Positions 1-64,000 of a stretch of 64,000 nt of DNA are shown piece by piece; positions within the stretch are counted from its first letter, which is position 1; every line of letters begins with the position of its first letter. Under the pieces are notes generated by a model. It did not search any database, was not told the origin of the DNA, and saw nothing but the letters and a program-made list of their open reading frames with translations. This DNA is from Octopus vulgaris. Taxonomy: Eukaryota. The translations under genes were made by a program, and so were the position numbers. The stretch spans positions 74,524,001-74,588,000 of the forward strand of contig OX597823.1 in the NCBI GenBank assembly GCA_951406725.2. The letters are read 5' to 3'.

Positions 1-58
1 ATATATACCAATAGGCATATATATATGTGTATATATACATAGTTATACACACACACCC

Positions 59-113
<55 letters not shown>

Positions 114-785
114 CTTGCATACACACATTATTTGAGTTGAGTCAGCTTCTTGCTAATCTGATTATCACCTGTAGGCACATAGGATGATCAGTTGTTACTG
201 GAAAATTAATGGTGGGTAGGGGTTCACGTTTATATGTAGTTATATGTAGTTATACCCTTCTAGGCATCAGACGTGATGGTCGGAAAAAAAGTATGACAAG
301 AGGGTGGAGTGGAAAATAGCGAGAAAGAAAGAAAGAGGGAAAGGGAAAGAAAACGAAAAGAAAAATAAGGAGAGAAGAAGAAAAGAAATGAACAGGGAAA
401 AGATAGAGACGAGAGCAAATGATATACAAGAAGTAGTGGAAAGTAGACGAAAATGATAAATTTAATTATGGAAGAGAAGAGAGAAGATTAAACAATATAT
501 ATATATATATATAATTAATTAATAAGGGTGAGAGAATTAGATACTAATTTAATAGTATATCTATTCTACACCAAGTGGCCTAGTGCTCCGAGAAACCTGG
601 ATTATTATAATATTTTATAATATATTATAATATTTTTACAAAATAAATATAAGAGAGTGGTCACTATATGGCTCACTCTAGCACCAGTTAATCCAAAAGG
701 TTTCAACCACAAAAATACATGTTTCCCATGAAAGTCAGTACGATTGTTAGCTCACACGGACAGGGCAAATAAAAAATAACAAATA

Positions 786-881
786 CAGATTATTTTGGGA
801 CAATTGTTTCGCTATTAATGAATTAAATGTAATTTTACTTACAATAAAATCCACTTGTAGCTCTTCAGCCAAAACTATCTG
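786..881 (-). ncRNA. Type I hammerhead ribozyme, copy 1
   Basis: Minus strand reads CAGAUAGUUUUGG-CUGAAGA-GCUA[long stem II]UAGC-GAAA-CAAUUG-UC-CCAAAAUAAUCUG. Stem I is UUUUGG/CCAAAA plus CAGAU/AUCUG, stem III is palindromic, and predicted cleavage is at GUC between 799 and 798. Confidence 0.88.
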
Positions 882-1317
882 GATGAAATCCACTCAATCA
901 CACGCCAGATTTTACCATAACGATAAATACGCGTGTGGTTCAATTGATTACATCCGACGTTATAATTCAAATGCCCCAACTAACAGCGCGCCAAATTTTC
1001 ACGGAAAACAAATACAGCATTTAGAAATAAATGCAGTATAATTATAATTAATTAATAAGGGTGAGAGAATTAGATACTAATTTAATAGTATATCTATTCT
1101 ACACCAAGTGGCCTAGTGCTCCGAGAAATCTGGATTATTATAATATTTTATAATATATTATAATATTTTACAAAATAAATATAAGAGAGTGGTCACTATA
1201 TGGCTCACTCTAGCACCAGTTAATCCAAAAGGTTTCAACCACAAAAATACATGTTTCCCATGAAAGTCAGTACGATTGTTAGCTCACACGGACAGGGCAA
1301 ATAAAAAATAACAAATA

Positions 1318-1413
1318 CAGATTATTTTGGGACAATTGTTTCGCTATTAATGAATTAAATGTAATTTTACTTACAATAAAATCCACTTGTAGCTCTTCAG
1401 CCAAAACTATCTG
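1318..1413 (-). ncRNA. Type I hammerhead ribozyme, copy 2
   Basis: Same sequence as 786-881, offset 532 bp. Confidence 0.88.
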
Positions 1414-1850
1414 GATGAAATCCACTCAATCACACGCCAGATTTTACCATAACGATAAATACGCGTGTGGTTCAATTGATTACATCCGACGTTATAATTC
1501 AAATGCCCCAACTAACAGCGCGCCAAATTTTCACGGAAAACAAATACAGCATTTAGAAATAAATGCAGCATAATTATAATTAATTAATAAGGGTGAGAGA
1601 ATTAGATACTAATTTAATAGTATATCTATTCTACACCAAGTGGCCTAGTGCTCCGAGAAACCTGGATTATTATAATATTTTATAATATATTATAATATTT
1701 TTACAAAATAAATATAAGAGAGTGGTCACTATATGGCTCACTCTAGCACCAGTTAATCCAAAAGGTTTCAACCACAAAAATACATGTTTCCCATGAAAGT
1801 CAGTACGATTGTTAGCTCACACGGACAGGGCAAATAAAAAATAACAAATA

Positions 1851-1946
1851 CAGATTATTTTGGGACAATTGTTTCGCTATTAATGAATTAAATGTAATTT
1901 TACTTACAATAAAATCCACTTGTAGCTCTTCAGCCAAAACTATCTG
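1851..1946 (-). ncRNA. Type I hammerhead ribozyme, copy 3
   Basis: Same sequence as 1318-1413, offset 533 bp. Confidence 0.88.
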
Positions 1947-2053
1947 GATGAAATCCACTCAATCACACGCCAGATTTTACCATAACGATAAATACGCGTG
2001 TGGTTCAATTGATTACGCTAGAGTGAGCCATATAGTGACCACTCTCTTATATT

Positions 2054-2102
<49 letters not shown>

Positions 2103-2152
2103 TACATACATACATACATACATACATGTGTACTTACATATATATACACATA

Positions 2153-2340
2153 CTGGTAACCCTTCGGTAAAAACCGCGATGATTCCAGTTGATCTGATCC
2201 GATGAACGTAGCAACATGCTCGCGAAATTAACGTGCAAGTGGCAGAGCACTCCTGAACAAGGTCATGACCAACATTGTTCTGAAAGTAAATCAGCGTGAC
2301 ACAGAAAGTAACAAGGCTGGTCCCCTGAAATACAGGGATA
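2153..2340 (-). mobile_element. SINE family B, 3' part
   Basis: Reverse complement matches about 15715-15890 (gagtgctc..ccacttgcacgttaatttc..gagca..gatc.gatcaactggaa). Confidence 0.75.
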
Positions 2341-2488
2341 TATATGTACATTACATGCATGTAAGAAGCTGGTACTGTTTCCTTCAAGCATACACAGAAA
2401 TATATATTTCAAAGTAAAATTACCTTCTTGTGATACACATATATATATTATCAGTATGTGTGTACATATGCATATATATATATATATG

Positions 2489-2545
<57 letters not shown>

Positions 2546-2574
2546 AAATATGTATATATATATATATATATATA

Positions 2575-2858
2575 TTCTTTATTTATTTGTTTCAGTCATG
2601 TGACTGCGTCCATGCTGGAGCACTGCCTTCAGTCGAACAAATCCACCCCAGAACTTATTCTTTATATGGCTAGTACTAACTCTACCGTGTCTTTTGCCGA
2701 ACCGCTGGTTGCGAGGATGTAAACAATCCAACATCGGTTGTCAATCGATGGAGGGGGGACAAACACAAACTCAGAAATAATACATACATATGCATATAGG
2801 ACGGGCCTCTTTCAGTTTCCCTCTACCGAATCCACTCTCAAGGTTCTGGTCGACCCGA
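2575..2858 (-). mobile_element. SINE family A (tRNA-derived, CORE-like), 5'-truncated
   Basis: Shares tttcagtca..tgactgcg..catgctggagcac, ttttgccgaaccgct and tttcagtttcc..ctacc.aatccactc with copies at 9.1, 12.4, 51.3 and 62.5 kb. Confidence 0.8.
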
Positions 2859-3729
2859 CCAAAACCTTGAGATTGTATATTATGTTTGCATGAAGGTCCT
2901 AATTTTGTGGAGAAATTTATGGAGGTGTAAAGGACTATTGGACAGAACAGATGAAGTCTAAACCGTCAGTAATGTTCCCGTTGCCAAAGGAGATCATACA
3001 TTTTCATTGAAATATCTCCCAGTGTAGAGGTTAATTTTAAAAACAAAGTAAACATTCATGAATGTCAATAGTTTGTAAGTCTCATAAATCATCTGATCAT
3101 TCGGAATGCCTTACAGACTTCATTTTAAAGTATTTCATCATGGATGAACCAGCTTTGGGGAGTTCATAATTTCTGAAATGATAAATACCTGTCAGTAACT
3201 ATTTGTAAATAATGCCATTTATTGAAATAAGAATACTGACAAGAAATCCGTCTTGGACGTCATTCACGTAATAATTAATTATTCGAGTAAATGAAAGCGT
3301 ATTTAATGAGAAAACTAAACAAAATTCTAAATTATATACACACATGGTGTAGAACAAAAAAAAACAATAAACAAATTTGGTCGACGACTAATATGTTGTT
3401 TATTATTGAAAATTCTCGGCGTTGTTCTCTGTTGTGTCATTCAATTTAATCTAATATTACATTACATAATTTGTTTCCTTTGCTGATTATTTCACTGGTG
3501 CTAAGAAGTATGAAAGAGTCCTGTTTGTTATTCTAACTTGATATTGTTAAGATTTTGATTAATCATTTCTTCACTTTATTAAATTCAACATCTATGTATC
3601 GTATTTGATCAATTGTCATTCTATAAATTATATTTAAATTAGAGATGGGGCAAGAGAAAACAATTCTCATTATGCTATTTAGTCTATCTTACATTTCCTG
3701 TTGTGTTTCAAGCAACAAATAAAGTATTG

Positions 3730-4020
3730 ATTTGAAATTTTGGCACAAGGCCAGCAACTTCGAGGGATGGGGAATGTCGGTTACATCAACCCTAGTGCTT
3801 AAATGGTACTTATTTTATCGAGCCGGAAAGGATGAAAGGTGAAGCTGACCTCAGCGGAATTTGAGCAGCAACTAAAATAATGGTTTCAAGCTTTGGCACA
3901 AGATCAGCTGTTTCAGAGAGAGGGAAATTGATTACATCGAATCTAAAGCTCAACTGGTACTTATTTTATCGGCTCCAAGAGGAAGAAAGGCAAATTCGAC
4001 CTCGGCTGAAGTTGGGCAAC
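3730..4020 (-). mobile_element. Two tandem truncated copies of SINE family C
   Basis: ggtacttattttatcg...aaagg...gacctc.gc.gaa occurs twice about 155 bp apart, each followed by caactaaaataa. Confidence 0.7.
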
Positions 4021-5489
4021 AACTAAAATAACAAAACGTTTAGTCGATGTTGGCAAAAATTCCCATGTAGGAGAATATATTGAAGAGTTCAGTGAGATGA
4101 GTTGCGTTGAAGAACTGAAACAAGTATCATTCCATTATTCACAAAATTAATAAAAAAAAATTAATAAAAGAATGAAAAAGAATGTGTTGGCGTACATAAA
4201 GGGCCTTTACTATTGGGAGATAGTATGAGTAATGTATAAACCGTATGATGGAGACTGAATTAAAAAAGAAAGTGACAGAACCTGTAAGAAAAGTTTGTTA
4301 GTGGTTAGTTAAATTGAAAAGAATATCAGCCGGGCAAGTATGAAGTGAAGTTTGAGATAAGTGAAAATGGAAGCCATTGGCATGAGATGGACAAAGGATT
4401 CATACAAGATAATAGTGACGTTCAGCAAACAAAATTGGAAGAGGAAGGAGATTTAAAGGAAATGGTAGAGAATCATGCAGAGACTGCTAAGATTGGTCGC
4501 GAATAAAAGGCTGATAAGCAGTTAAGATACATGGACATTAAAATGACAAATTAACTGCTTTGTAAATAGAATGTCAGAAATTTACATTAGTTTCTGTAAG
4601 GTGATTTAATAGTGGTGAGTATAATAAATGAAACATTGAACATGCAAACAGCATAACAGTCACATGCGCAGGTGTACACACTACCTGTGTCTTTCAGTAT
4701 CTTTGTGTGTGTTTGTATGTGTGTGTGTAGACACAAAAATACTACTTAAAATCTGATATAAGAACGAAATTTAGTTTTCTGTTTTGAAAGCGTTATATGA
4801 AACGATGTTGATTGTGATTACTGGCCTTGTTAGAATCCAAATGTTGCAGAATTCTACTGATTGATAAAGACCTAAACATAACCTCAGTACTTGTTGTCTT
4901 CTTCCCGCATTTTTCCCTCTCAGCTTGTGTGTCTATTCTCCTACGTTAGAGTGTATTTTAAAATTCATCTTACACATGCTTCTTTTGGCATTCTTATTTG
5001 CTACTCCTATCTATCGCTTGTCCAGTCAACAAGCTTTGATAATTTTCATCCCACCCTTGCTTCATTCTTTTTCTCATAATTTTTATCCCATCTTTGCTTC
5101 TTTTGCATTTTTACTTGCTTGTCCTATCTATCACGTCTTCACTTTCATTTCATCTGCACTGGATCAAACTTGTTTCGCCAACTCTACCAACACACGCCAT
5201 GACAATTCTTTATATTTTCATTTTTAAAAGATCATATGGTCGAAAAATCGAAATCTTTACTTCATCAAAGCAAATGTTCTTTATGAATTTCCACCAACAA
5301 ATTAAACATATTCATTGATTTACATGCCTTTGCGTTTTATGACAGTTAAATTATTCGTATCCAGCAAATATGCACCAGCTTCAACAACTAAATTTCGGAG
5401 TAAATTCGTCTCAAGTATTCTTTTTCGATTATTGAAAAAAAAAAATGCAGTGGGTTGAATGATTATTTCTGATCATATATATCTCTTGA

Positions 5490-5776
5490 TGGAGGCGCGT
5501 CGTAGGATCGAGGTTTCGATCCCCAGACCGGGCGCTGTGAGTGTTTATTGAGCAAAAACACATAAAGCTCAACGGGGTTCCGGCAGGGGGGGGCGTCCCT
5601 GCCGTACTCTTTCGCCACAACTTTCTCTCACTCTTTCTTCTGTTTCTTCTCTCACTCTTTCTTCTCGCTTAGCCAGCGGGGTGGCATCATTTGAAGGCTA
5701 AAAGAATGTGAAGCGCATCGTGACCAGCGATGTGTAGCAACATCTGATAGCCTGGTCAGTCACGGTGATCACGGTG
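5490..5776 (+). mobile_element. SINE family B, tail variant 1 (A-box region deleted)
   Basis: tggaggcgc..gtcgtaggatcg.ggtttcgat.cccagaccgggcg.tgtgagtgtttattgagc head is shared with 15518. Imperfect TSD atatct(c/t)ttgat. Confidence 0.8.
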
Positions 5777-7366
5777 ATATCTTTTGATACTTTAGAAAAG
5801 TCAGAATAATTATTTCAGTAACATTAAATTATTGATAAATTTGTAGACCAAGAAATGAAAGCTTTTCAGTTTAACCCTGGAGCAATATATACGTGAACCA
5901 TTCCTTGCTAGCTTGCCGCCGAAATTTTTTGCAGACCATGACTAGCGAAAGGTATAGTTACCGGCAGATAGATAAAAAAATATTATCTAATGATATTGAT
6001 ACACTCCAGCGGAAATATGAATGCAATGAAGATGACGATGACGTTAATGATAATGTTCTCGTCATCTTGTGCAGACTAAAATTTCAACTTGGGAGCGATG
6101 ATTACTAGCACACATATCCTGCACCTACCTCAATGTTCTAGGTACACTAGCAGTCACAGAACAGCAAACATTCTCATCAGTGACTTGAAAAAGGATTGTA
6201 ATAAACCTGATGAGTCTCACAAATACGCATTGATTGTTTGTCTCAAGTAGTTATGGCACATTTTAGCCACCTTTCTGCTTTTTTATGGGTGAAATACGAT
6301 AATTTTTATAAAGATCCTCATGGATATGTTTTGCATTCAGCTAACCGAATAGGCCATCGATCGGAAGTATACAAGTTTCCCTGCTAGATTTTTCTTTATG
6401 GCAGCTGAAGGGATTATCGAATATCATTACGGCTTTTAAATTGCCAATTTCGAACTCGACATAAGTCGGTTTAAATTTGACTCAAAACTTGGGATTTATG
6501 TAAGTATTTAATAAACCGGCAACATATAATTGCTAAGATGATAAATTAACGGATGGTTACACCATCATCCAATATGCGTGATTAAATTTACTTCAGATAG
6601 TTTTGGCAGCTGACTTGAAATTCAGATCAGATAAACTTTGACTTCTGACGTCTATAAAATAAAAATCGATCAATTACTTTTATCAAACAAGAATGCATCA
6701 AAAAGTCCCATATCTTGTGATAGTCATCATATAACAGGTAAAATATTTCAAGCAAAAATCAGTTATACACAAGTGGAATGTTGAAATTTATTAAAAATAC
6801 TTTATATAAGTTTAGAAATTGGATGGGAAAGTAGAAACTAACCATTAGCAGCAGCTTAACAGTGAAACGGCAGCGTATTATAAATATAAATTATACCGGA
6901 AGGGGCTTAAAAATTTTGGTTTTACTCGATTATCAATAACAGAAACACCGCAGATATACTATGCCTAGACAGACATAATTCAAGTTTATGTATGAAAGGT
7001 CATTTAGAATAGATACTACAGGAACAAATTCGGTAGACTATAATATGAAAATGTTTTCTGTAGGGTTATGAAGACTCTGTCATATGAGAAGTTTGATAGT
7101 TAAATTATAAATAATTTCTTCCGATGTTACGGTCAGTTAAATATGTGTGCAATGCTAATTATTTGAAATTTAATTGACTACACCATAAACCGATGACTTG
7201 TGGTCGATGCCGAATATTGTTCCTGGTGGGATCAAAATAGAATGTACATCGACATCAATAAACAAATAATTGAGCAATATCGGCTATTTCCTCTTTAAGG
7301 GAGTTTGCAAAGATGTTGAGACTGAAAACGAAAAATTAGAAAATTATGTCGTATGCGTAACAAGTT

Positions 7367-7665
7367 TTGTTTTGTTCGTTCCTTTTCGAGCCATCCCTGG
7401 CCCATAAGGGCCAGTTTTCCGGTTTCCTTGGCGTATAGTTTCCCCACCTGGACGGGACACCGGTCCGTCGCAGGTGAGCTGGAAGATGCAGGAGGAAAGA
7501 TGCGAGAAAGTTGTGGCAAAAGAGTCAGCAGAAGTTCGCCATTACCTTCTACCGGAGCCGCGTGGAACTTAGGTTTTTCGCTCATAAACAGACACATCTC
7601 CTGGTCTGAGTTTCGAACCCGCGATCCCGCGACTCTGCTCTAACCACTAGGCCATGTGCTTCCAC
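7367..7665 (-). mobile_element. SINE family B, tail variant 2 (V-domain-like segment)
   Basis: Perfect 12-bp TSD gcgtaacaagtt at 7355-7366 and 7666-7677. Minus strand has a tRNA-like A box (tggcctagtgg) and B box (ggttcgaaact), and the body resembles 15518. Confidence 0.85.
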
Positions 7666-7897
7666 GCGTAACAAGTTAGAACTCAGTAAAGAACGTACAT
7701 TACAATTTGTAAGTTTTCCTTTTATTCGTTTCAGTTAATGAGCAAAATTATATTAGATAATCAACGTTATATATTTTCTTCCTTGTGTTTGCATTTTTTA
7801 CGTAAATAAATCTAAGAGAGTCACACAGAAAGGAAAACATAAGAATAAAGAAATTACAGTTATAAACCCCCCCTCTCTCTCCTCTCTCTCTCTCTCA

Positions 7898-8330
<433 letters not shown>

Positions 8331-8493
8331 TATTTCCACACTTCTTTCTCACTATATATATGTATGTACGCACATTCATATATGCATATGTGTGTTATGT
8401 GTGTGTGTATTGTGTGTGTGTGCGTGTGCGTGTATGCGCGTGTATGCGCGTATGAACACATGCAGTAAAGTAAAAATGCCGTGGGATGTAGAA

Positions 8494-8537
8494 ACTCCAA
8501 CATCAAATGTTTCAGGCAAAATATTTCTGCAGGGAGT
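8494..8537 (-). ncRNA. Degenerate type I hammerhead in PLE 3' region
   Basis: Minus strand reads ACUCC-CUGCAGA-aauauuuugccu-GAAA-CAUUUGAUG-UU-GGAGU. Stem I (5 bp) and stem III are intact; the core has A6->C and stem II is decayed. Confidence 0.5.
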
Positions 8538-9052
8538 GACTGGTACGTCCTGTACTTGGTTAAATGACTACATCTTCTAAGGCACGTGAGGCAAAGAGAG
8601 TTTGTCGTGTAGAACTGAAGTAGTAGAAAGAACCTTCGTGATAGGAGTTGCAGGATAGACAAATGAATTGAGGAGGAAGCAAGGGTCAAATGGACGAAAA
8701 ATGAAGGTGTGATGGAGTTGAAGGATAAGAAGAGAATTGTTTAACTATTCCGATGAGCAAAAGTAGAAAGTAGAAGTAAAAAACTTCAATAAAAACCGTC
8801 CAAAGCATGGTTCCAAGTTCGAATATGAGCCCCTTTTACTGTCCGTTTCTTTGAGGATGGTTATCTATGATGTGAGGAGTATCCATGGTGTGCAGGTAAA
8901 GTGTATGCCTAGTTTTGTTGAAGTGAGTAACAGGTTCGATAAGCTTACATAGCTGTGCACTTTGAAATGGCTCCCGAAAGCGATCGACAAGGCAGTGGCT
9001 TGTATTCCCAATATAAAGCGCACCGCACCATATTCAGGTGATACAATATATA

Positions 9053-9425
9053 TTCTTTACTCTTTTGCTCTTTTACCTGTCTCAGTCATTTGACTGCGAC
9101 CATGCTGGAGCACCGCTTTTTTGTCGAGCAAATCGACCCCAGGCCGTTTTCTTTGTAAGCTTAGTACTTATTCTATCGGACTTTTTTCCTGAACCGCTAA
9201 GTTACTGGGACGTAAACACACCACCATCGGTTGTCAAGCAATGTTAGGAGGACATCACGGATACATACACACACATATATACATATATATGACGGGCTTC
9301 TTTCAGTTACCGTCTACAAAATCCACTCATAAGGCTTTGGTCGGCCCGCGGATATAGCAGTGGGACTGAATCCGGCACCATGTAGTTGATAAACAAGCTA
9401 CTTACCACACATCACTCCTATGCCT
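9053..9425 (-). mobile_element. SINE family A, near full length, nested in PLE endonuclease
   Basis: Family A motifs run from tail (tactctttt) to head (cttaccacac..cactccta); flanked by aatatata-like target. Confidence 0.85.
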
Positions 9426-11084
9426 ATGAATATATATATAATGGTTGGAAGAAGTGCAACTGAACTTTTGAGTTATCTGTTACTGTGACGTAGGCCCAGT
9501 GATGGTTGTAGTGTTGTTAATATAAGGGTAGGTATTTCATTGTCGGCGTGTGCACTTGAAAGTGCTTGGTTGTGTAGCTAGGAAGTTGCTGAGATATTTG
9601 AAGGCGACGAGAAGGGCTGCGGGAAAGAATACAATTCGGAATTTGAGGATCATTTCAACTAACTCCCAAACCAAATTCGAATTAAAATGCATTAGTCAAT
9701 CTGAGCAGCATGAGGAGCAAAAGGACATTCGCACTAAGTTTTGCGTATAGATATTGAACCGGCGACTACTTAAGTGTGATACGAAGGTTGCTTTCATCAT
9801 GTCTCTGTATTTACTGAGAAACTAACAACTTGCGTTCTTCATTATCGTATTTCGTTATATACTCTGACACATAATCGAAATTAATGGAGACCCTAATTTC
9901 TGAACTACGTAGATGAACTAATACAGGAATCTTTATTTGGTCGTTAGAACTTCTAGTAATAACAAATACAATTCCTTAGAAATTTCGGACTTATGCTGTA
10001 AGGAAATGAATGATTGGATAATGTACTTCTAGACGGCATCGATAAAACTAAAAAGCTATGTGATTGTATCAACTTGAAAGCTTTCCATTATAAATCTCAT
10101 TAATGCAAGCTGAGCTAGATTAAACTTCTGAAGTGATAAATACGTTTCATTAAGGAATTGTAATTAACAACATATAAATATTGAAATATAAATATTGTCA
10201 TGACATTTTTCTTGGACGTCATCCACATAGTAATTTGTTATTTGAGTCAGCAAGCGCATATTTATTAAGAAGACTACGCAAAAGCCACAACTGTAGTCAG
10301 ACTCTGTAACAAAAGATTGTGTATCAATTTACTGTATAACAGCACACACGGAGCAAGTTTCTATGTTGTTATCGCTATATGTGTGTTTAATAGAATGGTG
10401 TTATGAGAGTTTGGTTTATTCGACATGTGATATTTGGTACATCAACTTAATTAACGAGTATTAAATTCTTGAGGTGTCAACATTGTCTTTTATCCTTTTG
10501 AGATCAGTAAATTGCTTTACTTAACAAGTAGTTCGGTTGAGGTATGATATGCTACACTCAGTTTAACTCTTTTATCTATATCATAATTAAGCGGATCACC
10601 GAGGGAGGGAAAGAAGTGGGGAGGATGAATCAAAATATACATCATATTATATTAAGGGGAGGTGAAAAAAGTTATTATTGAGAGAAATATACAGTATGTG
10701 TGCGCTTGTGTATTTAAGAGAGAAAGAGAGAGAGAGAGAGAAAGAGAGAAGGGAGAGAGGTTGAGAAAGAGGGGAGAGAGAGGAGAGAGGGAGTCAGTGT
10801 GTGTGAAAGAGAGATAAATAGACTGACAAACAGATAGGCAGTCAGACAGGTCAATAGCTAGCTAACTAGATTGATAGTGTCGTCACCATATTAACTAACA
10901 ACATTTGATTCAAAACGTGGGTATCTTGAGTGCAAGTCTATGAACACTACATGGCTGACTTATTTTTTGTTGGGTTGTTTGTGTGTGTGTATCTATGCGT
11001 TTCTTTATGTCGGTCAACACAGACAGCTCAACACATGTTTTAATAAAACACTTTTACTGTAAACCTTTCTACTTTCTACCCTAA

Positions 11085-11292
11085 TCCTTTGAGACACAAA
11101 ACCTGAAATTTTGCGGGAGGGGATAAGACGATTACATCGACCCCAGTGCGTAACTGGTACTTAATTTATCGACCCAGAAAGGATGAAAGGCAAAGTCGAC
11201 CTCGGCGAAATTTGAACTCAGAACGTAGCGGCAGATGAAATGCCGCTAAGCATTTCGCCTGGCTTGCTAAGGATTCTGCCAGTTCACCGCTT
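11085..11292 (-). mobile_element. SINE family C (tRNA head plus Meta-like central domain)
   Basis: Minus strand reads gcggtgaactggcagaatccttagc...gttctgagttcaaatt.cgccgaggtcgactttgcctttcatcc...gtcgataaattaagtacca. The Meta-domain assignment is from recalled consensus only. Confidence 0.8.
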
Positions 11293-11343
11293 TAGACTTT
11301 CACTATAACAAGTTGTGGTTGTGGTTTTGTCGTTGACAAATTC

Positions 11344-11465
<122 letters not shown>

Positions 11466-12169
11466 TGTTAGTCCGAGAAAGTGTGTATGTGGGAAGATAG
11501 ACCATATACTATTAGAAGAATGTGCTAATATTTTTAGCGGCAGCTTAGCAACGAATAAAAACCTAATATATAGTGAACATCTCATGGCTGTAATTCTTAA
11601 TATGGCTGCAATATGTAGAGTAAATTTTTAATATTTGGTTGTTGAAAGTCGTAATTTCTGTAGAAATATCATGATCCCTCACCCAACTCCATGTAGACAT
11701 TATTTCCGAATACATCCCTTATTTCAAGGAGATGAAGAGGTTTTAATTTGGTGCCAGAACGAATCGGTTAACAGTGTGTGCAGCGTGCCAAAAGCTGTTT
11801 TCAGTTTTCAGTGGTGAGTGCCTCCCAGCTATTGCTTTAAATATTCGCTACTGAAAAGAAGAAAGTATAGTGTGAGAAGAAGCTGGCAATAAAACACAAC
11901 GCTAACTTGGATAATAATAATAATTACGTGGGTAATTTAGCGGTGCAGTTATCAAAGGCAGGAACAGTAGCACCAACTCCACAACCACCACCACTACCAC
12001 CACCACCACCACCACCACCACCACCCCACAATAATAACCGTGTGAAAAACGAATATGTCAATACCTCTTTCAAGACACGGTTTCAAATCTTGCAACACAA
12101 ATTCATAAACACAGACATACACACACAGACACCACACACGCACATACAAACACACACACACACATGCTA

Positions 12170-12350
12170 GACCACTGAACTCTACGGGATTATTTTTCAT
12201 TCTCTCTCTGTTTATCTTCTCTTATTTCTTTCTGTTGAAGAGCGTAGGCTCAAAACGTAAAAGAAGTTTTCATTTTTCCGAGCGTCAAATTAAATACTTG
12301 CTTGTTGTTCATACAACTGTCTTCGTCCTTTGTATTTCTATAAATTTCGT
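12170..12350 (+). repeat. Short PLE-terminus-like repeat with degenerate minimal HHR (related copies at 30.44 and 50.0 kb)
   Basis: UUCUUU-CUGUUGA-AGAGCguagGCUC-aAAA-CGUA-AAAGAA at 12226-12265. The downstream ccgagcgtcaaa.taa.tac...tttctataaatttc is shared with 30463-30537. Confidence 0.55.
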
Positions 12351-12366
12351 CTCTCTCTCTCACTCT

Positions 12367-12402
<36 letters not shown>

Positions 12403-12430
12403 GTAAAAGAGTAAAAGAGTATATATATAT

Positions 12431-12797
12431 ACTCTTTTACTTTTCTTTTCAGTCATTTGACTGCGGCCATGCTGGAGAACCGCCTTTAATCGAGCAACTC
12501 GATCCCGGGGTTTATTCTTTGTAAGCTCAGTACTTATTCTATTGTTCTCTTTTGCCGAACCGCTAAGTGACGGGGACATAAACACAGCAGCATAGGGGGA
12601 TAAACACAAACATACATGCACACATATATACATATATACGACGGGCTTCTTTCAGTTTCCGTCTGCCAAATCCACTCACAAGGCTTTGGTCGGGCCGAGG
12701 CTATAGTAGTAGGCACTTGTCCAACATGCCACGCAGTAGGACTGAACCCGGAACCATGTAGTTGGTAAACAAGCTATTTACCACACAACCACTCCTG

Positions 12798-12798
<1 letters not shown>
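12431..12798 (-). mobile_element. SINE family A, full length
   Basis: Colinear with 51295-51730 (reverse complement) and with 62503-62923. Confidence 0.9.
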
Positions 12799-12882
<84 letters not shown>

Positions 12883-13364
12883 TGTATTCCGGATTGAGAA
12901 AGATTATCATCACATTGAATATACAATCCATCCGCAGCATCATGTATGTTTTTATGCTTATGTGGAATGCTCAGCCTAATGTAAACATTAATGTATGCAG
13001 GAATTAAATATGTAATATTGTAAAATATGCACCTGATGCTGTTTTGTTTGATCATTGAAGCAGCCTTTAAACGTTACTGCCAGACTTTACTTGCAACAGA
13101 TGTGTGGGTTGTAATTTGTTTGAGCAAATTTACATTCAGTAAATATCTAGGGAGATCTACTGCTTTGGTTAAATGACTATAGTTAAGTGTGTGCAAGCCT
13201 ACCTTCACTAATACGCAATGGAATATTAATAAGTTAAAATTACAAATTTATTGATTAACAGCTATGTTCTAAATGACAAATTCTGATTGAAATGACGTGT
13301 ACAAGCCTGATATTTTAATGAAGTCGAATTAACTCTATATGGAATATTGAAATGCATTGCGAAA

Positions 13365-15065
13365 TATATAAATCTTTTTTCAGAATGAGATAAAAAGACC
13401 AAGTCTGCGATGATTTTAGAACATTTAGAAATAAGTCTTACAGCTGTTTCCGGGTTTTTTATATCCCTTCATCGGAGAAGGTGTGAGGAAATGTTTAAGC
13501 AATAGTTAATTTAGATAAGATATAAAATAGAGGGTGAAGTGGAGGAATGAAAATAGATGTGAGATATGCAGGGATATTGCATTTGTAGATCCATTATTTA
13601 GCCAGAATGGTACACATATAAGACTCCAATATCTTGTGAGTAAATTCTGATAGTATTTACAATTGACCATTCCAAATATAGAGTTTGTACATAGTGCTAT
13701 TGAATCGAGGGTTTATTTAAAGTGACCTAGAGGTAGGGAATGTATTTGTAAGGTCAAATCGAAAACAGGAAGAGAGGAATAAAAAACGGAAAAAGGAAAA
13801 TAGAAAAGGAAAATAGAAAAGGAAAAAGATAAGGAAGGAGAAAGATAAGGAAGGAGAAAGATAATAAAGAGATGAAGAGAGGAAAACTGTACCAGTGAGT
13901 GGTCAGTCAAAATAAATTGATTGTAGGAATGGGGAGGTGAGGGTGATTGAGTGAGAAAGATATGAGGGTAAAAAAAGATGATAGGGTAAAGAGTAAAGGA
14001 GTGTAAGATAGAAGGAAATGAGGGAGTGATAGAGAGACAGGTATAATAGAGTAAAACAAAATAGAAATAAAGTGTCGGGTATGTAGCGATGGCGCCTAAG
14101 TGATGGGGCAAATAGGGGGTAGAAGTAGTAATATGGTGGAATGAAGAAGTTGGGAATATATATTAGGTTGGTTGGACAGATCAGTGCTTAGGAGTAGAAG
14201 AAAATATATATGTAAAGAAGTATAAAGATGCATATATTAAACATGTACATATATATTTATACAGATATTTATACATGACAACATCTACACATGCAACTCG
14301 TACTCATATGTATATGTACATATGTGTACCCATATATACGTGTATTTGTATGTATTATCGCCCCTGCACACGCATACATACATACATTTACACATGCACG
14401 TATATACACACACATACATACACATGCACATATGCATGCACGCATAGAATATAACTAAATGGTTGTGATATTCGAGTATGAAAGAGGAATTAGATTGGGA
14501 TTCGGAGTTAAAATGCAGATTTATAAGTTTATACGGATTACCTAAGGGATATTCTGGAAATAAACTGTATGTCATTGAGGCACTTGGACTTGTGGTAGAA
14601 TTTGAATGAAAACGCGGTGGTTGCATGTTCTTAGTGCTTCATTATGTTTATTTAGCATTGCTCCAGAGTCGTGCTTTAATATGTGAAGTGCCTCCTTGCG
14701 CGTTGCCCTCGATAGGGAAGCCCTGAATGCAGTATGGACCATGTTAGAGTATAGGGCATATTTATATTTTTGAGCTGATGTATGTGGTTGGTGAGTGCTG
14801 TAGATTTACTATTTTTATCGTATATAAAAGTAAGAAGATGAGCGGCATATCGTTGCTTAACTTTTTTTTGCTGCTCCTATGTATATGCCTGTAAAGTGTG
14901 TAGTAGATTAAGGACAGTGCATATGTAAATTATGTAAATTAACTATTGCTTAACCATTTTCTCACACTGTCTCTATGAAGGGATATACAAACATTTATTT
15001 ATATTTATAACTGTTCTAAAATCATCACAGCCTTGTTTTTTTTCTCATTCTGCAAAAAAATAAAA
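13365..15065 (-). mobile_element. 5'-truncated Penelope-like element: inverted pLTR, GIY-YIG 3' fragment, 3'UTR and pLTR with HHR
   Basis: 14925-15065 is an imperfect inverted copy of 13365-13520. 14560-14900 translates to GIYIGAAK..VKQRYAAHLLTF..KSTALTNHIHQLK..YTLTWSILHSGLPY..EALHILK..LNKHNEALRTCNHR. Confidence 0.8.
13436..13478 (-). ncRNA. Minimal type I hammerhead ribozyme in PLE pLTR
   Basis: Minus strand reads UCU-CCGAUGA-A-GGG(loop)CCC-G-GAAA-CAGCUG-UA-AGA, with palindromic stem III ACAGCUGU and a U4->C core variant. Confidence 0.7.
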
Positions 15066-15517
15066 TTATATGTACACATGCTGATATATGACCTACTTTG
15101 GACTCGTTATTCGCATGATCACCGAACCTGGCAGTTAAGTATGGTCTGTCCATAGCATTTACTGACACCAGTAGGTCTTAGTGACACCATTACCTCTCAT
15201 AATATCTCTCTCTCTCTCTGTATATATATATATCATTATCATAAGTGGATGATATATATGTAAAAGAAGCACACTCTAAAGGATAGAGCAGTAATGTAGT
15301 TACATGCATTTAAATATATGTCTGACCACAGAATGACCAATAGTTTTGCATTCATAAATCCCTTAGCTTTATAGACAACTCTGGAGACTCTCATGGTGGA
15401 GGGTATATAACCTCTCTTCAAGCTGGAGATAGAAGACCGTTACGGTCAGTTCATTTGTAAATAAAAATAATATTATTCAGTTTGAGCTTTGAGCAAGACG
15501 TGTTATCCCCCTTAAAG

Positions 15518-15897
15518 TGGAGGCGCAATGGCCCAGTTGTTAGGGCAGCGGACTCGCGGTCGTAGGATCGCGGTTTCGATTCCCAGACCGGGCGTTGTGA
15601 GTGTTTATTGAGCGAAAACACCTAAAGCTCCACGAGGCTCCGGCAGAGGATGGTGGTGATCCCTGCTGTACTCTTTCACCACAACTTTCTCTCACTCTTA
15701 CTTCCTGTTTCTGTTGTACCTGCATTTCAAAGGGCCGGCCTTGTCACTCTCTGTGTCACGCTGAATATCCCCGAGAACTACGTTAAGGGTACACGTGTCT
15801 GTGGAGTGCTCAGCCACTTACACGTTAATTTCACGAGGAGGCTGTTCCGTTGATCGGATCAACCGGAACCCTCATCGTCGTAACCGACGGAGTGCTT
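15518..15897 (+). mobile_element. SINE family B, full length, tail variant 3
   Basis: tRNA-like A box tggcccagttgtt and B box ggtttcgattccc; the head recurs at 5490 and 7665(-), the tail at 2153(-). Confidence 0.9.
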
Positions 15898-16149
15898 CCA
15901 TCTCCCTTAGACCGTTCGGTTGGCAGATCTAATGGACCTAAGGGCAAACAGAGCACCCCTACCATTAGGCAATATTCGATCTGCAAGAACTTTTTCCAGC
16001 CCTAATTGACGAACGTGGAATCCCAAGCATGCAGCAGGTAGCGTTTGGAATGGAGGCAGGGGATATACATCTTGAGTTTAAGAGAGATTCTTGGTCCAGT
16101 GTGCCTTTACATATCCTTGCCCGTGCAGCTATGCAAATCTTGCATCACC

Positions 16150-16350
16150 AGGAACTGACCTTTCGCCTGTACACCTGTACAACCACAGGTCCGCTTTTAG
16201 GATTCCGGAAAGGCGTTGCATCACGTCCCTGGCTAGCAACATATGGCGCCTTCAGGATGAACGAATCCCATACGAAATAAAATGGAAGGTCATAGAGCAA
16301 CCAGGGTCCTATATAAACGGGAACGGACGATGCAGGCATTGTATAGCAGT
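16150..16350 (+). pseudogene. PLE GIY-YIG endonuclease C-terminal fragment
   Basis: ORF 16091..16420 contains LYNHRSAFR..RCITSLASNIWRLQDERIPYEIKWKVIEQPGSYINGNGRCRHC, the same motif order as the 14.6-14.9 kb fragment. It is truncated by a family C SINE at about 16360. Confidence 0.75.
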
Positions 16351-16359
16351 GAGGGCAAA

Positions 16360-16490
16360 GACCTTGGACGCCGAAAGGATGAAAAGCACAATCAACATCA
16401 GCGGCTTTAGAACTCAATGAGTAAAATCGGAAGAAACGCCGCTAAGCATTCTGTCCGGCTCGGTAATAATTCTGTCGACTCACCACTTTT
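16360..16490 (-). mobile_element. SINE family C, degenerate 5' part
   Basis: gaaaggatgaaaagcac...gaactca...ccgctaagcatt...attctgtc.actcacc. Confidence 0.65.
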
Positions 16491-18908
16491 GTACCGTTTT
16501 CTATAAAATATCAAATTAGTCAACTACATTCTGTAGCGTACTTATAGAACTATTTTAAAATCATTATAAACAAGTAGCATGAGTTCTGTATGTCATTGAA
16601 TATTTATGTCGCTGAAAATTGCCTTATGCCCTTTTCTTACCTCTGTACGTTTGAATTCCGGTTTGAAATCCAGATAGAGTTGACTTTTGCATTTGTCGTC
16701 GTTCTGTGTAGACTGGAATTTCCGGCTCTTTGTTATCAGAAATAAATTAATAAGAATATAAAGCAGACAAAACTTCTATCCTTGTAAAAATCTTGCTACC
16801 AGAAGTATTGAAGCAACAATAAACTGATTTTCTATATGTAGGAGGCATTTTTAATACAGTACTTGTGGAATACGATTTCGTTGAGTCAGATCGGTAGATT
16901 TACTCTACAAAATTCTTACTTCAAAGCAACTTTTGCATTGTTACGATGTTAGCTACAATATCTATTCTTAATATAATGTTAATTTAATCGACTATAACAT
17001 TTAGGAAGAAACTTCTACAAAGTGAGTTGATCCACCAGGTACAACGTTTATATCTCCTTTAGGCCAAAATCTGCAGTTGAAACTGGAAGGGGACATTGTA
17101 TAATGTTGTTCTAGGTCCTAGATACAATATGTTTAAAAAGGAAAACGAGATGGCATATTCGTAGTTGGAATGCAAATGATCATTGACTTGTTCATCATGT
17201 CTGGCCTATGGTTATAAGCAATAGCTCCAATTATTATATCCACTTGACTCTGCTATTGCGAATTTGAATAACATGAATATAACATAGCAAGCTATAAAGC
17301 ATTAATGTTTGTGATATTCAACTTCTTAATTGTTATTTTATAAAGGTCCATTATAAACCGCGAATATTTAATAGCTTGTAAAGAGAGAAAATGAAGTTAT
17401 ATTATGAACTTCAGTATTTGGCCATGGATAAGTTTGCGTTATAATAATTAATGCAGGGAACATTAAAAGATAACACGAAACAATTATGCTAAGGAATGAG
17501 AATATTCAATGGCCAATATTATTTTCATTTTTATAATTAATACTCTATTGTTTATTCAGATAGCGTCTCTAAATTAATATTTCATTAAGGAAAATGATTC
17601 TTTTACGTTGTAATTAACCTGTAACACTTAATGTATTAATTTACTTGAACACAACGCAAACTAATACATCGCTTTATCTCTCTCATGCAAACCCTCAAAC
17701 AAAGTGGAATGTCCGAAACAGACAATTTATTCCTCACGGTCATAAACTTATCGAACTTTTCCGAGAACATCCCTATGGACCAGTTGTTGTTGACACCGAC
17801 TCATACTAATTACCGTGGATTCTGGAAGTATCGGTTACATTATGCATCTCATTTTTACGTCAATAAAAAAAGAACTCTTCAACGGGATACGTATCCGCTA
17901 GTGCAAGTATTTGTTTCTACAATACTAACTTGATGAAGTTCGGCTTATACTGGAGTATACTGCAGTTATTATATTTATCATGTAATCATTAATGGTAAAG
18001 TAAATCATTCTAAGATTACAGTTTAATAACTAGAGGCTCATGATTAATGGCATATCCAATTGCGTTTAGTTTCTTCTATTACTACAAATTTGCAACTCTT
18101 CCATGTCGCACACGGAAACTGCAGCACAGATAGATGTTTCATCAGCAGTGATTATGAAAAGGAAATGAAATGGTTTCAACACGAAATTGAAAGCTTCATC
18201 AAGCGCATGGAGATTGATCCATTACATTTGGTGATCATGTTAAAGTAATCCTGATTTGTTTTCACTGAAATGAAAGACATTTCGAAACACAAGAACAGAA
18301 GTGACACAAGAACAGCAGTGATTTTTTCCTGTTTCCTTTTAATTACGGAACTTGTAGTAATTGAAGGAAGTCTCATGAAGTCCTATATTTCTTTATGTTA
18401 GTGCGAATATTCATTGGAAAAAAATAGCTTCAATGCACATATGTTTAATGCCACTCAAAGGTAAAATACTCAGTTACTTAAAACTATTAAAATAACGTAT
18501 GCATATTATATAGTAACGTAGATATCTATGAAGATGATGACATAATTGTAAATCAGCAATGACTCTTTACACTTTATAATAGAGTTTATTTAATAGAGTT
18601 TATTAATAGAGTTCATTATATAATAGAGTGTATTAAGGAAGGTGATCTGCATTTCACAAATAAGTCAGTCTTCAAACAATAGTTATAAAATCTTGAAAAG
18701 ATGTGTTCCTATGAAAAATAATTTTTATCCCATTCTTCTAAATTAAAATCTATTGAATTGCATCTAGAAGGAATAAAAGGTTTTCACATGTAGATTTTAA
18801 AGAACCATAATTTTTCATGTGATACAGTTGATTACTCTATTCTCACGACTCGTTCTTTTTGGCACTCCTTCTTCCAGGTACGATCGTTGTTAGGCTTCTT
18901 ATAATATC

Positions 18909-18983
<75 letters not shown>

Positions 18984-19009
18984 TGTATATGTATGTATAT
19001 GTATGTATG

Positions 19010-19045
<36 letters not shown>

Positions 19046-19225
19046 ACAATATATATATATATATATATATATATACTAAGAAAATCTCTCATATAGTGCT
19101 TGGTCAACTCAACCAAGCACTATATATTTTCTTTAAGTATTAGAAATGGTTTTATAGTTAGTATAGTATTTTACTAAGCCCTTTATATATTGTAATAATT
19201 TATTCGCCTTAAATGGTCCCTTTCA

Positions 19226-19270
<45 letters not shown>

Positions 19271-19804
19271 TTTATAAGGAGAGCGACAGAAAGCATGAGA
19301 GAAAGAGAGAGTGAGCGAGAGCACGTGTGTCAATATACATAATATGTGCATGTGAGAAATTGTATGTAAGTATATGCAGGTGCGTATGTGGATATGAATG
19401 CACGAGCCCTAGCGGTTTCTTTTACTTACGATCATAATATCACAAGTACAGTAGTTGAAAGGGTATTTCGTTGAGAACTTAAGCAACACACTTTCTTTTT
19501 AGGTGGCTGCCTTCAATAGCAGGTGAATCTCTCTCTTTCTCTCTCTTTCGATTCCTCTGCTTCTCTTTTTCTGCCTCAAGCTGCCACATCTCAGATATAC
19601 CACTAGGAGACCGACCAGAAGAGTTGCAGGAGATACCGAAATGATCTGGACGCCGTGGTTTAAGCCAATGGCGATTTTGTTGAACAAATTTACTCTTTAG
19701 TATTTCAAGATATTTTCATGTAACTTTGGTAAATATATCTGTGAAAATGAGATGTCAGTATTATTTTAATGTTTGCGCAACTTATACGACAGATTCACCG
19801 CAAC

Positions 19805-19871
<67 letters not shown>

Positions 19872-20163
19872 CATATATATATATACATACACACGTACAT
19901 ACTTACATACGTACATACATACGAAGTGATATGGAAAAGTTCCACGACTAGTTATTTTTAAGGAAAAAAAAACTTATATACCTGAGTTTTAACAACATCT
20001 CTGTTGAAATAGCCATTTTGTCGGCAATACACCGGTCCTGCGTTCCTCTCACTTTTGGGGTCCGGCCTCAAAGTTGTTTTCCGTAAGCGAGTCTACTACC
20101 TTCTGCGATTCACTTTGAATCTCGACAACCCTGTTAAAACGGTCATCTCTGAGCTGTAAGTTC

Positions 20164-20803
<640 letters not shown>

Positions 20804-20908
20804 TATATATATTTATAGTGATGAATTATATGGTTATTGACGATGTGTCTATTTTCGGAATATTTGGCATTAGAAATTTTTTTTTGGGCCTTGTTTATAA
20901 GTTGTTTC

Positions 20909-20949
<41 letters not shown>

Positions 20950-22239
20950 GCAGACATACATACATACATACATACATACATACATACATACATACATACA
21001 TACATACATACATACATACGTGCATGCACAAGGGCAGGAATTTCGGCGGTGAGGGTAAGTAGATTACATTGATCCCAGCGTTGAAACGATGGCACGCGAT
21101 GTCGATCTCTGCGGAATTTGAACTCATATATATTTATAATGTATAATAAAATAAAACACAAGAATTCATTCATAAAACTTACATTTATGCCGTATTACGC
21201 ACGTTTCATTGACATTAATCTCATGTTTCCTTTAGAATAAAAACGGACATTTTAGGCTCCAACACATATCTGCGCCAACAAATCTGATCCAAAATTGTGT
21301 TGACCATTATCATCTGTCTTCCGTCCCTGGCATCATGTATGCTGCACAAAATCTATAATTTTATAAATGCCAGTTTTGTGTATTCAGTTAGGCGCAGCTG
21401 TAAATTTAAAACTTGTTTCAGTTTGCGTTTATCCCTCTTTACCTCCGTGTATCTGAGCGACTACATGTGTGCATGTGTTTAAGTATACGGCAGCTAGTAA
21501 ACATCAGTATCCGATACCCATGTACGCTGATGTAGGCATAAATGCAATCTCGAACATCTGTTTGCAAACATACACACGTACACAGAGACGAACTTACACA
21601 TATGTGTGAGTGTGTCTGTAACTGTGTGTCTGTATGTGCCTGTGTATGTAGATAAATATTATTTACGCAATTAACAAATTTCTGGGAACACATAGTATGT
21701 AGGAAAATTGAAAAGAATGTAAGGTAGAATTCATTAAGATTGAGGCATCATTAAAGAGAAAAAAATCATTAAATAGGAGTTTAAGAATGTGTTGAATGGA
21801 GATAAGCCAAGAGTTGCTATTGTTTTTTGCAAAAATTCAGAAGATAGCGTTTCCTATTACATATCCTTGAAATATCCTTGATGTCTATTTTAAATAAGAT
21901 ATTACGCTTAACCTTGTTAAAAGTTAGAATCTGAAAATATTGATGATGTACGCGCGGTTAATAAAATATATACCAGTAAAAATATATATTTATGAAGTGA
22001 ATTCTAATGTTCCGGACACGAAACTTTGTTGCAGAATACCAGAAGAGTCAGGTAGGATGGAAGGATGAAATAATCACGGCCGCAGTCAAATGATTTAAGC
22101 AAGTAAAAAATAAAATGATATCGAGGATTATCAACTCTTTGTTTATTAAAAGCAATATAAGTCATTTGTGATATCCATTATTGTTAATAATATTGAAAAT
22201 AATACTTTCAGCCTCATTCATTTTAGGCACATGGACTGG

Positions 22240-22795
22240 AACAAGAGGATTGGTACTGGTGCTTAACTGATACTTGTTTTATCGATCTCCAAAGAATGAA
22301 GTGGAAAGTTGACCTCGGCCGTGTTTGAACTATTTACATAGACGAAATAGCACTAAGCATGTTCTCTCAGCACGAGGCCTGAAATTTTGGGGGAAGTTGC
22401 TAGTTTATTACGTCGATTACATCTGGTACGTATTTTACTGACCCCGAAAGGCAAAGTCAACTTTAGAAGTATTGAAACTCGGATCGTACACACGAGGGAA
22501 ATGATGCTAAGTAACCTGTCCAGCGTGCTAACGATTATGTATGCTCGCCGCGTTAGTTGTATTGACAAAAAAAAATTAAAAAGAGAAAAAAAGGCAGCGA
22601 GTTGGCAGAATCCTTACCTAAAAGCTTAGCGGCATCACGTCTGTCTATAGGTTCTGAGTTCAAATGCCAGCAAGGTCGGCTTCACATTGAGCCTTGCGGT
22701 ATCGATAAAATAAGTATTAGTTCAACGCTGGCGTCGCTATAATCGATTTATCAATTCTCTCGAAATTGCTGGCCTTGTACCAAAATTTGAAATCA
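22240..22795. mobile_element. Cluster of three degenerate family C SINEs (two minus, one plus from 22592)
   Basis: ttgacctcggc...tttgaac; aaaggcaaagtcaac...ttgaaactc; aaggcagcgagttggcagaatcc...ttctgagttcaaat...tcgataaaataagta. Confidence 0.7.
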
Positions 22796-23239
22796 GCATC
22801 TACAACAACTTCTACCTTGCATTACAATTGTAAGTTTGTGATATTTCACTGTACCCCATTATTATCAACTTAGGGATTCATCGTTAGTAACAAAATCCTC
22901 ATTATTAATCTGCACACAAGAAATCATGCATTCTCGTTCTTCATTGACTAGCTCGGAGCCTTTATTGATTTGGCGATAATTATAGCTTTATTTAATGTTT
23001 AGTCACACTAATGTATTATATTAATTTATGTAATCAAATAGTTAATTCCCTACGTTATAAATTCAATTATTTATTATCTACTTATTCTATTCGTTTATAC
23101 TTTTTCGCATATCAGATTTTATATTTAATAACTACACTTCCATAAATATAATCTTATAAAATATAGTTATTATTGTAATTATTATGATTGTTGTTATTGT
23201 TGTTATTGTTGTTGTTGTTGTTGTTCTTCTTCTTCTTCT

Positions 23240-23530
23240 TTATTATTATTTTTGCACAGCGCATAACGTTTCCGATGTACTACGGTCCCAGCTGTTCACT
23301 ACTAGTGAAGTAAGGTAAGACCTTTTATTTTTCGAGCACCATCTGGCAAGTGCTTCATTCTTATTGCAGCCCCTATTTGTTCTTATGTACTTCTCAAGAT
23401 TTTTACTCACTGTTCCCAGGGCTCCGACAATTGCTGGTATTACCTTTTTCATCGACTACAACTGCTTAACCTCCCATACTAATCTATTATATCTATCGAC
23501 TTTTCTTTATTCCTTATCGCAAACTTTCTT
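23240..23530 (-). pseudogene. R4/Dong-like non-LTR retrotransposon 3' end (restriction-like endonuclease C-terminus)
   Basis: Translates DKE*RKVDRYNRLVWEVKQL*SMKKVIPAIVGALGTVSKNLEKYI; ends in a (TAA)/(CAA) microsatellite on the minus strand. Confidence 0.75.
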
Positions 23531-24859
23531 GTAGCATCGTTTGCTTTCTTTCTCCATTAGCACTATAGCATCATTTGCTATTGGGCAGATTTCCCGCCCC
23601 CTTATATTGTGATTTAGGAGGGGTTTGTGAAAAACAAGGGGGAATTCGCTGCGGTCTTCAGTGAACAAATTAATGATACTGCCCGGCAGTGGCTAAAACG
23701 CGAACCGATCAAGTGTATGTATAAATATTCATTTTATCTGCTTGTTTCCTTTTACACTATAGTAAAACAACGGCTGAAATTTTTGAAGCAGCACTGCCAC
23801 TAATTTTATCTACCAGCTGCCTCTGATTTGTAGTGTAAGTGTTGAGAATTAATGTCGTTTCCTAGAGCTTCAACACGTGGGAAGCAAAATTACTGGTGAA
23901 ATTGCTCTATGCAACTATGAAGAAAACTCTCAGAAGTCTTCTTGTAATTAATACTGGCCACTGAGAGGTGCTTTTTTTCCCTGGTGAGGCCATCTTCCAA
24001 ATCATTCTCCTATTTAACATCTAATGCCAAAATGCCAAAGTGTAGCCAGGCACCAGGCTTCTTCAAAAATGTTAACTTTCAATTTGGTTAAGAACTGGAT
24101 AGCGTCACGCTCTGAAATATGCTGGGTGTGGGTAAATTGTAGCCTTAATATTATTCAACAATCGTAGCTGAATAATATATGTTTGTGTGTAAGTAACATG
24201 GGTGAGAGACATCGTAAAGTAATACATTTATTACCTTTCATTGTGAGTATCGGGTACCTGTCTGTTTTGCTTTCTCCCCAGATACATGGGACAGCTTAGT
24301 TTTCAGTAGTCTCAGTAGAGGAGTAGGCAAACCCGAACTAGTAGAAAAAAGTGTGCGTGGAGATTAGATATAGTAAGGAATTAACAGCGGGGCTTTGCTC
24401 ATCTATTAACTTATCAATATATATATATAGATTTCAATTCATCATCAGCATAGTTATACTTTAATGAAATCATAATCTGCTGTAGTAGTGTCTACAGTAG
24501 ATTACAATCTCATTAATGAATGTGTTGTGTCAATAATCGGAAACAGAAAACTGGGACTATTATCACTCAGTATAGAGATACATGAGTAATAAATGATTAA
24601 ATGGTGGAACTAGGGAATGAGAAAGAAGCGGAAAAGGAAATAAATGAAGACGGCACCAAGATAACATTTGATAGTTACTTGTATGTATACTCATGTGAAT
24701 ACACTTGCATACACACGTGACAAAGGAGAATCTATAGAGGCGTACGCATACCAAGATATCACGATATATTTTAGTCATAGGCATAGGTATGTAGAAATAT
24801 ATACAAACATCAATATATCGATGCTCACATACACACACACAGAGGTACACCCATAAACA

Positions 24860-24900
<41 letters not shown>

Positions 24901-25102
24901 ACACATCCATGCAGACACCCACACATGTATACCCAGATATACACACATGTATACCCAGATATACATACAGGCGAATACGCAACAACATAGTCGCTAAATA
25001 CGCATATAGTAACACAATGAAAAGATGATTTATACGCACATACGTAGATACACTTTAAACTAAATCGTAGAAACGAATACAATCGTACTATTTTAAAACA
25101 AC

Positions 25103-25500
25103 AAGGCGGAAACCTGGCAAAAACGTTAGCACGCCGGGCGAAATGCTTAGAGGCATTTCGTCTGATGCTACGTTCTGAGTTCAAATTCCGCCGAGGTCAA
25201 CTTTGCCTTTCATCCTTTCGGGGGCGATTAAATAAGTACTAGTTACACACTGGGGTCGATGAAAATCGACTTAATCCGTTTGTCTGCCCTTATTTGTCCC
25301 CTCTGTGTTTAGCCCCTTGTGGGTAGAAAAGAAATAGGTACTACGTACGTCTTTACGTTGTGAGTTGAAATTCCACCGAGGTCGACTTTGCATTTCATCC
25401 TTTCAGGGCCGATAAATTAAGTACCAGTTACGCACTAGGGTCGGTCTAATCGACTGGCCACCTGCCCCAAAATGTGGGGCCTTGTGCCTAGAGTAGAAAA
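25103..25500 (+). mobile_element. Family C SINE, full copy (25103-25338) followed by a second 5'-truncated copy with a different tail
   Basis: aggcgg..cctggcaaaaacgttagcacgccgggcgaaatgcttag...gttctgagttcaaattccgccgaggtc.actttgcctttcatcctttc; the core repeats from about 25350. Confidence 0.9.
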
Positions 25501-26149
25501 AAAAACTATTTGAAAACAACTGTAGACTAGTTACTTGATAGTTACTAATTTCTGACGTCCCTTTTATTAACGTAATTATGCATGTATGTATGTTTTCTTG
25601 CTTGCGTTTACCTACATATTTGATATATCTTTATTTTAATATCTGTTCCATTGTATCGATTGTACCACTTACAGTGGTGTATATATCTCTGCAACTATTG
25701 TTTATTTATTTGGCATATGCAGGCATATCGACTATGGTGATACGTATTCTTATGTTTAGGCTGATCAGACATCTAGCCATATACGTGTGTCTACATGAAC
25801 GTGTCTGTGCGCAAATGTATATTTATATGTATGTACGCATGTATGTGTATGCATATTTAGTTGCATGTTTTTTTGGCAAATATTTACATATGTGTGCCTA
25901 TGAACAAAATTATAAATCGATATGTTTAGCATGCTTCAGTCTATATATTTTATTTCTCCTTTTTTGGTGCGTGTTGACCCGAGTGACCTTCAGCTTTTAC
26001 CTTAGTTACTCCATTTTTCTGTTTTCCTTTACTTCCTTTTTCTCTTCTTTCCACTTCCTTGGTTTCTTGATATAAGATTTATTACACTTTCTTTTTTTAT
26101 CTATGCAAAGCATACTTTACATTGTTGACACAAACATAGGCGTTAATTT

Positions 26150-26760
26150 GATTAGAGACTGCAATAGCCACTAGTAATATTTTAGAATGCTGCTTATGAA
26201 ATGAAATCACTCCCTTGTCGAACTGGCTTACGTAGTCTGTGAGTAAGGCACGCAACTTTTTTGTTCTGGTAGCGCGCTTTTCCATTCATCTGTATTGCAA
26301 ATTCTATCCAACGGATAAGTCACATGCATCTGAGCAGAAAGCAGAAAGGAGAAATATGGCACATTCGCAATTCGTAAAGTACATCCGATGTTCTTTTGTA
26401 ACAGTTATAGTCTTAGATGATCTCTTCTATCCCTTTTATTCAAGGATTTGATTATCACATATTATCACATTAAAAGCAACTTTTCTTGCTTCCGAAATGG
26501 AGTTGTACTTCAGCTGTCATTTTATTGGAATTTCTTGTCTAATTTTAGCAGGGGACGAAATAGATTTGAATAATAAGTTTGTTTATTATTCCTGAAAAAA
26601 AAGACACCAGCTCTTGTCCGCATTTTAAAAGTATGTACTGCAAGCGTGTGATTCCCTGTGTGTTTACGTGAGCCGTAAATTTTGCCGACTCGAACCGATC
26701 TTAGGGTGATATGACCGTTCCAACTAAGCCTCTGACAATATATATTTTTGCTTAAAATTT
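26150..26760 (-). pseudogene. Possible pogo/Tigger-like DDE transposase remnant
   Basis: Weak, frameshifted motifs in the expected order (GNHTLAVHTFK; LLL..CDN; HVTYPLDR..W). Confidence 0.3.
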
Positions 26761-27890
26761 TAGTGACCGTAACTTTCTTTTCCATTTTTAATTTGAAAAA
26801 AGGTTATGTTCCCGCGACTATTAGAGTCTGAGTAGCCCTCTATTACGTCTATGAAGCTAAGTGTTCATGAGTAAGAAACCTTTGGTCACTCTAAGACCGA
26901 CCGTATAGTTAACTTCCTATAAAGATATTACACTTTCGACGATTAAAGTGTACTTCTTTTTTGGATATATGATATACTGACGACATATATATTTACACGC
27001 AAGAAACATAAATGATAATTCACCAGTATTAACACTAATAATTATTCTCCTTCAAGCACCTATCTGAGAAATACACTCTTTATTACCCCTTACTCCTCAT
27101 TAACTAGTTAGTAACTCAATTAGCTAATTATTTTTATTCAATGAAAAGTCCATTTCCTGCGTCAATTTTTACTTATATTCACTTTCGTATGTATATGAGG
27201 CTAATTGTTTCTTATTAGTTTCACCCTGCCGTCTAATAAATACTATTGTTACTAATGATATGTGTACATACATCTCTTGAAAACTTTATTAGTTGAAACT
27301 AAGATTCTTTATGATACTTTTATTCATATCATTCATAGTTTTTTGTTGAATCCCAATAAAACAATTCCAAACAAATCATTAGAACCATTGATTTCTTTAA
27401 GACGAAGGAACTTTCGGAGATTACGAATGTAATGCGCCCCACACCTCATTCCTTCCAAGATAACAATAATTAATAAAATAGTTATGAAAAAACCCTCCAG
27501 CACAATCTTAATTGTAAACGTTAAATGTATATCTGATACCGGAAATAGTGTTGTAACTTTCATTTTCTCTTTTTATTCATTTCATTGTTTAATGAAATAT
27601 TTTGTGAGAGTTGCCGATTCTGATGAAAGGTCACTTCCTCCTTCCGGAAACCGGAGTAAAAATAGCAATTTTCAGAATCCACAATAAACCAAAAGATTTA
27701 GTTCATACATACATAATGCATACATACATAATGCATACATACTTACATACATACACATACATACACACATACATTCATATATACATATATACATATACAT
27801 AAATACATATACATACACATAGATATACACACACACACATATATATGTTAGTATGTATGTACATATATATATATATATATATATGTATAT

Positions 27891-28686
27891 AATCGAAATA
27901 ATCCACAAGGATATCCAGATGTAATGTAGTACGAACGTTTCATGCAACTACATTCAATTGTACTATGCAACCATTACATTAATTCAAATGCAGAGCAATC
28001 CTCAGCTGCATGATGACATAGAATTTAATCAAATTAAAACAGATGGACACATTTGTAAAATTTTACCTAAAATCTCCATATGGTAGGGACAGAGAACATG
28101 CTGTCTTCACTTCAGTTTAGAAGCTACTAAGTTATCAGGAAGAAAGACTTGTTACAGATTTTGCTTGTCACTGTTTTATGGGGTCAATTTTAATTTATAG
28201 ACTAGTTTATCAAATCTTTGTATATATTTAAGGTCAAAAGAGCAAGGAGGAATGCTTGTTGATAGTTTTTATGACTATACCCATTATGATTCCTGTCGAC
28301 ACCCTCAGCCCACATCCCAACAGACATTGCTCCTTGCACTTTTGGCCTGAAATATAAAAAGAATTTATAAACTAGTCTACAAATTCAAACTGACCCCAGA
28401 AAACAGTGACAAGCAAAATCTGTAACAAATCTTTCTTCCTGAAAGCTTAGTAGCTTCTAAGCTGAAGTGAAGATAGCATGCTCTCTGTCCCTACATTCTT
28501 GGTGATCTTAGGTAAAATTTTACTAATGTGTCCATCTGTTTTCATTTAATTAAATTATATGTTGTTATACAGCTGAGGATTGTTCTGCATTTAAATTGAT
28601 GTAATGATTGCATTGTTGAATTAAATGGATTTGCTTGAAACGATCGTACTGCATTACATCTAGATAAACTTGTTGCTTATTCGATT
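27891..28686. repeat. Long imperfect inverted repeat (about 370-bp arms, about 56-bp spacer)
   Basis: For example, ttgttacagattttgcttgtcactgtttt (28149) pairs with aaaacagtgacaagcaaaatctgtaacaa (28400); pairing continues along both arms with scattered mismatches. Confidence 0.9.
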
Positions 28687-28783
28687 TTAATCACATTTTG
28701 AAATTGTATAGATATTACTGTACTAATTTTGGCACCTCAACTTAAGTACCATATTCATCAGAATCTCTCTCTCACTCTCTCTG

Positions 28784-28876
<93 letters not shown>

Positions 28877-28897
28877 ATATAATATCCACACATATAA

Positions 28898-29077
28898 AAG
28901 GCGGTGAGATGGCAAAATGCTTAGCGGAATTTCGTCCCGCATTGTGTTCTGAGTTCAAATTCCGCCGAAGTTGACTTCGCTGTGCCTCCTTTCGTCATCG
29001 ATGCGATAATTACTATTTGAGCGAGGCGTGGTTGTAATCGAGTTGACCCTCACCCCAAATTCCTGGGCGTGTGCAAA
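28898..29077 (+). mobile_element. SINE family C, degenerate
   Basis: aaggcggtgagatggcaaaatgcttagcgg...gttctgagttcaaattccgccga.gttgactt. Confidence 0.75.
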
Positions 29078-29145
29078 CATTTATGCCATAAATATATATA
29101 CATGTACACAACACACGCGCATAAATATATATGGATGCACATGTG

Positions 29146-29184
<39 letters not shown>

Positions 29185-29405
29185 TAGTCAACAGGTGAGG
29201 ACACGGTATGCTTAATATTGAAAGCACGTTGTAGTGGTCAAATGATTTGAGCTTAGATTTCAAACTATTTATCGAGTAAATAAGTCCGTGGGTTAAGGAA
29301 TGTCTATAAGCAGAATTCAGATGAGCTCTCCTGATGATAATGATGCCAATAAGAATTTAACAGGCTTCGAGCTGATATATTAAATATAAATACATACATA
29401 CATGC

Positions 29406-29462
<57 letters not shown>

Positions 29463-29497
29463 GGACGGTTGATGGAATATACGATAATTTGTTATTA

Positions 29498-29603
29498 ATC
29501 ACGACAATTATTTCGAGAAATCTAGCGTTGAACCCTCACGTGTGGGCCATTCAAGAAATGGTTCAGGAGCATCAGGCGGTGCAGATGTATCTCATCGGGT
29601 GAT
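29498..29603 (-). ncRNA. Type I hammerhead ribozyme with long stem II
   Basis: Minus strand reads AUCAC-CCGAUGA-GAuacAUCUG...UAGAUuucUC-GAAA-UAAUUG-UC-GUGAU. It lies in a roughly 270-bp repeat (29461-29730) homologous to 60555-60825. Confidence 0.7.
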
Positions 29604-31674
29604 AAATAGAAGAAACTCGTTAAAATAACAGTTCCGCAATGTAACTTCTCATTTTGTAGAAAGAAAATCTGCCAGGTGGAGGAAATATCTTGATTTACAC
29701 AAAAGATCAGAATTAAAATCGCAGATATATATATATGTACGACGAAAGATAAATTTTCCCTCTTTTTATGGAGACAAGTGTTTTTATGGAGACAAGACTG
29801 CAAAGAAAAGTGCTCAAATGTAATTGAGATGCAAATTAAAAAAACATTGATCAGAGAACAAATATCAAACTCTAGTCAACGACTTTATACATAACTCTGT
29901 GCCTCCAAACATTTGATCATATGTAAATATTACCATAGTCTTTCAACATATAAAGAATACATATATAAAAACCACAGGAGGTAAAATCTACAATATGCAA
30001 ATAGAAATATAGATGCTTAGAAGGGCCTATCAAAAGGGTATATACAATCGACTAAAATTCCTAAAGCGTGTCATGCGACTAAAAATCTAAATGAAATAAT
30101 ATATCAATTGACTAAAAAGATTTTTCTTACTCCCCTCAAACAAAAACATATATGTCAAAAGAGTTCATTTCTTAAAAAAAACCTAGTAGGTTGGAGTCCA
30201 GGAGCGTAAAAGAGTCCCACAAAATCCAGTCAAACACTATTTGGAGGCAATGGTGTTATGTATAAAGTCGTTGAATCGAATGTGATGTTTTTTCTCTAAT
30301 CTATTTTTTTAATATACATATGTGTATGTGTATGTGTATTCATGTATATGTATATGCATGAATATATTTATATATGCAGGAATGTGCGTGTGTATGTTTG
30401 TATGTAAATATGAAAAAATTCTTTTGTTTTTATGTACATTCTCGAAAAAACTTTCTCACATTCCCGAGTGTCAAACTAATACATTAGCTTGTTATTTATA
30501 CACCTGTCTAGGTCCTTTGATTTTCTATAAATTTCAACTATATATATATATATATATTACCTCCTTCGTTCATCTATATTATTATCATCAACTTTGTCAC
30601 TATTTCGAACCATTGTATCATCCATCATCTATCATCCCAGTAGCACAACATTTATATTCACAAACTAAATATATCCCCTAACTGTTGCAGACATGTTTGA
30701 CAATATTTACCTCTTTTACACCATCTGTTAACTGCCTTAGTAAATACTGCTACACAAATTTAACTTTTGTTTGCCAAGAGAGTCTGTTTGACAGTTTCCG
30801 TGAATAATGGTATATTTCCGTTTACTATACAATTTAATAAATGTTACTCCAAAGAAACGTTCTGCACCCTACTTAACATTTTGCTCTGTGTTTCATTCAG
30901 TCTATTTTCAAATACTTCTGTAAGTGCCCTACGTAACTGTTCATATATCTAGCTGCTTTCTACAGCAGGTGTGAAATACCATATTGTGAGATCATTAAGG
31001 ACATGTAGCTTTTCCATTATGGACCTCATGTTTATAGTTATCTATGCCAATTGGTTTTTTCCTTTTACTGCGGTTACTGGTTGATCTTAAATAATAATCT
31101 TGGCTTTATAGTCAAACAGATTTAGTCCAAACTATTTTGCGGCATTCCCATTGTGTTGAACTATTTACTGAGATTACTTGATGATAATCGCTATCAGCAT
31201 TAATAATTTCAGAATGACATCAACATTTGTAGGAACTCTTTTGAAAATATTATTACAAATATCAGTGTCTCTTGATTCCTAGCTACAAGGCCGTTTAAAT
31301 TAATATCTAGTGCTTAAAGGAAACAGCAGAATATTCCCGAATTATGGCATATACCGTATATTCAAATATTCAAATATACTGACAAATATTTCAGTATACT
31401 TACAATAGAATTTTATAAATTTGCTCTCATGCTGCATACCACTAGGTTCACGCCCCCCATCATTCCTGCTGTTGCTCTTATAAATATATGAAAATGTTTG
31501 ACCATGCGAAACAATGAATAAATTTGTCAATACATACACTTAGCAACATATAGCAATCAGTCGATCAATCATTCAATATATTTAGGTCTTTGTGTTTCTC
31601 GGTCATTGTCTATATGTATCTCTGTCTATATGTATGTCTGTCTATATGTATCTCTCTCTTTTTCTCTGCCTCTC

Positions 31675-31727
<53 letters not shown>

Positions 31728-31792
31728 AGATATGTGCGTATATATATATGCATATGTATATATGTGTGTGTGAGTGTGTGTATATCCACATG

Positions 31793-31824
<32 letters not shown>

Positions 31825-31858
31825 CATATATCTATACACATACATATATATATATATC

Positions 31859-31905
<47 letters not shown>

Positions 31906-32112
31906 ATGCATGTATGTATTCGTAATTATGTATATAGAGATAAGGGCAGAAGCATCACACTCCCTTGTTCACCATACTTCACGTATCAGAGGAAATTTTG
32001 ATTAGAGAATGGCCGCACCTCCCGAACTAAAAATAGTAAAATAAATAAAATTATAATGAAATACAAACACACGAACAGCGACACAGACGCTAACGCACAT
32101 ATGAACACATGT

Positions 32113-32151
<39 letters not shown>

Positions 32152-32808
32152 TGTGCGTGTGTGTGTACATGTGCGCGCACATATGTGTTCATATATGTGT
32201 ATGAGAGTAGGTTTAATGGTACGATTAGATATCCATCAACTACCATGTAATTTTACAGCTAACCAATAATGTTAGGCATGAATCCAAACTGATTAAGCGT
32301 TTTATATATAACATGTCACTGCTGATGGAACACAATTTGGTGACAGGACATTGTTCATAGAGTATAATAATATGTGGTGCTATTAATAAATGTGTCTTAT
32401 AATTTCTGCAAATAAATTAAAATTCAAAACACTTTCAGGAGAAATATCATTAATTGTGCCTTGAAACACTTCAAGATGATTTTATTGGAGAAATATTAAT
32501 AACTGAATCATTCTTCTCAAATATTCGTCAACGACTTAAGCATTTCACAAAGGTATCGCAGTCACCGCTGTTTTAAATACATTTGTTTCTGTAATGTTTT
32601 ACAAGAAGAATGATAGCTGTTCAGCATGAAAGTATAATAAAACATAAATACATTTGGATTCCAGTGACAAACGAATGTACATGTCTTTGTTGCCAAACGA
32701 ATGTACAATGTCTTTGTTGCATAATATTCTTTTTCAATAGTTTTCTGAAATATTTGATATTACGAAAGATAATTGAACATCAATATATGTGTGTGTGCGC
32801 GTGCGTGC

Positions 32809-32841
<33 letters not shown>

Positions 32842-32847
<6 letters not shown>

Positions 32848-33045
32848 GGGGACAATAGTAATAACGGTACTCCCTTCTCACGTGACGAGTGGTATGCGGT
32901 AGTTCCTGCAATTAAGGTGAGGTCGCTCAGTCTAAACAGAGACTACGAAGTAGACGGCCATATATACTCCTGGTCTTACTTGTCTTACTACCTATACTGC
33001 TATACCAGTGTGTGTTGTATCAACCGGATATTAAGGATTACAACA
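32842..33045 (+). mobile_element. Putative 5' LTR of Ty3/Gypsy element
   Basis: Starts TGTTGT and ends ACAACA (inverted termini). Followed by a degenerate PBS-like gatgacgaag and then gag-like coding remnants. Confidence 0.65.
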
Positions 33046-33069
33046 ACGATGACGAAGAATTAACAAACT

Positions 33070-34145
33070 GAAAATGAATTTGTTTTTTTGCGGATTTTAC
33101 GTGAAAGCCAAAAGTAGTAAAATTATACAAAAGTTGTTGGCCGGTTTGCTCGAGTTGCAAAAACAGCAACAACAGCAAACGAACGACCAACAACAGTAGC
33201 AGCTACAATTTCAAGGACAACAGCAACTACAAATGCAAAAACAATAACTGAAACAAAACCACCACCACCAACAACAATAGCTGAAAGAAAAAACAACAGC
33301 GGCAGCTACAACTGCAAGAAAAATAACAGAAGCAACAACAACAATAATTACCATTACAGCAACAAATACTGCAATGATTAAAGAGTAATTCGCCAGGAAA
33401 TGCTGAAGAAATGTTCTCGTCATATTATGTTGCGAACAAGATAACAGAATTGAAGTATAACCAGACGAAGGAGTTACCTTTGAGGCTGACTATAAAAGAT
33501 ACGAACAAATCTACAATAAAGAGTGCAAAGACGATATGAAAACGCGTTTAATCTCATGATAACTGGCAGCAAGAGAACAGGAGTGTTTCAGAAGTTACAT
33601 ACTCCTGAAAAACCTTCTGACATAAACTTTAAAGATACAATAGATATGATGTGCAAAACTTTTAGGGAGAAAAGCTCGTTCTTCAATACACGCTAGAAAA
33701 TTTTGAACATAGAAAATAACAAGGAAAATAAACCATACGGTGGGAGAGTTAACAGGTCATGTGAAAAGTTCAAGTTGGACGAATTAACGCCAGGCATGTT
33801 CAAGTGCCTGATAGTTATTCAGGCACTAACTCCAGAGAAAGGCGTAGAAGTGAGAACGAGAATTCTCGCTGAGCTGGAACGAAACCTTACAACAAATATC
33901 AGAAGAACGTGAAAGAATAGTAAATGTATAACACGACATAAAGAAAATTGAACATAATGATTGCTCCCAAGTGAAACAAGTGCGAAATAGGCAGAAGAGA
34001 AATCAAGTGTGTACCAAAATACAGGACAAGAATCAGGAAAAAAAAACATGTTTTGCATGTGGAGGTCTACACCTGAGGAAAAACTGTTCAAGAAAGCGGA
34101 GTACTTCTGCTGCAGAAAAATTGGACACGTAAAAGTGCACTGTAA
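33070..34145 (+). pseudogene. Ty3/Gypsy gag fossil with CCHC zinc-knuckle remnant
   Basis: Q-rich N-terminus, then PDEGVTFEADYKRYEQI..PSDINFKDTIDMMCKTFREKSSFFNTR*KILNI..YGGRVNRSCEKFKLDELTPGMFKCLIVIQAL..VRTRILAELE, then YFCCRKIGHVKVHC. Confidence 0.8.
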
Positions 34146-34379
34146 AATGTTTCCTCCTCAATTAGTTTCAATTAGATTTAGTAGCAATAGTAAACTCTGA
34201 ACATTCCACAATGGTATTTTTTTCCTCGACTGTTTGTTTGGGTGAAATTCAATAGCATTAGCAGCAGTGATTGTTGAGATTTCACCCAAACCAACAGTCC
34301 ATAAATATATTTAACGGAAGATTTATACCCGCGGAGAGTGTCGGTGAAAGAATGAAATTTGATACTTTTTTGTACGCAC

Positions 34380-34672
34380 ATCTTAATCCAAGCCTTCCTG
34401 GTCAAAAACCAGACCACTTGTACGTCCGGCACCAACATATCCGACTTGTCACCGTTTCACTTCTGGCTCTTCTGAAAGAAAAGCTATTTAGATCGCCAAA
34501 GGAAATAATAATAAGAAAAGCGACGACGGAGCTACAGAGCTTTCCGGAGAGTGCGTTCAAGAAAACGTACCAGTGGTAGCATAAATGCTGAGTCAGATGT
34601 GTGAACTCCCAATGGCTGTATTTTAAAATTAATTAAATATTTGTGAAATGCTTCGTTTTGAACACACCTCAC
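34380..34672 (+). pseudogene. Mariner transposase C-terminal fragment with TIR-like end
   Basis: ..DLSPFHFWLF.. and FPESAFKKTYQW*HKC*VRCVNSQWLYFK (W..RW.RCV...G.YF motif); ends ttttgaacacacctc. Confidence 0.6.
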
Positions 34673-35249
34673 ATGTGTATTTATGTATGTATGCATGCGT
34701 ATTTAAGTATGTATTTATGTGTATGTATGTATGTATGTATGTATGTATGTATGTATGTATGTATGTGTGTGTGTGTGTGTGAGTGTGTGCATACATATAT
34801 ACTCACATACATATGCGTATATATCTAACGGTCACATAAAAAATTATTCCTTCTCCCATTCTCACTCTAAGATAGTTACGCTTTAGGCATTTAATACTCG
34901 ACCTCAAATTTCACAGAATAATGGACACGTTCGCCTACAATTCGACTATTTCCAGCAGAGGAATGAGAAAGTGTCAGACGAGGGGAAGAAGAAAAGCAAA
35001 GATGGGAGATGAGGAGAAAGATGGAAGAACATCTATCTTTTATTGCAAACAATCGCCGTATGATCGTTCATCTTGATGGAAATAGAAACCAAAAACCACA
35101 CAGATCACTCTATATAGACTGACAAAAGATTTTATGGTGACTCATTTATAGCAATGGACAAAGTAATGTACGTTTACGCATACACACACACACATTCACA
35201 CGCCTATATAGATGTTTATATGTACGTATATACATACATAGATACATAC

Positions 35250-35313
<64 letters not shown>

Positions 35314-35484
35314 GTGTGTGTGTATATGTTGAGTGCGTGCTTGTGTGTGTATACAGATATGTATATAGATATACATACATATATATATGTTTATATATAT
35401 GTGTGTTTGTATAATATACATATATACAAACGCACACATACACATACACTCACACACACACACAGACCCACACACACACAGACC

Positions 35485-35541
<57 letters not shown>

Positions 35542-36094
35542 ATATACGCATATATACAGATATACATATGTAACTTGTGCTCAGACGAAATGTTCTTTAT
35601 GAAGTTATGCGGCAGTAGAATAACTTTGTGCATATATGCTAAGCAGCGTATTTATTGACTTCTTATTTGAATTTATGTAATTTTAAACCATGAAAGTTAT
35701 ACGATATTAATATGGTAATATGAAAACATGAAAGCAAAAGTAAATATTCAGTGAAGCATATAAAACTGTTACATGCAAATAATACGCGGCAGTGTATTTC
35801 TCTGGCATTATACAACGATTTTACACACTGATTCCACACGGCACATATAATAAATATCACGAGATAAGAATTGACGCTCTAAATAAGGAGACATAAAGAA
35901 CGATTGAATATTAGAAATGCGAATAATGACATCCAACCTGATTTTGACTACTGAAAATATAAATGGAGTGAATACATTCAATATTCAGGACAAATACACA
36001 CGCATAGGTACATACACATATAAGTAAAATGCTCTAAAGGAAATTTCCGTTCTGAATAAAATGACAATAAATCTCATTATCATTGTTATATCGT

Positions 36095-36115
36095 CATTAT
36101 TATTATTACTATTAC

Positions 36116-36189
<74 letters not shown>

Positions 36190-36202
36190 CTATTATTATT
36201 AC

Positions 36203-36256
<54 letters not shown>

Positions 36257-36345
36257 CATTATTATTATTATTATCATTATTATCATTATTATAATTATTA
36301 TTATTATCATTATTATTACTATTATTACCATTATTATTATTATTA

Positions 36346-36396
<51 letters not shown>

Positions 36397-36433
36397 CATT
36401 TTATTATTTTTATTATTATTATTATTATTTTTA

Positions 36434-36470
<37 letters not shown>

Positions 36471-36500
36471 ATTATTATTATTATTATCATCATCATTAAT
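36095..36500. repeat. (TAT)n trinucleotide microsatellite, about 400 bp
   Basis: Directly visible. Confidence 0.97.
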
Positions 36501-36914
36501 GCTACTATTGCTAATATAAGTATTATCATAACTATACTGATAGAGAAATACTTATTTAAATATTGACATTTATATATTGACGGTGATGATGATCTAGGTG
36601 GTGGTCGGGTAATAAAAAATTCTATAGAACATAAGAAGCGAATAACAGCGAATAGTCATTAGATTTATCTGGCGCCATCTTGATTGAAAAAAATCCGAAT
36701 AGCGTGAAAAAATATTTGTACCATTAGTAAAAAGGTCAGCAATTAGAATTGTATACATAAAAGGCCTATGTAGAAAACAGGAGAAAAAAAAAAGCAGAGT
36801 TAACAAAATGGTTTGCTTTAGAAGAAATATAATTTGAATCAATAGCAGTCATAATAATGAGATCAAGAATATTTATAAAAAGTATATTTAGGTTTCATCC
36901 AGAAAATCTAATAA

Positions 36915-37064
36915 AAACCAACAATAACAACAACGACAAAAACAACAGTAAGAATAATAATAATAAAAATAGCAATACGGCTACTGCTGTTACAGAAAAT
37001 ACTACTACTACTACTACTGGCGCTGCTGCTACTGCTGCTACTGCTGCTACGGCTACGACTGCTG

Positions 37065-37112
<48 letters not shown>

Positions 37113-37205
37113 TTACTAGTACTACTACTACTACTACAACTACTACCGCTACTACTACTACTACTACTACTACTGCCACTACTGCTGATATTGCTATTAC
37201 TACTG

Positions 37206-37250
<45 letters not shown>

Positions 37251-37765
37251 TTACTACTATTACTACTACTACTACTACTACTATTACTACTACTACTACT
37301 ACTACTAATAATAATAATCAAAATAAGTATATGATATCTACTGATGATGACGATGACGATGAATATGATGATAACGATGACGATAATGATGCTGATGATA
37401 ATGATGATGATTATGGTCATGAATGTGATGAGTATTTTTAAGCATAATTCCACATATTTTTGCACTGAGAGATGCATTCCTATATTTGCATGGTAAAAAT
37501 AATTTATTCAGTGCTTTAAAACTACTCCGCTATTGTAACAATTTCGAGTAGTTCTTTAAATATTCCGCCGCAGAATGAGCTTTAAAGAAGGAAAAAAACA
37601 TATCCATGAGTGATAATAATAACGACGATAATAATGATGACAGTAAGAATAAAAACGTTGATGTTGAGGAAGATGACGATGAGGAGGAGGACGACAACGA
37701 CAACAATAACAGCAATAGCAATAACAACAGTAGTAGTAGTCGTAGTCGTAGTACTAGTAGTAGTG
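36915..37765. repeat. Compound trinucleotide tract (AAC/ACT/GCT/GAT/AGT)n
   Basis: Directly visible; explains the Thr-rich ORF 36857..37441. Confidence 0.9.
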
Positions 37766-37915
37766 ACCGGTGCTGGTATTTTTCCATCCCCGTAACCTAG
37801 TGGTTCGGCAAAAGCCTGATAGAATAAGTACTAGGCTTACTTATGTTCTAGGGTCGATTTCCTCGACTAAACGCGGTGATCCAGCATGGTTGAAACAAGT
37901 AAAAGAGTAAAAGAT
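37766..37915 (+). mobile_element. SINE family A, 3' half
   Basis: ccggtgctggt...ccccgtaacctagtggttcggcaaaa...gatagaataagtactaggcttac...gaaacaagtaaaagagtaaaaga. Confidence 0.8.
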
Positions 37916-37984
37916 AGTGTAGTAGTATTTCGAATACACCACCGAAAATCTGACATAGAAAGGTTATATATATATATATATACA

Positions 37985-38680
37985 ACGCATTGAAGATGGT
38001 AGAGGCTTTATGCAAGTAAATGTCTACTATAGAATAACCACTACAAGATTACAGAAATATCTAACTGGTACAAATACTCGCAAAACACGAGCAAAACAAT
38101 AACTGCTTTCTGTCTTCAAAGAAGCCGAAAAATTGAAGTAAAAAGTCAAAGTACCTGATAACTGTCAAGATAAATAGGAATCAACAAAATCTTTGCAGCT
38201 TTTGTTGAACTCCAAATTAAAACTGAAACAAATAATACCATGATAATATGATAGCAAGAAAAATCTAAACAGGGCAAATACTGGGGTAAGTTAAACGAAA
38301 ATAAATAGAGAGTGTTGAAACCCAACAATGCTTAAAAAGCTCAGGACTCTAAGCAAAGGCTGACGGAGTTTTAACTGCGGATCAAGATAAAAATTTCCCA
38401 ACCAGAAACTACCAGAAACACAAGGGGAAAAATACAAGTAACTGCAGAATATGAGGTAATGGGGAATAAACGATAAATCATTGTCTCTGGTCCCCCAGTG
38501 CTGGCTAGGAAGGATCATATCCACAGACATGACAGAGATGGTACCTATAAACACTGGACGCTATGTCAACACTATGAAATGACAAGAAAAAACCTGGTAG
38601 AGTTATACCCCAAAAAGGAAACATGAGGGAACAAATAGAGAGGGCTTTGGAAAAAAAGGAAATGTCAATATGGGATATTC
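37985..38680 (+). pseudogene. R4/Dong-like LINE fragment (RT C-terminus to CCHC zinc knuckle)
   Basis: Translates with frameshifts to EDGRGFMQV..QGKYW..CLKSSGL*AKADGVLTADQDKNFPTRNYQKH..NCRI*GNGE*TINH..SG..IHRHDR..HWTLCQHY..SIWD. Confidence 0.75.
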
Positions 38681-41600
38681 TGGCGAGTATCTCGTCACAT
38701 GTAAGACAATGAGTGTTTGATGATATTTCGAATACAAAATGTTAAGTGGTTGGCCTTCATTGATACTGGGCTGGAACTGTGTGAAAGAGACGAGCTGGGG
38801 AAAAGTATTTGACAAATCCCAACGGCACATGATCAACGTCAAGGTATCTCTGATGATAGCGTAACATCAACGCATCTCTGCACATCATTATACATAGCAT
38901 GCTAAGTTTTTCACTAACAGATATTGACAGCAAATCTGCAATCTGTCCCGTTAAACGCGACTCTTCTGCAAAAGTGAAAGAGCACATACTGCAATGAGAT
39001 CACTCATGAATGGAGGCAAAGTGCTACCCAGTAAAAATAGATGACGGAGGCAAAATGCATGTTTATCACGTCAACATTCAGGGATAAAAAAACTCAGCAA
39101 ACTAGATCTCTAGTAACTTAAGCTGACCGCCTGTTCGATGCTCTACAATGCTGTTAGGTTGCATAGATCTGCCAATCCAGACTGCCAATCCAGAAGCCTA
39201 GTTATAGGTCCATTGGCATTTCTTGTTAATTTACGCTCTTCTCACAATGTGAAGACGTTCAATATTCTTTGCATATAACATATGCACTCAACGAAAATAA
39301 TCACGGCATACACACGGCATTTTATAAAAGTTTTATCCGATTTTAATGATTTATTTCAAAGTACAAACAAAATATTTAATACTTGAAGTTTAATCCACTA
39401 TATATGTATGTTTTAATTTTCTATCACCTTCCGTCATCTACTCGTAAGATTTTGAATACCAAATTTGAAATGTGTATGGGGTTGTGAGTTTTAAAAGGTA
39501 CATGTTTAATTAATTTTATGTTTTCATTGATGGCCGAAAATTTTCCTCTTAACGGTTTTGCATGTATCGACTTAGCTGAACAACTGACGCAGCAAAGCCT
39601 TTAGGATATGAATGTTATAGCAATTTTCCGTTTGAAGCTTTCCAGAATATTTTTAGTCTTTTGTATAGCGTGTAATCTAGCATTATTCCAATATAAGAGG
39701 ACATTTTATATTTGGCCCCACTCACAACCGGTTGTCAATTGACAACCCGATGTTTGTTTGTTTACGTTCGTGTATCACAGTTGTTTGGCAAAAGATACCA
39801 TTGTAATGTGTATCAGGCTTTAAAAATATGTACCGGTTACGATTCGTTAGATTAATTGCCCTTCTAGGCAGTATCCTAGCATGACCACAGCCGAATAACT
39901 GGACAAAGAACAGTAATAAAATAACCTTAAATGATTCTTATGAGAGGTCATATTACTGCGGCAACAACTACCGAAATATTCTTTAATATTTCTGTAACAG
40001 ACTGATATACGTATTGTTAATAACATATAATTACTGCAAATGGGTCTTGGTCGCCTTATAAAGATTTAAGTTTATCTTCGATCATCATACACATCTCATA
40101 TTGACAAAATATTATACAAAATTTGTTTCATTGAAAACAACAGATAAAGTAGGATCCATTCTATCATCTTTTCTGTTTTTCTTACAATGTCATTATTCAA
40201 TACATTTTAGATATTTTATAAAATTTTTCGTATGTGAAACTGTAATTTATGTAAGTTTCAGAGTTACACCCCGCAGCACTTCATCTCCATTAGCTACAAG
40301 AGAAAATTAAGCATTGCCAGTACCTCTCTATTTGATTAACAGAACATGTCAGAGTTTTAACCAAATAGATAATTTATAAGAAAACAAAAGCGGAAAAGAA
40401 ACTCTCAGTATTCTAAAATCATCACATGCCAAAGTTAATTTTGACTTTCATCCATCACGATAATATATACCAATAAGCACTGAGTCTCGAAATATTCTAT
40501 ACTCTAAATAATATTTGGCATATTCTAATTTAAAGCTGAGAGAATTCCTCATGTCACAACAATTCTGGGAGCACACATCAATTAGAACTAGTTGAAAATA
40601 ACTGGAGCAAAGATATTGTTACAAGAGATATCATTAAGAGAAATACTCCTATTTTCCCATCTGATACACACAGTCACAGACACAGTCATATACACAAAAA
40701 AGTATTATAGGTACGAATAATAAGCTTTATACAATATTTTGTGCATTATAGACTTACAGTTGTTTTAGATATTTATTGTGGGTGGGTTCATTCTGCAATT
40801 TAATAAATCGATCGATTGATCGATTAGTAATACAATGAACGACCATCTCAGTTCTTTCTTTATCACAGCCTGACAGATCAACCTCCAATTAAAGGAAGAG
40901 ATGGAAAAAGAAGCAAACGGTCATTATGCTCTTTGTACGGAACTAGGGCACCTGTCTTACGCTGACGGCCTTAAGATTATCATGGTTGAATAATATTAAC
41001 ATCCAGCATAGAAATTTGATATCTAGAAATTTCTTTAGGATTAGTGGCTGGCTTTTAGCGATTACTAGTATGTTTGGGCGCTATGCTTGGGGAGGTGCTT
41101 GGACATATTGAAATCAAAGGCAGCTAGGGTGTTTCTAATTATTTTAAATGTGAAGTATCAAAATCTAATTAGGTACGGGAGTTCATTATATATACATGAC
41201 AGAGCTAGTAATCAGGGATTATGAATCAATCAATGAATAAATTATAACAAGCAAAGTCACACAAACCGTAAGATTATACAGCCCTAAAATATATGGCTAG
41301 GTTTCAATGGCACGGCTGGAATGGGAGGCTAAGAGATGACACATTAATAGGCACGTATAAAATTGCATGTGAATATATGGTAAACTAAAGTAATTATAAA
41401 ACCGAAGGATCACAAAAAAAAGGATAATAAAATGGGAAAATAAAAGGATATAGGAAAGTAAAACTATAAAATGGGTATCCTCTTAGCATCAAATCAATAG
41501 AGAAAGGTGAAAGGTCTATGATTCGAGGACCTACTAAAACTGACACGTGCGTCAAACCTAATGCAGTGAACCTGGAAGCTTTGCGGGTTTTATCAAATCT

Positions 41601-41717
41601 AATTCGTATAACGATTAATTATTGAAGGAATGGTATTAAAACCTTAATATTATACTTTGTTTTGCATATACGTATGTATATCTCTCTCTCTCTCTCTTTC
41701 TATCTATCTATCTATTA

Positions 41718-41761
<44 letters not shown>

Positions 41762-42077
41762 CTCTTTATTTATCTGTCTGTCTGTATACATATGTGTATC
41801 TCTCTCTCTCTCTCTATATATATATATAAAATAAAATAAAATAATAATAATAAATATATATATATATATTTAAAATTTATAAGTTTAAATTATTTAAATA
41901 ATTTTTTAAATTTTAACTTTAATTTAAATAGTTCAATTTGGAATTTTATATTTTTATATTTTATATTTTATATTTTTTTAATTCATTTTATTTCTATGTA
42001 TTGGCTTATGATTTTCACTGTTTGATTTGCCTAACAGTGGTTTTATTTCTAATTTAATATAAGATATATATATATAT

Positions 42078-42584
42078 AACGTAAAGTGTACTAGCCATCT
42101 GAATGTGGCTAGCCACTGGGGGTGGGGTGTTACTGATGCTTTTAGCCCCAGGCGATCAACGTCACCAGATGGACTTTAGACACTATCTCAGTGCCCTTGT
42201 GTTATATCTCGTTCAGAGATTTACTATTGCTTTCAGACAGTTTTTCTAAATCAGTGACAGTGGTTGCTGTGAAAAACATTATATATTATTTGCAAGGGGA
42301 CTCCTTCATCGAAGACCGGTGCTTACCATGCGTTGACATGAAGCAATTACCTTGAAACTATAGTCCGTATGTAGTACTTAGGTCTTCGAGGGAGGATGAC
42401 CTCCCTTTGCAAATAACACAAGGGCACTGAGATAGTGTCTAAAGTCCATCTGGTGACGTTGATCGCCTGGGGCTAAAAGCATCAGTAACACCCCACCCCC
42501 AGTGGCTAGCCACATTCAGATGGCTAGTACACTTTGCGTTGTCGAGCGGTTACTGTTTATATCTCGTTCAGAGATTTACTATTG

Positions 42585-42586
<2 letters not shown>
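42078..42586 (+). mobile_element. Retrozyme-like insert: 128-bp 5' inversion, 355-bp monomer and 30-bp terminal redundancy, in (TA)n
   Basis: 42078-42205 is the reverse complement of 42413-42540 (1 mismatch). ttatatctcgttcagagatttactattgct occurs at 42202 and 42557. (TA)n lies on both sides. Confidence 0.85.
42327..42371 (+). ncRNA. Hammerhead-like motif with non-canonical 5' core at the tip of a long rod
   Basis: CAUGCG-UUGACAUGA-AGcaauuacCUU-GAAA-CUAUAG-UC-CGUAUG. Stem I is extended by GUGCU/AGUAC, UCGAAGACC/GGUCUUCGA and UUAUUUGCAAGGGGA/UCCCUUUGCAAAUAA. Confidence 0.6.
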
Positions 42587-42624
<38 letters not shown>

Positions 42625-42680
42625 TTTTACACTCACACATGCAGACGTGTACACACACACACATATATACACACACACAT

Positions 42681-42742
<62 letters not shown>

Positions 42743-43800
42743 CTGATATATGCATATATTCTGACGCGAACAGAACTTTTAGTATTTGTTGGAAGACAAA
42801 GTTCACTGTACATAGGAGTATCATGAAAAAAGTTTCTGATCTAAATGCATGCATAAGCATATGCGCATGTACGGATAAATATATAATCATGTGTAGGCAC
42901 TAAGTTGCTTGAAGGGAAAGGAAACCAATACCTTCGTTCAGTAGCAACATGTGGAAATTAGCAAATTCTATTCCCAACAGCTTCACGTGATTCAATCCAG
43001 GATTTGATACGTGCGGACTAAACAATTAAAGACAAGATATGTCTTATAGGTGTGGACTAAAGAATTAAGAAAAGAACATTTTTACCTTGTTACTTGGCAT
43101 GAAATGTGTGAATATATTGGAGTCACTATACTTTTATTTTTTATTTCCTTATTTCCATTTAGTATAGTGGTAAGGGCATGTGGCAATGCATCTTTATGTT
43201 GTGTGTCCGTAGGTATGGATTACGCAGTTTTTTACGCCTAAAACGATAGATTTTAAATTAAGTTTTACAGTCAGTTGAAATAGGCCGAAATTATTTTCAT
43301 CCGTAACGCTCTAATCAGAATTTAGATAACAAACACCTCATAACAAATACCTCCAGATCTTCAAGCTTAATATCTGACCGCGTTATTCTTTCTAAATACA
43401 GCTGATTTTCAAATTCCTCATGCTAACGGAAGTTACTAGACATTTTGAGATGATGACGCAAATATACCTCATAAGCTTTGCCTGCATCAAATAGTTGTTA
43501 TTGTTCAGTCTATAAATAAGCAGACCAAACATTAAAGGAATTTTGATAGTCGATTTTTTTCCATACCCAATCTATAGGACCGCATCATTTAATGTGTGCA
43601 TTCATTTGTGACCTATTAGTTTATAATTTGAGAAAGAATTATTTTCCATTTGTAACACCGTTTTTTTCTTCCCTCAAGGTGTCACTGGTGATAAGGAACT
43701 GCAAAAGCGTTTTAATGCGGGGTATTGACCTAACCTATGTTTATTACTTCAGACGTGGAAATGCTATTACATACATTTAACAACACTTTAACACTTTAAC

Positions 43801-43855
43801 AACAGTCAATCCCTGCATCAGATGCCAATCCCTGCATCAACAGTCAATCCCTGCC
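43801..43855. repeat. 19-bp tandem repeat, about 3 copies
   Basis: aacagtcaatccctgcatc / agatgccaatccctgcatc / aacagtcaatccctgcc. Confidence 0.85.
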
Positions 43856-44108
43856 TTTAATCCAAACATTTAGCGAATCAAAATTCTCACTTTCAAATCC
43901 AGCTATCCAATTACTCTTGCACAAGAGAAGCTATTCTCATACTGCAGAAAGATCCCAACATGTAAGACAGATATTTCAAATCAACCAAAAACTCTAAGGT
44001 GCATAAAGTGTTTGCATAATGTCTGTAACAAAGAATATGTATGACCTCGAAGCACCCTGAAACGTTTTAAGGAATGGCAAATATCAACTTGCTATCTCTT
44101 CATAGATA

Positions 44109-44673
44109 TTGGGTTGTCCGGAAAGTTCGTGCCGATTTTCAATGGAAATAGAAAGGTCAATAAATACTTGCTATTACATTTTTAATCAACCAAATATGAA
44201 CCATTTTGTTACACAATGCGTCTCCATCTTTCCTTTAACTTGAAAATACTCTCTCCTCAGAATTGAGGTGATTTCATGGCAAAGAATTCATCAAGGTATC
44301 TTTTTACGTCATCCAAGGAATTGAAATTTTTACCATTAAGACTATTCTGCATAGACCTGAATAAGTGGAAATCCGAAGGAGCAACATTTGGTGTATATGG
44401 AGGTTGGGGAAACACATTCCAGCCGAGCTGCAGCAATTTTTGTCTGGTTCCCAAAGCATCAAGAGCCAAAATGAACTTTCTTATCTTCCATTTTAAAGGG
44501 TTACAGAATTCATACAGGTTATAGGACTAAAAATCTTCTTCCACGAAAAAATAGCTTAAACTGTGCTCTAAATGTAGGTGTAGTCAAATCATATTTTATG
44601 GATTCAAACATGCTCTGAAATAAGTCGAAATGTAAGCTGCTATAAATCGGCACGAACTTGCCGGACAACCCAA
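44109..44673 (-). mobile_element. Internally deleted mariner transposon with both TIRs and TA TSD
   Basis: TIRs ttgggttgtccggaaagttcgtgccgattt / aaatcggcacgaacttgccggacaacccaa, with TA on each side. Minus strand has MEDKKVHF joined to RQKLLQLGWNVFPQPPYTPNVAPSDFHLFRSMQNSLNGKNF. Confidence 0.93.
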
Positions 44674-45793
44674 TATTTGTAATACAACTTAATGTCCTTC
44701 ACACTGTGAAAATACTCACTTCAGAAGCTTAAACTTTATATCCCGGTATTTGCAGTAATAGGCAAAAATAAGTGCGTGTTTTATGGATAAAACATCCCTC
44801 TCTATATAAGATATCGAACAGAAACAACAGTATTATATTGACATGCGTTCAATTACGTTGTAATTTAAACTTTGCAAATTCTACAACCTAACTTTTTCTA
44901 GTATCAGATGTTTAAATGTACGTTTATTCATATATTGGACCAGTCATACATTGAATAGAGATCTATCATCAGAAATATCTTTAAAAGTTGACTCAGTTCT
45001 ATTTCCTTCAGAAGGCACTGTAATTTGGATGGTGGTGATTATGTGCTACGTAAAGCTATTAGCAACATATGTCAAATGATTACATCATTAAATCTAATTT
45101 GTATGCTAAGACAATTGACCAAGAGCTTACGACAGCGCTCAGAAAATCTAATGCATGCATAATAAATTACATTAAATGTGAAGCGAATCGACTTTTGCAC
45201 ACGCACACACAACCACACCCATGCACACAGACACACAAAGGCGCACACACACCCACAAACACTCTATCATTCTCACATCGATTCTCATCTGTCAACAGTT
45301 TAATGGTTTTGTATTATATTCGGCGACGCGCTGAGACTGACCTGAATTTGCTTAGATTTTAATTAGGAGGACTCAGCTTCAGTTTGTAATTGACATCCAA
45401 TTAAGTGGTTTGAATAATTTACTGATTTGTTATTAACTAATTTGATATAATATAATTTTTTTAAAAAAACGAGAAAGAGGAAGCGAGCATGAAAGAAATG
45501 GTAAATTTAACATAAAACAATTATGAATGACAGAATGACAGAGTGTTTCATAGGAAAAAGTGTAAACGAATTATCATGCGACTAAATGACGTAACTGAAG
45601 TTTGTTGGACTGCATAATGGAAAGCAATAACAGTCACTTGTCTCAACGCAAAAGAGCTTTTTAGCGTTGTGCTTCATGCAGTGTTATTTGATGTCGTTAT
45701 ATTTTAATAAAATATTCTTGGTACATTGTTTTATTAATGCAATTCAAGAGTAGAGAGAAACATATGCATCATCATCTTCTCATAACAAACTTG

Positions 45794-45835
<42 letters not shown>

Positions 45836-45990
45836 GCAGATGTATGTGTGTATTTATGTATTTATGTAAATATGTATGTATCTATTTATCGTCTATCTTA
45901 CTCTCTCTCTTTTAATATGTATATACATATACATGTGCGTGCGTGTTTGCATTTGGACACTTGTCCTACGAATATCTTGGTAAGCTTATG

Positions 45991-46050
<60 letters not shown>

Positions 46051-46108
46051 TATACATACATATATATATATATATATACATATATATACATACATATACA
46101 GACATACA

Positions 46109-46173
<65 letters not shown>

Positions 46174-47065
46174 CGTGTTCCATTCATAGATTAGTAGTTT
46201 GGAATTTAAGTTGATAGATGACGCCGGCTATATACGAAGCATACATGTATATGACACGAAAACACACGTTTGTAAAAGGGTAGCTTTTCATGGCATATAC
46301 ATAACTTTGATATATTCACATCGCTAATGACATGTAGGTTACAATTAATATTTCATGCGTTAATGCAATTTATTGTAATATTATATGGAATGAAATAATT
46401 TTGATTATATTTGTCGTTGCAATTATTGTATAATTTCATGTCAGACATGTGGGTGTGTTTCGACACAACAGTGAGTAGTACGAAGTCTAAATATTCAGAA
46501 AAGCACATGAGGCAAAAATAGGAAAGACAATCGTCTCAGCAGTACTTCAGACAATGTGGCACGACTGCCGACCACGTCCGAATAGAAGACCAATTTAACA
46601 GTTGCAAATTATAGAAAAATGAGCCAGCATATATGTAGGCAGAAAACTTCATAGGCTTACCAAGATACTCGTAGGGAATTTGTCCAAATACACACACGCG
46701 CACACACACATACACACACAAATGCACACACACACACACACAAATATATATATATGCACCCGTTTGTGTGTGTGTGTGTGTGTGTCTGTGTGTGTGTGTG
46801 TGTGTGTGTATGTCTGCGTGCGAGTATAATTTTGTAACCGGTAACAAGCTTTCGTTTATTATTTTTAGAAGTCTATCAATCGTCACCAGATGAAGGACTT
46901 TTCACGCTTTTTTTCATTATCGAAGCAGTAAATAATGACAATGTAATTGCTGGAGAGAGAGAGAGAGAGAGAGAGAATTCGGAGATATGGAGGTGATTAT
47001 TTACTTCTGAGTATACTGAAGAAATATGAAATAATATGATTTGCCTAACAGTATGAAAGTCAGCG

Positions 47066-47136
47066 GTAGGCAGTGCAGGAATCGAACCCAGGTTCCTATG
47101 ATTTTGAAACCAACAGCCATGTCATTCTGTCACAGG
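47066..47136 (-). other. Degenerate tRNA-derived fragment (SINE head or pseudo-tRNA)
   Basis: Minus strand has a B box in cctgggttcgattcctg; no convincing cloverleaf. Confidence 0.35.
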
Positions 47137-47614
47137 TTTACACATTATAAGCTTATAAATCTTTGACGACGACTGAGTTCACCAGCTGTAATTATAAATA
47201 AAACTTGAATATCTAAGTGCAAATAATAATGTTAACGTTTCAAATAGCAAAAGCGAGAATAGAAAATCATAAGAAATATAAATTATGAGTCATCCAATGT
47301 AGGCGTTAAAAGAATAATTGGCAATTAGGAAGAAGCACGTAAAAGCGAAAAACGAAAGTAAAATCTAGAATGATAATTTTGTGGTTATGTACTTTTATAG
47401 GTGAATAAACCAATTAACAATTTCTAAGTATGGCAAAAGTAGCAGTAATAAAAAAAAACAAGGCCAAGTATGAAAAAAAAACGAAGAAAATAATTACTTG
47501 AAATATATTTTAAAGTGACCGGCGGGAAGTACACCATAGGAAGAGATAGGATGAAATTTGCAATGTGTGATTTGAATGTATTATAAAGATACTATAATAG
47601 AACATATTTGCACT

Positions 47615-49275
47615 CATCTGCAACTTGTTCTACAGATTTCACAAATTGCACAAATACTAAACAACTAATGAAGCCTGCAAATAATCAAAGTCAGTCTGCG
47701 TAAGCATACCGTTTCTCAAGGATCTAAAATTACAACCAATTTTGGTAGGCCCAGCATGTGAAACTCACATACACTTGCGCAATTTTTTGACTCTGTACTA
47801 AAATCTCTCTGAAAATTTATACTAAGTTTCATAAGGGATGATCTTGACCTGCTACACCATCTTTTGAAAACAGTTAATAGGCATACGTTGACCATTTCAT
47901 TTGATGTAGCAAATTTTCAGATTGCCATCCTACACAAGTATAGACTACAAGTAATAGCATTTCTGATAAGAAAATTCCCTGAAGAAGTTCTGAACAGAAT
48001 TGATAAACAATTCATTCCAGAGTGATTAAAATTCACCCTTAAAGACAACTTCTTTATTTTCGAAAAATAAAACAAACGACAAATACCTGAGGTTACGTTA
48101 GCGTATTTTGAGGCAACAAAAGTTGCCCTTACATCAGCTAACAGAGATATAGCATATCTGGAATTCCAAATATATGAAAAAACATATCATAGTACGGTAT
48201 TAACTATCAAAATTATATTGCGACCAATTGGAAACAAAAGAAGAAGACCGCCTTATTCTGTGATCATACAACCTAGATAAACTCAATTGTTTCAAATTCC
48301 TACTTATTAGTTTCGGTAACAATATTCAGTTCACAACGTAATTTAGCCATACTGCTTTACTTAGATATTTTTGATTATAGATAATGACAGGAAAATAGGA
48401 ACTAACACCCACTGCAAACCAGAGCATTCTAAGCTGTACCTATTATTTGCTTCCTGCCATTCAAAACATCACAAAACTAATATTGCATTTAAGCTAGCTA
48501 AAAGAATCCGGACAATTGTATCGAATCCTCAAATTCAGAATAAAAGACCCCTCGAATTAAAAGAGGTGATACTTGAAAGAAAGTACTTGTCTACTCTAGT
48601 GGGGAATAGAACAGGATGCACCAAAACTATAAGCATATGAAAAGGTAAAACTAGTTCAGTTAAACGCAAGGCTATATTTGTAATTACCATATAGAACTCA
48701 AGTGAAATCATTCAACTGAAACTAATTCATCAGAAACTAAATTCCTTCAGCCAAGACCCCAAAATAAAAAAGACGTTTGAATCATACGAAATTTTCAAAT
48801 GCAAACGAAGACAACAAAAATCCCAAACAAAATTATTTATCTAGGCAAAAACTCCAGCGATAGACTCAACTCCAATCTAATTGCCGAAATTGTGACAAAC
48901 TCAACCTTATTGTAAACACATTTTATAAATTTAAATCGGGACAGGTTTCAGGTAGCCGTGAAAAACAATTTTGGTTCTTCCTAAAACAAAAAATAAATCA
49001 ATAGATGCCATTAAATGCAATGGCTGCAGAGAACATTGCATTGAACAAAACAGATTAATTTTAAGAATGAGATTAACAATTCAACTTCAAAACGTACGAG
49101 ATTTCAGATCCACGCAAATTCCGCCCAGTGAACATCGGCACACATGAGCATAAAACAAAACTCCTAAATTGTTTGCCTTCCTATTCTGCTGTTGGGCGGG
49201 CAATACCATAAATTAAGCTAGAATAAATTATGAAAGGTCGTTTATTAAAAATACCCGCTTCAGCTGAACAGGTAT
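47615..49275 (+). pseudogene. Penelope-like retroelement RT plus GIY-YIG fossil (Naiad-like motif style, clade tentative)
   Basis: KDLKLQPILVGPACETH..SFIRDDLDLL..ISFDVANF..KDNFFIFE..TKVALTSAN..AYLE..LDILII..TNTHCKPEHSKLYLLFASCHSKHHKTNIAFKLAKRIRTIVS..AIKCNGCREHCIEQ..LRMRLT, with many stops and frameshifts. Confidence 0.85.
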
Positions 49276-50009
49276 AAAACTATCCATCATATACGATTCG
49301 CATTTTGCTATGAATTTATTGTTCCCCAAATATTTTTGTCTAATGGCGCTCGTTCGTAAGAAAACTAAAATTCATATAACAGGTACTGTCTCTCTTATTT
49401 TTGCCAAATATCGTTATCATACCCCACATAGTTTTAACAAAGAAGGGATATGTTTTACCATGTTAAACGGGAGTGAACTAGCACTAATTGAAAACAATAT
49501 TCTTCAACAGAATAATAAACAAAACCTATCTATAACACATCTGTGTAAACAGTTTCTACTTTTTAGAATCAAGTTTCAATTTTTTAATAATACTGACATA
49601 AAATGAGAGAGAAAACTCAGTAAAATAAATATGGCTTATTCATATCTCTCTTTTCTAAATGTTATATGACATACACAACAAAAAAAAAATTTACTTGATC
49701 TACTCGTGCAACTGTCACACGAACCCATGTACGTTGACCAACCAAGTTGTAAATTAGCGAATAGCGTTCTGAACTGCATTCTCTCTTTAGCAACAGACAT
49801 TTTTCATAACAAACACCGGGTGAGAGGTTCGCGCCGAAGCTCCATATTCTATACAGCTTTGAAAATCTGATGTGAAACCAGCCAAGTGCATTTCTATATT
49901 TGAAAAGTTAACTAAATTCTAATTACTTTCAATATATTCCCCGAGTAATATACTTCAACTTGCTTGTATTAATAATAATTTTTATATATATATATATATA
50001 TATATGTAT

Positions 50010-50173
50010 ATGTGACCGTGTACTGGATTTTTCCTACTCCTATGTTTCCAACGAAGAGCTCCGCTCGGAACTTTAAATCCTCCTTCTTTCCCTCTTTCCT
50101 GAGCGTCCAATAATACTATATTTGTTCCACATCCTCGCGTTGTTGTGTTTTTTTGGTGTTTTCTTGTTTGGAT

Positions 50174-50192
<19 letters not shown>
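50010..50192 (+). repeat. (TA)n-flanked PLE-terminus-like repeat with decayed minimal HHR
   Basis: UUU-CCAACGA-AGAGCuccGCUC-GGAA-CUUU-AAA at 50045-50077; tcctgagcgtc.aataatac parallels 12278 and 30463. Confidence 0.45.
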
Positions 50193-50250
<58 letters not shown>

Positions 50251-50953
50251 GAGGGAAAGATAATTCTAAGAACACAAGTGTACTGGTTTTCTAGTAATGC
50301 AGCAAATATGAAGCTCAGTTAAATTATATACATGGGCGATTGTTCATATTTTAGTTACGTAAATAAACAAAGCAACAACTGATAATGTTAAATCTAATCG
50401 CGGTACGTCTCTGAAGATTTACTGTATATATAATTATGTAAATTACTTGAAGTAACTAATAATTATTTCTTTGTTAATGAAAGGTGCGTAAGATAATGTA
50501 ACTAAAAATATATGCAATTTTACATGCCTTCATTTATTCTTTGATATACTCTAAATTTTGGTCCTGCAGAATGAGAAGAGTAGAATAATAAAAGCAAGAA
50601 TACACATGAAAACTTATTTACTGATTATCTATCGTGAAAGTTTAGCTTTAAAATGCATCATATAGATGTGTATATATAATCATTGTGAAAGTGTATCAAC
50701 TTATATTAGAATGTTGCAAAATTGAAACTGTTTTAACTTGCGATGACAACTAATTCATAGCTAAATCCACAGCAACATGTTAGTCTCATCTCACATTTTT
50801 CATAAATCAGATTGTACGTGTAGTCTTCAATTGCATATACACATTTCATTTCCATAGCTACTACATTTGATTAATTTGTCATCAATCTTGTAAATGTATT
50901 CCCCCATCTCACATACAACTTTCCCCTCTCTCACTTTTTTCCCTCTCTCTCAA

Positions 50954-51001
<48 letters not shown>

Positions 51002-51038
51002 AAAAAAGGAGATGTCGAACACGAGTGGTGATATATAA

Positions 51039-51235
51039 AAAAGGAAATGAAGAAAATGCTGACAAATAATTGAAGTAATTTAAGTAATTTAATTAGGTGA
51101 AAGTTCTTTTTACCGGTTGCGCATTTGTTATGCTTATCAAAATAAGCATAACAAATGCGCAACCGGTAAAAAGAACTTTCACCTAATTAAATTACTTAAA
51201 TTACTTCAATTATTTGTCAGCATTTTCTTCATTTC

Positions 51236-51240
<5 letters not shown>
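51039..51240. repeat. Perfect palindrome: 99-bp arms, 4-nt spacer (CAAA), in (TA)n
   Basis: 51039-51137 is the reverse complement of 51142-51240. Confidence 0.95.
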
Positions 51241-51285
<45 letters not shown>

Positions 51286-51294
51286 CATATATAT

Positions 51295-51453
51295 GCAGGA
51301 GTGGCTGTGTGGTAAATAGCTTGTTTACCAAGCACATGGTTCCGGGTTCCATCCCACTGCGTGGGACCTTGGGCAATTGTCTTCTACTACAGTCTTGTGC
51401 GTGGATTTGGTAGACGGAAACTGAAAGAAGCCCGTCGTATATATGTATATATA

Positions 51454-51509
<56 letters not shown>

Positions 51510-51730
51510 ATATATATATGTGTTTGTGTGTCTTTGCTTGTCCCCCTAGCATTGCTTGACAACCGATGCTGGTATGTTTATGTCCCCGTTACTTCGCGGT
51601 TCGGCAAAACAGACCGATAGAATAAGTACTGGGCTTAAAAAAGAATAAGTCCTGGGGTCGAGTTGCTCGATTAAAGGCGGTGCTCCAGCATGGCCGCAGT
51701 CAAATGACTGAAACAAGTAAAAGAGTAAAA
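51295..51730 (+). mobile_element. SINE family A, near full length with internal (TA)n expansion
   Basis: gcaggagtggctgtgtggtaa (A box)..ccgggttcc.tccc (B box)..ccttgggcaa.tgtcttctac..gactgaaacaagtaaaagagtaaaa. Confidence 0.9.
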
Positions 51731-51759
51731 TCGTATATATGCATCTCTCTCTCTCTCTC

Positions 51760-51914
<155 letters not shown>

Positions 51915-53382
51915 TGCAGTTTTCATGCGAATTAATATATATTGTATGTAGTCAGTGACTCTTGGCAAGGGATATCCACAGCCAACCTTCTAATTTAAAG
52001 TAGGCCTGAATTCATTTTATACACAGTAATAAATGAACAAACGTTATGCCTAGTCAATATTTTCATAACAGCAAAGGTAAGAACCTATTTCATATTTCCT
52101 AACACGTTACGATTATGATTAACTAAAATATTTCAGGATCGTTACAGCTCATGAACGTGGCCCTGCGTTATTTTTAACGTGGAATTGGGAATATCAATTT
52201 TATTTTGTGTTAGTCGAATTTGCTATTCAGCTTTTTGATAAAATAAGTATTATTTGAGCAGTAGGGTCAATGTAATCGACTCACTCCTCCACACGACATT
52301 TGAGGCTTATAGTTGTGGTAGAAGTAATTTTGTATCATTCCGGATCTTGCTTGAAATTTGTCAATTTTTAGACATGTGAGTATATGGCTGAGAGCAAACA
52401 GGAGAGATTATATCTTGCCCTTGCCTTGGCTACATTTTATATCTTTGGGATCGTACAATTAAAAGAAATTAATTCACTTGAGGGGATTCATGTGACCGTG
52501 ACCATCCCTACCAATATTTGGGCAAACTTTTTACAGAACATCCTAGGCGAAATCCGAATCGCAAACGATCTTGAAACATATTAAACATATAACCACCTCA
52601 CTCATCACCTGTCGTCTGTCTGTGAAAAAAATAAAACCTCTGATACGTTCAGTAAGTAAACAGTATTGCACTGTATTTATCATCGACTGCAATCGGAAGT
52701 TCATATATAAAATACAATTAATAAGTAATAAGAAAACACATACAATATTAATAATCTCGTTTCTGTAATTATGACACTACACACAGACTCTGTTAATGTT
52801 GCATCAGCTGCAATTTTGAAACTATCATTCAAACATAATCGATAGTTTCTATTTAGATTGACCTTTCTTTCAGCCATTTTGAGATTCAATGCCTCTTTTG
52901 TCTGTATCAAGCATTTATCACACGAAATCCGTCATATCAACTCATCGATCATCCCTATAACTCATTATATTGCAGCATCAACATTTGAGATATAAAGTCA
53001 TCAATCACCTACGATTTCTATAGTAATCTACAGGAATTCATTGACTTAAGATTTCACTATGAGATTACTATTAATATCAAAAATTTTAATAAAAGAGTAA
53101 TATTCATATCCTTACATACACATGTCCGTACACATGCACACAAATTCACAGACAGATGTACATCCCTATGCATATATAGCTACATATACAGAAAGTGAAA
53201 CAGATTTATCACATTCACATGAACACATAAAAGAAACTCTTGAAACTGTACGGATGCAAATAAAACTAAATAGTTTACAAACATTAATTGCTTCAATATC
53301 TATCCCAGTTTCTTAATCCACAAAGACACAGTAACGCACACACTCACACACATGCACGCATATCTACGTAGTCTATATCTAT

Positions 53383-53422
<40 letters not shown>

Positions 53423-53469
53423 ATCAATGAAACAATCAGTCTGTCTATGTATGTATGTATGTATAAACG

Positions 53470-53570
<101 letters not shown>

Positions 53571-54129
53571 GGATAGATAGATAAATATATACATACATAT
53601 ATCTACACACACATATACATATACATACATATATATATTATATATATATATACCTATTTGTGTATCTATATATCTATCTATCTGCGTATATATCAATATA
53701 TATATATATATATATATACATACTTATATATCCTTATCCATTTATACACATAAGTGATTGTGTGTATTTAGAATGTGTTTGTGTGTACGTGTGTATTCAC
53801 ATATATGAAGTAATGGCATTACTCTTAAATATGTTTTATTAAATACTTGTTTCTTTTTTTATCAAATTACTTTAGTTCTGCATGTTTGTATTTTCTTATT
53901 AGTTTTTGAAGCTGGTTTCAAAATTCATATTTTACGTACATTTTCTCACCGTCACATTCTCAATTTCAAAAGATTTAAATTCTTGAATATGAGGATAGGA
54001 ACATCCGAAGACCTCGAATATGAATTTGTGACCATTACTATCTCAAAGTAGCAGTAACATATAAAAAAAGCAGGAATTATATAACCGGAAAGCGATAAGA
54101 ATGCATCACAGTTGTGAATGTAAAGAAGG

Positions 54130-54193
<64 letters not shown>

Positions 54194-54197
<4 letters not shown>

Positions 54198-54272
54198 CTT
54201 TACTACCCACAAGGGGCTAAACACAGAGGGGACAAACAAGGACAGACAAAAAGCAAAAACAAGGACAGACAA
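54194..54272 (-). mobile_element. Isolated 3' tail of family C SINE in (TA)n
   Basis: Reverse complement matches 25278-25336 (tttgtcccctctgtgtttagccccttgtgggtag.aaagaaata). Confidence 0.8.
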
Positions 54273-54273
54273 A

Positions 54274-54306
<33 letters not shown>

Positions 54307-55520
54307 AATACTCGCACACGCTCACACACATGGACAGACAGACATACAGACACACACACAAATACACACACACACACACACACTCACACACACACACAAA
54401 CATGTTTGCCATATCGCTTGCAGACAGTAGAATTTGTGTAACAAATTGGAATAAAGTGACAATAAAAATGCATTGGTAATGAAATCTTTTTTCTGGCAAC
54501 TATTAGCGGCTCGAATTAATATAATCACAAACTGGCACCGGGAACGGAATGCTATTATGGAAAAGATGTATTTTGTTTATAGGGAGACAATATGAAAGAT
54601 GTGAACACGTGTTCTTCCATCAATAGAACATATACATACACAACCAAAACATATATCAAAAGGAAAACGACATTTTCATCTCCACAATACCAGATGAATC
54701 GATGGGCCGGCATGAGGCAGAGACGAGGGTAGCGGTGTCAAATTCCCTCATACCACAGTTACGGTTAGAGTTAAGGTTAGGGCAGTGGCGAGATGTAGAA
54801 AATTGTTATATGATGTGTTACTTGCTTCAGAATCAACAAATGCATAAAGCAGTAAGGTGGGTAATTGAAACTATCGAAAGTTAAATAGTCCTTTATTATG
54901 TTTTCAGTGCAGTGCAGAAAGAAATAACTCAATAAACACAAACAGTCTGGCCAGGGGTCTGGAGAGAATACATGCACCACATTTGCATCCATTGCTTTCT
55001 TATTTATAAATCGTTTCAGGAATTGAATAAGAATGACACCTCAGAGAATTACATCTATTTGCACTCAGTTGGACCTAGAACTTGTTGAGTGCTATTGGAC
55101 AGCTGATAGGCAAAATATATGTTTGAATGTTACAGGAATGACAAAATAAGATATAATGAATTCCTTTAAAAGGCAAACACAAAGAATGAAGGGTATGTTA
55201 AATGATGCTAATTAGCTTGGCCAAATGGAAAGCTAAGTGGGTAAAGTACTGGTTGATCTAGTGGAAATACCTTTATCTTAACTACAGATTCTGTACAAAA
55301 AATAATGAGGACATCGTGAATTTGAAATAATTGACATTAGCTTAATATGATGTGTGTAATATTATATGGTTGTGCATGCATATATATGAATGTATATGTT
55401 ATATATCTATCTATCTGTCTGTTTCTCTCTCTCTCCCTCTCTCTCTCTATATATATGTACATATATATATATATATAGGTATGTATATATGTATACATGC
55501 ACATGTATATATATTTATGT

Positions 55521-55555
<35 letters not shown>

Positions 55556-55587
55556 GATAGATATATTTACATTAGTATAGACATATG

Positions 55588-55662
<75 letters not shown>

Positions 55663-55875
55663 ACATGCACACATATATAGAGAGAGTGGTATATATAGAT
55701 ATCTACATTGATTGACAAATAGAGAGTTAGATAGACAGATATAGACATATATTATGAATGCACACAAATATATAAGTTCATTTACATTGCATGTATGCTG
55801 TTGGTATCGTTGGTATGATGTTTCAGAATGATGGGACTAGGAAATTGAATTTTAATACCATTTTTTCAGTCAGTT

Positions 55876-56085
55876 TGGCGAGATGGCAGACTCGTTAGCA
55901 CGCCGCACAAAATGCTTAACGGCATTCGTCCGTGTTAACGTTCTGAGTTCAAATTCCGCCCGGGGAGTCTTTGTCTATCGTCATTTTGATGTGAATAAAA
56001 TAAGTTCCAGTTGAGTACTAAGGTCGATAAAATACTCTTACCCACTTCACCGAAACTGATGGCATTCTGCCACAATTTCAGACCG
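55876..56085 (+). mobile_element. SINE family C
   Basis: ggcgagatggcagactcgttagcacgccg..aaatgcttaacggcatt...gttctgagttcaaattccgcc. Confidence 0.8.
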
Positions 56086-56728
56086 TTATTAAAGAATTAA
56101 ATGAAATAAAGTGGAACGTCTTAACACCAAAGTCACTTCACATCAGCAACTGTTTTCTTGTAATAAAAAAAAAAAAATGATCTATATAATATAAAGAACT
56201 TAATTAAGATATAGTACTAGACTTACAACTGGGCCAGAAATAGAATACGCATGAATGAAGAGAAGGTTGAAGTGGATGTAAATGTTTAGAAGATTTTTAC
56301 TAAAATATTTATTTCATACCCATATAAAGATATAAATAAAAAAGAAGAAAACTCTAACACAAATATACAATGCTGAATCGACAATCCAAGAAAAGGTTAC
56401 AGAAAAGGTTACATATCTTCGGAAGAATAGTACGCTTGAAACATCAATATCAAAAATAATATATATTTTTTCAATTGGAGATAGTATTATTCAATTAATC
56501 AAACGATTATCGTATTTTGGTGTTTTAATTCAAAATATCGCACTGTAGTGAGCGAATTTCTTATTTATAGATATAGAAAGATGATTGACTCAATGAAAGA
56601 TATCACATAATTCGTTCCAGATCAGTAGGCCGCTTGAGTATGGCATGTATATATGTATATATATATATATATATATATAAACAAACAAGTATATATTTAT
56701 GGATCAAAACAATTTGTTTCAAAATCGT

Positions 56729-56769
56729 TGGTACTCTTGAGTTTCAAGCGTGATGCAAGTCGTCAGCCA
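56729..56769 (-). ncRNA. Minimal type I hammerhead motif in a (TA)n-flanked insert (about 56680-57062)
   Basis: Minus strand reads UGG-CUGACGA-cuuGCaucacGCuu-GAAA-CUCAAGAG-UA-CCA. Core is canonical; stem II base is mismatched. Confidence 0.55.
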
Positions 56770-57718
56770 TAATAAATTTGAATGCCAAAATTTGATTGCG
56801 ATTGGTCGAAGAAGGTCATAGAGTGTAGTGGTTTATTGTAGGTATATAGGTAACAGTTAGCTGGAAAATACCGCAGGTGAACAGGAAATTGATCACGTGG
56901 AGGACAGGAAATAGACCACGTGAGGATTAGGAAATCGGATCGGTTGTCGGGTGGGGAATTGTAAGCCTGTGCTTAATTTCCTGTTGGAGAATTATGAAGT
57001 ACCTCACTCCACATCGAATTACATCCGGACCATAAACTCTAAGCCACTATTTTTTCACCCTTATATATATATATATATAAACACCGTTGTTCCTAACCAT
57101 TGTTCCTAAACACCATTGTTCCTAAATTGTTACGGTACAAGGGAGATCACTCTTTTCCTGCATCTGCTTCCTTGTGTTTACTTTTCCGTTTTCCATTTCT
57201 TCAACGTTAGACTTTTATATATATACTCCCATTTCGCCTTTTCTTGCTTCTTCTCTTGTCTCATTTCTATTTCGTTATGCTATGTTCGGAGTGTCCGATG
57301 ACTGAGCTACTAAACGCAGCACATGCAACTAATAGTAACACATAAAACCATATATTGTGTTTATTAACTAATATTTACTTAACGCAGGTTGGACTACGTT
57401 TTTGGTTGATCTTAATGTCACATAACAGTACACTATATACATGGTGCTTTCGACATTTCCTGATTGGAGCAACCAGGTTGGAAACTGTTATAAGCCTGCA
57501 AGTCATTCAGAGGCACAAATATATGCTTAAATATATATCCAATTCTCTGTAACTTATATGAAAGAATAATGCAACCGTACCTTATATATATTATTATCAT
57601 TGTGGCTGCCCCCTCGTTATCGAGTATGGCCATTGCACGAAGCTTAACTGTTACTGGTGCTGTGATCGAATGTGACTTTTTAGCCCAGCTAAAGATCTAC
57701 AATGTCATACATACATAC

Positions 57719-57788
<70 letters not shown>

Positions 57789-57804
57789 ATGTGTGTGCAT
57801 GTGC

Positions 57805-57871
<67 letters not shown>

Positions 57872-57909
57872 TACATATAGGTTTAGGAACAATGGTGTTT
57901 TTATGTATG

Positions 57910-57942
<33 letters not shown>

Positions 57943-58113
57943 ACTAGCATTGCCCGCGAATGAAATTTTTCCTTATATACTGTAAGAGAAAAGAAAAATA
58001 TGTTGTATATATTGTATAGGAATTTGTTATACTAAATTCAATTTACTCTCCAATTTGGATACAATTTATTTTTTAATTGAGCAATCATTTCTCAATTAAT
58101 AATACGAAATAAA

Positions 58114-58231
<118 letters not shown>

Positions 58232-58935
58232 TAAGAAACGAACATACAAAATTTACCACTTTTATGAAAGGAAATAAATTCTAACACAAATATAGGAATT
58301 TGTGTAAGAGCTTCTGCGTAAACAACATTATTTGCTTTCTAGTTTGGAGCATAAAAAAATAGGCCTTGAAAACTTCCTACACTTGTGCAACCAACATAAA
58401 TTTTGACCATGAGAAAAGCAAAGCCAGTAGAATTCAAAGTCTGACCCTGCACTTATTAATAGATATTGCAAAGCAAAGTCGCACTGTGAATTTTGTTCGT
58501 TTGAACTCAACCATTTAATTATTAATTCATTAATTCATAGTTACTCCTTGCTACTGTCACATTTTTTGAGCAAGAATTGCCCTTTTACACAACCAATTAT
58601 GTGAATTATAATTATTACTTAAGTCTGGAAATACCCTGTTCTTCAATTCAGCTGGGGAATTCACTGTCATACCAATATGAGCCAAACTGATATTACCATT
58701 CCTATCAAATGGTACTTTTCCATTTTCTAATTAGAGCAGCCAGGTTGAAAACTGTTTGGCACATTAGTCTCCATGTAATAAAACTCGCACGTTAGTATTG
58801 AAGTAGAATTTCAGTACTTTATTCCATCAGATCTTGTTAGTCGCGGAATGGCTGGTGATGTCTGTCTGAAGTATCCTGATAAAACTAATGTATCTTCTCC
58901 CACGGATTCATTGTTGCCTCTGATGTCCTGTAAGG

Positions 58936-59238
58936 CAGTGCTACTGAAAGTTGTGGTCCACAGACCGGTGCCGGTCTGCGAGCCATCTGCTGCCGGAAAG
59001 CGGCGAGTTTCAAGAAAAGAAAGACTCATTTTAAAATGCTTATAAAATGCTTAGGTAATATTGTATTATTTGTTTACGAAATAAATATAAGATTTTTAGA
59101 AATTGTTAACTTTTATTATAGTCATTTTATATACTGTTTTCAGTATAAATTAATATTACATAGAAATATTACTAGTCCCTGGCACATTGGAAATATAAAT
59201 CTGCCGGTATGTCACATCAGATATTTTGAGAAGCATTA
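58936..59238. mobile_element. hAT (Charlie/MER5-like) MITE inserted in the Helitron helicase
   Basis: Ends cagtgctactgaaa / tttgagaagcatta (imperfect TIR) with 8-bp TSD ctgtaagg / aagtaagg. Removing it rejoins helicase ..KT-LQDIRG. Confidence 0.75.
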
Positions 59239-60682
59239 AAGTAAGGTCTTACCAAGAGCTACCATTGCCTCTCTATGTAATATAGTGCATTTAGCGCAAA
59301 TGATAATGTAGCTTTGGCAGAACACTTCTGCTGAACTTGATTCTTTGCTTATGTTACAAATTGGGCTGTCCTTTGTAACCAGGTTTAGCGGTGATTTAAA
59401 GGCTGAATGAACTGTTCGTCCTCCTGGAAGAAGGGTGCAAGCCAAGCCAGACAATGGCACAGCACCTTTTATTCTTTTATGTTGTCTTACCTTAGAGAGA
59501 AACAATGTTACAAACGTTTTACCTTTGACACCAGGAGCATCAAGAAAGAAGAAGATTCCGCTGCTTTTTCTGGTGATTGTGGAATGCAGCACGCTTGCAT
59601 ACACACACACGCACGCAGGTACATATGACTATAGTATCAAACTTCAGATGGAATGGATTGGTGTGTGTGGGGTGGGTGGGTTAGAGAGAGATTGCGAGTG
59701 AATGTGTGTGTTGTCATGTATACGTAGATACACAAATAAATAGGCATACATTTTCTTGTGCGTTTGTGAGTGTGAGAGCGAGAGAGAGAGAGAGAGAGTG
59801 CCACTTATACCTCACTCTCTCTGACACACTGAGGCATACATACATGCATACAAAAAAGATGTATGCATATGTATTTATGCAAGTATACATGACAACCCGC
59901 CCATACACTCACTCACACACACATAGACACACACATACGTTAATGTATGCAAACGTACATACAAAAACACACGTGGGCGTGTTTGAATGACTATAAATAT
60001 ATAAAGATGAACGTGGCCTACAAAAAGAAAATAAATAGAAAAATTTACGGAAAATAACGAAGTGTGCGAGTTCAAGCAAACAATGAATGAGATAAACATG
60101 AATGAAAAAAGTCGTATAAATAAAAGCACGCTTAAAACCTCGATCCGAATATCTAAATTTGTGAACTCAGTAAATATTTCTTTCATTAAGCTATCGTAGT
60201 AGTTTACAAATGGCGAATAAGAACTTGAAATGAAAACATAGAAATAAAAACATTAAAATAGAGTGAGAGACTTCGGCGTTTTTACTTCAATGCCGGAAGT
60301 TGACATTGAGAAACGTTTTTAAAGAAGTTAATCACAAATATCAAGTAAAATTTCTTAACTTTTAATACAAAAAATCTAATGAAGAGCCTAACATGTTTCC
60401 GAAATCAAATTATCCATGCAACGCAACTATAGAAGCAATTGGTAAAGCCGTCTTCGAGTGGAAAGCGAATACACACATCTCTATTTTATATATTAGGTAA
60501 TACATAATAATTTAAAAATATTTTTCTTGCTGTATTGCGGGTTCGTTTCTCTTTTTTCCATCTGTGATCTTATTTGTGATCTTCTATATAGATGAAGATA
60601 TTTCTCACGCCTAGCTGCTTTTCTTTCTACGAAACGAGCAGTTACATTGCGGAAGTGTTATTTTAACGAGTTGATTCTATTT

Positions 60683-60788
60683 ATCACCCGACGAATTACA
60701 TCTGCACCGCCATATGCTCGTAAACCATTTACTGAGTGTCCCATTCATGAGTGGGCGATGCTAGATTTGTCGAAGCAATTGTCGTGAT
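60683..60788 (+). ncRNA. Mutated long-stem-II hammerhead, paralog of 29498-29603
   Basis: AUCAC-CCGACGA-auuacAUCUG...UAGAUuuguc-GAAG-CAAUUG-UC-GUGAU; the GAAA core has become GAAG. Confidence 0.6.
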
Positions 60789-60836
60789 TAATAATAAATT
60801 CTCGTATATTCCATCTTCCATCTTTCATTTGCCAAA

Positions 60837-60875
<39 letters not shown>

Positions 60876-60928
60876 ATATATATATAAATATATATATATA
60901 TATCTATATCTATCTGTCTATCTATATA

Positions 60929-60997
<69 letters not shown>

Positions 60998-61149
60998 ATA
61001 TATAAATATATATATATATATGTATATATATATGTATTCTTTTACTCTTATTTTCTTCCATTCATTAGACATATTTCTAAAGCATGTTACTTATTTATCG
61101 GCCTCTTTATCGAAACCCAAAATTACGTGGTTCTAAATACACCAACAGC

Positions 61150-61410
61150 AAATTACAATCGGTGGACAAACACAGACAAAAAGACACACACAAACACCCC
61201 AATGATGAGGTCCCGGCAAAGCCGCAACCTTAGTGCTGAAACATATAAAGTAATAAAATAATATAAACGTATATAGGGCGTACGTATTTCAGTTTCCGTT
61301 ACAAAGTTTAGATGGGCCCAACGATATAGCAGAAGACAATTGTCCAAATGTCCACGCAAAAGGACTGAGCGCGGAAATCTGTAGTTGGGAACCAAACTTC
61401 TTTCCACAGA
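61150..61410 (-). mobile_element. SINE family A, degenerate
   Basis: ggacaaacacagac..tttcagtttccgt..gatatagcagaagaca.ttgtccaa.tgtccacgc..gggactga. Confidence 0.6.
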
Positions 61411-61783
61411 ACAATGTTATATATATATATATATATATATGTAAATGTAAAAGAATACAAACTGGGACTAGAACGTGAAACATTTAGAATACGATACAAA
61501 AAACACGGACGGGCCATTCGAAGCCTTCAATCTTCAGTCAAGAACCGGATCATCTTAGCATTGTCGGCTGATTAATCTTGAGATTTATCCGATCTGGCCA
61601 GCCCCAAAGGAAAATCTAAGCCAAGCGCATTAGATTCCTTGGAAGAAAGCCTCGAATGTATACGAAACAAGGACAGAAAAACGGACGATGTTACACGAAT
61701 AAAAATAAAAAATACAAAAATACGTAAAAACAATAATGATAGCACGGATAAGAATACAAATATTTGTAAAAACAATAATGATA

Positions 61784-61816
<33 letters not shown>

Positions 61817-62002
61817 TACCCGAAATTTAAAGGTAGGGTAAAATGATCGATAGAATCAAGTACTAGGTTTAAAATATTAGTACCGGAGTCGATACGATCA
61901 ACTAAATTTCTCTCTACGATGGTGCCCCACCGTTGCTGCAAAACAATGACTACAACAGCTAGAAGGTAAGAAAAAGATAAAAGATATATATATTTGTATA
62001 TG

Positions 62003-62068
<66 letters not shown>

Positions 62069-62502
62069 AAGGGGACGAGAAATAAAAAGTGAAATATAGC
62101 TGCATATATAGATATTTGGGGTTTCCTACCTGGTAGATGTAAAACACAGAAGTCAAGGCGAATTCTGTGTTCCCTATTTTCCTGTTTGGTGAGTTATGAG
62201 TGTTCATTGCGCTGACAGTTTTTCCTTTCTTCTTTCCGAACCAGCTTTTTTTTCGAATTTAAAGCATGTTCTTATAAAATGCGTATCATATCATAAAATT
62301 CCATATTGATCTCTTTCAAAAGTGTGCTTCTTAGTGTTAGAATAACTCAGCTACCACACTCTTTAGGTTCCTGTTCTTAAAATCCTCGTTTCCGATGTTA
62401 AAATGCTTATGTATGTTTGCCGATCCATTTACATAACGAATCAATGACTCTAAGCTTGTGCAATTGTGCGCATTTATGTTTCTAACTTTTTTCTCTTCGA
62501 TA

Positions 62503-62923
62503 CTCTCTTTACTCTTTTACTTGTTTCAGTCGTTTGACTGCGGCCATGCTGGAGCACCACCTTTAGTCGAGCAAATCGACCCCGGGACTTATTCTTTGTA
62601 AACCCAGTACTTATTCTATCGGTCTCTTTTTGCCGAACTGCTAAGTGACGGGGACGTAAACACACCAGCATCGGTTGTCAAGTGATAGTGGGGGGGGGGA
62701 CAAACACAGACACACAAACATATACACACACTTACACATATATATATGTACACTTATATACGACAGGCTTCTTTCAGTTTCCGTCTACCAAATCCACTCA
62801 CAAGGCATTGGTCGGCCCGAGGCTATAGCAGAAGACACTGCCCAAGATGCCACGCAGTGGGACTGAACCCGGAACCGTGTGGTTGGTAAGCAAGATACTT
62901 ACCGCACAGCCACTCCTGCGCCT
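62503..62923 (-). mobile_element. SINE family A, full length
   Basis: All family A motifs from tail (tactcttttacttgtttcagtc) to head (acagccactcctgcgcct). Confidence 0.92.
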
Positions 62924-63559
62924 AACTTAATTCATGCGCATTTTTCCAAAAATTACTGAAGAACTACTGCTTTTTTTTTTAAACATTATTTCATGTACAA
63001 CTGCTTCCGGCTCACCTTGCTTTTCAGGAATTATCAGAGAATTTCTAGTTTTGTGCATGATTGTATTAAATGCTCTTTCATGGATGTTTATACAATGTGT
63101 TTGTGGTGCCTGGTCAAAGGTAATTTCCTTTTCATTTCGTTTATTATTTCATAAGCTCTTATATATTTGCCTATTGCTAATTTATGTTTACGCACGTTTT
63201 ATCCCCTTATCTGATTATAAAACAGTCTTTAACACAAAGTTTTTTTTATCATTATTTGAATAAATACGATTTTACTTAGTGGTCATTTTTGTTAGTTTAA
63301 ACTTTGCTTCTTTTTTTCGATGAATCCATATTCAACAATGTTCAAGGCATACACCATTGGGAAACGCACACTTCGATCTAGAAATCGTATTGAGGATAGT
63401 GTCTAAATGTGCATCACTATTGAAGTAAGTACATATAACAGCTTGAGATTTTGTAGAACTTAGTTGTTCTTCGAGGTAATCACAAAGGTAAAGCATGCTT
63501 GAAGAATATGTGACGAACGATCTGGATCCATATTAAAAACCCATATCTTTTTGTTCTTT

Positions 63560-64000
63560 GTGCAACATAAACGATCATTTCTGGGCCGTACCTGGATGTG
63601 ATGTAAAATTGGTTTCAAATTATAACTGAGCTTCAGCTTCAAAAAGGTTGGATGGACGTGAGCAACAAAGGATTTTCCGAAACCAAAGTTGCATAAAAAC
63701 TAATCTATAGACACTGATTGGTGATAGACTAGTGGAATTTACCATTTCTAGAACTCCGGTGAAGCTGTCACAATGGGAGAGTAATTAAAAATACATCAAT
63801 GACTTACGGTTTTCAGTCGAAAAGAACCGATTACTCTCTATAATAGCACATGATATATGTCTTCTAAGCAAAACACGGGGAACATAATTCTATCTCACCC
63901 AGGTTACTCACCAAACATCTTTCTAATTGCTTACAACTTTTGATGCATTTAGATAAATCCCGCCAGAGATAATCACCAAAAATCAAAAAGTACTTCAACA
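63560..64000 (+). pseudogene. Mariner transposase fossil (Hsmar1-like motif style), runs off the window end
   Basis: NDHF..GCDVK..WMD..FPKPKLHKN*SIDTDW**TSGIYHF*NSGEAVT..ILSHPGYSPNI..YNF, corresponding to the TCDEKW, PKPKLHQKK.M...WW and HPPYSPDL motifs. Confidence 0.8.

Follow-up and report, generated by a model that had tools for sequence, protein, structure and literature searches.

The described systems closest to the locus analysed here are the non-LTR retrozymes of metazoans and the Penelope-like elements (PLEs). Metazoan non-LTR retrozymes are tandem, non-coding units of about 350 bp (350–390 bp in mussel) with a GC content below 45%, which carry a type I hammerhead ribozyme with a short palindromic helix III, pair strongly with themselves and co-occur with PLEs (PMC7229834; bioRxiv 10.64898/2026.07.22.740005). 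RtcB ligates retrozyme monomers in vitro (PMC7229834). Non-LTR retrozymes are classed by Li et al. as non-autonomous PLEs, and eight of nine predicted Xenopus retrozymes were without cleavage according to the same preprint (bioRxiv 10.64898/2026.07.22.740005).

PLEs themselves leave partial tandems, an inverted 5' copy and a 30–40-bp tail that is often found at one end only, and their insertions are biased toward microsatellites (Craig et al. 2021, PMC8557442). The tail is bounded by two reverse-transcription start sites, and the PLE protein cuts and extends both target strands (Frangieh et al. 2024, PMC11167929). Note that hammerhead activity is not needed for PLE insertion in vitro (PMC11167929).

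The locus lies in a window of 64,000 nucleotides from Octopus vulgaris (contig OX597823.1, positions 74,524,001 to 74,588,000); all coordinates below without a contig name are those of the window. An earlier note, made from the letters of the window, had described at 42078–42586 a young insert with the layout of a type I hammerhead and had proposed either a new hammerhead core in a retrozyme-like family or a mutated copy. Here, we compare this insert with its relatives across the genome and with the PLEs that reside there.

A two-armed insertion of a 355-bp unit in a (TA)n microsatellite

The insert consists of two arms in head-to-head orientation. The inverted arm (42078–42205, minus strand) covers unit positions 212–339, and the sense arm (42202–42586, plus strand) measures 385 nt, that is, one unit plus 30 nt; the arms are joined through a 4-nt overlap, or microhomology, at 42202–42205. 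The inversion that had been claimed is real: the segments at 42078–42205 and 42413–42540 are each 128 nt long and differ by a single mismatch. The repeat unit, which belongs to a family that we call retrozyme family A, occupies 42202–42556 on the plus strand (its start point is arbitrary), and no coding ORF was found near it. The outer end of the inverted arm is what we refer to below as the 'short' fixed 3' end (S) and that of the sense arm as the 'tail' fixed 3' end (T); the 46-nt 'tail' that separates these two ends (42541–42586, plus strand) is present in one arm only. (TA)n target sequence flanks the insertion on the left (42064–42077) and on the right (42586–42622), and a target-site duplication (TSD) cannot be delimited within the microsatellite.

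The 30-nt terminal redundancy is likewise an exact direct repeat (42202–42231 and 42557–42586, 355 apart). It had been read as the result of copying slightly more than one round of a template, and although the repeat exists, a 30-nt redundancy is not a fixed feature of the family; it arises because the arm in the window happens to measure 385 nt and to end at the fixed tail end of the family. Arms longer than one unit are compatible with a circular and with a tandem linear template alike.

The compositional and structural claims hold as well. The unit has a GC content of 0.44, compared to 0.28–0.37 in the adjoining 1-kb bins, and the minimum-free-energy fold contains the named hairpins and the rod, here at 42286–42416 (plus strand), a predicted helix with the hammerhead at its tip and with pairs that covary over families A, B and C (see below). 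When compared to shuffled sequences, the fold of the window unit has a z-score of -5.5 for the plus strand and -3.9 for the minus strand; folded as circles, the window unit scores -5.6 and a family copy -7.3 (30 shuffles each).

Insertions of family A end at two fixed sites

Family A is dispersed over the genome, with at least 123 copies (123 matches came from the 40 places scored among 2668 candidates), and the segment that follows the predicted cut site has 413 exact-pattern copies. Tandem copies are common, with a spacing of 352–359 and up to three units, and are without ORF. Family A is a set of several hundred protein-free, young, dispersed and partly tandem repeats of which the window holds one copy, and the retrozyme-like reading of the earlier note is supported. 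The short (355-bp), non-coding unit in tandem or monomeric form is that of non-LTR retrozymes, whose units measure about 170–400 nt, as is the type I hammerhead in each unit, which is found at the level of the family, the copy in the window having lost G8 and A9. In its testable features, family A agrees with metazoan non-LTR retrozymes.

We mapped the ends of 101 distinct insertions (loci L001–L030, L032–L036 and L037–L102), excluding fragments shorter than 60 nt or lying at locus edges. Of 154 3' ends, 77 fall at unit positions 333–343 (the S site; 53 are at 339), 59 fall at positions 22–36 of the next unit (the T site) and 18 lie elsewhere, so that two fixed sites about 45 nt apart jointly account for 136 of 154 and delimit a tail of about 44–48 nt. 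The 5' ends of the 48 uninverted insertions are scattered over unit positions 12–355. Start points are thus not freely permuted around a circle, a possibility that had been raised for checking: only the 5' breaks scatter. Arms are head to head in 53 of the 101 insertions, and one S end is combined with one T end in 37 of the 41 inverted insertions that could be classed (binomial p 5e-8), or in 35 of 39 once two near-duplicate pairs are dropped. The insertion in the window is a typical S+T case. At the arm junctions (n=37) there is an overlap of 1–9 nt in 21, a flush join in six, a gap in nine and one long overlap. (At L338 and L342, inverted arms join at the stem III palindrome.) Among the 53 insertions outside (TA)5, 22 have a TSD of at least 8 nt, which is 12–14 nt long in 15 of these, and the other 48 insertions adjoin (TA)5. 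Moreover, both arms were recoverable in 18 of the 26 cases given, and in 15 of these 18 the arms of one insertion show greater similarity than do arms taken from different insertions.

Fixed 3' ends together with scattered 5' breaks indicate target-primed reverse transcription of the Penelope type. Several features of a non-autonomous PLE are found in family A: two fixed 3' ends around a tail, a tail on one of the insertion's ends, 5' truncation, partial tandems, inverted 5' copies, and AT-rich or microsatellite targets. In each of these respects, two reverse-transcription start sites around the tail included, family A resembles insertions of EN+ PLEs (PMC8557442, PMC11167929), from which it differs in having no ORF, a tail of about 44–48 nt rather than 30–40, and a unit that is structured RNA throughout. 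When compared to the metazoan retrozymes of PMC7229834 and the preprint of Li et al., the ends have here been mapped to two fixed sites with a rule for S/T pairing.

The inverted ends of the copy in the window, taken by themselves, and the tandem arrangement at some loci would also fit a satellite that recombination had dispersed, or else a MITE, a DNA transposon whose terminal inverted repeats would measure 128 bp. Both are, however, hardly credible, given that 48 of 101 insertions have no inversion, that arms range from 24 to 1098 nt instead of being fixed at 128, that the two outer ends correspond to different places within a single unit and that the 5' ends are truncated. The S/T pattern is a PLE 'tail' footprint, and hence that of a non-LTR retrozyme rather than a MITE; the combined reading of family A as a retrozyme with a PLE footprint is very probably correct. 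Twin priming of the L1 style, with the second primer at the break of the first arm, was considered and set aside, the 5' breaks not being clustered at the S site. Hammerhead matches 1.4, 1.6 and 3.6 kb apart, considered as autonomous elements, turned out to be duplications of host DNA.

Two further observations concern the family. Contigs from four runs guessed to be RNA cover the 355-bp unit; they carry no strand, end or circle information and were not counted. At L038 (G000:C1:94320500-94328500), a 1.38-kb tandem repeat of four units is built from a retrozyme copy lying inside an RTE-like LINE fragment.

A U3·G8 hammerhead core in family A and a private mutant in the window

The layout of a type I hammerhead is present in the window at 42327–42371 (plus strand), where cleavage is predicted for the family from sequence, alignment and pair counts. 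Stem I is formed by 42327–42332 and 42366–42371, the core lies at 42333–42339, stem II at 42340–42353 and GAAA at 42354–42357; a self-complementary stem III octamer (42357–42364) is followed by the predicted cut after 42365, the last base of GUC.

The 5' side of the core had been described as C3U plus two extra nucleotides. The first part is real and family-wide, whereas no insertion is seen when the window unit is aligned with the 36 other units that, together with it, make up the 37 distinct units from the 30 best loci. In its place we find three substitutions private to the window unit within 42338–42342, namely G8>A at 42338, A9>U at 42339 and a G>A in stem II at 42342; all 36 other units have G, A and G at these positions. 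When a 22-nt version of the core was used to search the genome (2.80 Gb, 227 contigs), the window type had one exact match, itself, and the family type 229. Furthermore, the modelled pairing probability of stem II is 0.00 in the window unit and 0.74–0.78 in a family copy. Since the three substitutions remove G8 and A9 and collapse the modelled stem II, the copy in the window is probably inactive.

The proposal that UUGACAUGA is a new, functional hammerhead core draws on the fact that G8>A would yield a U3·A8 pair, a covariation known to be active (PMC3088659, PMC4209133). That proposal is nevertheless very improbable: UUGACAUGA is found once in the genome, it arises by three substitutions and zero insertions, and in it A9 is gone and stem II collapsed. 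The other possibility that had been put forward, a mutated copy, describes the window unit, whose core is in all likelihood a dead, private mutant. (The three substitutions form a quasi-palindrome with the sequence just upstream, at 42320–42344, and may stem from one fold-back template-switch event.)

The consensus of the family is neither UUGACAUGA nor the canonical CUGANGA. The core of family A reads UUGACGA, with a U3·G8 wobble, and is followed by a stem II of 4 bp. Among patterns that are identical in all other respects, U3 is found in 288 copies across the genome and C3 in six; five of the C3 copies were examined and have other diagnostic changes in common, and more diverged copies of the family likewise have U3. 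Thus, family A lacks the canonical C3–G8 Watson-Crick pair and has the remaining hallmarks of the type I hammerhead: GAAA, A15.1–U16.1, an NUH site and stems I–III. Rfam hammerhead models gave no match for the window (E<=10) or for five family loci (E<=1); the hammerhead is read from layout and covariation.

Metazoan retrozymes have C3·G8 where family A has U3·G8 (PMC7229834; bioRxiv 10.64898/2026.07.22.740005). U3 is known from natural U3–A8 cores (PMC3088659), among them those of Schistosoma PLEs (PMC4209133), and in the present genome family C and PLE pLTRs have U3·A8. A variant from a saltern, U(2a)G(2b)U3...G8, combines U3 and G8 with an insertion that family A does not have (PMC7151607). 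In contrast to the core variants in these reports, U3·G8 is here the majority form of an animal family of multiple hundreds of copies, and C·G, U·G and U·A occur within one clade. The literature on natural C3U variants that we surveyed reports no family with a U3·G8 majority; Lunse et al. (2016), and also the PMC7229834 supplements with their many invertebrate cores, may bear on this point.

Pairing is kept through different sequences in sister families

Two sister families were found. Family B has a unit of 357 bp and the core CUGACGA, and family C has a unit of 361 bp, 246 pattern matches and the core UUGAUGA or UUGAUAA. S+T pairing is seen in 15 of 16 classed insertions of family C and in 11 of 11 insertions of family B, the latter count being biased in that the loci were chosen with a tail-bearing query.

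In 18 sequences of families A, B and C, 96.9% of the cells of the named structure are paired and 17 of its 45 pairs show double changes. Slid controls reach 30–56%, and none of 500 shuffles attains the paired share. (Note that these figures derive from three families, and so from few events, and that the structure was partly read from the same sequences.) The paired share is 99% in stem I, 99% in stem III and 86% in stem II, where 10.1–11.1 is G·U, U·U or C·A. The 3–8 pair is U·G in nine of the 18 sequences, C·G in five and U·A in four, one of which is the window unit, and is never broken. Similarly, the stem III palindrome differs among A, B and two variants of C and is self-complementary in each, a signature of double-hammerhead folding (PMC4209133, PMC6765202). 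Taking this together with the evidence given below, we think that the family hammerhead is probably active in vivo.

PLEs with predicted minimal hammerheads reside in the same genome

Among 150 places scored of 6136 candidates in a search for the GIY-YIG domain, many copies have intact open frames of 781 aa with RT and GIY-YIG domains. The ends of this 781-aa PLE family lie 40 nt apart (a tail of 40 nt), its targets are (TA)n, and both of its two inversions are of the S+T kind. Its pLTRs, like those of other PLE families, contain minimal hammerheads with a UUGAUAA core and a palindromic stem III. The young PLE of 4.7 kb (L159–L170, e.g. G000:C6:133343000-133350500) has a second long open frame, 479 codons when measured from one stop to the next, which lies upstream of the 781-aa RT/GIY-YIG frame and overlaps it.

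No long sequence shared with retrozymes A, B or C was found in the 42–44 PLE loci that came from the 150 places scored of 6136. The mobilising enzyme is consequently deduced from anatomy and is not named here. Xenopus retrozymes differ in this respect, Li et al. having described long pLTR homology to autonomous PLEs for 24 of 57 families (bioRxiv 10.64898/2026.07.22.740005). Several candidate links were rejected: the 781-aa PLE, PLE-2 and PLE-3 are without long homology to the retrozymes, the family B copies found close to two PLE loci were inserted separately, and the 17 nt that match the stop-codon region of PLE-2 are incidental. The links that were found are a short tail motif of the CTCGT type and the chimeras described below. 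The motif, CTCGT, is a candidate common element that stands 18–25 nt before the tail end in retrozymes A and B as well as in three autonomous PLE families (L004, L144, L162, L242, L230).

One further autonomous GIY-YIG PLE, PLE-4, carries its pLTR end behind the ORF at L119 and L125. The hammerhead predicted in its pLTR has GCAA for GAAA and a weak stem I. GCAA also replaces GAAA in some copies of another PLE family, with U3·A8 and the palindromic stem III kept (L217–L244, L207, L205). A long form of the PLE-4 pLTR (71 pattern matches; L119 at G000:C4:176464375-176467638, L297–L308) contains about 200 extra nucleotides starting from the predicted hammerhead cut triplet; this part is intron-like, with a GT start, a branch-like motif and a pyrimidine tract, and the common short form is not the GT-AG spliced product of the long one. 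Many copies of the PLE-4 pLTR have deletions of 1–8 nt just 5' of the predicted cut (L315–L337), which were selected for by the search, had no control and are not counted as evidence. The window itself contains the pLTR end of PLE-4 (family D), inserted head to head at 50983–51248.

Retrozyme sequence joined to PLE-4 at predicted cut sites

At two sampled loci, family A sequence stops at the GUC cut site and is followed by the same foreign sequence, which has S and T ends of its own. The foreign sequence is the 3' pLTR end of PLE-4 and starts with the base that follows the NUH triplet in the predicted minimal hammerhead of that element. When the genome was searched for cores of A or C with a purine after them, 22 matches were obtained, five of which are of the family A type, the rest being chance matches or variants of C. 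All five join the GUC to the first base of the PLE-4 pLTR after its predicted cut. These matches represent three chimeric loci, C1 (duplicated), C5 (both arms) and C15. Within the openly accessible literature on octopus hammerheads, on hammerhead/PLE chimeras and on ligation, no chimera at a hammerhead cut site is reported.

Because the hybrid is present in both arms at C5 and C15, the template itself was hybrid. The parent variants differ over the three loci: family A varies at a subfamily-linked C/T, and PLE-4 varies in a stretch of about 10 nt. The PLE-4 stretch agrees between arms in 27 of 27 inverted insertions, which argues that the variant is inherited and not made afresh; the different parent combinations at the three loci thus make independent origins of the chimeras likely, as judged from these variants. 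Moreover, the chimeras retain C17 of the retrozyme, which a template switch at the GT shared by both parents would not give. On the simplest reading, both RNAs would have been cleaved and then ligated; both cuts would likewise be required for a template jump from end to end. On the evidence of these junctions we lean, by a small margin, toward regarding the chimeras as cut-and-join fossils of both ribozymes.

A precedent for such joining is provided by the U6/LINE-1 chimeras made by RtcB, in which an RNA with a 2',3'-cyclic phosphate is ligated to the 5'-OH of a retroelement RNA before retrotransposition of the product (Moldovan et al. 2019, PMC6789731). The octopus case differs in that both ends would be made by hammerheads and the mobiliser would be a PLE, ligation being suggested here by three genomic loci.

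Several results of the genome searches have to be set beside this reading. The reciprocal chimera has no match in the genome, and no chimeras of families B or C with the same kind of join at GUC were found. The GCAA and the weak stem I of the PLE-4 hammerhead also weigh against it. In family A, the cut site shows no excess of 5' ends (6 versus 413, three of the six being point changes). All five chimeric arms stop near unit positions 108–117, which also fits a single master, and one PLE-4 copy (L321) has an A-to-C point change at position 17.

These last observations bear on an alternative in which family A is a non-autonomous PLE copied from tandem linear transcripts, with a vestigial or near-silent U3·G8 hammerhead, no circle, and chimeras that go back to one template switch later copied. 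The absence of 5'-end enrichment, the common stopping place of the chimeric arms, the GT common to both parents just before the junction and the existence of the needed A-to-C change as a point mutation in a PLE-4 copy all speak for it, as do in vitro results in which hammerhead mutants were without effect on PLE insertion (PMC11167929). It leaves unexplained, however, why four variants of differing sequence all preserve the 3–8 pair and the palindrome of stem III, why the chimeras keep the retrozyme C17, which is not expected from a switch at the shared GT, and why three loci show three different parent combinations. We consider this alternative unlikely and favour hammerheads that cleave.

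Discussion

It is quite probable, in our view, that the window holds a head-to-head, two-armed insertion into (TA)n of a non-coding repeat of 355 bp whose 3' ends are fixed at two sites, an insertion that a PLE RT/GIY-YIG protein likely made, and that the predicted type I hammerhead of the family, with its U3·G8 pair, likely cuts in vivo, the copy in the window being likely inactive. The copy and its classification as a retrozyme are themselves ordinary.

The following course of events would account for the observations. Tandem copies would be transcribed, and the hammerheads of neighbouring units would pair via the palindromic stem III; cutting after GUC would then yield RNA of unit length, perhaps circularised. 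As suggested by the 12–14-nt TSDs and the (TA)n flanks, a PLE protein would cut AT-rich DNA in a staggered fashion. At the DNA level, priming is seen from the tail end on one strand of the target and from about 45 nt upstream on the other, presumably in the hands of the same enzyme; the RNAs copied share a lineage and frequently exceed one unit in length. The DNA likewise shows that the 5' positions at which the two cDNAs are united are scattered, and that the union is made via overlaps of 0–9 nt. Finally, a cut end of the RNA would sometimes become linked to that of a PLE RNA, and retrotransposition of the resulting hybrid would follow, as at the three chimeric loci. Tentatively, and at somewhat less than even confidence, we extend this to the proposal that retrozyme hammerheads (U3·G8) and PLE hammerheads (U3·A8, GCAA) both cut in the germline and that their products are ligated to each other and retrotransposed, such that swapping hammerhead halves puts a PLE module for the start of reverse transcription on a new RNA and may found new retrozyme families.

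These results bear on the question of whether PLE-associated hammerheads cleave in vivo. In vivo evidence is absent from Cervera & de la Pena 2014, and the data described by Frangieh et al. (2024) include no reads ending at the hammerhead site (PMC11167929). The rule of S/T pairing predicts a different reverse-transcription start site for each target strand. The C·G, U·G and U·A series at position 3–8 within one clade is a natural test set for the tolerance of the double-hammerhead core, and descriptors built on CUGANGA miss families such as A. Chimeras that run from cut site to cut site can be tallied in any assembly rich in PLEs and so serve as a genomic read-out; if our reading of them is true, the genome keeps nucleotide-exact fossils of PLE-ribozyme cleavage in vivo.
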